Origin: Candidatus Aenigmatarchaeota archaeon | GTDB lineage: Archaea; Aenigmatarchaeota; Aenigmatarchaeia; QMZP01; QMZT01 | Assembly (NCBI GenBank): GCA_041489155.1 | Contig: JBGPQP010000010.1 | Coordinates: forward strand, 1-43,308 | DNA: 43,308 nt | Direction: 5' to 3' | In this document: positions 1-43,308 of the stretch, piece by piece | How the letters are laid out: each line of letters opens with the position of its first letter | How positions within the stretch are numbered: the first letter of the stretch is position 1 | Program-made: the position numbers and the translations under genes | Notes under the pieces: model-generated | The model's input: only the letters and a program-made list of their open reading frames with translations | What the model was told of the DNA's origin: nothing | Databases searched by the model: none

Positions 1-2
1 AA

Positions 3-866
3 GGCTACACTTTCCAGCTCAGGATAGGCGACCCGTCCGGCGAGATAATGCTCCGCTACTGGGGCCCGGACAGCAAGGAAGTGGTCGAACAGCTTTACAA
101 CTCCGTGAAAAAGGACGACGTGGTTTACATCGCCGGAGAAACCACGCTTTACAACGGGAAGCTCTCGATAAACGTCAACCCGCCCACAGGGAAACTCAAG
201 GTCCTCGAGTCCCACGAATATGACAAGACTGATTTCATTCCGGAAAGCGAGAAGGACACGAAGGAGATGTACGCCGAGCTGACGAGACTCGTGGACTCCA
301 TCGAGAGCAAGCACCTAAAGGACCTGGCAAACTCATTCATCAGGGACCAGGAGTTCTCCGAGAAATTCGTCAGGCACCCGGCGGCGATGTACCGCCACCA
401 CGGCTGGCTAGGCGGCCTGCTGGAGCACACGCTGAATGTCGTCAAAATCTGCGACTTCTTCAAGGAAATCCATCCCGAGCTCAACCGCGACCTGATGGTG
501 ACCGGCGCATTACTGCATGACATCGGCAAGATACGCGAGCTCGAGGTCACGACGCACATCCGCACCTCAGTCGAGGGCATGCTTGTCGGTCATCTCGCCA
601 TAACATTCGAGGAAGTTTCTAGGAAGATGGAACTGCTCAAGACGCCTGAGGACCTGAAACTGAAAGTGAAGCACATGCTCCTGAGCCATCACGGCAAAAT
701 CGAGTATGGTTCGCCCAAGCAACCCGCGATTCCGGAAGCGCTGGCGGTCTATCTCGCCGACGACGCCGACTCAAAGATAACCGAGATGCTCACGCACATA
801 AAGAGGGCTGAAACCGAGGACGATTACGTTTATCTGGGAGAATTCGGCACCATTTACCTGAAGTGA
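3..866 (+). CDS. yhaM: 3'-5' exoribonuclease YhaM-like (OB-fold + HD domain), 5'-truncated by the window edge
   Basis: Frame is open from position 3 (GYTFQLRIGDPSGEIM). Motifs PAA..HH...GGLLEHT, LLHDIGK, LSHHG..EYGSP and AD..D are typical of YhaM/Cbf1. Confidence 0.9.
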   Translation, partial: GYTFQLRIGDPSGEIMLRYWGPDSKEVVEQLYNSVKKDDVVYIAGETTLYNGKLSINVNPPTGKLKVLESHEYDKTDFIPESEKDTKEMYAELTRLVDSIESKHLKDLANSFIRDQEFSEKFVRHPAAMYRHHGWLGGLLEHTLNVVKICDFFKEIHPELNRDLMVTGALLHDIGKIRELEVTTHIRTSVEGMLVGHLAITFEEVSRKMELLKTPEDLKLKVKHMLLSHHGKIEYGSPKQPAIPEALAVYLADDADSKITEMLTHIKRAETEDDYVYLGEFGTIYLK

Positions 867-876
867 TTCGGTATTA

Positions 877-2073
877 TCATCCGGCTTTTATCATCTCAAG
901 CTCTTCGTTCTTTAGATGCATTCCGTTGGCATGCGCTTCGCCTGCTTTCTTTCCTGATAACATAATCTTCATGTAAGGCAAAATGTTGTTTTTCACGATC
1001 TTCTCCGAGCTGTGCGTATACGCACTAAGCTTTGCGTATAGCTCGCCCATCTCCGATTTCTTGAACTTGAGCCTGGCGAGGACGGCGAACCTGTCTGGCG
1101 GGCTGTATTTGACGAAGGCGTGGGTCGTTTCGCCGGCGAACGATATTCCTGCCAGCATGTCGACCATGTGCAGCTTGAACCTCCAGTTCTGCTGTTTCGA
1201 AATTTTCTGCCTGAACATGTCTGCCTTCGATAGTATGTCTAGTGCATTCGCCAGCGCTTCGCTGTCGGCGAATTCCTGCTGCAGGTTGTTTTCGATCCAC
1301 CAGAAGACCTCGTCAGGGTCCTTGTCGCAGTTCTCTATCGCCTTCTTGGCGGCGTTGAAATTTTTAGAGCGGAATATGGTCGGGAGGACCGTGTAGATGT
1401 TCGTCTCACGCTCGCGGAAGCCTATCGCCTCGAAGTCGCTTTCAGCGATTTCCTTCCTGCCCTCAGCCATCATCTGCAAGTCGTTTATAGCCGAGCGCAT
1501 GTCGCCGGAAGACCAGCGGGCGAGATTGCGGAGGACGTCGCCTTCCGCTTTCACTCCCTCCTTCCCGCAGATTTCGCGGAGGCGTTTCTCGATAGAGCGC
1601 GGGTCGAGCCTCGAAAGTTTTATGACTTTGGAATACGCTCTCAGGGGCCGGAGCTTCGGAATGTAGGGGTCGTTGGCGGTGATCATGACCGGGAACTTTG
1701 ATTCCTTTATTATCTTCGCTATCGCGGCGACGCCGCCGCGGTCGCTCGTCCCTGAAATGCCGTCCACTTCGTCGACGAGGATCAGCTTGCCCACGCGGAA
1801 TAGCGGGCGGCTCTTCGAGGCCTCGTAAAGCTGCTTTTCTATGGCGTCAGCGTTGCGCTCGTCGCTGGCGTTCAGCTGCACGAGCATCCATCCCCTTTCG
1901 TTCGCCGCGACTTCCGCTATCAGCGTCTTGCCCGTTCCGGGCGGGCCGGTGAGTAAAATCGCCTTCCCAGGCTTCCATATCTCAAGCCATCGCGCGACCT
2001 CGCCTACGGCAGCGTCTTGACTCGTGATTTCCTTCGAAGTCCTCGGCTTGTACTTGTCCACCCAGAGCTCCAT
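877..2073 (-). CDS. rfcL: Replication factor C large subunit
   Basis: WVDKYKP N-terminus, Walker [16 protein letters not shown], Walker B ILVDEVD, GDMRSAINDLQ. Start placed at the ATG at 2073. Confidence 0.93.
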   Translation of the reverse strand: MELWVDKYKPRTSKEITSQDAAVGEVARWLEIWKPGKAILLTGPPGTGKTLIAEVAANERGWMLVQLNASDERNADAIEKQLYEASKSRPLFRVGKLILVDEVDGISGTSDRGGVAAIAKIIKESKFPVMITANDPYIPKLRPLRAYSKVIKLSRLDPRSIEKRLREICGKEGVKAEGDVLRNLARWSSGDMRSAINDLQMMAEGRKEIAESDFEAIGFRERETNIYTVLPTIFRSKNFNAAKKAIENCDKDPDEVFWWIENNLQQEFADSEALANALDILSKADMFRQKISKQQNWRFKLHMVDMLAGISFAGETTHAFVKYSPPDRFAVLARLKFKKSEMGELYAKLSAYTHSSEKIVKNNILPYMKIMLSGKKAGEAHANGMHLKNEELEMIKAG

Positions 2074-2118
2074 ATGCACACCACGCAATTATATTAAAAT
2101 GAAATATAAAATAAAAGT

Positions 2119-3654
2119 ATGGTCCTGAAGTTCTACAACACGCTGACCCGCTCGAAGGACGAGTTCGTGCCGCTGCACGGCAGCGAAGTTCGCATCTACT
2201 CGTGCGGCCCGACGGTCTACGATTACCCGCACATAGGCAACCTGCGGGCTTTCGTTTTCTATGATCTGCTAAGACGATATCTGAAATACCGCGGCTTCGC
2301 TGTCAGGCACGTGATGAACATCACGGACGTTGACGACAAGACCATCCGCAACTCGCGCAAGGAGGGCATGACGCTCACGAAATTCACGGAGAAATACACG
2401 AAAATATTCTTCGACGACCTCGAGAAGATGAACGTGGAGAAATTCGAATTCTACCCGAAAGCTACGGAACACATAAGCGAAATGGTGGAGATGGTGAAGA
2501 CGCTGCTTGCGAAGGGCTTCGCTTATCGCGGAACGGACGGCTCGGTATACTTCAACATACGCAAGTTCCCGGAATACGGCAAGCTTTCCAAGCTCGACGT
2601 CTCCGGCCTGAAGTCCGGCACGCGGGTCGCGCAGGACGAGTACTCGAAGGAGGAAGCGAGGGACTTCGCCCTCTGGAAGGCATGGACGCCGGAGGACGGC
2701 GACGTTTACTGGGAGACGGAAATCGGTAAAGGCCGTCCGGGCTGGCACATAGAATGCTCGGTCATGTCCGGCAAATACCTAGGCAAGACTTTTGATATCC
2801 ATACCGGCGGCATCGACCTGATTTTCCCCCACCATGAAAACGAGATCGCGCAGTCGGAGGCGGCGAATGGTCAGCAGGCGGTGCGCTTCTGGCTGCACAA
2901 CGAACACGTTATGGTCGAGGGGCAGAAGATGTCGAAGTCTCTGGGAAACTTCTTTACGCTTAATGACCTCGTCAAAAAGGGGCATGAGCCGAGGGCGATA
3001 CGCTACCTTCTGCTGACGACGCATTACCGCTCCAAGCTCAACATCACGGACAAGTCGCTCTTCGCCGCGAAACAGGCAGTCGAGAAAATAGATAACTTCG
3101 TCGACCTGCTGAAGGAAGCGAGGAGCAGCAAACATGAGCCTGAAGTCGCGAAGCACATACATGCCACTGAAAAGGCGTTCGCAGAAGCGATGGATGACGA
3201 CCTCGACACAGGGACAGGGATGGCGAAGATTTTCGACTTCATGCGCGACGTGAACAAGCTGCTTGACGAGGGCAAAATCGGAAAGGAAGACGCGGAGAAA
3301 TGCCTGCACGCGCTGCAGAAGTTCGATCATGTGCTGGGAGTCCTGAAAAAGGACAAAGGCATTTCGAAAGAACTGGTTGAAAAGGCGCTGGACATGCTGG
3401 TCGAGCTGCACGAGTTGCTGAAGGCTAAGGACCACGAATCGGCTAAAAAGCTCGAGGCGCTGCTCTCGCACATGAAAGGGAAGGAATACGACCCTGAAAA
3501 CTTCGGGAAGCTGATGGAAGTAATAAGCGAAGTCCGCGAAGCCCTGCGCACGAAGAAAGAGTTCGCGCTCTCTGACAAGATACGCGCCGACCTGAAAGAA
3601 ATAGGCATAATCCTTGAGGACAAGGAAGGCGGCGTGAGATGGAGAATAATTTAA
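2119..3654 (+). CDS. cysS: Cysteine--tRNA ligase
   Basis: CGPTVYD, HIGN, GRPGWHIECS, GGIDLIFPHHENE and KMSKS motifs. Confidence 0.97.
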   Translation: MVLKFYNTLTRSKDEFVPLHGSEVRIYSCGPTVYDYPHIGNLRAFVFYDLLRRYLKYRGFAVRHVMNITDVDDKTIRNSRKEGMTLTKFTEKYTKIFFDDLEKMNVEKFEFYPKATEHISEMVEMVKTLLAKGFAYRGTDGSVYFNIRKFPEYGKLSKLDVSGLKSGTRVAQDEYSKEEARDFALWKAWTPEDGDVYWETEIGKGRPGWHIECSVMSGKYLGKTFDIHTGGIDLIFPHHENEIAQSEAANGQQAVRFWLHNEHVMVEGQKMSKSLGNFFTLNDLVKKGHEPRAIRYLLLTTHYRSKLNITDKSLFAAKQAVEKIDNFVDLLKEARSSKHEPEVAKHIHATEKAFAEAMDDDLDTGTGMAKIFDFMRDVNKLLDEGKIGKEDAEKCLHALQKFDHVLGVLKKDKGISKELVEKALDMLVELHELLKAKDHESAKKLEALLSHMKGKEYDPENFGKLMEVISEVREALRTKKEFALSDKIRADLKEIGIILEDKEGGVRWRII

Positions 3655-4380
3655 TCAGAATTCAGGTCCTGCCTGCACCCTTGCTTTTCTGGCTTTCTTT
3701 TTTGCAGCCTTTGTTTTGGCCTTTGGCGCTTTTTCGGTTAGAGGCTCGGGGGGCTTCTTGGTCTTTACTTTTGTCTGTTTGGCCGGCTTCTTTGCTTTTC
3801 CTGCCCGCTTTTTCGGCTTTATGAATTTCGTGCCGCACTTGTAGCAGAACTGGTCATCCATCTGATTTTCAGCGCCGCATTTCGGGCACACGAATATCCT
3901 AAATATCTTGGGTTCGCCTGGCGGAGGCGGAGGTGGAGCGACAGGCGCGGGTGTCTGCGGTTCGGGCTGAGGCTCCTGTGGCTTTGGCGCAGCCTGGGCT
4001 TCAAGCGAGCGCACTAGCTGTTGCGCAGGTATTCCCAACTCCTGCAGCTGCTGCATGAACTGCGCCTGCAGTGGTTGCGGTTCCGCGGGTATCATCGCAG
4101 CGGTCTCGCCCCTGAACTTGCGTTTGCCGTATATCGATCCGGCTGCAGTGAAGAAAAGGCCCATGAGCATTATAATGAACGAGTTCGCGCCCATGTCTGG
4201 CCTGTAGATAAGGCAGTAAAGCCCGACCACTGCAAGGAGTATCCCTAGCAGGAAAAGCCATACGCACTTGAGAATGAAGGCAACAGTATAATATTGTTCT
4301 TCAGGCTGCTGCGCTGCCTGGGGCCCAGTCGGATAAGGCGCCTGCGCAGGTGGAGCAGAAGGATCCTGTGGATTTTCCAT
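3655..4380 (-). CDS. Membrane protein: 2 TM, Pro/Gln-rich linker, zinc ribbon (CPKC..CYKC), Lys-rich tail
   Basis: Two hydrophobic segments and CxxC-x10-CxxC in the translation. Confidence 0.75.
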   Translation of the reverse strand: MENPQDPSAPPAQAPYPTGPQAAQQPEEQYYTVAFILKCVWLFLLGILLAVVGLYCLIYRPDMGANSFIIMLMGLFFTAAGSIYGKRKFRGETAAMIPAEPQPLQAQFMQQLQELGIPAQQLVRSLEAQAAPKPQEPQPEPQTPAPVAPPPPPPGEPKIFRIFVCPKCGAENQMDDQFCYKCGTKFIKPKKRAGKAKKPAKQTKVKTKKPPEPLTEKAPKAKTKAAKKKARKARVQAGPEF

Positions 4381-4426
4381 AATTAACATAATATTTTCCG
4401 GTTAATATATGTTTGTCCGGAAAAGC

Positions 4427-4831
4427 TTATTTAATTTCTTCCGGCATCTCGCCTTTCACGTCATAAGGGTCGTACCTGTGGCATCGCGTCTCCTCCTTCC
4501 TGAACCTGCGCCCGTAGTGGAGGAAGAACAGCGCGCAGGCATCGAGCGAGAAGACGATCGCCAGCTTGAAGAAAGTCGCTTCAGCCGGAGGGCCGGAGAA
4601 CAGCTCTATAAACGTCTGCGTCGAGAGAAAGCCCACGGAGAACAGCAGCAGCATCCCTATCGCCGTCGCCGTCTTCCAGCTCCGCTGGAACTTCGTCCCT
4701 ATGACCATGACTACGCCCATTACAGCATAAGCAATCGCGAAAAACGCGTCGGAGAAAAGGTCTCGGCCTTGGACGACGATGGAAAGGAGCAGTACGCAGA
4801 AAACCACGGCAAGCATTCCGTAATAACCCAT
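4427..4831 (-). CDS. Hypothetical membrane protein (about 4 TM)
   Basis: Four hydrophobic stretches; fills the gap between neighbouring genes. Confidence 0.65.
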   Translation of the reverse strand: MGYYGMLAVVFCVLLLSIVVQGRDLFSDAFFAIAYAVMGVVMVIGTKFQRSWKTATAIGMLLLFSVGFLSTQTFIELFSGPPAEATFFKLAIVFSLDACALFFLHYGRRFRKEETRCHRYDPYDVKGEMPEEIK

Positions 4832-4920
4832 TTTTAAATTTCGGCATCAAAGGTTTTTAAGCAGCATCTGCGTATATATTTACTTGGATTCAGATACTGG
4901 ATTATTGCTGAGGTGATTTT

Positions 4921-5865
4921 ATGTGGAACCAGATCGTGATGACGCTGCTTACGATGCTGATGTTCAGTTTTGTTTACGCTGTCGTCGCTGCTATCGCTGC
5001 CTTCATGGGCATCGAAGGCTTCCTTTTCTACGGCGTGCTCGCCTTCGTGATAATGTTTGTACAGTACATGATAGGGCCCAAGATGGTCGAATGGACGATG
5101 GGCGTGCGCTACGTCTCCGAGAAAGATGCGCCCAAGCTGCACCAGATGGTTGCAGAGCTCGCGGAGAAGGCAGGCATAAAGAAGCCGAAAGTCGCTATTT
5201 CGGAAATGCGCATGCCGAACGCCTTCGCCTTCGGCCGTTCCAGAGGGGACGGCAGGATATGCGTGACCCGCGGCATACTCGACGCGATGAATGAGGACGA
5301 GCTGCGCGCGGTGATAGGGCACGAGATGTCCCACATAAAGAACAGGGACGTCCTGTTCATCACGCTGCTCAGCGTCTTACCGATGATATTCTGGTTCATA
5401 TTCAGGGGCTCGCTTTATTCTTCAGGCAAGAACAAGGGCGGAGCTGTTCTCATAGGCGTGGCGGCGTTCTTCATTTATTTCATCACCAACCTGATCGTGC
5501 TTTTCGCCTCGAGGTTCAGGGAATACCATGCAGACAAGGGAAGTGTAAATCTCGGCAACAAGCCCAACGTGATGGCATCTGCCCTATACAAGCTGGTTTA
5601 TGGCAGCGCTAAAACCAGCAGGGACGACCTGCAGAAGGTCCAGGGCCTAAAGGCTTTCTTCATGAACGATCCCTCGAAGGCTATGCGTGATTTCTCCGAA
5701 CTCAAGGTGCTGGACAGGGACATGAGCGGCACCATCGACAAGGACGAGCTTGCGAACATAAGGAACTCGAAGGTAAAGCTCGGAAAAATAGACAGATTCA
5801 TGGAAATCTACAGCACGCACCCGAACATGCTGAAGAGGATACAGAGGCTGTCGAAACTCGCGTGA
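4921..5865 (+). CDS. htpX: Zinc metalloprotease HtpX (M48)
   Basis: PNAFAFG, HEMSH, SRFREYHAD and STHP motifs with TM segments. Confidence 0.95.
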   Translation: MWNQIVMTLLTMLMFSFVYAVVAAIAAFMGIEGFLFYGVLAFVIMFVQYMIGPKMVEWTMGVRYVSEKDAPKLHQMVAELAEKAGIKKPKVAISEMRMPNAFAFGRSRGDGRICVTRGILDAMNEDELRAVIGHEMSHIKNRDVLFITLLSVLPMIFWFIFRGSLYSSGKNKGGAVLIGVAAFFIYFITNLIVLFASRFREYHADKGSVNLGNKPNVMASALYKLVYGSAKTSRDDLQKVQGLKAFFMNDPSKAMRDFSELKVLDRDMSGTIDKDELANIRNSKVKLGKIDRFMEIYSTHPNMLKRIQRLSKLA

Positions 5866-5882
5866 GCGAGAAAAGCGATAGG

Positions 5883-6029
5883 ATGATAAAGAACAAATTC
5901 ATCGCACTGGTGATTCTTTTTGTCTTACTTACAGGAACGCTGATTTTCCTTGTTTACAAATCGCCGTTGGGGCCGGTGCTCACGCTGATTGGCGTGGTGG
6001 CCTATTTCATCTTCAACAAAAAGGATTAG
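5883..6029 (+). CDS. Small 48-aa two-TM membrane protein (not in ORF track)
   Basis: Manual translation MIKNKFIALVILFVLLTGTLIFLVYKSPLGPVLTLIGVVAYFIFNKKD*; starts 17 nt after the htpX stop. Confidence 0.6.
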   Translation: MIKNKFIALVILFVLLTGTLIFLVYKSPLGPVLTLIGVVAYFIFNKKD

Positions 6030-6196
6030 CCGGCGTGTTTCTTGAATTTTTTCTCAATAAATTTTTTCCCAACAAAATTTTTCTCAACAAAATTGGGGCA
6101 TTTCTCCTTCGGGTAAATACAACATAAAATGTTTTCCATTTTGCATCTGCTGAGCTGGCCATAAGTGTCAATGCTGTTGGCGCATCTTTTAGCCAT
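6026..6196 (-). CDS. Small 56-aa Cys-rich basic protein (not in ORF track)
   Basis: Manual translation MAKRCANSIDTYGQLSRCKMENILCCIYPKEKCPNFVEKNFVGKKFIEKKFKKHAG*; stop overlaps the convergent ORF stop (TTAG). Confidence 0.5.
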   Translation of the reverse strand: MAKRCANSIDTYGQLSRCKMENILCCIYPKEKCPNFVEKNFVGKKFIEKKFKKHAG

Positions 6197-6266
6197 AAAA
6201 GAACCTTATTTACACTATTATGGCTGCAAAGATTAATAAGCAACCTTTGGCCGGCAAAGGCTGAAA

Positions 6267-6905
6267 TCAGGCTATTTTAAGTATCCGGTCAAGCCTCTCC
6301 ACCCTGTAGTCCGGCTTCAGCTTCCGGTTCCACGGTGCATCAAGGAGGGCGACGCGTATGCCGCAGTTCCTGGCGAATTCGACGTCGGCGACCGAGTCTC
6401 CTACCATGAGCACCTCGCCCTTTTCCGCGGGTATGGCTTTGGCTATGCAGATGAATTCGTCGGGAAAAGGCTTGCCTCTCTTGACATCGGAAACTGTGCA
6501 GACCTTCTCGAAATACTTGTCGAGGCCGAAGTGAGCGAAGAAAGCGAGTTTGTGCCTCAGAATCATGTTGGTCGCCACGGCGAGCTTTATTTTTTTCCTG
6601 CGCAGGCCTTCGAGCGTTTCTATGGCGCCCGGATTCAGCTTAGCGTGCTTGGGTCCGATGACGGCGTAATTGTCGTACATGGTGTTGACCATCCTCTCGA
6701 CATTCGCCTCCGAGTATTTGTCTCCTTCCTTGAGCAGCGCCTCTGTCCACTGCCTGAAAGGCGTGCCGAAGAACCTCGAGATATCCCTTTCCCACCTGTA
6801 CGGCCCCAGGCCCAGCTCGGCGAAGGTGATGTTTATCGCTTCCAGTATCGCCTTCGCTGAGGCGAGCAGCGTGCCGTCGAGGTCGAATATAACGAGCTTG
6901 TACAT
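6267..6905 (-). CDS. HAD-superfamily hydrolase (phosphoglycolate phosphatase-like)
   Basis: FDLDGTL motif I (second Asp position is Leu), ATN motif II, KP, GDS..D motif IV. Confidence 0.9.
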   Translation of the reverse strand: MYKLVIFDLDGTLLASAKAILEAINITFAELGLGPYRWERDISRFFGTPFRQWTEALLKEGDKYSEANVERMVNTMYDNYAVIGPKHAKLNPGAIETLEGLRRKKIKLAVATNMILRHKLAFFAHFGLDKYFEKVCTVSDVKRGKPFPDEFICIAKAIPAEKGEVLMVGDSVADVEFARNCGIRVALLDAPWNRKLKPDYRVERLDRILKIA

Positions 6906-6985
6906 GCAAATACCTTCGCAGAGGATTATTGAATTATTAGTTATTGCGAATGGCTGATAAAAAGTTTTCAGCCGGGCCGAACATT

Positions 6986-7456
6986 TTATTTTTCCATGTA
7001 ATACGCGTACTGCTCCGGCGTGATGAGGTTGCCGTTCGTGGCTTCTATCGGTATCTCGACGACCACCCAGACGTGCGGCTCACCCCTGTATTCGCCTTCG
7101 ACTATCTTTGAAGCGTAACCGATGCTTTCAAGTTTTTTGGCAAGCAGCTGGCTGAAGTCGTTGCAGCTGAACTGGCCCTCGACGTAGTCGTGCGAGTTCG
7201 CGATTTCCCATGCAACGAGCTCGAAATCGTGATGAGGCTTTTCGCATTTGTCCAGAACTATGACCTTGAGCCTGTCAACCGAATCCATGCACACCGCCAG
7301 CTCATCCCTGCATTGATCCAGACCATAAGAAGAAAGGATTACCTTCTCTCCTCCTGCTCCGGACGTTGCTGCGGGTTTTTCGTAAGAAGCGGTCACGTAT
7401 GCAGTCGGCTTGGCAGAAAAGACGGTAAAAACGGATAAGAAAGAGAGCGCAAGCAA
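6986..7456 (-). CDS. Secreted protein with transglutaminase/papain-like C-terminal domain; true start uncertain
   Basis: Hydrophobic N-terminus; FSCNDFS...HVWV..IEAT resembles a Cys-His-acid triad. Confidence 0.6.
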   Translation of the reverse strand: MLALSFLSVFTVFSAKPTAYVTASYEKPAATSGAGGEKVILSSYGLDQCRDELAVCMDSVDRLKVIVLDKCEKPHHDFELVAWEIANSHDYVEGQFSCNDFSQLLAKKLESIGYASKIVEGEYRGEPHVWVVVEIPIEATNGNLITPEQYAYYMEK

Positions 7457-7575
7457 TAATGCTGCTGTTCCTGCGCCAAGGTTTCCCAGAAAACCACCCG
7501 ACTTTTCAACCCTTGCATAATAATTGCACGCGAAAGAATAAATCCTTAAAAGGCATAGGCCAGAACAACAGGAAA

Positions 7576-8145
7576 TCAGCCTTTGAATTTTCCGAAGAAG
7601 AAGTTCTCACCTGCATCCTTTCTTGTCCTGGGCCTTGCCAGCTTGTCTTTGAGCCTTTCTTCAAGCTTGTCCATAATTTTTTTGACGTCCGCCTCATAGC
7701 CGAGCGCGAAAACGACGACCACGCGGTAATTTTCAGGAAAGCCTAACGCCTTCTTCACTTTCTTTTCATACCAGCCTGCCATCTGGTGGACGCGAAGACC
7801 CTGATGTTCGGCTTCTATCGCAAGGTTCATGACGCTAAGGCCGAGGTCATACGCGTAATAAGGGAGGTCATTAGTTTTGCACGCTTTCTCGGGGTCGGCG
7901 CCGACCGCAACAATGTACGGTGCCTTCTTCGCCCAGCCGTTTCCAAGCGAAAGCGCGTCCTCTAGCCCCTTCCTGGTGCCGTCATTCTTGCCGACAAAAA
8001 CGTAGTTCCATTCCTGGTTGTTGAAACACGACGGCGCCCAGCGCGCTGCCTCGCCAAGGGACTCTATCTTTTCCTTTTCTATCCCTCTGTTTTCGTCGAA
8101 AACCAGCGGGCTTTTTCTCTGGCGAATTTCAGGGAGAATGTTCAT
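7576..8145 (-). CDS. Nitroreductase family protein
   Basis: RQRKS..F, ARWAPSCFNNQEW, DLG....NL...A...GL and ALGY motifs; ATG at 8145. Confidence 0.92.
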   Translation of the reverse strand: MNILPEIRQRKSPLVFDENRGIEKEKIESLGEAARWAPSCFNNQEWNYVFVGKNDGTRKGLEDALSLGNGWAKKAPYIVAVGADPEKACKTNDLPYYAYDLGLSVMNLAIEAEHQGLRVHQMAGWYEKKVKKALGFPENYRVVVVFALGYEADVKKIMDKLEERLKDKLARPRTRKDAGENFFFGKFKG

Positions 8146-8200
8146 GAAATATTGTTGACCCCGGATTTTATAAAATTTATAAAATATCAACGCACGGTTT

Positions 8201-8578
8201 CTACTCCGGAGGCGGCACGCAGTCCGTGCTGTTGCTCCTGAAGAAGGCCCATTCCTCGCATACGTTGCCGTCGGGGAACTCGCAGTAGCCGGCTTGGCCT
8301 TCAGGCGTGTCAATTATTTTGAGCGTTCCGCCGCCCTCGACGCAGAAGACCGATGCAGGGTTGGCGATCTGCGCGCCTCCGCCGGTGCAGTTCTCTTCCC
8401 ATGTCCTAAGGCACTTTTGCTTTGCCTCGCACCAGCTGTACCCCGCTGCAATCAGGCAGCCGTGCTCGTCCTTGTCCCCGCCTATAATTTGGTTATTAGC
8501 GGTGACGCAGCCGGCTATGCCGACTGTTATTATAATAAGTATCATGAACATTCCGTAAACGAGAGTTTTCCTTTCCAT
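8201..8578 (-). CDS. DUF333-containing lipoprotein
   Basis: Lipobox IAGC; GGDKDEHGC..AGY.WC motif; IANPASVFC...GG...C...CEEW (DUF333). Confidence 0.85.
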   Translation of the reverse strand: MERKTLVYGMFMILIIITVGIAGCVTANNQIIGGDKDEHGCLIAAGYSWCEAKQKCLRTWEENCTGGGAQIANPASVFCVEGGGTLKIIDTPEGQAGYCEFPDGNVCEEWAFFRSNSTDCVPPPE

Positions 8579-8706
8579 ATCATCCCCTCCGTCAGGCATT
8601 TCCTTCTGTTAATACTTTAATAAAACACTCTTATAAATCGCCCCTTTTTTGTTCGGCAAAAACCGAAAATCAGGATTTTTAAAGCAGCGCGCTTTATTCT
8701 AAAGCA

Positions 8707-11025
8707 ATGACATCGCGCAAATTTTTATTTGCCGCAATGATCTTGCTTTCCTTATGCTTTTGCATAAATTCTGTCAATGGGGAAATTCTGTGTTCATACG
8801 CAGGCCCTGAGACATCGCAGGATTACATGCGCCTTTACAATTTCACGGTTTCAGGCCCGTCGCCGCTGAAAGAGGACGACAAGATAACGGTGAGTTTCAA
8901 GCTGCAGAACTCTCATCCAAACCAGTCTGATATCAAACTCGGCAGCAAGGGTATTTTTGCCAGTGTGATAGACCCAAATAATATAGATTCTTCTTTTGGC
9001 TTCACCTACGCCGGCAGCACGGTGAAAACGGGCCAGATTCTTTCGGTACAGGTAACGAGAATACTGGACAAGCCGGGCACGTGGAAAATATGGCCGTCTT
9101 ATCACATTACTAACAAGACAGGCGAAACCCTAGGGCCGGATGAATGGCACGTATGCGTGCTGAATGCTGGTACAGTTGTTGTTGATGCCGACAAAGACGG
9201 CTTCCCCGACGCCGAAGACAACTGCCCTTCCGTCTCAAACCAGGACCAGAAGGATTCGGACAATGACGACCTGGGCGACGCATGCGACACATGCGACGAC
9301 CGCGACAGCGACGGCGACGGCATCAAGAACTGCCTTGACAAATGTCCGAAGGAGAAGGAGAATTACAACAAATATCTCGATGATGACGGCTGCCCCGACA
9401 ACGTCACTCTGGTGCAGCCCAATATTACGCTGCAAACGATAATGCCGAACCTGACACTCCAGCTCAACGCGACAAATCAGAGCGGCCAGAACCAGAGCAA
9501 GACCTCTGCCAAAACCATAATCATAAAGCTGCCGACTTCGACCGCTTCGACACCGCAGCCCGTCACCATAAACCAGCCGACAAGGGACACAGTGCGTGAA
9601 GGGCCTCTTGGTGATGCGGCGTTCGAGGACGAGGACAACGACAGCGTGGCGAACATCCAGGACCGCTGCCTGGGCACGCCTGCAGGGAGCAGCGTTTACG
9701 ACAACGGCTGCAGATGCAGGGACACGGACAGGGGCATGGAGATATACGTTGCAGGCAATGTCACCCATCTGGACGGCCCCATGGAATTCAACGATAGCGA
9801 CCGCTGCTGGGGCGACACGCTCAGGGAGAATTTCTGCGAAGCAAACGACACGCCGGGCTTCAGGGTCATGACGTGCGATTACGGCTGCGAGAACGGCGCT
9901 TGCAAAATACCTTTTGTTGCCGTTTTCAGGGAACTTGAACCTATGATACCCTTGGGCGCATGCTCTGCCGGCGGGGCGACTTGCGCGGATGGCATTCAAA
10001 ACCAGGATGAGACAGGGATTGATTGCGGAGGCAAATGCCCTCCATGCAATACGCGCTGTTCGACGGCGACTAAATACGCCCCTGCCGACACGCCGTGCAC
10101 CGGCCATTTCGTGGGCGGCGGGACTTATGTGTCGGAGAGCGGGCGCAGGGTGAGCGGCGTCTTCACGGTATCCGACGAAAGCAGAAGCGACATGCATAGA
10201 ATCAATCTCACCTGGACCGATGGCGGAGGCGAGTGCAACTGCCAGTTCTACGAAGTCTGCGACGAGGGGCTGGATTTCGTGGTAGACGAGGCGCTCGACT
10301 GCTGCAGCTCAAGGAACTGGGACGAGGTAAACCGCACCGTTGACCCCAACCTGTGCAAGGAAGCCCTGAGAGGCGGAGGCTCGAATTGCAAAAAATGCGT
10401 GGGGCTTTACATCATCAAAGGCCTGGGCACATACGCGCGATGGATGAGAGGCTATTTCCGCAATGCGGGGATGAATTATTATGTTTGCGGCGCGTGGGTG
10501 GAGGCCGCGCCAGCGGAGCGCCTGATCAACGAGCACAGAACCGGCATATGCAGGGACTATTCTGGCGCGCTAACGACGCTCCTCAGGAAAGCAGGGTATT
10601 CGCAGAGTGAGATCTCGAATTTCTGCGACGGAGCGCACTGCTACAACCTTGTGAAACTGCCCGGCAACACGAAATACCACGTGGTCGACACGACGGGAAA
10701 CAGTCATGATATCAACCTAGGCGGCCTGCCAAGCGGCTACCCTTACTGCGATAACCTGAACGGAACAAGATACTGCTACCAGTACCAGCGCGGGCTGTCG
10801 CTCTACACGGGGCCGATTGCGGACATGGCGGAATACTGGAGAGTCGTCGACAGCGGCGGAGTATATGCATATCCCCACAAGCCCGAATGCGGCGGCTACG
10901 GCATGCCCGGCAGGAGAATCTTGGACTTCGCTCCCGAGTGCGGGCCGGGCGTCGCCTGCGCAAGGGACAACTTCAGAATCCCAGACTGGGCGCCGCCTTT
11001 AAGCGAGATAATAGGATGCAGCTAA
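8707..11025 (+). CDS. Secreted Cys-rich surface protein with thrombospondin type-3 Ca-binding repeats and a C-terminal transglutaminase-like domain
   Basis: Signal peptide; DADKDGFPDAEDNCP..DSDNDDLGDACD repeats; GICRDYS...LLRKAG...HCYN...VVDTT triad. Confidence 0.85.
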   Translation: MTSRKFLFAAMILLSLCFCINSVNGEILCSYAGPETSQDYMRLYNFTVSGPSPLKEDDKITVSFKLQNSHPNQSDIKLGSKGIFASVIDPNNIDSSFGFTYAGSTVKTGQILSVQVTRILDKPGTWKIWPSYHITNKTGETLGPDEWHVCVLNAGTVVVDADKDGFPDAEDNCPSVSNQDQKDSDNDDLGDACDTCDDRDSDGDGIKNCLDKCPKEKENYNKYLDDDGCPDNVTLVQPNITLQTIMPNLTLQLNATNQSGQNQSKTSAKTIIIKLPTSTASTPQPVTINQPTRDTVREGPLGDAAFEDEDNDSVANIQDRCLGTPAGSSVYDNGCRCRDTDRGMEIYVAGNVTHLDGPMEFNDSDRCWGDTLRENFCEANDTPGFRVMTCDYGCENGACKIPFVAVFRELEPMIPLGACSAGGATCADGIQNQDETGIDCGGKCPPCNTRCSTATKYAPADTPCTGHFVGGGTYVSESGRRVSGVFTVSDESRSDMHRINLTWTDGGGECNCQFYEVCDEGLDFVVDEALDCCSSRNWDEVNRTVDPNLCKEALRGGGSNCKKCVGLYIIKGLGTYARWMRGYFRNAGMNYYVCGAWVEAAPAERLINEHRTGICRDYSGALTTLLRKAGYSQSEISNFCDGAHCYNLVKLPGNTKYHVVDTTGNSHDINLGGLPSGYPYCDNLNGTRYCYQYQRGLSLYTGPIADMAEYWRVVDSGGVYAYPHKPECGGYGMPGRRILDFAPECGPGVACARDNFRIPDWAPPLSEIIGCS

Positions 11026-11026
11026 A

Positions 11027-11782
11027 ATGAGAACCATGATGAAAATAGGCCTGATGATAATTGTGGCAGTTTTGTTAGCCATTTTCCTGTTTCAAAACGC
11101 GGGCGCGGAAACATATAACGGCGTCAATATCTACCGCGTCGCGCCTGACAGTGCCTTCATCGGCCAGAAGATATGGGTCGCGCTTATATTCGAAAACACT
11201 GGGAGCGCAACAAAAATCATCTCCATAAACGAAAGCCTCGGCGACGCGAATTTTAACCAGAGCGAAGCGAAATATATTCAGACCGCATACGGCGAAAAAA
11301 TCTGGTATTATGAATGGAAAATAACGCTTGAAGCCAAAGCGAATACATCGGTCGCCTACTGGCTTATGCCGAAGACTGTTGGAACCTATGTAATCTCGCC
11401 GGCCAAAATCCAAATAAGCAGCTCTATCTACCAGCTGAAAAGCCATTCCATCGAGGTCAGATGCAACACGAACAATGCCTGCGAATCGGGCGAAAACTAT
11501 ATGAACTGCCCGGAGGATTGCTCCACCGGTTCGGCGGATGGCATTTGCGACGCAGTCGCCGACGGCAAATGCGATCCGGACTGCGAGGCAGCGAATGACG
11601 CCGACTGCAAGCCGGCAGAAACGCCAAAGCAGCCCGGGAATGAAACTCCAGCAGCGGCTACGCCAGGGGAAAAACAGCCGCAGGACTGGACAACCGCATT
11701 CATCATAATCGGAGTCGTGGTTGTTGCAGCAGCAGCCGTGGCAGCTATGAAATTTCTCAGGAAACCGGAAAGGAAGAAGTGA
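11027..11782 (+). CDS. Surface protein with Ig-like domain, Cys-rich repeat and C-terminal membrane anchor
   Basis: Signal peptide, CESGENYMNCPEDC / DGICD / DGKCDPDC, C-terminal TM plus basic tail; 1 nt after the upstream stop. Confidence 0.8.
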   Translation: MRTMMKIGLMIIVAVLLAIFLFQNAGAETYNGVNIYRVAPDSAFIGQKIWVALIFENTGSATKIISINESLGDANFNQSEAKYIQTAYGEKIWYYEWKITLEAKANTSVAYWLMPKTVGTYVISPAKIQISSSIYQLKSHSIEVRCNTNNACESGENYMNCPEDCSTGSADGICDAVADGKCDPDCEAANDADCKPAETPKQPGNETPAAATPGEKQPQDWTTAFIIIGVVVVAAAAVAAMKFLRKPERKK

Positions 11783-11832
11783 ACGTAAAATCCTGATGCA
11801 GCTTTACATTTGGTAGTAAGTTTTCGCGGCCC

Positions 11833-12552
11833 TCAGAAGCCGGAAAGGCTCTTCTGGACTTCGGCTTTTTGCTTGTCTTCGTCGGGCTTCCCTGACATGC
11901 CCGCCCACCTACAGAACCCGCAGTCCTTCGCCGGCGCAGGCTCCCCGCCGAGCAGGCAGGCGACCGCGTCAAGGAAAAGCTTCTCGCCGCGCTTACGGTC
12001 GACCGGGACCTTGACCGGGTCCGGGTCGAAAATCACGTTATGCCGCTCGTCAACGCCCGTCGGATGGTAGAAAATGAGGATCGCGAAATCCGCGGGAGGG
12101 AGCGAGTTCTTCTCGAGGAGGAACGAATAGATGTTCATCTGGTTTTGGTAGTGCTCGTGGATCTCGTCTCTGCGCGGGAAGCCGCGCGTCTTGAAATCGA
12201 GCGGCGCGTATTTGCCGTCGCTGGTCACGAACAGGTCGTCCAGCGCACCCATGAGGGTCGCGCCCGTCTTCTCGTCCCTGTAGCGCAGGCCTTTGTAGTT
12301 GCTCCTCCATATTTCCAACTGCTCGATATCGCTGAAAAGCCTCCCGTGAAACTTGCCGTCAAGTTCTTCGGGAAGCGAGCGGTCCTGCCTGTGCCTGTCG
12401 AAATGCTTCTTCAGCACGTGGTCCATGCCTGACGGAAGGGTTGGAAAGCCGGTTTCCGGCCTCTTTATCCCCATGTTGAACCTGAGCCAGAAGCAGTGCG
12501 GGCATTCGATGAAAAGCGAAATCGTGGATGGCGACAGAGTAAGAGCTTTCAT
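11833..12552 (-). CDS. PD-(D/E)XK nuclease (RecB/Cas4-like family)
   Basis: LSPS..S.F..CPHC, GALDD, LDFKT, Q...Y and C-terminal CGFC. Confidence 0.88.
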   Translation of the reverse strand: MKALTLSPSTISLFIECPHCFWLRFNMGIKRPETGFPTLPSGMDHVLKKHFDRHRQDRSLPEELDGKFHGRLFSDIEQLEIWRSNYKGLRYRDEKTGATLMGALDDLFVTSDGKYAPLDFKTRGFPRRDEIHEHYQNQMNIYSFLLEKNSLPPADFAILIFYHPTGVDERHNVIFDPDPVKVPVDRKRGEKLFLDAVACLLGGEPAPAKDCGFCRWAGMSGKPDEDKQKAEVQKSLSGF

Positions 12553-12586
12553 AATATCTGAATTTGAGAAGGGGCTTTAAAAGAAT

Positions 12587-13300
12587 TTAATGTGCTCTTC
12601 TTTCAACCCTTTGCTTTACGTCCAGAAGGAAATTTCTGTCAAATATATCAGGCCTGGAGCAAAGGAAGTCCCATCCCAATTCGAGGTCCTCAGAAACTAT
12701 CCTGACGCCCTCGCCCAGCATTTCCTGGTAGGTCATATCCCTTTTTTGATGGTACATGTGCATTTTGTTAACGTCTATGCCAAAGCACGTGGAATCAGCT
12801 TCCTTTAAAAGGCCCGGGCTGAAGGGCTGCAAATTCGGCGGCATGGAAGACAGGAAAGGAACGTAAGGCAGCATGCCGCATTTGTCTCTTTTCCTCCCTA
12901 CGCTTACGCCGTCAACCGTGTACAACGTGTCTCCGCTTCCGACAACTATTTTCAGTTCGACGTTCATGAGCTTCCTGTAATTGCTCCTGAAGAACTCACC
13001 AAGCTGCTCAAAAGTGCGTATACCACGGGCCCATGACATTGCAGGATCGATGTATTCAACAGGCGGCACGACGAAAGTTGTTGCATCGGGATCGAACAAA
13101 ATTTCATTGTCCCTGCGGTACAGTTCGGCGGACATGAAAAGTTCTCTGCAATCGCCGCCGCAAAAATATTCCGGCTTGCTAAAACGTCCCCTCGGGCAAT
13201 ATTCCTTTTCATCTCTGCGATGGACGTCTACCCTGAAAGTTTCCTGTTCCCTGAAAGGGCTTATGTCTACGGAATCCAAATTTCTTCCCAGGATATTCAT
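12587..13300 (-). CDS. Hypothetical protein
   Basis: 237-aa ATG ORF filling the gap; no motif recognised. Confidence 0.65.
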   Translation of the reverse strand: MNILGRNLDSVDISPFREQETFRVDVHRRDEKEYCPRGRFSKPEYFCGGDCRELFMSAELYRRDNEILFDPDATTFVVPPVEYIDPAMSWARGIRTFEQLGEFFRSNYRKLMNVELKIVVGSGDTLYTVDGVSVGRKRDKCGMLPYVPFLSSMPPNLQPFSPGLLKEADSTCFGIDVNKMHMYHQKRDMTYQEMLGEGVRIVSEDLELGWDFLCSRPDIFDRNFLLDVKQRVERRAH

Positions 13301-13358
13301 TACTATTTATTAGTAACAATTTTAAAAAGCTTGACAGTCGGGCATTTGCCGCCTGGTT

Positions 13359-15479
13359 TCACTCCATCCTGGGATAAGGTCCTTCTGAGGCGACTTTCTG
13401 GAAGACCAGCTCTTTCAGTTCGGTCAGGTCGGACAGCGCATTGAGCTTTATCTTCTTGCCGGAGACCGTGTAAAGCACGTCGCCTATGTACAGGCTTCGC
13501 TTTACTGAATACTGGTCGCCGTAGTAATAGTAGCCGCTCTTCATGAATGTCTGGTCGTTCGCGTCGTAATGGGTGATTCGCCCTTTAAGGACAAAGCCGT
13601 TCTCGAGCGTGAGGTCGTAGACGTACGCTCCTTGGTAGACGTATTCGCCGTAAGGCGGCCACCAGCCCTCCTTCTGGGTCTCCTGCTTCTGCGCGTCAGT
13701 CAGCTCTGCCAGGAGGATTGGCACGACCAGCAGGTTCTTCTCCCTGTCAAACAGGAAGGCCTTGTGGTCCTGCAAAGCGTAAGAATCCGTGCCCCTGTCG
13801 CCTATCACGACCTTGTGCATCTCCACCGGGTTTGCGACGTCCGTCACGTCGAAAAGTGCGATTTTCACTCCCTGGTACCATGCGAAATCGCTCGGCATGC
13901 CTTCCTGCGATTCAGCGTCGACAGCTTCCTTGCCTATGCCTATGATGTGGTTTTCATCGTATGGGTGCAGATAATCGGAGTAGCCGGGTATCTTGAGCTT
14001 GCCGAGGATCTTCGGGTTCGCGTGGTCGGAAAGGTCGAGCACGAAGAACGGGTCGATCTTCTTGAACGTCACGAGATAGCCTCGCGCGCCCATGAACCTT
14101 GCCGAGTATATCGACTCGCCGGGAGCGATGTTCTCTATCTTGCCGCTCATGCTCAGGTCGTCAGCGAAGATGTAGATGTTGTTGGACGTCGTGCCCTGCA
14201 CGCCCATCGAGCCTCTGAAAAGCCTGCCGACGGTCGTCGCAATGCGGAAATGCGAATCGTATTCGTCCATGGAAAACTGGTTCAGTATGTGGCCGGGCGC
14301 CTCCATCTTGCCCACGTACGAGATGGCGCCATTACTCAGGCTGAACTTGTGTATGATGGTTTTTTCCTGCGGCTCCTCGCCCTCACTTAACCAGAACGGG
14401 TAATTCTGCTCTGCTATGTAAAGATTTGAAAGCGACGCGTATATGTTCTGGCCGGAGCCGATTATCACTTCCTTTTTGACTTCTAACTCCGGGTTTTCCA
14501 TCGAGATTGAAGCGACGGTTATGAAGTTCTGCGGATTGACCGGCTCAAAGTAAGCGACGTCGTCGCAACCGCATGTCTGCGTGTAATTCGTGTCCTCGCC
14601 CACTTCGGCGAGCTTCCTGTCCCTGTAGAGGGGTATGATTTCCTGTCCCGTCTGCTCTGGAGGAGCGTTCTGGAATTTTTCCATGACCCAGTATTGCGGA
14701 TAGGAATTGACGATGAAATAAACATCCGGGCCTATTTTTCTGGAGGAAACATAACTTCCCTCGAAATCAACGCTGCGAATCAGGCTCGGGTTCGTCTTGT
14801 CGCTGACGTCCCATATCTGGACTGTCGCGAAGCTCGTGTAGCGGTATGGATAATAATCGGGAGCTATCATTTTCTCTGCCGCACTTGAACCCGACTGCAC
14901 TACAGGCTCTTCTCCCTCGATGGGAATCTGCCTGCTGGTGGAGCCGAAAATCAGGACCTTTGAGTTGTGGATGAAAATCTCCTGCGGATAGAATTCTCCG
15001 AGATCAGTCTCGCTGAGGATCGCCGCGTCATCCGCAGGGTACGCTTTCGCTATAACAAGAGTCGAATTCGTACCGTAATAGCCCTGGGAAGGCAGTGTAT
15101 ATATGTATTCACCGTCCGTCTTCACTATGTCGGCCTCGTCGACGCCCGCGACCTGTATGTTAGTCTCGGAGTAGGCAACGCCAGCGCCGTTGGCAGAGTC
15201 CTTGGCTGCGCTTTCAGCTGTCATCATCGGCGCGACGCCGCCAAGAGTTTGCGCGAAGCCACCTCTTGTCATGTAAAATAAATTAGCCTTCTGCTGGGCA
15301 TCCTTGAAGGTGGCGGTGATGCCGCTGCAAGAGCTGAACCTTGGAACATTGCTGAGCGGCACGGGATTTGTCTTATAGGCATAATAAGAAACAACGCCTC
15401 CGACAACAAGAGCTATTATGAGGAACGCGGTCACTGCCGTGAAACCCTTGGACTTCGAACGAGAGAATTTTCCTTTCAT
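13359..15479 (-). CDS. Secreted beta-propeller domain protein
   Basis: YSETNIQVAGVDEADIVKTDG, NQFSMDE, ESIYSARF, GKLKIPGYSDYLHP and DHKAFL are typical of this family; N-terminal TM. Confidence 0.9.
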   Translation of the reverse strand: MKGKFSRSKSKGFTAVTAFLIIALVVGGVVSYYAYKTNPVPLSNVPRFSSCSGITATFKDAQQKANLFYMTRGGFAQTLGGVAPMMTAESAAKDSANGAGVAYSETNIQVAGVDEADIVKTDGEYIYTLPSQGYYGTNSTLVIAKAYPADDAAILSETDLGEFYPQEIFIHNSKVLIFGSTSRQIPIEGEEPVVQSGSSAAEKMIAPDYYPYRYTSFATVQIWDVSDKTNPSLIRSVDFEGSYVSSRKIGPDVYFIVNSYPQYWVMEKFQNAPPEQTGQEIIPLYRDRKLAEVGEDTNYTQTCGCDDVAYFEPVNPQNFITVASISMENPELEVKKEVIIGSGQNIYASLSNLYIAEQNYPFWLSEGEEPQEKTIIHKFSLSNGAISYVGKMEAPGHILNQFSMDEYDSHFRIATTVGRLFRGSMGVQGTTSNNIYIFADDLSMSGKIENIAPGESIYSARFMGARGYLVTFKKIDPFFVLDLSDHANPKILGKLKIPGYSDYLHPYDENHIIGIGKEAVDAESQEGMPSDFAWYQGVKIALFDVTDVANPVEMHKVVIGDRGTDSYALQDHKAFLFDREKNLLVVPILLAELTDAQKQETQKEGWWPPYGEYVYQGAYVYDLTLENGFVLKGRITHYDANDQTFMKSGYYYYGDQYSVKRSLYIGDVLYTVSGKKIKLNALSDLTELKELVFQKVASEGPYPRME

Positions 15480-15540
15480 GCTCTATTCTTGTGGCGATTT
15501 ATTAAATAGTCTTGCGTTTTTGTTCGGTAAAGGCCGAAAC

Positions 15541-15999
15541 TCAGGAATAACATTGATCTTCATAAAGTATTTTTACATTCTTTCCGATAACTGTCTCATT
15601 GAATTTGTTGCCATTCACCTCAAGCACGTAAAGCGCTTTCTTCGAAGAGGCATAGGTTTCGCAAACATCACCAGCGCATGGCACGACATGGAAAATGTCA
15701 ACAACACTTAGATTAGCGTCTATGAAAAGCATGTCTAGCGGTATCAGCGTGTTCTTCATCCAGAAGCTGTGGAAGCCCTCGTCTTCGAAAACGAACAGCA
15801 TCCCGCATTCGCTGCAGAGATTCTTCCTGAACATCAGGCCCGTCTGCATTTCCTGTTCGGTTCTTGCTACTTCAACGCTTATCCTATCTTCACCAATATC
15901 AACATAGTTGTAACTTTTGCAGCCGCTTGCCAGAAGAAACAGGTAAACTGCGAGTGCCAAGAAGAATATCGATACTACAGCAAGCACATACTTGTTCAT
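15541..15999 (-). CDS. DUF192 family protein
   Basis: VEVA......GLMFR, GMLFVF, FWMKNTLIPLDMLF, YVLEVN. Confidence 0.9.
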   Translation of the reverse strand: MNKYVLAVVSIFFLALAVYLFLLASGCKSYNYVDIGEDRISVEVARTEQEMQTGLMFRKNLCSECGMLFVFEDEGFHSFWMKNTLIPLDMLFIDANLSVVDIFHVVPCAGDVCETYASSKKALYVLEVNGNKFNETVIGKNVKILYEDQCYS

Positions 16000-16017
16000 G
16001 TTCAAAGACCAGCGGCG

Positions 16018-16587
16018 CTAGAACTTAACTTCCACGTCCTTCTTTTCCGCTTCCGTCGCCCTGAAGAATTCCTCGTTCTGGTAGCCGAGCGTCCTCGCCA
16101 CGAACATGTCCGGGAAGGATTGTATGCGGATGTTGTAGGTGTTGACGGAATCGTTATAGAATTCGCGTCGGTCAGCGAGTTCGTTTTCGATGCCGCTTAT
16201 CCTGCCCTGCAGCTGGATGAAGTTCTCGTTCGCCTTGAGGTTCGGGTAGTTCTCGGCGACCGCGAATATCGTTTTTAACGCGCCGGATATGATGCCATCC
16301 GCCTTCGCTTTCTCCGGAAGCGTCTTGGCGTTCATGAAATCCGTTCGCGCCTTCGTGAGATCCGTCAGCGTGCCTCGCTCGTGCTTCATGTAGCCCTTGA
16401 CGGATTCGATAAGCTTCGGTAACTCATCGACTCTCTGCTTCAATAAGACTTCGATGTTGGACAGCGATTTCTTTATGTTGTTTTTCAGTCGCACTAATCC
16501 GTTGAAAACAGAAATCACGTATACAACTATCACTAGCAAAACAAGACCTACGACGGTCATGATTATAACTTCAAGCCCGAAAGCCAT
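16018..16587 (-). CDS. lemA: LemA family protein
   Basis: N-terminal TM, FNGLV, LKQR.D..PKL, AVAENYPNLKA, RR..YND.V..YN...FP. Confidence 0.93.
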   Translation of the reverse strand: MAFGLEVIIMTVVGLVLLVIVVYVISVFNGLVRLKNNIKKSLSNIEVLLKQRVDELPKLIESVKGYMKHERGTLTDLTKARTDFMNAKTLPEKAKADGIISGALKTIFAVAENYPNLKANENFIQLQGRISGIENELADRREFYNDSVNTYNIRIQSFPDMFVARTLGYQNEEFFRATEAEKKDVEVKF

Positions 16588-16615
16588 GATAAATCACCAT
16601 CCATTATTTGTTATC

Positions 16616-17374
16616 CTATAACATTCCCGTAAATATAAATATGACTGCCATGCAGCCCGCTATCAGCGCTATGCCGCCGAAGATGCCGGCGAAGGCCTTC
16701 AATCGCAGCCTTCCGAGTATGTCCTTCTCCTGCTTGTCTGAGACGTAATAGAACTTCTCGAAACTGCCCCTCTGTATCATGATATCCTCGAAGCTTTGCT
16801 TCGCCGTCGCCTCTTCGACGTACGGATTGTCGCCGGCCGTGCCCATGATGTAGAGATTGTCTCCGGGAACGATGGAACTCTCCATGAAGCGCATCTGCTT
16901 GTCCATGCCGAAAAAGCTTTCATGACGTATGCCATTCGCTGCCATGAACTGCAGGACTCTTTGCGGCGGGTCAGCACCCCAGCCGGAGCCGAATTCGTAG
17001 TCCTTAGAAATGTCGATTTTTGCTCCCTTGGGATCGACCAGCACTGTCGCAGTGTCATCTTTTAGGTAAAACTGCACCCTCTCGCTTCCGCTCCTTACAG
17101 TCGCCCAGTAGCTGGTGTCCTTGGTCTTGCGCAGCTCCTTTATTTCATATTTGTAATATATACAGTCCTCGCCGGAGAACGGTCCTTTAAGCAGCTGCCT
17201 TCCGGGGACGACCTTGCCGTAGATTTCCGAGAGGCCCATCGCCAGCGAGCGTATCTTGGACGTCGGTATGTTTTCGATGAGCCGCTTCTGTCTGAACCAC
17301 ACGAGCCCGAGAATGAAAACGACGATGCCGGCGAAGAAGCCGCCAATTGAATAAAGGAAAGGCTCGCCTGTCAT
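16616..17374 (-). CDS. GIDE/BAM-domain membrane protein
   Basis: TM, IENIPTSKIRSLAMG.SE..G, P.SG..C.YY, F.L.DDT...VDP.GA, E..I.PGD.LYIMG and a C-terminal TM; directly upstream of lemA. Confidence 0.8.
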   Translation of the reverse strand: MTGEPFLYSIGGFFAGIVVFILGLVWFRQKRLIENIPTSKIRSLAMGLSEIYGKVVPGRQLLKGPFSGEDCIYYKYEIKELRKTKDTSYWATVRSGSERVQFYLKDDTATVLVDPKGAKIDISKDYEFGSGWGADPPQRVLQFMAANGIRHESFFGMDKQMRFMESSIVPGDNLYIMGTAGDNPYVEEATAKQSFEDIMIQRGSFEKFYYVSDKQEKDILGRLRLKAFAGIFGGIALIAGCMAVIFIFTGML

Positions 17375-17437
17375 ATAATCAAATTAAAGCGGCTTTATTT
17401 AAAAAAGCCGGACCATTTATTCTTGTAGGTGTGGCGA

Positions 17438-17548
17438 ATGGGCGAGCAGGAGCGCATCGAGTTCTTCGAGAGCAAGAAGAGGAAGAAGTACAAGGCAGTT
17501 TACAGGAAGGGAGTTAAACACAGAAGGCTACTTGGGAAAGAGCTTTAG
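17438..17548 (+). CDS. Small 36-aa highly basic peptide (not in ORF track)
   Basis: MGEQERIEFFESKKRKKYKAVYRKGVKHRRLLGKEL*; AGGTG SD-like element upstream; TTTAAA box near 17398; host-like codon usage. Confidence 0.5.
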   Translation: MGEQERIEFFESKKRKKYKAVYRKGVKHRRLLGKEL

Positions 17549-17585
17549 ATTCCGCTGATGCGGAATTAGAAGAAATGGTGAAGGC

Positions 17586-18173
17586 ATGCCAAGCGTTTTC
17601 GACTTCAGTGTCACGGAGATAAGGGACATCCTGATATCGATGCTGGTCCTGGGTTTCGTTTTTTCCTACCCGGAAGTATTGTCTGATCCGCTGTTCATAC
17701 TCATCTCGCTGCTCGGCGTCGGCATAGCCTTCATAGGCCACGAGCTGTCCCATCGTTTCGTCGCGCGCAGGCTCGGCTTTTATTCGGCATACAAGATGTG
17801 GCCGCAGGGCCTTTTGATGGCGCTGCTGCTGGCGGTGGCAACGGGCGGAGGCTTCGTGTTCGCGGCGCCAGGCGCCGTCATCTTCTCGAGCTACTGGGTT
17901 TTCAGGAACCCCACGCTGAGGGACATCGGCCTCATCGGCGTTGCAGGAACGGCGTTCAACATCTCGCTCATGTTCGCATCGCTTTACCTCTACTTCGCGA
18001 CCGGCCTTCCCATCTTCTCGTTCATCGGCTCGATAAACGCGTGGCTGGCGATATTCAACCTCATCCCCTTCGGCCCGCTCGACGGGACGAAGGTCATGCG
18101 CTGGAACTGGAGGATATGGCTTGCCGCGCTGGCACTCGCGCTCGCGGGCTTCATAGTGCTGACCATATTTTAA
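17586..18173 (+). CDS. Site-2 protease family (M50) membrane metalloprotease
   Basis: HELSH, FAAPGA and FNLIPFGPLDG motifs. Confidence 0.92.
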   Translation: MPSVFDFSVTEIRDILISMLVLGFVFSYPEVLSDPLFILISLLGVGIAFIGHELSHRFVARRLGFYSAYKMWPQGLLMALLLAVATGGGFVFAAPGAVIFSSYWVFRNPTLRDIGLIGVAGTAFNISLMFASLYLYFATGLPIFSFIGSINAWLAIFNLIPFGPLDGTKVMRWNWRIWLAALALALAGFIVLTIF

Positions 18174-18202
18174 TTTTTATTCAGGCTCGGCGAATTAGAA
18201 AT

Positions 18203-18805
18203 ATGAGGCATATTGTTTTGGCAGCCGCTGTTTTGATCTTTGTTGTGATGGCCAGCGGCTGCACGAACGGGCCCAACGTGAACTGGGAGGAGAGGAAGCT
18301 CAACGAGACCACTACATATGCATATGATAATAAGACCAACGCAAACGGCAACGACACCGGTAAAATAGAAATAAGCGGCGACTTTGCCTTCATGGTTTAC
18401 GGGGAAACTGAATTCTGGCCGAAGCCGAACAAGACCGAAAGCTTCAACGTCGTTTTCAGCAATCTTGACGATTTCGAGGGGAACCACACCTACATAGCGA
18501 GAATATTCCCTTTTGCAGCGGACTTCGACGCGATGGCAGCCTTCAAATGCCTGCATTTCACGACGTGCGAACCGCTGCTTTCCCACATGCGCCTGATGCT
18601 CGACCAGCCGGAGACACCCATCGAAGTCAATTACACGCGCGTCGGCCTCTACCAAATAGGCGTACGCATCCCGGATGACACGCCGGCTGGAATGTACATT
18701 TTCAATGCCATCGCCTGCGAAGACCTCTCCTTCAGCGCCTGCACGGAAACCACAACAAACTTCGGGCCGAACATACCGCTGATCGTCCACGTTATCGAGG
18801 TATGA
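18203..18805 (+). CDS. Hypothetical lipoprotein
   Basis: MRHIVLAAAVLIFVVMASGC lipobox; start trimmed from the longer shadow ORF. Confidence 0.75.
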   Translation: MRHIVLAAAVLIFVVMASGCTNGPNVNWEERKLNETTTYAYDNKTNANGNDTGKIEISGDFAFMVYGETEFWPKPNKTESFNVVFSNLDDFEGNHTYIARIFPFAADFDAMAAFKCLHFTTCEPLLSHMRLMLDQPETPIEVNYTRVGLYQIGVRIPDDTPAGMYIFNAIACEDLSFSACTETTTNFGPNIPLIVHVIEV

Positions 18806-18860
18806 ATTTTTTGTTTTTTGAAATTGAATGAAGATGAAATGAAAATGAAATTCAGTGAAA

Positions 18861-18902
18861 ACCGAAATCTTTAAATACTTCTTAATGTATAAGATTATAC
18901 AT
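18861..18902 (+). promoter_or_regulatory. BRE/TATA promoter (CCGAAA..TTTAAATA) with perfect palindromic operator ATGTATAA-GA-TTATACAT
   Basis: TATA at 18870-18877; 8-bp inverted repeat at 18885-18902 across the expected transcription start. Confidence 0.65.
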
Positions 18903-18973
18903 CACAATATCAAACAAAGACACCAAAATGTAATAGTTATGATATTAGGCATACGAGTCCCTGAGGAGAGCGC

Positions 18974-19201
18974 ATGAAACGCGACCCGCTGGAAATAATG
19001 AAGGAAATACTCGCCATCCTCGAGAAGCAGAGGAACGAGGCGCTCAGCCTCAACGCAATTTCCGAGAAGACCGGGATTCACAATGTCACGGTGCGGCGTT
19101 ACGTCAAGATAATCCAGATGGTCAGGAACGAGCCGGAAATCGAGGTCATCAGGACTGGCCATTCAATCATAGTCAGGATAAAAAAGGAGAGAAGGGAATA
19201 A
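18974..19201 (+). CDS. Small winged-helix transcriptional regulator
   Basis: EILAIL...LSLNAISEKTGIHNVTVRRYV HTH followed by a beta wing; GAGGAG SD. Confidence 0.8.
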   Translation: MKRDPLEIMKEILAILEKQRNEALSLNAISEKTGIHNVTVRRYVKIIQMVRNEPEIEVIRTGHSIIVRIKKERRE

Positions 19202-19203
19202 GA

Positions 19204-19350
19204 ATGCCTGATGGCGTGATTGATGGAATGATGTTTTATTTGTGTAGGGATGTGGAATTTATGGCATTTACAGAACGAGAAAGGAGGCCGTTCCCGCTCA
19301 GGCCGGAGCCGACAATCCTTGGCCTGTCAGTGGAGGACATTCTGCTATGA
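19204..19350 (+). CDS. Possible small ORF (48 aa from 19204 or 29 aa from 19261) between HTH gene and cdc48
   Basis: Open frame starting 2 nt after the HTH stop and ending ...MAFTERERRPFPLRPEPTILGLSVEDILL*. Confidence 0.3.
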   Translation: MPDGVIDGMMFYLCRDVEFMAFTERERRPFPLRPEPTILGLSVEDILL

Positions 19351-19452
19351 GCCGCGAAAAGGATTCGAGACCTAAGGGAAGGAGACGCAGATGAATCATG
19401 ATGTTTTAACCAGACCGGCGAATAGGCTGGCAAGAGTGGAGGAGGAATTATT

Positions 19453-21759
19453 ATGGCAGAAAAAAGCATGAGGGACGTTGACATAAGGATAGGAGAACTG
19501 ACGAGCAGGGACGAGTCCGGAAGGGGGATCGTCAGGATAGACACGAGAACCATGAGCTCGATGGGCATACGCGAAGGCGATGTCGTGGAGCTCGCGGGGA
19601 AGAAGAAGACCGGCGCTATTGCAATCCGCGCTTATCCTTCGGACGTCGGCCTTAACATCGCACGCATGGACGGCATCATGAGGATGAACGTTGGTGTGGG
19701 CGTTGGCGAAACCGTGAAAATGAGGAAAGCGGACTTAAAGGACGCCAAGAGGGTCGTCCTCGCGCCGGCCCAGAAGGGCGAAGTTATGCAGGTCCACCCC
19801 GATCTGCTGAGACGCAACCTTTTCATGCGCCCTGTTCTCAAGGGTGACGTAATTTCGCCGTTCCCGGTCGTCAGGCAGCAGAGGGAAATCAACCCTTTCG
19901 AGGAAATGTTCAGGAGCCTCGGCATCGACGTCGAGGGCCTGGGGGATTTTGGCTTCACCCCGATTCCCGGGGAAACGAAGCTTGCCGTGGTTTCAACCAT
20001 TCCCGAGGGCATAGTCAGGATAAACGAAGGCACGCAGATTGAAGTGAGGAAGGAAGCAGTCGACATCGAAGCGATGAAGACGCCAGGCATAAGCTACGAG
20101 GACATCGGAGGCCTGCAGAGCACGCTTGAAAAGATAAGGGAAATGGTCGAGCTGCCGATGCGTCATCCCGAGCTTTTCACAAGCCTGGGCATCGACCCGC
20201 CGAAAGGCGTATTGCTTTACGGCCCGCCGGGCACCGGCAAGACTTTGCTGGCGAAAGCGGTTGCGACGGAGAGCGGGGCGAGCTTCTATTCCATCGCCGG
20301 CCCTGAAATAATGAGCAAGTGGTACGGCCAGACCGAAGAGAATCTCAGGAAGATTTTCGAAGATGCAGAGAAGAACGCGCCTTCCATAATCTTCATCGAC
20401 GAAATCGACGCCATCGCTCCCAAGAGAGAAGAAGTGACGGGCGAAGTCGAGAAACGCACGGTTTCCCAGCTGCTCGCAATAATGGACGGCCTCAAGGCGA
20501 GGGGGCAGGTCATCGTGATCGCGGCGACCAACAGGGAGAACGCGCTCGACCCGGCGCTGAGGAGGCCGGGAAGGTTCGACCGCGAGATAGAAATAGGCGT
20601 GCCCGACAGGAAGGGCAGGAAGGAGATTCTTCAAATACACACGAGGAACATGCCGCTGGAAAAGGACGTGGACCTCGACTGGCTCGCCGACATCACATAT
20701 GGCTTCGTCGGAGCCGATCTCGAAGCGCTCGCGAAAGAAGCGGCCATGTCAACGCTGAGAAGGGCCCTGCCGCAGATTTCATGGAAGAAAGAAGATGAAC
20801 TCCCTGCCGACATTGTCAAGAAGCTGAAAGTCGGAAAGAAGGATTTCGAAAACGCGCTGAAGATGGTCGAGCCGTCGGGCATGCGCGAGGTGATGATAGA
20901 GATCCCGAACGTCAAATGGAACGACGTAGGAGGTCTCGAAGGCGTTAAGCAGTCGCTCAAGGAAACGGTCGAGTGGCCGCTGAAGAACCCGCAGGCATTC
21001 GAGAGGATCGGCGTGAAGCCGCCGAAAGGCCTTCTGCTTTACGGCCCGCCGGGCACCGGCAAGACGCTGCTCGCGAAGGCAATCGCTAACGAGAGCGGGG
21101 CGAACTTCATCGCCATACGCGGGCCTGAAATCCTAAGCAAATGGGTAGGAGAAAGCGAGAAGCACATACGCGAGATTTTCAAGCGCGCCAAGCAGGTCGC
21201 GCCAAGCATCGTGTTCTTCGACGAGATGGACGCGCTCGTGCCGAAGAGAGGCATGGACTTCGGGACAAGGGTGACGGAAAACGTCGTATCGCAGATACTA
21301 ACGCAGATGTCGGGCATAGAGGACCTGCACAATGTCGTTGTCATAGGCGCGACCAACAGGCCGGACATACTCGACCCCGCGCTGCTGAGGCCCGGAAGGT
21401 TCGACAGGCAGATTCTTGTGCCAGCGCCCGACGAGAAGGCAAGGCTGGAGGTCCTCAAGATACACACGAAGAAGATGCCGCTGAAAGGCGTGGACCTGAA
21501 GAGGCTTGCGAAAGCGACGGAAGGCTACTCCGGAGCGGACCTTGAAGCGCTTGCCAGGGAAGCCGGCATCAACGCGCTCAGGGAGAACATAAACGCGAAG
21601 GAAGTCACCAAAAAGCATTTCGACTCCGCGCTGAAGAAGGTACATCCTTCGATAACTAACGACATGCTCAGGTATTACGAGAAGATAATCGAGGAATTCA
21701 AAACGAGAGGCATAGAGAAGAAGAAAAGCACGAAGGAAGACACGGACTACGTGGACTGA
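19453..21759 (+). CDS. cdc48: CDC48/VCP (VAT) AAA+ ATPase
   Basis: N-domain plus two AAA modules (GPPGTGKT twice, FIDEID / FFDEMD, RPGRFDR twice); GGAGGAGG SD. Confidence 0.97.
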
Positions 21760-21771
21760 GACTCAACGCCA

Positions 21772-21807
21772 GGATGAGCCGGGTTCCTCCTGACCTGGTT
21801 CTCATCC
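21772..21807. other. Stable hairpin just downstream of cdc48 (possible terminator or processing signal)
   Basis: GGATGAG-CCGGGTT / GACCTGG-TT-CTCATCC pairing. Confidence 0.45.
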
Positions 21808-21861
21808 ATTATTCGCATGCAGCCTTAATGGCTTATAAGATTATTGCTGCAATTATTTATC

Positions 21862-22320
21862 ATGAGGCTGCTCTACAACCCGAAACACATCGGCAACAAG
21901 GTGCAGATGTGGAAAGGCTTCCTGCTGGGCAGCATGGTGACTTCTGCGCTGGTCTATTTCACGGTCACCAGTAGTGACGTCATTGTTTTCTGCGCAACGC
22001 TCGCGATGATAGTCGCTGGCGTCGGCCTTTTCATCAAGACCTGCACCAGCTGGACCGAACACACCTTCGCCTTCCAGAACCTCTTTTTCGCGGCGATAGG
22101 CGCAATCGTGTCGCTTATACTGAATGTCATGGGCATCCTCCCTGTCTACCTCGCGGTAATTCTGATACTCGTCCTCGTCACCTGGCTCCACAGATACAGG
22201 CTGAGAAGCAAGGGCGAAAAAGAAGGCAAAGGCAAGCAAGACGAGAACCTGATTCCGGCTGGCAGGAAAGAGATTAAAAAGGAAGAAAAACTGGACGAAA
22301 GGGACTTGCAGAGGCTTTAG
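21862..22320 (+). CDS. Hypothetical membrane protein (about 4 TM, charged tail)
   Basis: Four hydrophobic segments; ATG at 21862. Confidence 0.7.
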   Translation: MRLLYNPKHIGNKVQMWKGFLLGSMVTSALVYFTVTSSDVIVFCATLAMIVAGVGLFIKTCTSWTEHTFAFQNLFFAAIGAIVSLILNVMGILPVYLAVILILVLVTWLHRYRLRSKGEKEGKGKQDENLIPAGRKEIKKEEKLDERDLQRL

Positions 22321-22328
22321 GTCTTCTT

Positions 22329-22520
22329 TTAACCCTGCTTTGCAGGCATTTTCTTTTCAGTGTCCGCAGCCTGCGCCCATTTGAGGCCCTTCTCGCCGCG
22401 GCCCATCTTCCAGTTCTTCTGGCATTTGGAGCTGCAGAAGTACAAAAGCCTGCCGTCATTCCTGACGTACATCTTTCCGGTGCCTCTAAGCATGCTGGTC
22501 TTGCACATCGAACATTTCAT
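22329..22520 (-). CDS. rpl24e: 50S ribosomal protein L24e
   Basis: CSMC...GTGKMYVRNDG....FCSSKC.KN..MGR....KW. Confidence 0.95.
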   Translation of the reverse strand: MKCSMCKTSMLRGTGKMYVRNDGRLLYFCSSKCQKNWKMGRGEKGLKWAQAADTEKKMPAKQG

Positions 22521-22525
22521 ACGCT

Positions 22526-22726
22526 TCACCCGCTTGAAATCCTGCCTGCAGCATCCATTTCCGTGTCTTTCAAAAGTATTATGTCATTCTTTCTTATCGG
22601 CCCGGAGACGTTCCTCATGAGGACCTTGCCCTTGTCCCTGCCTTCAAGGACTTTGCATCTTATTCTTGTCACTCCTTTCACTCCGAGCTTCTCCATTACC
22701 TGTATGACTTCAGCAGTTACGACCAT
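22526..22726 (-). CDS. rps28e: 30S ribosomal protein S28e
   Basis: AEVIQV...G..G....CKVLEGRDKG....RNV.GP; conserved L7Ae-S28e-L24e order. Confidence 0.93.
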   Translation of the reverse strand: MVVTAEVIQVMEKLGVKGVTRIRCKVLEGRDKGKVLMRNVSGPIRKNDIILLKDTEMDAAGRISSG

Positions 22727-22746
22727 TCAAATCACTTTCCATGTCC

Positions 22747-23112
22747 TTATTTCTTCACGCCCTCGAATTTCCTCTTTATGTCATCGACGATTTTCTTGGA
22801 ATCGCCCATCTCTTCTATCGCAATGCTTGAAGTCCCGACGTCAAGCCCCGCCGCTTTCCCCAGCTCAAGCTTCGACGGCACTTCCACGCAAAGAACCTTC
22901 TTCTCGTTGCAGATGACGGGCAGATGCATGACGACTTCCTCAGGCACGACGTCAGAGGCCAGGATGACCATCTTTGCGAGGCCGCGCTCTATGCATTTCG
23001 TCGTTTCGTTGACGCCCTTTCTGAGCTTTCCCGTGTTGCTCGCTATTTCTATAGCTTCGTAAATCTTGTCACTGAGATCCTTCGAGATCTCGCTTTTCAC
23101 GAATTTTGCCAT
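22747..23112 (-). CDS. rpl7ae: 50S ribosomal protein L7Ae
   Basis: GKLRKGVNETTK.IERG.AK.V..A.DV.P.EVV.HLP..C.EK; ATG at 23112. Confidence 0.96.
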   Translation of the reverse strand: MAKFVKSEISKDLSDKIYEAIEIASNTGKLRKGVNETTKCIERGLAKMVILASDVVPEEVVMHLPVICNEKKVLCVEVPSKLELGKAAGLDVGTSSIAIEEMGDSKKIVDDIKRKFEGVKK

Positions 23113-23157
23113 ACATATCCCTCCTCGCCACTCGCAAGCGAATGGCTCAGTCATATA
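23113..23157 (-). promoter_or_regulatory. Kink-turn in the rpl7ae 5' UTR overlapping the Shine-Dalgarno sequence
   Basis: Minus strand reads CUGA-GCCAUUCG-CUUG-CGAGUGGC-GAG-GA-GG: 8-bp C-helix, 3-nt bulge, tandem G.A/A.G pairs. Confidence 0.75.
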
Positions 23158-23183
23158 TTGATAGAGTAATTAATGCTAAACAA

Positions 23184-23193
23184 TATTTAAATA
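23184..23193. promoter_or_regulatory. Bidirectional TATA box between the rpl7ae operon and the zinc-ribbon/aEF-1beta operon
   Basis: TATTTAAATA reads TTTAAATA on both strands, about 25-30 nt from both putative leaders. Confidence 0.55.
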
Positions 23194-23264
23194 TATCGCC
23201 TGCATATTATTGTAATTGCCCGGACGGCAGAACCAAGCGGCCGGGGCCGGGAACAGGTATCAGC

Positions 23265-23423
23265 ATGAAATGCACAAGCTGCGGAGTCAAGATAGAGAAC
23301 CAGAAGAACTGGGTGAAGTTCGACTGCCCTAACTGCGGCAAGGCGAAGATCGTAAGATGCGAGAAGTGCAGAAAGCTCGCCAACATTTACGAATGCCCGG
23401 GCTGCAAGTTCCAGGGGCCTTGA
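23265..23423 (+). CDS. Small double zinc-ribbon protein (DUF1610/HVO_2753-like)
   Basis: CTSCG..F.CPNCG...I.RCEKCRK....Y.CPGC.F.GP; conserved position upstream of aEF-1beta. Confidence 0.9.
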   Translation: MKCTSCGVKIENQKNWVKFDCPNCGKAKIVRCEKCRKLANIYECPGCKFQGP

Positions 23424-23438
23424 ATAAAGAGGGTTTTT

Positions 23439-23690
23439 ATGGGAGACGTAATAGTAGTTTTCAGGGTTATTCCGGAAGACATGAATCTTTTTGCAAGCGT
23501 CGGCAAGGAGCTCGAGAAGCTCAAGCCCCAGCGCCTTGAGGAAGAGCCGATAGCCTTCGGCATAAAGGCATGGAAGATGACCAAGATAATCCCCGACGCC
23601 GAGGGCGAGCTGCCGAAGCTCGAGGAAAAGCTCGCCAAGATAAAGGGCGTCCAGTCGGCTGATACGGTTGAGATCTCCAGAAGCCTGTAA
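23439..23690 (+). CDS. ef1b: Translation elongation factor 1-beta
   Basis: MGDV.V.FRV.PE ... EEPIAFGIKA ... I.GV.S......R. Confidence 0.93.
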   Translation: MGDVIVVFRVIPEDMNLFASVGKELEKLKPQRLEEEPIAFGIKAWKMTKIIPDAEGELPKLEEKLAKIKGVQSADTVEISRSL

Positions 23691-23757
23691 ATTCGTTTTT
23701 TCTGTTCCTGCCGCAGCAAAAAGCTGATTTTTAAACCCCTTCCGGCAAATATATTTT

Positions 23758-24675
23758 ATGGAATTGTTCAAAATCTCCGCGGCGATATTGTTCATTCTGA
23801 CAGTTAATTGTTTCATCTCGCCGGTTTATGCTCTAAACATTGATTACTATGGCATAGAAAGCCGCGTTCAGGAAGATACGACCGTTTTGAACTCCGTTAC
23901 GCTCACATTCAACACGAGCCTCGAGAAAGTTGACTACAGGCTCAGGTACAGGGCATACAACATAATTGTTGAATCAGCTTATGCGCCTGCGGACTGCGAG
24001 AATTACGTGACTGACACCACCCTGGTGTCCTGCAAATTCATAAACTACCAGAACTACGGCATGACGAGCGTGAAGATAAACTTCGAGGTAAGGGACATAG
24101 TCAAGAAAATCGACGAGGACTACGAGTTCGGCCATTTCGTCCCCATGGAAGAGAATTCGGACAGGTTCTTCAACATAATCTACCTGCCCCAGACGGCGGC
24201 CCTTGCGACCGAGGCCTCCAACGAATCCTTCTCGCCAAAGAACGGACAGACTATCAGCGACGGGAGGCACATAATGGTGTACTGGGACAGGCAGAACATA
24301 GAAAAGGGCGAGGACCTGTATTTCTCAGTGAACTACAAGATGCCGCAGGACAATGCAGTCGACGTGTGGGGCATAGGCCTCGCGGTCGTGATAGCGGTGC
24401 TAATCATAGCCTCGCTGGGTGTGTTCTACCTAAGAACGATGCGCAAGCAGGACTCGATGAAGGCACTGATGCCGCTGATGAAAAAGGACGAAAAAACAGT
24501 GATAGACATACTGAGCAAGCACGAAGGCTCGGTGAACCAGAGGCTGATCGTTCGCGAAAGCGATTTCTCCAAGGCGAAGGTCTCGCGCATAATAGCCGGC
24601 CTCAAGGAACGCGGGGTTGTCGGCGTGGAAAGCATGGGCAGGAGCAACAAGGTGACGCTGAAACTGAAAAGATAG
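23758..24675 (+). CDS. Single-pass membrane protein with extracellular domain and cytoplasmic C-terminal winged HTH
   Basis: Signal peptide and TM, then DEK.VI..L....G...Q..I......SKAKVSRI...L..RG......GR.N. Confidence 0.8.
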   Translation: MELFKISAAILFILTVNCFISPVYALNIDYYGIESRVQEDTTVLNSVTLTFNTSLEKVDYRLRYRAYNIIVESAYAPADCENYVTDTTLVSCKFINYQNYGMTSVKINFEVRDIVKKIDEDYEFGHFVPMEENSDRFFNIIYLPQTAALATEASNESFSPKNGQTISDGRHIMVYWDRQNIEKGEDLYFSVNYKMPQDNAVDVWGIGLAVVIAVLIIASLGVFYLRTMRKQDSMKALMPLMKKDEKTVIDILSKHEGSVNQRLIVRESDFSKAKVSRIIAGLKERGVVGVESMGRSNKVTLKLKR

Positions 24676-24697
24676 CCGGAAAATTCAAGGCGGGGTT

Positions 24698-25552
24698 CTA
24701 AACTTTTGACTGCTTTTCCTTCATGCTCTTTACCAGCTCGGAAAGCGAGCGTAGGGATTCGAGCATCGGCGACAGCGAATCGCGAAGCGCCTTCTCCATC
24801 GACTCCATCTTTCCGTTCATCTCGTCCATGTTCCTGGAGTAGCTGTCTATCTTCGATTCTATCCCCTTTACTTCCCCGCTCTTCTCCATCCTGATCCTGT
24901 TCAGCTCGTCGGAAATCGATTCGAGCTTTCTCGAGAACTGCTGGAACTGCGCGTCGACGGACTTGAAGCGGTCCTTCGTGTCCCTGAGCTTTTCGTCAAC
25001 TATGACTTCGGCGAGCTCTTCAATTTCCCTCCTGTCTACGCCGCCCCTCTGCTGCTGCCTTGCGACCGGGGCGGGCCTCCTCGGAGGTTCGAAGTAATCG
25101 CCTGATGGCATGTCCGGGAAATCTGGCCCTCTGGCCGGAGGTTCTACTTCCGGCGGAAGCGGCGGAAGGTCTGCATCCTCGTCTACGTCAGAGCCCGGGT
25201 AGCCAAGGTCCCTTGGCAGCTGGCTTCTGCCGGGGTAAGGCTCTTCGGCCGGTTCGGCAGCTTCGCCGTAATCGGCCTGCGGCTGCCTGCCGTAGAAATC
25301 GCCCGAGACCCTGCTACGAAGCGCTTCCTTCATTGCCTGATCGATTTCGCCTGTCGAATACCCTTCCCTTCTCAGCGTCCTTATTATGTCGGGTTCCGAG
25401 ACGCCGCGGGAAGCGAAGGCCCTTACCTCGTCAACTGGTACTATCCTCCTTTCGGGCGGTCTGGGCGGGCCTGACGGACCGAAACCGGGACCTTCCATCA
25501 TTTCCCCGCCTTCGCCTTTTTTCTTCTTCTTGCCTCCGAAAGGATTGAACAT
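24698..25552 (-). CDS. Hypothetical protein: helical N-domain, Pro-rich linker, C-terminal coiled coil
   Basis: Composition and heptad pattern; ATG at 25552 with GAGGGGTG SD. Confidence 0.75.
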   Translation of the reverse strand: MFNPFGGKKKKKGEGGEMMEGPGFGPSGPPRPPERRIVPVDEVRAFASRGVSEPDIIRTLRREGYSTGEIDQAMKEALRSRVSGDFYGRQPQADYGEAAEPAEEPYPGRSQLPRDLGYPGSDVDEDADLPPLPPEVEPPARGPDFPDMPSGDYFEPPRRPAPVARQQQRGGVDRREIEELAEVIVDEKLRDTKDRFKSVDAQFQQFSRKLESISDELNRIRMEKSGEVKGIESKIDSYSRNMDEMNGKMESMEKALRDSLSPMLESLRSLSELVKSMKEKQSKV

Positions 25553-25595
25553 AAGCACCCCTCTTTTATATTATTTGCCCCAGCACCTTAAAATA

Positions 25596-25994
25596 TTATT
25601 TTGACAGCCTTTCATCCACGAAGGTCTCCATCTCCTCTTTCGTCACGAAGCTCGACTTCAGCGGGTCGTATATGGAAACGAGCTGTTTGAGCTCATCGAC
25701 GTTCGTTTTCGTCGCGACCTGCTTGAGCTGGTTGATGATCTCCTTGTACGTGATCTCGATTTTCTCCACCCTTTCCTCGAGGGATGAGATTTTCATGTCG
25801 CGCTCAAGGAGCGATTTCTGCACGTTCTTGTTGTAGGAAACTAGGTTCTGCTCTATGGAGTTTATCCTGGAGTCGATGGTCTGCGTCCTCTGCTCTATGA
25901 CGCGGAGGCGCTGGACGTTCTCGTTCACGCGGTTTATAAGGTCGACCATTATCCTTTCCTGCTTGTCGGCCGGCGCCTTCCCGAAAACTGCCAT
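25596..25994 (-). CDS. Hypothetical coiled-coil protein
   Basis: Heptad-rich 132-aa ORF co-oriented with the downstream coiled-coil gene. Confidence 0.75.
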   Translation of the reverse strand: MAVFGKAPADKQERIMVDLINRVNENVQRLRVIEQRTQTIDSRINSIEQNLVSYNKNVQKSLLERDMKISSLEERVEKIEITYKEIINQLKQVATKTNVDELKQLVSIYDPLKSSFVTKEEMETFVDERLSK

Positions 25995-26054
25995 ATTTAA
26001 GATTATGGAAACTTGCTAATAAATCATTTTCAGGGCACGTGAAAAAGAAAAAGA

Positions 26055-26211
26055 TGCGGGAGCAGGGATTCGAACCCTGGAAGCTACTAAAGCACTAGGC
26101 ATTTCCATGGCGTTTCAGCCAATACCTGAACTTGGCCATACCTAAACTTGGCCATACCAGTCGAAGCGAACTTAGGTATTCTAGCCCCTTTGGCCGCTTG
26201 GGTACCCCCGC
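26055..26211 (-). tRNA. tRNA-Leu with introns at 30/31 and 37/38 and two alternative anticodon exons (TAG at 26141-26147; CAG at 26125-26131)
   Basis: Acceptor GCGGGGG/CTCCCGC-A73, T-arm CAGGG-TTCGAAT-CCCTG, long variable arm. 5' exon 26211-26181 and 3' exon 26100-26055; either micro-exon gives an 84-nt tRNA with a CTAGG/CCTAG anticodon stem. Confidence 0.88.
26122..26158. repeat. 16-bp tandem repeat (2 copies plus a partial) inside tRNA-Leu
   Basis: Minus strand GGTATGGCCAAGTTTA GGTATGGCCAAGTTCA GGTAT; the only difference is the anticodon wobble base. Confidence 0.95.
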
Positions 26212-26239
26212 GTTTTGGGTTTTATTTTTTAGTTTAAGC

Positions 26240-26260
26240 GAAACAGGCAAAGCCTGTTTC
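26240..26260. other. Perfect 9-bp inverted repeat between the zinc-finger gene and the tRNA-Leu promoter (terminator or operator)
   Basis: GAAACAGGC-AAA-GCCTGTTTC. Confidence 0.5.
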
Positions 26261-26268
26261 CTGCGCTG

Positions 26269-26430
26269 TCATACGCCCCACATTTTCCTGAGTTTCTGCT
26301 TTCGTGTCGTGTCCTCTTCATCCTCAAAGTGTAAGCCTCTGCACTTGGGGCACAGCATCCTGCCGTTCATGTTTTTCAGCTGCTTTGAAGGTTCTCCACA
26401 TTTATCGCAGTATTTTTCAAAGACTGGCAT
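26269..26430 (-). CDS. Small 53-aa zinc-finger protein (not in ORF track)
   Basis: MPVFEKYCDKCGEPSKQLKNMNGRMLCPKCRGLHF...WGV*; two CxxC; GTGA SD. Confidence 0.75.
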   Translation of the reverse strand: MPVFEKYCDKCGEPSKQLKNMNGRMLCPKCRGLHFEDEEDTTRKQKLRKMWGV

Positions 26431-26492
26431 TTGCTATCACTGTAAAATACATAGCACTTCCCAGTTTAAAAACTTATTCGCCGTTCTCGCTT

Positions 26493-27254
26493 TCAGAATC
26501 TTTTTGCGTTCCACTGGAAGAAATAGTCCGCCGCCGCTTTCGCATTCCTCGGTTCCATCTGCTTCAATACGAACAGGTATGCCAGCAGCATTTCGGGCAG
26601 GTTCGGGTTCAGCGCGTCCGTGCTGGGTATGCGCTGCTTTACAGAGTCGACAAATTTCGCGACATCGAAGATCTTCGCTTTCTTTAGCTGCATGATCTCG
26701 TTTATGTCTTCCTGCCTGAATTTAGCGGCGAGTATGCCCCTCGCCTTCCCTCTGGCGGCTGACCTGCCGAATAATGAGGCTTTCTTTTTCTCGTCGTAGT
26801 TGAAGGTGTCGACGTATCTGTGCTTGTGCCTGGGGAGCTTTTCAAGCTCGCTGAGGAAGGCATCGAAAACTTTGCTCGCATTTGCTGCCCTGATTTTGTC
26901 GAGCATCCTGATCAGCAAATCTCTCGTGAAGGTCCTGCCGCGGTAATCGTAGAAGAAATAATCCTTCTCCTTTAGCGTTTCCGTGCTCATCCTCGGGAAC
27001 TGCTTGCACGCGTGCGGCTTCGCCTCGTGACCGTGCCTTTTCTCGAGCTTGCACAGGTCGTCCCTGTCCAGAAAAATGCAGTCCCTGTCCTTCCCTTTCG
27101 TTCTCATCTTCAGGACAGGCTCGAACTCGAGGAAATATTTCGGGGAATAGCCGAAGGACACGATCGTCCTTATGTCTTCCTTGGCCAAGTCGATGTCCCA
27201 GCCCTGGCAGCATAGCCTGCAGTGGTCGCAGTTGTGCTCGCAGCTGAACCTCAT
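26493..27254 (-). CDS. YkgJ-family cysteine-cluster protein (CxxCxxCC)
   Basis: CDHCRLCC...CIFL....C......KP..C..FP; ATG at 27254 (the longer ORF runs into tRNA-Glu). Confidence 0.85.
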   Translation of the reverse strand: MRFSCEHNCDHCRLCCQGWDIDLAKEDIRTIVSFGYSPKYFLEFEPVLKMRTKGKDRDCIFLDRDDLCKLEKRHGHEAKPHACKQFPRMSTETLKEKDYFFYDYRGRTFTRDLLIRMLDKIRAANASKVFDAFLSELEKLPRHKHRYVDTFNYDEKKKASLFGRSAARGKARGILAAKFRQEDINEIMQLKKAKIFDVAKFVDSVKQRIPSTDALNPNLPEMLLAYLFVLKQMEPRNAKAAADYFFQWNAKRF

Positions 27255-27289
27255 GCTCTTATTTTGGCAGCTGGCTTTTAAAAATTGAG

Positions 27290-27425
27290 TGCCCCGGCCG
27301 GGATTCGGACCCGGGTCACCGGCTTTCTTCGTGAAGTCATTGCTCCGCAAAGCGAAACTCTTACCTTTCGAGCTTCCGAAAAGCACCCGAAAGGCCGGTA
27401 TCCTTGGCCTCTAGACTACCGGGGC
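27290..27425 (-). tRNA. tRNA-Glu(TTC) with a 63-nt canonical 37/38 intron (27325-27387)
   Basis: GCCCCGG/CCGGGGC-A; CCGGC-CT-TTC-G|intron|A-GCCGG; BHB CTTT/GAAG with a GTG/CAC helix. Confidence 0.92.
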
Positions 27426-27462
27426 ATGATATTACATTAAACGCACACTCTTATTTATAAGA

Positions 27463-27837
27463 TTAAATTTCTATCTCCCTCGAACTGAGCCATTCTGATG
27501 CAGCAGAGCTTTCTTCCTGAAGAAAGGCGCTCAGTCTCCTTTCCCTGTAATCCCCGCTCAGGATCTCCCTGAAAAGGGATTTCATATCGCCAAAGCTTAC
27601 GTACTTCTGATGCACCACTCCGCTTGCCTGTCCGCCGAATATCTCGCGCAGGGCTTTCGCATGTATCCTCATATCTTTGATTTTTTTCCTGATCGTCGCG
27701 TAGGCCACTTCCCTTCCGCTGAGTCTGTAGAGCAGGCCTCTTAAATCTGCAAGCGGGTAATGGCGGTTAAGAAGCGCCTTGCCTCTGTAGATATCCGTCA
27801 ATACGTCTCTTCTGTGGAAATCTTTTTCCGTTTCCAT
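27463..27837 (-). CDS. Hypothetical protein inside the tRNA cluster
   Basis: 124-aa ATG ORF (METEKDFHRR...) filling the gap between tRNA-Val and tRNA-Glu. Confidence 0.6.
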   Translation of the reverse strand: METEKDFHRRDVLTDIYRGKALLNRHYPLADLRGLLYRLSGREVAYATIRKKIKDMRIHAKALREIFGGQASGVVHQKYVSFGDMKSLFREILSGDYRERRLSAFLQEESSAASEWLSSREIEI

Positions 27838-27851
27838 AATATAAGAAAGCA

Positions 27852-27924
27852 TGGGTCCGGCCGGAGTCGAACCAGCGATCTTCTGCACGTCAAGCAGACG
27901 TCATAACCACTAGACCACGAACCC
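27852..27924 (-). tRNA. tRNA-Val(GAC)
   Basis: GGGTTCG/CGGACCC-A; TCTGC-TT-GAC-GT-GCAGA; TTCGACT T-loop. Confidence 0.95.
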
Positions 27925-27989
27925 AGTTACACATTATTGTTCTGTCATGTCTTATAAGATTTTTTGCTGAAGCTTTTTAAAAGCTTCCA

Positions 27990-28061
27990 TGGGCCGGGAG
28001 GGAATTGAACCCTCGACCTTCGCCGTGTGAGGGCGACGTCATACCACTAGACCACCAGCCC
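27990..28061 (-). tRNA. tRNA-Val(CAC)
   Basis: GGGCTGG/CCGGCCC-A; TCGCC-CT-CAC-AC-GGCGA; TTCAATT T-loop. Confidence 0.95.
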
Positions 28062-28063
28062 AG

Positions 28064-28149
28064 CGCTGGGAGCAGGATTCGAACCTGCGCAGGCTTTCGC
28101 CCATCCGCTTTCGAGGCGGGCGCCTTGAACCGGGCTCGGCCATCCCAGC
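28064..28149 (-). tRNA. tRNA-Ser(CGA)
   Basis: GCTGGGA/TCCCAGC-G73; CCCGC-CT-CGA-AA-GCGGA; long variable arm GGGC-GAAA-GCCT. Confidence 0.95.
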
Positions 28150-28198
28150 GTGATGCCAAAGCAAGTAATTATTAATAGAACTGTTTTATATTTAACTC

Positions 28199-28399
28199 AT
28201 GAAAGTCTGCGTTCTTTTTTCAGGCAAGACGAAAATTGTGGAAATGCCAAAGGAAGCGAAAGCGATAGATGCACTGCGAAAAATGCGCGTCAATCCAGAG
28301 ACCGTGATAATAAAAAGGAGAGAAGAGATACTTCTGGAGAACGAAACCCTGAAAAACAACGACCGGATAGAGCTGATAAAAGTCGTGTCAGGCGGGTAA
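28199..28399 (+). CDS. Ubiquitin-like sulfur carrier (ThiS/MoaD/SAMP family)
   Basis: 66 aa, beta-grasp pattern, C-terminal VSGG. Confidence 0.9.
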   Translation: MKVCVLFSGKTKIVEMPKEAKAIDALRKMRVNPETVIIKRREEILLENETLKNNDRIELIKVVSGG

Positions 28400-28400
28400 T

Positions 28401-29474
28401 TCAGGCTTCAAGAAAATCATGCACATTTTCTACGAACGCCCTGTATTTTCCTTTTGCTTTGTGATCCTTGAAAGGTTCCCATTCGCGATGGTTCTTGTAA
28501 ACATTATGATCCGCGACAAACCTGTCAATGTATTCCCCCTCCGGCGTCATTATCTGCTGGCAGATGAGATGGTCCGAGGGGGTGACAGTACCTTCCTTGG
28601 TTTTTATTATGCGCGGCATTCCCAGCACAATCCTGCACAACGGCGTTTTGTAATCAGGCGTTCTCCTGTGCTGGATGTCGTAGACACCGAAGCCGTTCAG
28701 TTTGTGCGTGAAAAAATATACCAAGTCGTCTTCCATGTTTTCTCTGCTGGTAGTGATGATCCTTGACCTAAGGACGTCCTGTATCATGGAGTTCGTGAAA
28801 ACGTATCTCTCGAAAGCCTCTCCTCTCAGTTTTTCCCTGTCCGCTTCTTCTATGCTAGTAACCGCCATCCTGGCAATTTTCGTCCATGTGCTTTGCGGTG
28901 TTTTATAATCGGTCGCCAGAAGCCTTATGCAGCAATTCTTGCCAGGCACATAAACAGTTGTGTTTGCCTGCATGCTGTCAGGGGAGTGGCACGGCCCTCC
29001 GTGAACCCATTCGTATCTGGCTATTTTTTCTTTCTGTAATTTCAGTTCACCGAGAATCCGCTTGTCGCCTGAGAGCCACCTTTCCAAAAATGTAATCATG
29101 TGCTTCCTCAGCTGGTTATAGTCGGTGAAATGTTCTGTGATCTTGTCGCTTATCTGATAAGAGGACAAAACGCGTTTGGCAAGCTCCTCCAGAACAGTCA
29201 TGCCATCTTCCTTTCTACGTGAGAGCTCTTCGCGCATCCTAGCGGAGCCTACCTTTTTCAGCTCTGCGCCGTTCAGCTCTGTGCCGCAATCCGAGGCCCC
29301 GGTGAGCATGAAATATATCTCCGGTGTTGTGAGCTCGGGCAGTATTTCTCCAGGGCTCAGCCCTTCCTTGAAAAGATATGAAACATGATTGAACCTTTCG
29401 TCCAGATACTCTCCGAGTTTTCTTTCAAGGGGCTTGTCTCTCATCATTTTTTTTAATTTTTTGTCTTTTGACAT
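28401..29474 (-). CDS. Hypothetical protein with a degenerate RelA/SpoT synthetase-like C-terminal domain
   Basis: Ordered motifs YKTPQSTWTK, IQDVLRSRII, PDYKT, QQIMT and ADHNVYK. Confidence 0.6.
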   Translation of the reverse strand: MSKDKKLKKMMRDKPLERKLGEYLDERFNHVSYLFKEGLSPGEILPELTTPEIYFMLTGASDCGTELNGAELKKVGSARMREELSRRKEDGMTVLEELAKRVLSSYQISDKITEHFTDYNQLRKHMITFLERWLSGDKRILGELKLQKEKIARYEWVHGGPCHSPDSMQANTTVYVPGKNCCIRLLATDYKTPQSTWTKIARMAVTSIEEADREKLRGEAFERYVFTNSMIQDVLRSRIITTSRENMEDDLVYFFTHKLNGFGVYDIQHRRTPDYKTPLCRIVLGMPRIIKTKEGTVTPSDHLICQQIMTPEGEYIDRFVADHNVYKNHREWEPFKDHKAKGKYRAFVENVHDFLEA

Positions 29475-29552
29475 AATTTTATCATGTTTCGGTAGTTAAT
29501 AAATCTTGCGATGACCGCCCACGCTTTTATATCACTCAGGCCTTCTCTAATT

Positions 29553-30497
29553 ATGATCACGGAGAGGGCGGTTTTCGGCTGCACGAGATGCGGTAAAAAG
29601 GCGATCCACCACAGGAAATACGAGGGCTCCCTGCTGTGCAGGCGGCATTTTCTGGCGAGCGTCGAGGACAAGGTCAGGCGCACGATACGTAAGAGCCGCA
29701 TGCTTGAACGCGGCGATATTGTCGCTTTCGCGCTGTCCGGCGGTAAGGACTCTTCGGCGGCGATGTACATGCTGAAAAAAATGTTCGGCGGGAGGAAGGA
29801 TCTTAAGTTCTTTGCGATAACCATCGATGAAGGCATCCCCGGCTATCGCGACGAGAGCCTGCGCATCGCGAAACGCCTGTGCAAGAAGCTGTGCGTCAAA
29901 CATCATGTTTTTTCCTTCAGGGAAGAGTTCGGCAAATCCCTGAGCGAAAAGGTCAAGGAAACAAGGAAATCGGATCGTTGGGAGGGCACGGCCTGCACGT
30001 ATTGTGGGCTCGCGCGCCGCTGGCTGCTGAACAGAAAGGCGAGAGAACTGGGGGCGAATAAAATCGTTTTCGGCATGAACTTGGACGATGAAATTCAGGG
30101 TATAGTGATGGATTACGTGCGCGGCGATCTCGTACGTCTCTCGAGGATGGGCGGCGAGCCCATCGTGAAGAACAGGCTCTTCGTAAGGCGAATAAAGCCG
30201 TTCATGGAAATCCCTGAAAAGGAGATAGGCCTTTATGCTTTGCTGTCCGGGCTCGAAATACAGGAAAACGAATGTCCGTACATCGAGGGCCCGCGCTTCC
30301 GCGTGCGCGACTTCCTCAACGACCTCGAAGCCGAGAGCCCGGGCATGAAATTCTCGACCCTCAACACCTTCCACCGCCTGCTGCCATCGGTGAGAGAAAT
30401 CGTTAAACAGGGCGGCGTCGAAATCATCCGCTGCTCCAAATGCGGCGAGCCCAGTTCGCAGAGGGTCTGCAAGACCTGCGAGCTGTGGAGAAAATAG
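29553..30497 (+). CDS. ttuA: tRNA 2-thiolation protein (TtuA/NcsA/Ctu1 family)
   Basis: N-terminal CxxC..CxxH, SGGKDS PP-loop, IDEGI.GYR, CTYCG, CPY and C-terminal CxxC..CxxC. Confidence 0.92.
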   Translation: MITERAVFGCTRCGKKAIHHRKYEGSLLCRRHFLASVEDKVRRTIRKSRMLERGDIVAFALSGGKDSSAAMYMLKKMFGGRKDLKFFAITIDEGIPGYRDESLRIAKRLCKKLCVKHHVFSFREEFGKSLSEKVKETRKSDRWEGTACTYCGLARRWLLNRKARELGANKIVFGMNLDDEIQGIVMDYVRGDLVRLSRMGGEPIVKNRLFVRRIKPFMEIPEKEIGLYALLSGLEIQENECPYIEGPRFRVRDFLNDLEAESPGMKFSTLNTFHRLLPSVREIVKQGGVEIIRCSKCGEPSSQRVCKTCELWRK

Positions 30498-30544
30498 ATT
30501 TCTTAAGGTTTTTAAATACATTTTCACAATTATTTGGTGATAAC

Positions 30545-30979
30545 ATGGTTCAAAAATCTGATCAGAACGAATCAAAAATAATAAAGGACGTGCAGCTACA
30601 CTTTAAAACTCTTGGAAGGGGCACACTGGATATCGGCGACAATACAATACATATTGACCCTCTTGATCAAGAAAATTCCGAAAACCGCGTAAAAGAAATA
30701 ATATTGGAGACTTTTGTCTACGACCACGGCGGGAAAAGGATAACCCATGTTTATGTGAAAAACAACGGCAGCAAGCGTTTTGATTACACGGGAGCGACAA
30801 AAGATCTCCTAAGGAAACTTTTCGTGAATTCATCCGGTTTCATGCGCCCCACAGTGATGGTCGTGCAGGATTACATGGACAAGAAAAAAGACAGGGAAAT
30901 AACATACGGTGAAACTTTTTTCAACTCTCTTAAAAAATATTGCGAAAGGCACAACTTATCTTACAGAGCATCCCTGTAA
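30545..30979 (+). CDS. Hypothetical protein (AT-richer orphan)
   Basis: 144-aa ORF from the ATG at 30545 with a GGTGA SD. Confidence 0.65.
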   Translation: MVQKSDQNESKIIKDVQLHFKTLGRGTLDIGDNTIHIDPLDQENSENRVKEIILETFVYDHGGKRITHVYVKNNGSKRFDYTGATKDLLRKLFVNSSGFMRPTVMVVQDYMDKKKDREITYGETFFNSLKKYCERHNLSYRASL

Positions 30980-31010
30980 AAGTTATAAATACCCTACGCT
31001 TTCTTTTTTC

Positions 31011-31628
31011 ATGAAAGATATAATCCAGCGCGGGGCGGAAGCGATTCTATATCTGCGCGACGGGGAGCGCGGCCAGGAGCTGGTGAAAGAGCGCGTCAGC
31101 AAGGGCTATCGCATCGCCCAGCTGGATGAGAAGATCAGAAAGCAGCGCACGCGCGCCGAGGCGAAACTCATGGAACGCGCGAGAGCGAATGGTGTGCCCG
31201 TGCCAAGAACGCGCATCGAAGACGAGTTCAAGCTCGTCATGGACTACATACAGGGGATGAAGCTCAAGGACGCGCTTAACAAGATGCATGAAGGCGAAAG
31301 GAAAGACGTTTGCGGGAAGATGGGAAAGCTGATAGCGAAGATCCATGAAACTGGAGTGATACACGGCGATTTGACGACGTCGAACATGATACTTTCGAAA
31401 GACAATGAGATCTATCTGATAGATTTCGGTCTGGGCAAGTTCTCTCTTAGCGTCGAAGACAGGGCAGTCGACCTGTTCCTGCTCTACGAGGCCATAAAGG
31501 CGACGCACTTCACCGTCCTTGACGCATGCTGGCAGGAAATAACCAGGGCGTACGCGCAGCATTTCAGCCAGGCGAAAGAGGTGCTGGCGAGAATGGAAAA
31601 GATTAAAAACAGGCGAAGATATAAATAA
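31011..31628 (+). CDS. bud32: KEOPS complex kinase Bud32
   Basis: RGAEA, KER.SK.YR...LD...R..RT..EA, IHGDLTTSNM, IDFGL and VED.AVDL. Confidence 0.95.
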   Translation: MKDIIQRGAEAILYLRDGERGQELVKERVSKGYRIAQLDEKIRKQRTRAEAKLMERARANGVPVPRTRIEDEFKLVMDYIQGMKLKDALNKMHEGERKDVCGKMGKLIAKIHETGVIHGDLTTSNMILSKDNEIYLIDFGLGKFSLSVEDRAVDLFLLYEAIKATHFTVLDACWQEITRAYAQHFSQAKEVLARMEKIKNRRRYK

Positions 31629-31695
31629 CCATTGCTCATATAATGAGTATCTATATACTATAGCAGCTTATTGCAAGCATGTAAGGTGCAAAAAA

Positions 31696-32595
31696 ATGCC
31701 GAGGAAAGCAAAACGCGAGGAATCGAGGGAAGAACTGGAAAAAGCCGAGGACATGGAAGATACGGTGAAGGCGAAGGCTCCCGAGGAAAAGGCTGAACCG
31801 AAACCCGAAGCGGCTAAAACGAAAGGCAGGGCAAAGAAGGCTAAGGTTGAGGAAAAGGACGAAATCATAGAGGAAATCAAAGAGGAAGCGCCTCCCGTTG
31901 TCGCTGCGAAGAAGGAAGTCGAAGAAGTCGCCAAGAGGGTGGAGGAAAGGCTGACAACGTGGATGCCGAGGACGAAGCTCGGGCATGAAGTCGTTAACGG
32001 CAAGTTCAAGGACATCAAGGACCTGCTTTCCAAGGAAGAGATCATTCTTGAGCCACAGATTGTGGATTATCTTGTGCCCGACCTGAAGGAAGAGCTGGTA
32101 TACATAGGCGGCAGCCCGGGCAAGGGCGGCGGCATACGCAGAACGCCGACCAGGATGACGGCGAGGATGCACAAGTCGGGCAGGAGATTCAAGCTCACCG
32201 CGCTCGTGATGGTAGGCAACGGCGACGGCGTCGTGGGCATAGGCAAGGCCAATTCAAACGAGCACAGGACTGCGATAGAGAAGGCGTTGCAGCACGCGAA
32301 GCTGAGCATCATAAACATCCGAAGAGGTTGCGGCTCGTGGGAGTGCAACTGCGGCGGGACACATTCTATTCCCTTCAAGACCGAAGGCAAGGCCGGCTCC
32401 GTGCGCGTGATGCTTCTGCCGACGCCCGTTGGCGTGGGCATCGTCGCGGATGAGGAGACCAAGAAGATGCTAAGGCTCGCAGGCGTAAAGGACGTCTGGG
32501 CCAAAACGTCCGGCATGACCTCGACGAGGATGAACCTTGCATTCGCCATTTTTGATGCTCTCAGGAACCTGAGCAGGACAAAGGGTGACATATGA
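31696..32595 (+). CDS. rps5: 30S ribosomal protein uS5 with a long charged N-terminal extension
   Basis: W.PRTKLG, SGRRFK...VGN.DG.VG.G, RRGCGSWEC, KAGSV...L.P.P.G.G. Confidence 0.95.
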   Translation: MPRKAKREESREELEKAEDMEDTVKAKAPEEKAEPKPEAAKTKGRAKKAKVEEKDEIIEEIKEEAPPVVAAKKEVEEVAKRVEERLTTWMPRTKLGHEVVNGKFKDIKDLLSKEEIILEPQIVDYLVPDLKEELVYIGGSPGKGGGIRRTPTRMTARMHKSGRRFKLTALVMVGNGDGVVGIGKANSNEHRTAIEKALQHAKLSIINIRRGCGSWECNCGGTHSIPFKTEGKAGSVRVMLLPTPVGVGIVADEETKKMLRLAGVKDVWAKTSGMTSTRMNLAFAIFDALRNLSRTKGDI

Positions 32596-33020
32596 TGTTT
32601 GCGGTCGTAAGGATCAGGGGCGGGATTAAGGTGAACTACAAGATAAAGGACACGCTCACGATGCTGAGGCTCACTAGGATAAACCACTGCGTCGTCGTGG
32701 ACAAGGACCCTAGAATCGAGGGCATGATACGCAAGGTTAAGGACTTCGTCACGTGGGGCGACATAAGCGAAGAGACGCTGTCCAAGCTCGTCGCCAGCCG
32801 AGGAAGGATGGAAGGCGACAAAAAGCTCGACGCCAAACAGGCGAAGGATGTTGTTGATGCTTTCAGGAAAAACAAAATCGATGAGGTAAAGGGCTTCAAG
32901 CCGTTATTCCGCATGAGCCCGCCAAGGAAGGGCTACGAGGGAGTGAAAAACCCGTACCCGAAAGGAGCGCTCGGCTACCGCGGCGAGAAGATAAACGAGC
33001 TGCTCGAGAGGATGATGTGA
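32592..33020 (+). CDS. rpl30: 50S ribosomal protein uL30
   Basis: AVVRIRG...DTL.MLRL...NHCV...GM..KVKD.VTWG...FR.SPP.KG...G.LGYRG..IN.LL.RM. Confidence 0.96.
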   Translation: MMFAVVRIRGGIKVNYKIKDTLTMLRLTRINHCVVVDKDPRIEGMIRKVKDFVTWGDISEETLSKLVASRGRMEGDKKLDAKQAKDVVDAFRKNKIDEVKGFKPLFRMSPPRKGYEGVKNPYPKGALGYRGEKINELLERMM

Positions 33021-33425
33021 ATGGCGCACAGGAGAAAAAAGATAGAGAAGGAACGCGGCACGAGGACGTGCGGCTACGGCGGCATGCGCAAGCGGAGAGG
33101 CAAGGGTCATCGCGGAGGCAAGGGCTACGCGGGCTCGAAGAAGCACAGGAAATCATGGCTCCAGAAATACGAGCCCGACCACCTGGGCAAGCACGGCTTC
33201 GTTGCCAAGAGCCATAACAGCATGAAGATCGTGACGACCATAAGCCTCGAGGAGCTCGAAAAGCTCGCAGGGGAAAAGACGGAAATCAACCTCGAAGAGC
33301 TGGGTTTCGACAAGGTCCTCGGCGGCGGCAGGATAACGAAGAAGCTGACGGTTAAGGCATCCGCCTTCTCGCGCCACGCGAAGGAAAAGATCGAGGCGGC
33401 GGGCGGCGAGGCTGTTTCTGAGTGA
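33021..33425 (+). CDS. rpl15: 50S ribosomal protein uL15
   Basis: RG.RT.GYG...RG.G.RGG.G.AG..KH, GK.GF, KVLG.G, FS..A.EKIE.AGG. Confidence 0.96.
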   Translation: MAHRRKKIEKERGTRTCGYGGMRKRRGKGHRGGKGYAGSKKHRKSWLQKYEPDHLGKHGFVAKSHNSMKIVTTISLEELEKLAGEKTEINLEELGFDKVLGGGRITKKLTVKASAFSRHAKEKIEAAGGEAVSE

Positions 33426-33430
33426 GGAGC

Positions 33431-33574
33431 ATGCGAACCGCAAAAAAATGCCCCGTATGCGGCTCTGACGACGTGACTTTGTGGATGGGCGCGAAACTGG
33501 GCGTGCAATATTTCTGCAAGAAATGCAAATATCACGGGCCTCTGGTTATAGAAGAAGGCCGCATTAATGAATAA
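33431..33574 (+). CDS. Small 47-aa CPxCG zinc-ribbon protein (not in ORF track)
   Basis: MRTAKKCPVCGSDDVTLWMGAKLGVQYFCKKCKYHGPLVIEEGRINE*; 5 nt after the rpl15 stop, with a GAGGAG SD. Confidence 0.8.
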   Translation: MRTAKKCPVCGSDDVTLWMGAKLGVQYFCKKCKYHGPLVIEEGRINE

Positions 33575-33678
33575 CCGAATAACGAATAACCAAAACCTAT
33601 TTTAAGAAGCTTATAAATATAATTATCAAATTCGTTAAATCATTTTAACATTTCGAACTGCAAAGCAGAGGTTTTTGC

Positions 33679-35220
33679 ATGGGTCTTGATGATTCGTATA
33701 TTGCCGTGCTGAAGAGACTGCCCGGCGTAGCCGAGCCGATAAAGAGGCAGAGCTTCAAGGAGAAGCTGAAGTGGACTGGAATCGCGCTGCTCATCTATTA
33801 CCTGATGACGCAGATAACGGTCTACGGCATCTCGCAGACCAACTACGACTATTTCAAATATCTCGAAATCCTGCTGGGCTCGACCTTCGGTTCTCTCGTC
33901 ACGTTAGGCATCGGACCCATAGTGACCGCATCGATTATCCTGCAGCTGCTCGTGGGTTCGAAAATAATCCCGTGGAACCTGTCCGAAGAGAAGGGCCGCA
34001 TGCTCTTCCAGGGCACGCAAAAGCTGGCGGCGATATTATTCTGCCTGTTGGAAGGCTATGTTTACGTCGCCTTCGGCGCGATAGCCGCAGCGCCCGGCCT
34101 GCTGCCTGTCGTCGTCCTGCAACTGGCAATAGGCGGATGGATAGTCCTGTTCATGGACGAGGTCGTTTCAAAATGGGGCTTCGGCTCGGGCGTAAGCTTG
34201 TTCATAGTCGCCGGTGTGGCGAAGACCATGGTCATCCGCGCGCTCAACCCGCTAACGTCTGACGGGTCGTTTTCGACAGGCATGCAGAACCCGCCCGCGG
34301 GAGCGATACCCAACGCCGGCGTATTACTCGGCTCTGGCGAACCTCTCGCTGCCTTAATCGTCCTCCTTCCGATAATAGCGACGGTTATAGTTTTCCTGCT
34401 TGTTGTTTACGTCCAGGCTATTCGCGTTGAAATCCCCCTTGCCTTCTCGACCGTACGAGGCTTCGGAAGGCGCTGGCCTTTGAAGTTCCTTTACTCGTCC
34501 AACATCCCCGTCATTCTTATCGCCGCGCTGCTTGCGAACGTGCAGGTTTTCGCCAAAATGCTCTCGCAGTCAGGAGGCAGCTCATGGCTGGGAACGTTCG
34601 ACAACAGCGGCAACCCGACCAGCGGCCTCATCCTATTCCTCACGCATCCGCGCACCACTGCGGTATCCGGCCTCATGATCACCATAGGCCTTTTCGCCCT
34701 TCTCGGAGCGTTTTTCGTTTACTTCGCCAAGAAACCGGGCGGCTTGAAGTTCGTCGTTGGCGCAGGAGTGATAGGCGGCCTGGCATGGTATTTCGGCATG
34801 TCGGCCGCAGGGCTAAGCTCGCTCGTGATCATAAGCCCGATGGACGTCGCCAGGCTATTCACCTACGCGCTCTTCATGGTGGGCGGCTCGATAATGTTCT
34901 CGGTTTTCTGGGTCAGCACCGCGGGCATGGACGCGAAAACCGTCGCAGGACAGATAGAATCGACAGGTATGCAGATACCGGGTTTCAGACGCGACATCAG
35001 GATAATCGAAAAAGTCCTCAACCGCTACATCCCCGCGCTCGCGATACTGGGAGGAGCGGCTGTCGGATTCCTCGCCGCTTTCGCCGACTTCACCGACGCG
35101 CTGGGCACAGGAACAGGCATCCTGCTTTCAGTTATGATAGTCCACCAGCTGTACGAGCAGATCGCGATGCAGCACATGGAAGACATGCACCCGGCGCTGA
35201 GAAGATTCTTCGGGAAATAA
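33679..35220 (+). CDS. secY: Preprotein translocase subunit SecY
   Basis: KLKWT, GSL..LGIGPIVTASIILQLL, SKWG.GSG.SLFI, PLKFLYSSNIPVIL, QIPGFR.D, GTGILL.V.I. Confidence 0.96.
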   Translation: MGLDDSYIAVLKRLPGVAEPIKRQSFKEKLKWTGIALLIYYLMTQITVYGISQTNYDYFKYLEILLGSTFGSLVTLGIGPIVTASIILQLLVGSKIIPWNLSEEKGRMLFQGTQKLAAILFCLLEGYVYVAFGAIAAAPGLLPVVVLQLAIGGWIVLFMDEVVSKWGFGSGVSLFIVAGVAKTMVIRALNPLTSDGSFSTGMQNPPAGAIPNAGVLLGSGEPLAALIVLLPIIATVIVFLLVVYVQAIRVEIPLAFSTVRGFGRRWPLKFLYSSNIPVILIAALLANVQVFAKMLSQSGGSSWLGTFDNSGNPTSGLILFLTHPRTTAVSGLMITIGLFALLGAFFVYFAKKPGGLKFVVGAGVIGGLAWYFGMSAAGLSSLVIISPMDVARLFTYALFMVGGSIMFSVFWVSTAGMDAKTVAGQIESTGMQIPGFRRDIRIIEKVLNRYIPALAILGGAAVGFLAAFADFTDALGTGTGILLSVMIVHQLYEQIAMQHMEDMHPALRRFFGK

Positions 35221-35242
35221 AAAATTATTTAAAAATTAGAAA

Positions 35243-37168
35243 TCAGCGGAAGCTCTCTATCTCTTCTTCCTGACCCTCTTCCATGCCAGCGACTCTCGAC
35301 TTCCTCATCCTGAAGAACAACAGGACGCCGACGACAGCGATTATCACCACGACGATTATGATTATCGTCGTCATGTCCATGGGTTGCCCGCTGGGGGTGG
35401 CGCCTGCCTCTACCATGTCCATCTTGGCCTTCGCTCTCACGTAATACTCGTTGGCCAGCGCATAGTTGCCCAGCGATATCGAGCTCTCGGCATTGGATAT
35501 GTCCGAGGTGATATCCTCCTTCGTGTCATCAGAAATGGACAGCTTCGCCAGCCTGCTGCCGAGGTCTGCGATGTCCTCAGAGATGTTGTCGTAGCAATTG
35601 AGGGAAACGAACATGGATGCACTTTCAGCGCCGCTCTTGAACGTCAGGATGCCCTGGTACTTGGAAGCGCTCGCGGCCGTGAGCTTGACGTCTATTTCCT
35701 TCGTCTCGCCGGGAGCGATGGAAAGGTTAGCAAGAGGGATTTCTATGTATTTCATCCTGTCCAGATCCTCAAGCATACCAGAATACGTGTCCTTGATTTC
35801 GTACGTGAAGTCTGAGAGGGGCGAGGCTCCGTTGTTCTTTATGTTTACGAGCCAGTGCATCTCGTCGTCGACCATGCATTCCTGCGACCAGACGAGCGAG
35901 GCTTCAGCGATTTCCAGAGCCTTGCCTCCGCCTCCTGTGCAGGGGCCAAGGCTTTCTGCCACGTTAATCGTGACCGGCACCGAAAGCTCGAGATCTTCAG
36001 GCGTCTTGAGGACTATGTTGCCCGTGAGCGCGGTCTCGACATTGGGGATGGTTATCGTTATCGTCGTCGTCTCCTGCGGGCTGAGAACCGCGTCCGCTAT
36101 GGTGACGTACTCGTACTTCATGCCGCCTGTCACAACTATGGAAACATTGGTGGTGTTCGTCCTTATGTTCTTGAGCCTCAGCGAAGTGGTGAAGTCGCTC
36201 GACTTGTTGACGGTCGCCGTCACGGCTTCCGGCGAAAGCTCGAAGAACTCGGTGAGCGTGAAATTCGCGGATTTCGCGAGAGGCTTGCTCGTGACTATCT
36301 GGTAAATGCCCTCCGGCCAGTTGCTCTTGGAGTAGAATTCATAGGAGAAGAGATGGTTCGAGCCGGCGTCGGCTGAGAAATCCAGCGCCTTCGTCCCGTC
36401 CGGGAAGCGCACCTCTCCTGAAACGTAATTGGAGCTGGTCGTGCCGGTCATCTTGATTTTCTCGCCGGTCCAGTACTGTCCCTTCAGCGTCTGGATGGTG
36501 AGGTAGTCGCCTGACGGGATTTCGATCCTCTTCATCGCGCTGCCGTACGTGCCGCTGGCGTTGACTAAGAAGGCGAAATAATACGTGCCGGCGTTAAGGG
36601 TTATGTTGCCCTCATACCTCCCATCGGACACATCATAATCCAGCGGCCTGTCGCTCTGGTAGATGGTGAGGTCCTCCTTGTAGATGCTGTATTTCATGAA
36701 GTCCTTTTTGCCCATGTTTATGTACATGAAGACAGTGTTGTCAACCCTGTCGACGCCGTCGACAGGGATGGTCGCCGGCGAGATGTTCATGTAAACGGTC
36801 CTGTTGGTGATGCCGGAAGATGTGACGACGAAAACATAAAACTCAGTCTCCCCCTGCTGGAAGAAGGGCGACGGCCCGCAGGTCGCGTTGCCGTCGGAGT
36901 TCGAGAAGTAACACAGGCCCTTGCCGTCCGCCTGTATGGGGAAGGAGCCCATGCCGATGTTGCCGGTGTTGTAAACGGACCACGTGATGCGCATTGGCAT
37001 TGTCGTGGTCTTCGGGTCGACTTTTATGACGACGGGTGAGTCGACCGAGACTATCTTGTCGTTCGGCAGTATGAGCACCTCCGGCTGCTCCGCCGCAGCG
37101 AGACCGACGTTAACAAAAAAAGCGAGCACTAACACATAAACCAGAAACAAACCCCAGATCCTTTTCAT
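35243..37168 (-). CDS. Surface protein: signal peptide, tandem beta-sandwich domains, helical bundle, C-terminal TM anchor
   Basis: N-terminal signal, Thr/Ser-rich beta strands, IIIIVVVIIAVVGVLLFF followed by basic residues. Confidence 0.8.
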   Translation of the reverse strand: MKRIWGLFLVYVLVLAFFVNVGLAAAEQPEVLILPNDKIVSVDSPVVIKVDPKTTTMPMRITWSVYNTGNIGMGSFPIQADGKGLCYFSNSDGNATCGPSPFFQQGETEFYVFVVTSSGITNRTVYMNISPATIPVDGVDRVDNTVFMYINMGKKDFMKYSIYKEDLTIYQSDRPLDYDVSDGRYEGNITLNAGTYYFAFLVNASGTYGSAMKRIEIPSGDYLTIQTLKGQYWTGEKIKMTGTTSSNYVSGEVRFPDGTKALDFSADAGSNHLFSYEFYSKSNWPEGIYQIVTSKPLAKSANFTLTEFFELSPEAVTATVNKSSDFTTSLRLKNIRTNTTNVSIVVTGGMKYEYVTIADAVLSPQETTTITITIPNVETALTGNIVLKTPEDLELSVPVTINVAESLGPCTGGGGKALEIAEASLVWSQECMVDDEMHWLVNIKNNGASPLSDFTYEIKDTYSGMLEDLDRMKYIEIPLANLSIAPGETKEIDVKLTAASASKYQGILTFKSGAESASMFVSLNCYDNISEDIADLGSRLAKLSISDDTKEDITSDISNAESSISLGNYALANEYYVRAKAKMDMVEAGATPSGQPMDMTTIIIIVVVIIAVVGVLLFFRMRKSRVAGMEEGQEEEIESFR

Positions 37169-37324
37169 AATTATAATTATGTAAATACCCGGTTAATAAA
37201 TGAGCTCTCGGATTTCCAAATGGGCTTTCCGAAGCTCCAGAACGGACGGACAGGGAGCATGCAAAAATTTAAAGCGGTGATTCAACCTATTATCAATAAT
37301 TTTAATGTTCAGGGGTGATAGGGC

Positions 37325-37648
37325 ATGACCATCGAATTGAAGGACTTCGAGAAAATCGAACTGAAGGTCGGGGAAATCATAAGCGTCGACGAGATAGCCA
37401 AAGCCGACAAGCTGTACAAGCTTGAGGTCGACATCGGAGGGAAGCAGATAACGCTTGTCGCCGGGATAAAGAAGGACTACAAAAAGGAAAAGCTGCCCGG
37501 CAAGAAGATCGTCGTCGTCACGAACCTGCGGCCGAGCACGATACGCGGCATCACGTCGGAAGGCATGCTGCTGGCTGCGGTCAAGGGCGACAAGATCAGG
37601 CTCGTAACGGTCGACGGCGACGCAGAGGTCGGCAGCAGCGTGGCGTAA
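37325..37648 (+). CDS. Stand-alone tRNA-binding OB-fold protein (MetRS C-terminal/Trbp111/CsaA family)
   Basis: DF.KIELKVG.I...ADKL..L.VD.G...VAGI...NL.P....G..SEGMLLA. Confidence 0.9.
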   Translation: MTIELKDFEKIELKVGEIISVDEIAKADKLYKLEVDIGGKQITLVAGIKKDYKKEKLPGKKIVVVTNLRPSTIRGITSEGMLLAAVKGDKIRLVTVDGDAEVGSSVA

Positions 37649-37686
37649 GCCAGCGTCTGTCCGGAAAGGCAAAGCTGTATTAAATG

Positions 37687-39465
37687 CTATGTTAAATAGG
37701 TGCTGACTGTGTCGCCCACTCTTGTGCCTTCGGGCATGTTCGTCCCGCGGTTAAGATGCACAGGAGAGGCGTTCTTGTAGTCAAATCTGATGCCCCCGGG
37801 TGATATTTCTATAACCAGATATCCCGGGCAGGTGAAAAAGTCGCGTCTTTCACGATCTCCGTAATCTTTCCTGAACAAAGGCTTCCTGAACCAGCTTGTT
37901 TCTGCGTCGTGTTTCGTTGAACCTGCGCAGACAGCGTGCAATTCCCTGCCGTCATCGCAGGTGCCGATTTTCTTGCCTTTAAAGACGTGGTCGTGGCCGT
38001 ATACTACTGCGTTCACGCCCCTCCTTTTAAAGGTGCCCGTATGGTAGACTTGTTCAATTCTTCGGGGGTCGACCTTAAGATGCGCGCCTCCGTTTTCTTC
38101 CAGGAGTTTGTTCATCTCATCGTAATATTCACTGGTGAAACCCATGCCCCTGCCATAAGCATAATCATGCATTCCTCCTATTTCGCAATCAGACTGCGTA
38201 GGCCACCCTCCAAAGACATGATGAAAAAATACGAGCCTGAAAGAAGCGTCTTTTTGAAGCGTGTAAGCGAGCCATTTGGTCTGCCCTTCGCCCGCTGTCC
38301 ATTCCTCAGGCTTCCTGGGATATAAACTGTAGCGCGTGCTGTTCATGACGGCGCACAATACTTCAGGCCTGTCTTCAAAAAAGTTGTTCAGGCCACCCCA
38401 TATTATCGGATAATAATTTTCGTCAGGCGAGCCGCCATGCATCAAACCCGGCAAAGGAAGATACTTCTTTCTCCATTTCATCGCGTACTCCAAAGTCCCC
38501 GCCCCTCCGCACTCCCCCTCGTGGTTGCCCAGCGCATAATACCATGGTATGTGAGATGTGATAGCGGAAAGTATTTTCCTCTGCCCAAGACGGAACATTT
38601 TGATTATTGCATCTTTTTCTGCAGGGGTTGCTTCGCTTTCTTTTGGCAGGCCAAGGTCTTCCCATACGTGGCCGAAGCCGCCGTGGTTGTCTCCGATGTC
38701 AATCGTGAAATCAGGGTTTTCATTATTAATTATGTACCACATAGCGCTTGCCATGTTGAAACCGTTCATCAGTAATCCCTCATCCCCTGAAGGCTGGTAA
38801 TTAGGATTTTTCGCTAGCTTGCTCAGGAAAAGCCTGTTGACGTATTCGCCATTATTTCTCATCTCCCATGTCTCAGGGTTCTGGAAGGCCTCCTTTTTGC
38901 CCCGGTCATCGGGAAAATGGGCATCGGAGAAAACTATTATTTTTATTGATCCGTCTCTAAGACTGCCGGACGGGGTTTTCACATACCTGTAGCAGGTCTC
39001 TTCTGAGCCGCCGTCCGGTTTCTTATAGTTAAGCTTGTACTGGAGGATGCGGGGTACTTTCCGGAGGAAACAATCGTTCAGGGGTATTTCCACAGCGCCG
39101 TTGACATCATGTAATTTCTTTCTTGTGAGGTTTATTGTGCTCCCATCCGCATCCGCGAAATTTATCGTGAGTTCAGGGATGGTGACATCATCCCTGGTTA
39201 TGAAGCTGATATAAGGCTCTTTTCCCTTGAAAACTATCCTTTCGCCCGCTTCGAAGACGTGCGGGTTGTAAGGCGTGCCGTACTCTCCGCAGAAATCCCT
39301 TATTTCCTTTACCCTGTCTGCGTTGATGTTCTCCGTGGCAGCAGGCGTCTCGCTGCTGAAAAGCCGGCTTGTAAGCTCCTTTTCCCATTGTCCATGGTTT
39401 ACTACAGCTCCCGCTCCTAACGCTGCTGAGGTTTTAAGGAAAGCCCTCCTGTTCATCCCTTTCAT
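37687..39465 (-). CDS. Tat-signal metallophosphoesterase (calcineurin-like/purple acid phosphatase-like)
   Basis: NRRAFLKT twin-arginine signal; DAH, GD, GNHE, HH and GHDH motifs. Confidence 0.85.
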   Translation of the reverse strand: MKGMNRRAFLKTSAALGAGAVVNHGQWEKELTSRLFSSETPAATENINADRVKEIRDFCGEYGTPYNPHVFEAGERIVFKGKEPYISFITRDDVTIPELTINFADADGSTINLTRKKLHDVNGAVEIPLNDCFLRKVPRILQYKLNYKKPDGGSEETCYRYVKTPSGSLRDGSIKIIVFSDAHFPDDRGKKEAFQNPETWEMRNNGEYVNRLFLSKLAKNPNYQPSGDEGLLMNGFNMASAMWYIINNENPDFTIDIGDNHGGFGHVWEDLGLPKESEATPAEKDAIIKMFRLGQRKILSAITSHIPWYYALGNHEGECGGAGTLEYAMKWRKKYLPLPGLMHGGSPDENYYPIIWGGLNNFFEDRPEVLCAVMNSTRYSLYPRKPEEWTAGEGQTKWLAYTLQKDASFRLVFFHHVFGGWPTQSDCEIGGMHDYAYGRGMGFTSEYYDEMNKLLEENGGAHLKVDPRRIEQVYHTGTFKRRGVNAVVYGHDHVFKGKKIGTCDDGRELHAVCAGSTKHDAETSWFRKPLFRKDYGDRERRDFFTCPGYLVIEISPGGIRFDYKNASPVHLNRGTNMPEGTRVGDTVSTYLT

Positions 39466-39584
39466 TTGTCTCTACCGATTGTTATAAGAAATGTAATTTT
39501 TTTAAACTATTACTGCCCCAGGAATTGCCCAGGGGAGGGCAAACGCCGGAAATAATTTCTTATATCAGGCAACAAATTAATTAT

Positions 39585-42401
39585 ATGCACGATTACTTTC
39601 TGCCTTTCGGCCCGCAGCATCCCGCACTCGCCGAGCCGATGCACATAAAACTTCGGGTCGATGGAGAAACCATCGTCGGCTCGGAGCTGGTTCTCGGCTA
39701 CAACCACAAGGGCATCGAGAAATCTTTCGAGGGCAGACCGTGGGCGAAGGGCGTTTATCTCAGCGAGCGCGTGTGCGGCATCTGCCTACCAAAAAACGAG
39801 GAAATAATAACCGATGACGGGAACATAGTCAAAATTGGCGATTACGTCGAAAGACAAATTGGAAATTCGCATGAAAATTTCATATCCCTGGAAGCGAAAG
39901 ACAACTTCAAAGTTTTTTCCCTCAAAAAGTCATGCCTTGTCGAACCCGGAAAAATAACGCATGTCCAAAGGTTCCGTTCCCCTGAAAAACTGCTGGAAAT
40001 CAGGACATGGGCTGGTATAAAAATCAGGGCTACACACGCGCATAAAATACCCATAGACTCCATTTCTGGGCCCGAATACATAAGAGCGGAGCAGCTGAAG
40101 ATTGGCGATATGTTATATTCCGCAAGGCATTTCAGAATAAAAAATGTATGGGTGCCCTTGATAATCGATCTGCTGCCGGAGGAATTTGTAATAAAGCTGG
40201 ATAAAAGCGATCTGGATAAATTTAACAAAAAAATAAGAGACAGATTCGGAACGTTTTCAAACGCCGAAAGGGCTTTGAAAATTTACAGGACCAAACTCGG
40301 CCAAGGCAATCTAAGGAATGGCATCGGGATGGGGGAATTAAAAAGCGTATGCAGGGAAGTGGGAATGAACTATAAGAGATTAAAAAAAGGAATAAAATCG
40401 ATAAGCAACAACAGGAACCATTTTGTTCTGAAAAACGCACACATAGATGAAGATTTAATGTATCTTATGGGCCTCATTGCCTCTGATGGAAGCTTTGGCA
40501 AGATGAGGAATAAAGGACACCGCGATTACAGATTGTCCTTCGTAAACAAAGACAAATCTCTGCTGAAGGAGTTTGAAAAAACCTACAAACGCCTCTTTCC
40601 GCATAAAAAAATTGAAAGGGGAATCCTAAAAAGCGGCGCTGAAATTTTGAGAGTTTCAAATCCCATACTATCAGAGGTTGCGAAATCCCTTGGTTTCAGG
40701 GTTCTTGACAATAAAAAGGAGGACATAAAGCCCATATTCAGGATGCCGGAGAGGCTGATATCATCTTTCATAGGAGGTTATTTCGATGGCGATGGGCACT
40801 GCAAACTGGAAAATAAAAGTGCGAGAATACTGATTTACTCGAAAAGCGAGAAGTTTCTTTCAAGGCTCCAGATGATTCTGAAAAGGCTCGGCGTGGCCAG
40901 CGCTCTGAAGAAAAGGGGCCGCTCGGGATTTAAAAACAACTTTTCTTATGTGCTTTTCATCAACAACGCCGACGACGTTCTGGCATTTTCCTCGAAGGTA
41001 AAAAACAGATTGCCCAGAAAAAGGAACATACTCGATGATATCAAGATTTTCTCGCAAAAATCCAGGAGGTTCCACTCCAAATTTCAGATGTGCCCGTTGT
41101 GGGCAAACAAGTTGTTTGCTGATTTAAGGAAAAGCAGAAACATACCGCTGAACAGATTTCATTGTCCGTCGCATCTGGGTAAAATAGAGAAGGGCAAGAG
41201 GGTAAACAAAAAAACCATGTTATTTTATTTGAAAGATCTGGAAAAAATCATCGGAAAGCGTGACGAGACCGATGAAATAAAAAAGGCTATTTCGCGGGAC
41301 TTTTATCTTGATAAAATAAAAAGCATAAAAGAGATAAATTCATCTTCAAAATTCGTTTATGACCTGACGTTAAATCCGACACATAATTTTATCGTAAATG
41401 GCGGTTTGGTTGTTTCAAACTGCGGCCATTACCACACGTCGTGCTATTGCCAGGGCATCGAGAGCCTCATGGGACTCGAAATCCCCGAACGCGCAGACTA
41501 CATCCGCCTGGTCATAGCCGAGCTGGAAAGGCTGCATTCGCACCTGTTCGGTCTGGGCATCGTTGCGTGGGAAATCGGTCTGGATACGCTTTTCCATTAC
41601 ATCTTCCGCGACCGCGAGCTGGTCATGGACGCGCAGGAGCTGCTGACGGGGAACCGCGTGCATTTCGTGATGAACGTGATTGGCGGCGTCAGAAAGGACT
41701 TCAGCCTCGGGCAGGCGGGAGAGGTTGAAAGGGCGCTCAAGAAGCTGGAGGACAGGCTTGATTATTATCTGGGCATTTTCAGGAACGATGCGTCTGTGAA
41801 AAACAGGCTCAGGCACATAGGCTACCTCTCGAAACCCAAGGCGAAGCACTTCACGCCGGTCGGCCCGAACGTGCGCGCGTCCGGTATAGATTACGACGTC
41901 CGCGAGACCGGCTATTCCGCCTACAAACATCTCAACTTTAAGCCGATCATCGGCCAGGGAGGCGATGCGCTCGAACGCTGTCTCATTCGCTTCAGGGAAT
42001 GCAAACAGTCCATCGGCCTCATACGCGCTTCGCTCGCGAACATGGAAAGGCTGCCGAAGGAAACCAGCCTGAAAGTCCCTGCGGCAATAAACATCAGACA
42101 AGGCCTCGAGACCGTCTCGAGGGTCGAGGCGCCCAGGGGCGAACTCCTGTATTACATCAAAGCCGCAGGCGACCGGCCATACAGGGTGAAGATACGCACG
42201 CCGACGTACCAGACGTTCCATGCGCTTGAGGAGATGCTGAAGGGTTATGCAATCGCAGACGTCCCGGTCATACTCGCTTCGCTCGATCCGTGCTTTTCCT
42301 GCACCGACAGAATGACCTTGGTCGACGCCAAGACGAGAGAGGAAAGAATAGTCACAAAGCATGAAATACTGCACATGGGAGGAGACAGTCATGGCCGCTG
42401 A
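39585..42401 (+). CDS. Group 4 (energy-converting, complex I-related) [NiFe]-hydrogenase large subunit, intein-containing
   Basis: GPQHP..EP, GY.HKGIEK, ERVCGI|C, ELERLHSHL, EAPRGE, RVKIRTPT and DPCFSCTDR with a C-terminal extension; about 392 aa after splicing. Confidence 0.93.
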   Translation: MHDYFLPFGPQHPALAEPMHIKLRVDGETIVGSELVLGYNHKGIEKSFEGRPWAKGVYLSERVCGICLPKNEEIITDDGNIVKIGDYVERQIGNSHENFISLEAKDNFKVFSLKKSCLVEPGKITHVQRFRSPEKLLEIRTWAGIKIRATHAHKIPIDSISGPEYIRAEQLKIGDMLYSARHFRIKNVWVPLIIDLLPEEFVIKLDKSDLDKFNKKIRDRFGTFSNAERALKIYRTKLGQGNLRNGIGMGELKSVCREVGMNYKRLKKGIKSISNNRNHFVLKNAHIDEDLMYLMGLIASDGSFGKMRNKGHRDYRLSFVNKDKSLLKEFEKTYKRLFPHKKIERGILKSGAEILRVSNPILSEVAKSLGFRVLDNKKEDIKPIFRMPERLISSFIGGYFDGDGHCKLENKSARILIYSKSEKFLSRLQMILKRLGVASALKKRGRSGFKNNFSYVLFINNADDVLAFSSKVKNRLPRKRNILDDIKIFSQKSRRFHSKFQMCPLWANKLFADLRKSRNIPLNRFHCPSHLGKIEKGKRVNKKTMLFYLKDLEKIIGKRDETDEIKKAISRDFYLDKIKSIKEINSSSKFVYDLTLNPTHNFIVNGGLVVSNCGHYHTSCYCQGIESLMGLEIPERADYIRLVIAELERLHSHLFGLGIVAWEIGLDTLFHYIFRDRELVMDAQELLTGNRVHFVMNVIGGVRKDFSLGQAGEVERALKKLEDRLDYYLGIFRNDASVKNRLRHIGYLSKPKAKHFTPVGPNVRASGIDYDVRETGYSAYKHLNFKPIIGQGGDALERCLIRFRECKQSIGLIRASLANMERLPKETSLKVPAAINIRQGLETVSRVEAPRGELLYYIKAAGDRPYRVKIRTPTYQTFHALEEMLKGYAIADVPVILASLDPCFSCTDRMTLVDAKTREERIVTKHEILHMGGDSHGR
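39783..41420 (+). mobile_element. Intein (546 aa) with LAGLIDADG homing endonuclease
   Basis: Block A CLPKNEEI, block B ATHAHKI, blocks C/E LMGLIASDG and FIGGYFDGDG, block F VYDLT...HNFIVNG, block G VVSN|C; visibly AT-richer than the flanks. Confidence 0.95.
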
Positions 42402-43281
42402 CGTGTTGCTCATTCTCATCTTCCAGCTGCTCGTGTTCCCGGGCTTCGCGGCAGCGTTCTTCGCAGGCTTCCTTTACATGGGCCTCTCCAGGAAAATAGT
42501 CGCGCACATGCAGCATAGGATCGGCCCGCCGGTGCGCCAGCCGTTCTACGATTTCATAAAGCTCATGTCAAAGGAGAACATAACGACAAAGAACACCATA
42601 GGCGTCCTCGCGACGCTCTGCCCGGTGGTCTCGTTCGCGTCCATGATGACCGTGCTCATATTCATCCCCATCGCCGGCTTCCAGCTGATTTCATTTCCGG
42701 GGAGCGTTTTCGTCGTGATTTATTTCCTCATCATGTCTTCAGCGTTCTTCGCCATCGCCGGCTTCGCCGCGGGCAACCCCTTCGCGACCGTGGGAAGCAT
42801 ACGCGAGATAACGCAGCTTTTCTCGTACGAGTTCCCGTTCATAGTTTCGCTGATAACCATAGGCCTGCTGACGGGCTTCCAGATCGTCCCGTATTCAGCG
42901 ATAGGCTTTCCCTTCGCTCTGTTCGCGTTTTTCATGGGAGTCCTGGGGAAGCTGATGCTGCCGCCGTTCCACATCCCGGAGGCGGAGCAGGAGATCGTCG
43001 CCGGCCCTCTCACCGAATACAGCGGGCCGAGGCTGGCGCTGTTCGAGCTGGCGAGGGCGGCGGGATACTGGACGCTCGTGTCACTGGGCGCGGTGTTCTT
43101 CCTGGGCGCAAGCGACATCGTAACTTTCATAGTCTATTCGGCGGTCATGCTGCTGGCGCTGATAATATTCAGGACCGTTTTCGCGAGGATCAGGATCGAC
43201 CAGGCTTTCAGGCTTTACTGGTTCGTGGTCGCGCCCCTTGCGCTGATCGACCTGCTACGAGCGATGGTCGGATTGTACTGA
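42391..43281 (+). CDS. Membrane subunit of the group 4 hydrogenase (HycD/MbhM/NuoH family)
   Basis: RK..A..Q.RIGPP..QPFYDF.KL..KE, GS.RE, PF..PEAEQEIVAGP.TEYSG..LAL, AR.RIDQ. Confidence 0.93.
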   Translation: MAADVLLILIFQLLVFPGFAAAFFAGFLYMGLSRKIVAHMQHRIGPPVRQPFYDFIKLMSKENITTKNTIGVLATLCPVVSFASMMTVLIFIPIAGFQLISFPGSVFVVIYFLIMSSAFFAIAGFAAGNPFATVGSIREITQLFSYEFPFIVSLITIGLLTGFQIVPYSAIGFPFALFAFFMGVLGKLMLPPFHIPEAEQEIVAGPLTEYSGPRLALFELARAAGYWTLVSLGAVFFLGASDIVTFIVYSAVMLLALIIFRTVFARIRIDQAFRLYWFVVAPLALIDLLRAMVGLY

Positions 43282-43308
43282 GGATTCGAAAAGGATGGGT
43301 GAAAAAAT

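Follow-up and report, generated by a model that had tools for sequence, protein, structure and literature searches.

Alternative splicing counts as a hallmark of mRNA in eukaryotes. A BHB motif, as a rule, comprises a 4-bp central helix and two 3-nt bulges on opposite strands, each of which is cut after its second base; along either strand a helix, the central helix, the bulge and a further helix follow one another. Several described systems come close to the locus reported here. According to the accessible text of the sources consulted, the tri-split tRNA-Gly of Caldivirga maquilingensis (Fujishima et al. 2009, via PMC4390854 and PMC4033280) is encoded by separate genes with complementary leaders, whose separate transcripts are joined in trans at BHB-type motifs by an endonuclease and a ligase, and its isoacceptors arise from shared 5' and 3' parts combined with alternative anticodon-loop pieces. 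The split tRNA-Glu of Nanoarchaeum equitans is likewise trans-spliced from separate loci, with one 3' half and two 5' halves, so that whole halves are exchanged around a shared part that serves two isoacceptors differing at the wobble base (Randau et al. 2005, as relayed in the accessible portion of PMC4033280). Multiple-intron tRNA genes with non-canonical introns are described from Thermoproteales, ARMAN and other DPANN, each giving one product as far as the accessible text of these papers goes (PMC4033280, PMC3239211). Lastly, the available text on mirror mitochondrial tRNAs describes two tRNAs read off opposite strands of one locus (bioRxiv 10.1101/2025.11.12.688142).

The tRNA-Leu gene described here resembles the C. 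maquilingensis tRNA-Gly in that isoacceptors would be built from shared 5' and 3' parts and alternative anticodon-loop pieces, with joining at BHB-type motifs by endonuclease and ligase predicted alike; unlike there, both pieces lie within one 157-nt gene, between its exons, so that the choice would fall to alternative folding of one transcript. As in N. equitans, a shared part would serve two isoacceptors that differ at the wobble base, whereas what is exchanged here is a 7-nt cassette in cis. Each path amounts to a two-intron tRNA of the multiple-intron kind (30/31 and 37/38), with a 7-nt micro-exon and an epsilon2-type endonuclease; here, however, there are two mutually exclusive sets of splice signals. 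With the mirror mitochondrial tRNAs the gene shares the principle of one locus giving two tRNAs in a reduced genome, whereas those tRNAs use two strands and no splicing, carry two amino acids and belong to another domain of life. Cis alternative splicing of an archaeal tRNA was not found in the full-text literature, in the parts open to us (subscription journals lie largely outside that coverage), nor did the searched literature yield a printed case of exon choice giving two products from one precursor, be it a tRNA or another substrate of the archaeal endonuclease. The original prediction had named a precedent in Methanopyrus tRNA-Glu; this could not be traced, as the accessible text of PMC4033280 contains no such case and that of PMC4090602 never names Methanopyrus. 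We consider it likely, with a probability of roughly 0.78, that both tRNA-Leu(UAG) and tRNA-Leu(CAG) are made from this one gene.

The window, i.e. the whole 43,308-nt stretch of DNA that was analysed, from a tiny uncultured archaeon of the DPANN lineage Candidatus Aenigmatarchaeota, carries the gene on its minus strand at 26211-26055 (157 nt), by direct reading and with identical ends in ARAGORN run with introns (-i). Its frame is of the Leu type: GCGGGGG/CTCCCGC forms the acceptor stem, the discriminator is A, the variable arm is long and the T-arm is intact. The gene does not encode CCA; upstream of it is an A/T-rich stretch resembling a promoter, and a T-run follows downstream. All internal features are on the same strand. 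The directly read 5' exon (26181-26211, 31 nt, tRNA positions 1-30, G30 at 26181) contains the acceptor 5' strand, the D-arm, G26 and C27-G30 of the anticodon stem. It is followed by the intron segment I1 (26148-26180, 33 nt), delimited by pairing analysis, which begins A-ATACC and ends GGTAT-GGCC-AA. Next come cassette exon A, GTTTAGG (26141-26147), which supplies positions 31-37 with the anticodon UAG; the 9-nt spacer I2, TATGGCCAA (26132-26140); and cassette exon B, GTTCAGG (26125-26131), which supplies the same positions with the anticodon CAG. The last intron segment, I3 (26101-26124, 24 nt, T-ATTGGC...GCCAT-GGAA-AT), again placed by pairing analysis, leads into the directly read 3' exon (26055-26100, 46 nt, G38 at 26100), which holds G38, the anticodon-stem 3' strand CCTAG, the long variable arm, the T-arm, the acceptor 3' strand and discriminator A. 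All coordinates originally given for the gene, the exon ends and both cassettes proved exact on re-reading. Tandem Repeats Finder (TRF) reports a single, unstranded array at 26122-26158, a 16-nt repeat in 2.3 copies with 95% matches, and this repeat corresponds to both cassettes plus their BHB halves. Among the 36 tRNA loci of the genome intersected with TRF, only this gene carries a strong tandem repeat; an Ala gene has one weak repeat of 11 nt. With all its parts within 157 contiguous bases, the gene is neither a split nor a tri-split tRNA, and its orthologues likewise hold all parts at one contiguous locus.

BHB motifs are present at both splice sites, and each cassette has its own BHB 3' half, as mutually exclusive exons with complete signals would. 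At the 30/31 site the central strand is G25-U28, the bulge AG|A and the inner strand AUACC, and for either cassette the central helix is GGCU/GGCC, of three Watson-Crick pairs and one G.U, with bulges AG|A and AA|G. Two 3' halves fit this one site, GGUAU-GGCC-AA|G before cassette A and (UUUAGG)UAU-GGCC-AA|G before cassette B. For A, the GGCC of I1 forms the central helix with G25-U28, and AA|G is the 3' bulge; for B, the 3' half is the GGCC-AA of the spacer, and the inner helix continues into cassette A to reach 9 bp. The 37/38 site is common to both: U32-A35 of either cassette pairs with the GGAA of I3 (bulges GG|U and AU|G), and in this genome the resulting helix, UUYA/GGAA, has one A.G mismatch among its 4 bp whichever cassette is used. 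For cassette A, the AUGGC(CA) of the spacer and I3 also form the inner helix of the second BHB, which reaches 7 bp in the orthologue L007. Because the spacer's GGCC is either the central strand for B or part of this inner helix for A, the two roles of the spacer are mutually exclusive. Outer and inner helices are partly weak, which makes the motifs of the relaxed type; the outer helix of the first BHB consists of G.U, G.U and A-U only. Every pairing claimed at the outset was recovered, namely GGCT/GGCC, ATACC/GGTAT, ATACCTAAG/TTTAGGTAT, ATGGC/GCCAT, and TTYA/GGAA with its one A.G mismatch. The account of the 30/31 central helix needs one correction: the pairing itself stands, but G25 also pairs with C10 in the D-stem, so that the first BHB competes with the cloverleaf.

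We propose that a single transcription unit gives a pre-tRNA-Leu with two mutually exclusive 7-nt anticodon exons. In fold A, G25-U28 would pair with the GGCC before cassette A, U32-A35 of A with GGAA, and the spacer with the last intron segment. In fold B, the partner of G25-U28 would instead be the spacer's GGCC, cassette A would be hidden by pairing with the beginning of the first intron segment, and U32-A35 of B would pair with GGAA. Either fold would offer two BHB motifs to the splicing endonuclease, and cutting and ligation would yield tRNA-Leu(UAG), with 33 + 40 nt removed, or tRNA-Leu(CAG), with 49 + 24 nt removed; mixed cuts might also lead to dead-end products. What the data show directly is the anatomy of the sequence, how it is conserved and covaries, that the census contains no separate genes and that the enzyme is encoded. 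From the invariance of both cassettes and from the gene census we infer that both mature tRNAs exist; cleavage and ligation of either fold in the cell, the order of the steps and the product ratio are likewise inferred. Constrained to the two folds, this gene gives -21.1 and -20.7 kcal/mol for the anticodon region and -44.2 and -43.8 kcal/mol for the whole precursor. The gap between the constrained folds is at most 3 kcal/mol in 17 of the 21 orthologues, and in the remaining four it is 3.3 to 10 kcal/mol. The unconstrained minimum-energy fold is neither A nor B (-54.7 versus about -44 kcal/mol). We think it probable that Aenigmatarchaeota use programmed cis alternative BHB splicing of this kind, the balance between UAG and CAG product being determined by how stable the two folds are relative to each other.

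In silico, excision restores a canonical cloverleaf on both paths. As originally predicted, removing 33 + 40 nt or 49 + 24 nt leaves in either case an 84-nt Leu tRNA, which ARAGORN names tRNA-Leu(tag) and tRNA-Leu(cag), respectively, and the predicted spliced form B is identical to the natural intronless Leu(CAG) of the relative G039 at 75 of 84 bases. On the unspliced locus, ARAGORN with default settings reports no tRNA, Rfam returns nothing at gathering or E-value thresholds, and ARAGORN -i finds the correct ends and miscalls the gene as Thr(agt). For annotation this means that tRNA finders miss such genes or give them one anticodon, so that Leu-CAG or Leu-UAG would falsely appear absent from Aenigmatarchaeota genomes.

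Could the duplication be an assembly or strain artefact, or the gene a decaying pseudogene? Assembly errors can create short tandem repeats, and in the Logan contigs run X1 has no contig over 26112-26159. However, contigs from two other runs, X2 (record 12, 26070-26210) and X3 (record 17, 25800-26182), cross the repeat without a difference (the best-matching runs may include the source sample), and the assembly artefact that the original prediction had named as a danger is not borne out. The same structure stands in 20 other family genomes, other forms occur across the phylum, all exons are intact, and the census turned up no further gene for TAG or CAG, all of which leaves an artefact or a pseudogene scarcely credible. 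A joint in X2 that skips 26099-26181 was considered as a possible intron-less copy; the contig matches the 5' exon only, with one difference, and we read it as another Leu gene.

Searching 41 relatives with the gene gave full-length matches whose loci were then read. The layout E1|I1|GTTTAGG|9 nt|GTTCAGG|I3|E3 recurs in 21 of 23 family genomes and nine of ten genera, in 21 distinct sequences, and the duplication on which the original prediction turned is kept by relatives of this genome. Both cassettes are invariant in 21/21 orthologues. The spacer is always 9 nt long and follows the pattern YRYGGCNRA (21/21), while I1 spans 22-33 nt and I3 16-67 nt, their interiors unrelated. In none of the 21 orthologues does the central helix of either cassette contain more than one mismatch, and the helix between I1 GGCC and G25-U28 has 4/4 pairs in 20 of them. 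Two-sided changes are seen in the inner helix of cassette A, from A-T to G-C in two sequences and from C-G to T-A in three, and the inner helix of cassette B has two compensatory pairs in the orthologue L006. Among the two family genomes lacking this layout, the dual gene was not found in G018, which is 77% complete, and G007 has a different duplication, AAAGGGGCTAGGCTTAGG ... AAAGGGGCTAGGTTCAGG, again with TAG followed by CAG, for whose first copy manual placement gave no convincing BHB for removal.

The intron strand that faces cassette A is variable (CCTAAG, CCTAAAC, TCTAAAC, CCGAAAA, CCTACAC, CCTGCAC), and in the orthologue L012 cassette A is hardly paired with it, with nothing beyond GG; since the partner strand varies and the cassette never does, cassette A must be constrained by more than pairing with the intron. 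This weighs against a reading in which tRNA-Leu(CAG) is the only product and cassette A a mere inner-helix strand of the 30/31 BHB. The helix between the start of the intron and cassette A plus spacer is indeed long (9-10 bp), and the compensatory pairs of L006 would suit that reading, but cassette A also has a GGCC-AA half and a helix with the last intron segment of its own, and CUA, which makes up 4.5% of Leu codons (875 occurrences in the 455 ORFs that have 300 codons or more), would be left with no reader. We hold it to be very improbable.

The converse reading, in which only tRNA-Leu(UAG) is made, deserves more attention, even if we think it unlikely. Here, cassette B and its BHB half would be part of the intron and conserved as such, perhaps as a structural element within the long 37/38 intron, and the UAG tRNA would read CUG by wobble. 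The shared 3' helix lends it something: the counterpart of GGAA is TGAA or TGAG in most relatives, with 4/4 pairs to both cassettes, and in 5/21 orthologues it is TAAR, which is perfect for cassette A and leaves a C.A mismatch with cassette B, as in many genes of other families. Against this, cassette B sits in a loop in fold A, yet it is as invariant as cassette A.

The gene complement bears on the same question. A census with the pattern GCGGGGGTNNCCNRR, the Leu 5' end, gave 84 matches in the 23 family genomes, all of which were read: 21 are the dual gene, one is the G007 variant of it, 16 are Leu(AAG), 20 Leu(TAA) and 19 Leu(CAA), and seven are not tRNAs. No separate Leu-TAG or Leu-CAG gene is among these 84 matches from 23 family genomes, in a census that combines a 5' pattern with BLAST, would let a gene with a different acceptor stem escape and covers genomes that are 77-95% complete. 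The absence of separate genes that the original prediction foresaw holds in this genome and in 22 family relatives. G004, where a 1.105-Mb contig is nearly the whole genome, has exactly TAA, CAA, AAG and the dual gene, and when the whole gene served as BLAST query, G000 (this genome), G002, G003 and G004 gave no additional Leu-like exons. A naive scan of this genome for TAG or CAG anticodon hairpins, intron-bearing or not, returned 197 matches, none tRNA-like among the matches listed, the filter being a weak one. Relatives with no dual gene do carry separate genes: G027 and G039 (family f6) have TAG, CAG and AAG genes, and G184 (f22) has GAG, CAG, TAG and CAA genes. A CAG gene was also found in G103, and a TAG gene in G125 and G150.

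If both products are made, four genes would cover five Leu anticodons in this genome. The absence of a CAG gene is not by itself proof that cassette B is used, because a UAG tRNA could in principle read CUG, and CNN tRNAs are absent from some archaea, according to the accessible text of PMC6000648. On the other hand, CUG is the commonest Leu codon here (31.7% of Leu codons in the same 455 ORFs), and the genome retains other CNN tRNAs, namely Val CAC and Ser CGA (ARAGORN default) and Ala CGC, Arg CCU and Leu CAA (ARAGORN -i calls plus manual reading), which would sit poorly with a UAG tRNA as the only product of the gene.

Beyond the family, the exact family pattern was found in 21 stretches among 185,579 species genomes, 20 archaeal and one bacterial; the bacterial match (L050, labelled Parvularculaceae bacterium) is a chance 16-nt tandem repeat, GGCTAGGCCCAGTTYA, with no tRNA. 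A broad pattern, GYTTAGRN{0,27}KGYBARGYTCAGR, which replaced a looser one with many chance matches, occurs in 66 of 371 phylum genomes versus five matches of its reversed-pattern control. It is present in families f1, f2, f4, f5, f7, f8, f10-f13, f27, f28, f31, f32, f37 and f40, and was not found in f3, f6, f18, f21 and f22 among these 371 genomes. Twenty further loci were fetched, 17 of them Leu genes and three chance matches in other DNA, and three layouts can be told apart. Layout 1 is that of the gene described here. In layout 2 no intron separates the 5' exon from cassette A, and a spacer with GCGAA|G at its end leads on to cassette B. Such a locus can be read in two ways, as a TAG gene whose intron is canonical or as a CAG gene with an intron of 15-30 nt at 30/31; the first of these speaks for tRNA-Leu(UAG) as the only product. 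Layout 3 is a larger duplication, like that of G007. Three genomes have a third cassette-like copy (L111 and L112, from G214 and G219, and also G220 by pattern), arranged in a row as GTTTAGG-CGAA-GCTTAGG-(..)CGAA-GCTCAGA, in which the GGCG splice helix of a cassette takes its GG from the cassette before it.

We parsed 17 non-family genes, i.e. the further Leu loci minus L113 and plus L102, the latter read by eye. The second-BHB C.A mismatch for cassette B recurs in 10 of these 17. The 25-28 strand and the strand before cassette B covary, as CGCA/TGCG, CGCT/GGCG or AGCG, and GGCT/GGCC, a pairing that is relevant only if the 30/31 site is cut there, which argues against a gene restricted to tRNA-Leu(UAG). 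So do the loop forms of cassette B, CTCAGA+A and TTCAGG+G, which are those of stand-alone CAG tRNAs; TTCAGGG is also the loop of the stand-alone Leu(CAG) of G039 (L023) and of G103 (L137). Both single-product readings fall short because the unused cassette is strictly conserved and its splice half covaries. The comparative evidence supports the reading of one locus with two cassette exons and competing BHB folds that would supply two isoacceptors, much as first predicted. Elsewhere in the phylum, G029 (f5, 95% complete) has AAG, TAA and CAA genes plus the dual gene. In G273 and G271 (f32), the only paralogues that BLAST recovers in addition to the dual gene are CAA and GAG; in f27 it gives a CAA gene only in G233 and a GAG gene only in G211, where one further match was left unread. 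On sequence grounds, the TAG+CAG dual arrangement is phylum-wide and has several architectures.

Is the host equipped to splice such a gene? Its assembly (1.13 Mb in 39 contigs, 89.65% complete) encodes, on C7, an EndA of 396 aa, with two tRNA_int_endo domains and an N-terminal domain, which matches PDB 4FZ2, ARMAN-2 epsilon2 EndA, over its full length (E 6e-110). The accessible text of PMC3488258 describes 4FZ2 as the epsilon2 enzyme of ARMAN-2, and that of PMC3239211 reports that an epsilon2-type endonuclease cuts strict and relaxed motifs in vitro. By analogy, the genome would encode an endonuclease fit for non-canonical and relaxed motifs.

Should this hold, the gene would be the first alternatively spliced tRNA, and its processing the first alternative splicing by the archaeal protein-only machinery, with dual splicing retained and rebuilt in several architectures across the phylum. 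It would also assign a clear role to tRNA introns, a matter long debated: apart from guiding a methylation, their bona fide role is unclear, in the accessible text of PMC3488258. Furthermore, it would link cis intron-containing tRNAs to trans tri-split tRNAs. The system is small as well, consisting of a 157-nt RNA, one endonuclease and one ligase.

The sister Leu genes merit a description of their own. The Leu(CAA) gene (G000:C6:10228-10386, minus strand) has a 30/31 intron and a variable-arm intron, and 30/31 introns are found as well in Leu(AAG) genes from relatives in the family. The first intron of this Leu(CAA) gene contains TTCAAGA, an anticodon-loop look-alike that adjoins the real CTCAAGA; it is not a second anticodon, folds into a hairpin with TCTTGAA and recurs in many relatives. 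The Leu(AAG) gene of this genome (G000:C4:36503-36680, plus strand) lies outside the window. It is closely paralogous to the dual gene, and the exons of the two are nearly identical, their 5' exons (C4:36503-36533 in the paralogue) differing at one base, i.e. 97% identity over 31 nt. The paralogue has a canonical 37/38 intron, with the central helix CTAA/TTAG, and a T-loop intron. A stretch of its intron, RGCCYG, covaries with positions 28-33 between G000 and G004. The possibility of a hidden GAG micro-exon, which would make the gene Leu-GAG and not AAG, was rejected, as relatives have an uninterrupted CTAAGGA loop.

For pyrimidine-ending Leu codons, tRNA-Leu(AAG), with A at the wobble base, is found in f1, f5 and f6, and GAG in f22, f27 and f32; CUC makes up 25.5% of Leu codons (455 ORFs of at least 300 codons). 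The Leu(AAG) loop is often the uninterrupted CTAAGGA, and relatives with this tRNA are L025, L053, L058-L060, L064, L065, L068, L070, L071, L073-L076, L079, L094, L097 and L100. The accessible text of PMC3239211 reports A34 Leu and Pro tRNAs from ARMAN-4 and -5. A TadA-like deaminase for Leu(AAG) was sought in G000, and the only CDA-fold protein there resembles dCMP deaminase rather than TadA.

Other tRNA genes of the genome have peculiarities too. A tRNA-Ala gene (G000:C11:17335-17434, minus strand) has an 11-nt tandem duplication, TGGTGAAGGCA / TGGTGGAGGCC, directly 3' of the anticodon; the duplicated stretch is the anticodon-stem 3' strand plus the variable region, and it has the appearance of an intron that arose through local duplication. 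Within the window, tRNA-Ser(CGA) and tRNA-Val(CAC) adjoin each other, 0-2 bases apart, at 27989-28149 on the minus strand. Within 800 bases of this pair lie Val(GAC) and then an intron-bearing tRNA at 27290-27425, which by manual reading is Glu(UUC) with a 63-nt intron and which ARAGORN -i miscalls as a stop-codon tRNA.

Follow-up and report, generated by a model that had tools for sequence, protein, structure and literature searches.

The gene at 28401..29474 on the minus strand encodes what we read, with some confidence, as a lineage-restricted and extremely diverged homolog of the RelA/SpoT (RSH) synthetase domain. In AlphaFold2 models its shape is nearest to the small alarmone synthetases (SAS), and the protein appears to have kept NTP-Mg binding and most likely transfer, with a change in its chemistry, its donor or its acceptor. 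The gene lies in a window of 43,308 nucleotides, the whole stretch of DNA analyzed, from a Candidatus Aenigmatarchaeota archaeon. The RSH synthetase domain was long believed to make (p)ppGpp alone. Recent work showed synthesis of (pp)pApp and pyrophosphorylation of tRNA by this domain as well, and its authors expect further chemistries among the 30 SAS subfamilies (bioRxiv 10.1101/2021.04.30.441581, perspective).

The gene, its family and its neighborhood

The gene and the features that surround it are as follows.

28401..29474, minus strand: the whole gene, 357 amino acids, 41.7 kDa, pI 8.5, ATG start (ORF list)
28199..28399, plus strand: ThiS/SAMP2-like ubiquitin-like sulfur carrier, 66 amino acids, ending in GG (PF02597, E 4.4e-6)
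29475..29552, no strand: divergent intergenic region (read from the sequence)
29511..30497, plus strand: NcsA/TtuA-family tRNA 2-thiolation gene, divergent from 28401..29474, with PP-loop and TtuA LIM domains (NCBIfam scores under the cut-offs: NcsA 208 bits, TtuA 185 bits)
27851-27925, minus strand: tRNA-Val(GAC) (ARAGORN)
27989-28062, minus strand: tRNA-Val(CAC) (ARAGORN)
28063-28149, minus strand: tRNA-Ser(CGA) (ARAGORN)

This is a real gene under purifying selection. The ortholog in genome G001 is 66% identical, with dN 0.23 and dS 1.15 over 351 codons (dN/dS about 0.2), and differences at codon positions 1, 2 and 3 amount to 0.22, 0.19 and 0.43, respectively. Contigs from three further sediment runs carry a sequence identical to the gene over the parts that they cover.

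Seven proteins make up the family: the 357-residue protein (P0001) and its homologs P0002-P0005, L014 and L021. Among 371 genomes of the phylum, 5 carry them, and these belong to a single family-level group (G000, G001, G008, G013 and G002 among the carriers). The source of every sequence is an uncultured DPANN archaeon from sediment or groundwater. The protein had been described as an orphan, which is not strictly so, as the members fall into two subfamilies, the A2 and A4 types, that BLASTP cannot join (E 0.71) but hhalign can (probability 97.8%, E 9e-13). Word-index searches and an exhaustive phmmer search of 1.84 billion representatives returned P0002-P0005 only, and scans of metagenome contigs yielded no new relative. 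A further search recovered the G013 gene once more, in a copy without differences, and nothing else. Two further genomes gave weak matches at E 0.002. The match in G267 is an unrelated Fe-S protein, judged by reading its sequence, and that in G283 contains two internal stop codons. Full-text literature on Aenigmarchaeota alarmones and archaeal PF04607 held no description of the family that we could find, nor did the matched passages of PMC8407392.

The SAMP2-like gene lies tail-to-tail with the gene, a single base separating their stop codons, and the identical junction is present in G001 and G008. The three tRNA genes (27851..28149, minus strand) lie just past SAMP2. On the other side, the true start of NcsA is likely the ATG at 29553, judging from the N-termini of its homologs. 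Two possible archaeal TATA boxes, which would serve leaderless transcripts, stand between the two divergent genes: TTAATAAAT (29497-29505), 23-31 nt upstream of the ATG of the 28401..29474 gene, and TTTTATAT (29525-29532), 21-28 nt upstream of the NcsA ATG at 29553. A sigma-70 promoter and terminator scan is not applicable to this region because the host is an archaeon.

The neighbors are those given in the preliminary description, which had also hinted at a functional link to tRNA and tRNA thiolation. That link is not supported. SAMP2 adjoins NcsA directly in 12 of 30 related loci, with the gene between them in 3, and on the NcsA tree the carriers need 4 label changes, of which well-supported branches force at least 2. 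By synteny, the gene is an accessory, patchy, antisense insertion into an otherwise contiguous SAMP2-NcsA operon, and because of this its position beside tRNA-related genes is probably incidental. The idea that an NTase-fold enzyme might serve as the E1 for SAMP2, adenylating it instead of UbaA, is rejected, as the genome has its own ThiF/UbaA gene (PF00899, E 2.4e-64). A 130-residue ORF that occupies this slot in G003 does not resemble the family (hhalign E 0.87) and has no Pfam match.

Predicted fold and resemblance to RSH synthetases

Resemblance to RSH proteins is marginal by sequence alone and clearly above chance by predicted structure. Searches of Pfam, NCBIfam, PADLOC and PDB sequences with the protein and its relatives returned nothing meaningful. 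The HMM search against RelA_SpoT that had been proposed as a check gave no match: hmmscan contained no PF04607 row for P0001 (E <= 1) or for P0002-P0004 and the G013 and G002 members (E <= 10), and the gathering score of 27 bits was not reached by any of these scanned proteins. A whole-genome PF04607 search, which matched 11 of 14 control genomes, gave 0 candidates in this genome, and hmmsearch --max found nothing significant in either direction. Searches of PDB profiles did not find RSH; their best rows, uS12 (E 0.05, at positions 154-191 of the profile) and RPRD1B (E 0.085), were treated as chance matches, as was a PHROG exonuclease V match seen with P0002 only (E 0.01).

Profile-to-profile comparison goes somewhat further. 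Against a profile of 80 SAS sequences, hhalign aligned motifs 1-2 at E 0.017 (P about 0.02), and the real score was reached in 0 of 77 controls shuffled by column and in 3 of 81 shuffled by block. Against the L008 and L009 proteins of other Aenigmatarchaeota, five motifs were collinear over 131 columns (E 0.019, probability 2.4%), hhalign probabilities for the RSH relationship being just 2-3% overall. The A4 subfamily alone aligned out of register with the SAS profile (E 0.08) and gave E 0.33 against L008/L009. In language-model features, 14 of 30 named matches of the C-terminal half belonged to the set carrying RelA_SpoT, compared with 7 of 30 for the whole protein.

Two AlphaFold2 models, each of a different subfamily member (pLDDT 73 and 76, both from the same 7-sequence alignment), provide the structural evidence, in which the protein divides into two parts.

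29253..29474, minus strand: N-terminal extension, residues 1-74, with helices at 3-12, 20-36, 41-47 and 50-57 in the model, outside the SAS alignments
28470..29252, minus strand: RSH (SAS-like) synthetase-fold core, residues 75-335, from the predicted structures

Model 1 has pLDDT 73.4 and pTM 0.76, its five runs ranging from 47 to 73 pLDDT. A Foldseek search of this model against the PDB gave 30 matches at E <= 0.001, with all those listed being of the SAS1/SAS2/RelP type and the best being 5ded_E (E 1.8e-5), at low TM-scores of 0.24 normalized to the query and 0.40-0.45 normalized to the target. Model 2 had no Foldseek match at E <= 0.001. Viral structures in BFVD likewise gave none at that threshold, the weak named ones being RelA/SpoT, Tas1 and YjbM. 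The preliminary description had proposed a RelA/SpoT-synthetase-like protein and would have dropped the idea if the model failed to superimpose on the Pol-beta/RSH SYNTH fold. The models match SAS/Rel structures first and superpose on them better than on any other fold, other nucleotidyltransferases included, which upholds the proposal. It had placed the RSH-like region in the C-terminal half, where the motifs indeed lie, but the predicted core extends over residues ~75-335 (74/81..332 in the models). VIA alignments to SAS begin at residues 74-82, whereas those to CapRel begin at residue 44. The N-terminal extension is shorter in the A4-type subfamily (36-42 aligned residues), and after the core only 22 residues remain before the C-terminus in the model. 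Profile HMMs thus miss RSH-fold proteins that structure prediction recovers, and therefore censuses of archaeal alarmone enzymes may undercount.

Active-site residues and probable chemistry

All five RSH-like motifs reported earlier are present in the translation of 28401..29474, at residues 189-199 (DYKTPQSTWTK), 231-240 (IQDVLRSRII), 270-277 (RRTPDYKT), 304-310 (ICQQIMT) and 321-327 (ADHNVYK). Their putative equivalents in RSH enzymes are as follows, those of motifs 3-5 being based on strand order.

28869..28910, minus strand: residues 189-202, DYKTPQSTWTKIAR, end of strand 183-190 and start of helix 193-213 (translation, hhalign)
28761..28778, minus strand: residues 233-238, DVLRSR, at strand 235-241, aligned to MQDIgGCRAV and to DIIRTRI of L008/L009
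28641..28664, minus strand: residues 271-278, RTPDYKTP, flexible loop between strands 263-270 and 279-285, putative G-loop (acceptor site) by topology
28548..28574, minus strand: residues 301-309, DHLICQQIM, strand 303-309, putative counterpart of RSH E-x-Q-I-R-T, aligned to ikIEIQltt of L008/L009
28497..28508, minus strand: residues 323-326, HNVY, on helix 324-330, putative counterpart of RSH H-x-x-Y-K, aligned to HKYYE of L008/L009

The RSH consensus of the last motif is H-x-x-Y-K, and H323 and Y326 are each present in all seven members. In FaRel2, D90, G93 and R95 form the D-x-x-G-x-R motif and Y128 stacks on the acceptor base. The FaRel2 variants D90G and Y128A are non-toxic in the passages of bioRxiv 10.1101/2021.04.30.441581. 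In RelP, as described in parts of PMC5794853, K80/S84/K88/R91 bind the triphosphate and Asp107 and Glu174 jointly hold the Mg ion, with the catalytic residues, including the Mg-binding Glu, called "strictly conserved" in RelP/RelQ. The FaRel2 counterparts are R64/K66/S70/K74/R77 and E145/Q147 (PMC11782079, figure legend). R64 touches the base, ribose and phosphates.

The first motif retains the phosphate clamp. K191-x3-S195-x3-K199-x2-R202 has spacing identical to that of the RelP clamp, and hhalign, together with strand order, suggests equivalence to RelP and FaRel2, with residues 189-202 aligned to LKRlpSIikKLsR of the SAS profile. K191, K199 and R/K202 are found in 7/7 members and S195 in 4/7 (otherwise N or R). 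By the alignment, D233, also in 7/7, would correspond to the Asp that binds Mg in RelP (D107) and FaRel2 (D90). The family pattern here is D-x-x-[RK]-x-[RK] rather than the D-x-x-G-x-R of RSH enzymes, as the Gly at +3 (position 236) is replaced by R or K in all members and position 238 is likewise R/K throughout.

The remaining positions are more altered. The ATP-binding Arg and the catalytic Glu had been reported as substituted, and this proves to be true of the entire family: at position 189, the RSH Arg site, three of the seven members have D and four have G, and at position 305, the putative Mg-binding Glu site, three have C and four have S. Five members have Q at position 307 and the other two have H, and the equivalence of C305/Q307 to E-x-Q is suggested by hhalign against L008/L009 and by strand order. 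For the G-loop, proposed earlier to be RRTPDYKT, the model topology and hhalign against L008/L009 agree with the proposal, but hhalign against the L004-like SAS profile places it one strand earlier, and pLDDT is below 50 at residues 272-276. P273 is invariant; Y275 is present in 3/7 and replaced by S in 1/7, and the A4-type members are gapped there but have Y or W beside the Pro. Eleven columns are invariant among the seven sequences, of which K191, K199 and D233 correspond to residues that bind ATP or Mg in RelP/FaRel2 and P273 belongs to the putative G-loop; D301 (four residues upstream of 305), D317, H323 and Y326 are invariant also.

In the mechanism we propose, the phosphate clamp K191/K199/R202 and a Mg-binding D233 with R238 would constitute a retained donor-nucleotide site. 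Because this site is largely retained in a family of 16-25% identity, the protein presumably still binds NTP-Mg and most likely still catalyzes transfer. With the Mg Glu changed to C/S, the base/ribose Arg to D/G and the motif Gly to R/K, the alignments indicate that it cannot use the exact (p)ppGpp-synthetase mechanism, and since these three residues are replaced in every member, a change in chemistry, donor or acceptor is suggested. D301, at the start of the E-x-Q-equivalent strand, is a candidate replacement acid on the basis of strand order, and the leading guess for the acceptor is RNA or a tRNA 3' end, as in toxSAS enzymes. Because one of the two RSH metal-binding residues is absent, we consider this RSH-fold accessory protein probably a re-tooled enzyme, that is, an NTP-binding transferase of altered chemistry.

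The absence of a "strictly conserved" Mg-binding Glu could mean no catalysis whatever. The protein would then be a pseudo-enzyme, an RSH-fold scaffold now acting as a nucleotide sensor or binding partner, catalysis having been lost because the Glu and the Arg are absent (C/S and D/G in 7/7 members). In RelP, Asp107 and Glu174 hold the Mg together and the catalytic residues are strictly conserved in RelP/RelQ (passages of PMC5794853), and, as had been noted earlier, the protein has no hydrolase domain; HD is absent from it, and no alarmone hydrolase (HD_4) was matched in the 89.65%-complete genome. We regard this loss of catalysis as unlikely, however, as the clamp lysines, the Mg Asp, D301, D317, H323 and Y326 are still invariant at 16-25% identity, which is not expected of a decayed site, and even the replacement at the Glu site is limited to C or S.

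As a sub-case of the favored re-tooled transferase, the protein may be a toxSAS-like growth-arrest toxin or defense effector that pyrophosphorylates tRNA 3'-CCA ends, its N-terminal helices being a regulator or tRNA-binding. FaRel2 and CapRel pyrophosphorylate such ends. We find this role doubtful, as no antitoxin-like partner is visible, the gene being flanked by SAMP2, convergent at a distance of 1 nt, and by the divergent NcsA, and as the protein ends 22 residues past the core, there is no fused C-terminal antitoxin (pseudo-zinc-finger) domain. In addition, PADLOC returned 0 families for the 4 members scanned (E <= 10), SAS structures outscore CapRel in VIA (10.8 vs 7.9), and the FaRel2 Foldseek match has an E of only 0.10. 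A scan of viral contigs found no relatives, and between G000 and G001 the gene evolved no faster than SAMP2.

A bolder reading of the family is quite unlikely: an RSH-derived enzyme that has conserved Cys/Ser for the Mg Glu and Arg/Lys for the base-pocket Gly and carries out a chemistry new to the superfamily, with a target in the translation or tRNA-thiolation apparatus (tRNA, SAMP2 or NcsA), in whose operon the gene sits. Such chemistry might involve another donor nucleotide, transfer of a phospho or nucleotidyl group, or an intermediate bound covalently to the Cys/Ser, and if true, episymbiotic DPANN archaea would have a switch on tRNA function.

It is very doubtful that the protein is not RSH at all, being instead of another alpha/beta fold, perhaps a new one, or a Pol-beta-type nucleotidyltransferase of another kind, which AlphaFold2 forced from a shallow alignment onto the closest learned fold. 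The VIA margin of SAS over TUTases for model 2 is small (8.1 vs 6.1); a G[SG] turn and DxD metal triad with a best structural match to NTP_transf_2, TUTase, CD-NTase or MenT was not found. An ordinary SAS that makes (p)ppGpp or (p)ppApp and is too diverged for HMMs would suit the best structural matches, which are housekeeping SAS1/SAS2, and the commonness of RelA/SpoT genes in several DPANN phyla (passages of PMC8407392), but is highly improbable given that the signature Mg Glu, Arg and Gly are all replaced family-wide, that no HD_4 hydrolase for product removal was found in a genome 89.65% complete, and that a housekeeping enzyme would not be so patchy as to be carried by just 5 of the phylum's 371 genomes.

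With the clamp and one metal ligand strongly constrained and three other signature residues replaced, the family offers a natural test of which active-site parts can be dispensed with. Its practical value is limited because just seven sequences are known, all from uncultured archaea.

Comparison with known systems

RSH enzymes had been taken to be rare in archaea. This fails for DPANN, where RelA/SpoT is found in 19-69% of the genomes of four phyla (passages of PMC8407392) and L004-like SAS are spread across many MAGs, as well as in bacteria. Within the phylum itself, PF04607 occurs in 6 of 201 genomes, 4 of them above the cut-off. The L004-like SAS (358 amino acids, PF04607 E 2.9e-16), from G029 in the same order, resembles the family in length and RSH core. 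In contrast to the family, it has the canonical RLKR..S..K, QDIGGCR, PKKDGYRS and EVQIRS motifs, and hhalign to the L004-like family (E 0.017) is convincing for motifs 1-2 only. In toxSAS and CapRel-type systems a basic surface guides the acceptor stem of the tRNA. The seven family members have pI 7.7-9.2 and a net charge of +2 to +10 over residues 76-165, and L004-like SAS frames are basic also (median pI 9.5).

Closest by sequence register are L008 and L009 (286 and 267 amino acids; PF04607 E 3.5e-5 and 7e-4, below the cut-off). In common with the family, they lack the Arg that stands two positions ahead of the first Lys in canonical RSH, carry Arg where the motif has Gly at +3 (D-I-I-R-T-R in L008, D-I-I-R-T-L in L009) and have a spacer of ~32-34 residues from the clamp Lys to the Asp. 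Unlike the family, they keep the E-x-Q Glu (IEIQ), are shorter, belong to other families of the class and occur in 2 of 371 genomes.

CapRel and FaRel2 (PDB 7ZTB, 9ERV, 8PU4) share the RSH fold, predicted here, and are likewise basic proteins of patchy accessory distribution. CapRel gives the longest alignment (166-178 residues), reaching the N-terminal helices from model residue 43/44 onward. SAS1/RelQ and SAS2/RelP (PDB 5DEC/5DED, 6FGK, 6EWZ) are the best structural matches of the models and have no detectable sequence similarity to the family. Compared with SAS1/SAS2, the E-x-Q Glu has become C/S and the D-x-x-G-x-R Gly has become R/K; the stretch from the clamp helix to the Asp strand is longer by ~15 residues (helix 218-229), residues 286-302 form an inserted hairpin, and the predicted SAS-like core is flanked by an N-terminal addition of 74 residues and by one more helix at the C-terminus.

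The gene and its genomic setting

The query gene lies in core chromosome, as the window also encodes CysRS, RFC, CDC48, L7Ae, S5/L30/L15, SecY and Bud32. The tRNA and tRNA-thiolation genes that the preliminary description placed beside it are borne out by the annotation:

27851-28149, minus strand: three tRNA genes (tRNA prediction)
28199-28399, plus strand: ThiS/SAMP2-like gene (66 aa, GG at the C-terminus), tail-to-tail with the query gene, one base separating the stop codons
28401-29474, minus strand: query gene, an open reading frame of 357 residues
29511-30497, plus strand: NcsA/TtuA-family tRNA 2-thiolation gene, divergent from the query gene

The open reading frame is a real gene. Its orthologue in a second Aenigmatarchaeota genome (G001) is 66% identical, with dN 0.23 and dS 1.15 over 351 codons and with codon position 3 changing twice as often as position 1 or 2; the corresponding values are 0.13 and 1.10 for NcsA and 0.24 and 2.24 for SAMP2. 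In three further sediment runs, contigs match the gene letter for letter over the parts that they cover.

Among the adjacent tRNA genes, tRNA-Val(CAC) (27989-28062, minus) and tRNA-Ser(CGA) (28063-28149, minus) abut directly, with zero spacer by ARAGORN coordinates. The 5' end of a 141-aa ORF (27463-27888) overlaps tRNA-Val(GAC); a genuine gene here would have to start downstream of the listed position. Elsewhere, a 958-aa NuoD-like protein (39525-42401, plus; Complex1_49kDa, E 1e-61) is split by an intein (Intein_splicing, E 5.5e-14) with a LAGLIDADG homing-endonuclease domain (LAGLIDADG_3, E 1.3e-19). Two possible surface proteins are a 772-aa protein with thrombospondin type-3 repeats (8707-11025, plus) and a 706-aa protein with a Beta_propel domain (13359-15479, minus; E 9e-167).

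A small family at a variable slot

The query and the relatives scanned had no match in Pfam, NCBIfam, PADLOC or PDB sequences, and PHROGs gave a single chance-level row (exonuclease V, E 0.01) for one database relative, P0002, only. Exhaustive phmmer against 1.84 billion cluster representatives found three relatives (66, 46 and 37% identity). Synteny yielded 320-325-aa proteins adjoining NcsA in genomes G002 and G013, to which BLASTP with the query made no link (E 0.71 and 3e-6) and which hhalign linked firmly (probability 97.8%, E 9.4e-13, 288 columns); searching the phylum's 371 genomes with a profile added a member in G008 (E 1.3e-41). Seven sequences of the family are thus known, and they fall into an A2-type subfamily (the source genome G000, G001, P0003 and P0004) and an A4-type one (G002/P0005, G013 and G008). 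Credible members occur in 5 of the 371 genomes, all within one family-level group. Literature searches turned up no description of the family; the family lists in the supplements of the surveys cited below could bear on its novelty.

Thirty NcsA loci of the order were surveyed. In 12, SAMP2 directly precedes NcsA and is co-oriented with it, and the family gene sits antisense between them in three (G000, G001 and G002). It adjoins NcsA in G013, with SAMP2 1.7 kb away, and is tail-to-tail with SAMP2 in G008, where other genes precede NcsA. The slot lacks an insert in G004 and in G003 holds an antisense 130-aa ORF (L016:2548-2940, plus) unrelated to the family and with no Pfam match. In two loci of family f5 (L134 in G035, L140 in G056) it contains a co-oriented 222-230-aa ORF that, on reading its sequence, looks like a HAD-type hydrolase. 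No SAMP2 was detected at E <= 1e-3 in the remaining 10 loci. The NcsA tree (21 rows) takes four label changes to account for the five carriers, and well-supported branches force at least two; 136 of 500 label shuffles did equally well. On this tree the A4-type carrier G002 and the genome G003 are sisters (support 100/100), within a clade containing G000 and G001 (A2-type). Thus the family gene is an accessory insertion in a variable slot of the tRNA-thiolation operon, one that seems to accept different cargo, as in G003, the sister of G002. The functional tie to tRNA hinted at earlier loses its footing here, since the neighbourhood alone is no argument for tRNA function.

Other genes beside NcsA in relatives include two that encode the following proteins. 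One, of 325 aa (G009, L118:2462-3436, minus; no Pfam match), has a C-terminal part that by eye is a homologue of the ORF following the family gene in G013 (L014:3461-3901, minus); the other is a 268-aa NTP_transf_2/Polbeta-like nucleotidyltransferase (G008, L117:665-1468, minus; E 5e-4).

Similarity to RelA/SpoT homologues

Atkinson et al. 2011 found few RelA/SpoT homologues (RSHs) in archaea (PMC3153485). A DPANN survey puts the share of genomes with RelA/SpoT at 19-69% in four DPANN phyla, Aenigmarchaeota not being among those it names (PMC8407392), and (p)ppGpp was undetected in the archaea covered by another report (PMC8646023).

Structure prediction gives clear evidence of RSH likeness. 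AlphaFold2 models were built from the seven-sequence alignment with no templates, for the query (pLDDT 73.4, pTM 0.76; pLDDT 47 to 73 across five runs) and the G013 member (pLDDT 75.8, pTM 0.77), and share one shallow alignment. With Foldseek against PDB, the query model had 30 matches at E <= 0.001 (best 1.8e-5); among the matches listed, all were the small alarmone synthetases (SAS) SAS1/RelQ and SAS2/RelP or homologues, followed by CapRel (0.068) and FaRel2 (0.10). For the second model the best 10 matches were SAS without exception, with E between 3.5e-3 and 1.5e-2 and no match at <= 0.001. TM-scores were low. Both models thus match SAS structures first, where failure to superimpose on the RSH fold had been named as the refutation. 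The RSH-like part includes the C-terminal half, as proposed, and spans more widely, over residues ~75-335.

At the sequence level the evidence for kinship is marginal. The family profile against an 80-sequence profile of bona fide DPANN SAS (L004-like, PF04607 E 2.9e-16) gave E 0.017 and probability 2.7% with hhalign, a score reached in 0 of 77 column shuffles and 3 of 81 shuffles of twelve-column blocks. The alignment pairs LLATDYKTPQSTWTKIAR with LvaQRLKRlpSIikKLsR and SMIQDVLRSRI with LSQMQDIgGCRAV. The A4 subfamily alone aligned out of register, and hmmsearch --max between family and SAS found nothing significant in either direction. As an independent line of evidence, in a protein-language-model atlas 7 of 30 whole-protein matches and 14 of 30 C-terminal-half matches fell in the set carrying RelA_SpoT.

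The active site and its likely chemistry

In RelP, K80, S84, K88 and R91 hold phosphates and D107 and E174 hold Mg (PMC5794853). In FaRel2 the triphosphate ligands are R64, K66, S70, K74 and R77 and the Mg ligand is D90; the base is contacted by G93, R95 and Q147, adenine specificity comes from E145, and Y128 lies in the acceptor loop (PMC11782079); the D90G and Y128A variants are non-toxic (10.1101/2021.04.30.441581). The five motifs quoted in the preliminary description were found at residues 189-199, 231-240, 270-277, 304-310 and 321-327.

Family residues and RSH counterparts, assigned by reading model strand order against published ligand lists
Position 189: D 3/7, G 4/7; replaces Arg
K191: 7/7; clamp Lys
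S195: 4/7; clamp Ser
K199: 7/7; clamp Lys
R/K202: 7/7; clamp Arg
D233: 7/7; Mg Asp
Position 236: R/K 7/7; replaces Gly
R/K238: 7/7; Arg
P273: 7/7; G-loop
Position 305: C 3/7, S 4/7; replaces Mg Glu
Position 307: Q 5/7, H 2/7; Gln

The suspected Arg and Glu substitutions are family-wide (positions 189 and 305, 7/7). Only 11 columns are invariant across family sequences 16-25% identical, and these include the clamp lysines and the Mg Asp, which argues for a working nucleotide site; D301, D317, H323 and Y326 are also invariant. A pseudo-enzyme is a less likely reading. We favour a transferase of RSH descent that binds NTP-Mg and works by altered chemistry; D301 may serve as its second acid, and its role would be accessory rather than housekeeping. 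Our leading guess for its acceptor is an RNA or tRNA 3' end, given the precedent of toxic SAS (toxSAS), the length of the CapRel alignment (the longest to the models, 177-178 residues) and the basic protein (pI 7.7-9.2 in 7/7 members). That it is itself a classical toxSAS is doubtful, as it has no adjoining antitoxin gene, fused antitoxin domain, PADLOC match or relatives in viral sequences. An ordinary alarmone synthetase is very improbable: losing the Glu throughout the family speaks against canonical alarmone synthesis, replacements affect three signature residues, no HD_4 hydrolase was found in the source genome (1.13 Mb, 89.65% complete), and the gene was found in only 5 of the 371 genomes.

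Two giant open frames in the same order contain RelA_SpoT domains above cut-off, one of 3213 aa (L006, G028:C26; 29.6 bits) and one of 2264 aa (L007, G024:C1; 27.2 bits). The altered transferase proposed here can be compared with two further RSH-like proteins, of a type found in 2 of the 371 genomes only, whose PF04607 matches are weak and below cut-off (24.5 and 20.3 bits, respectively):

L008, 1099-1959, plus strand: 286 aa, Aenigmatarchaeota
L009, 1150-1953, plus strand: 267 aa, Aenigmatarchaeota

All five motifs are collinear between these and the family (hhalign, E 0.019). Both resemble it in three ways: the clamp Lys is not preceded by the Arg, the motif Gly at +3 is replaced by Arg (D-x-x-R-x-R in L008), and the spacer ahead of the Asp strand is long. 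Unlike the query family, they keep the E-x-Q Glu, and in evolution they may stand between canonical SAS and the query family.
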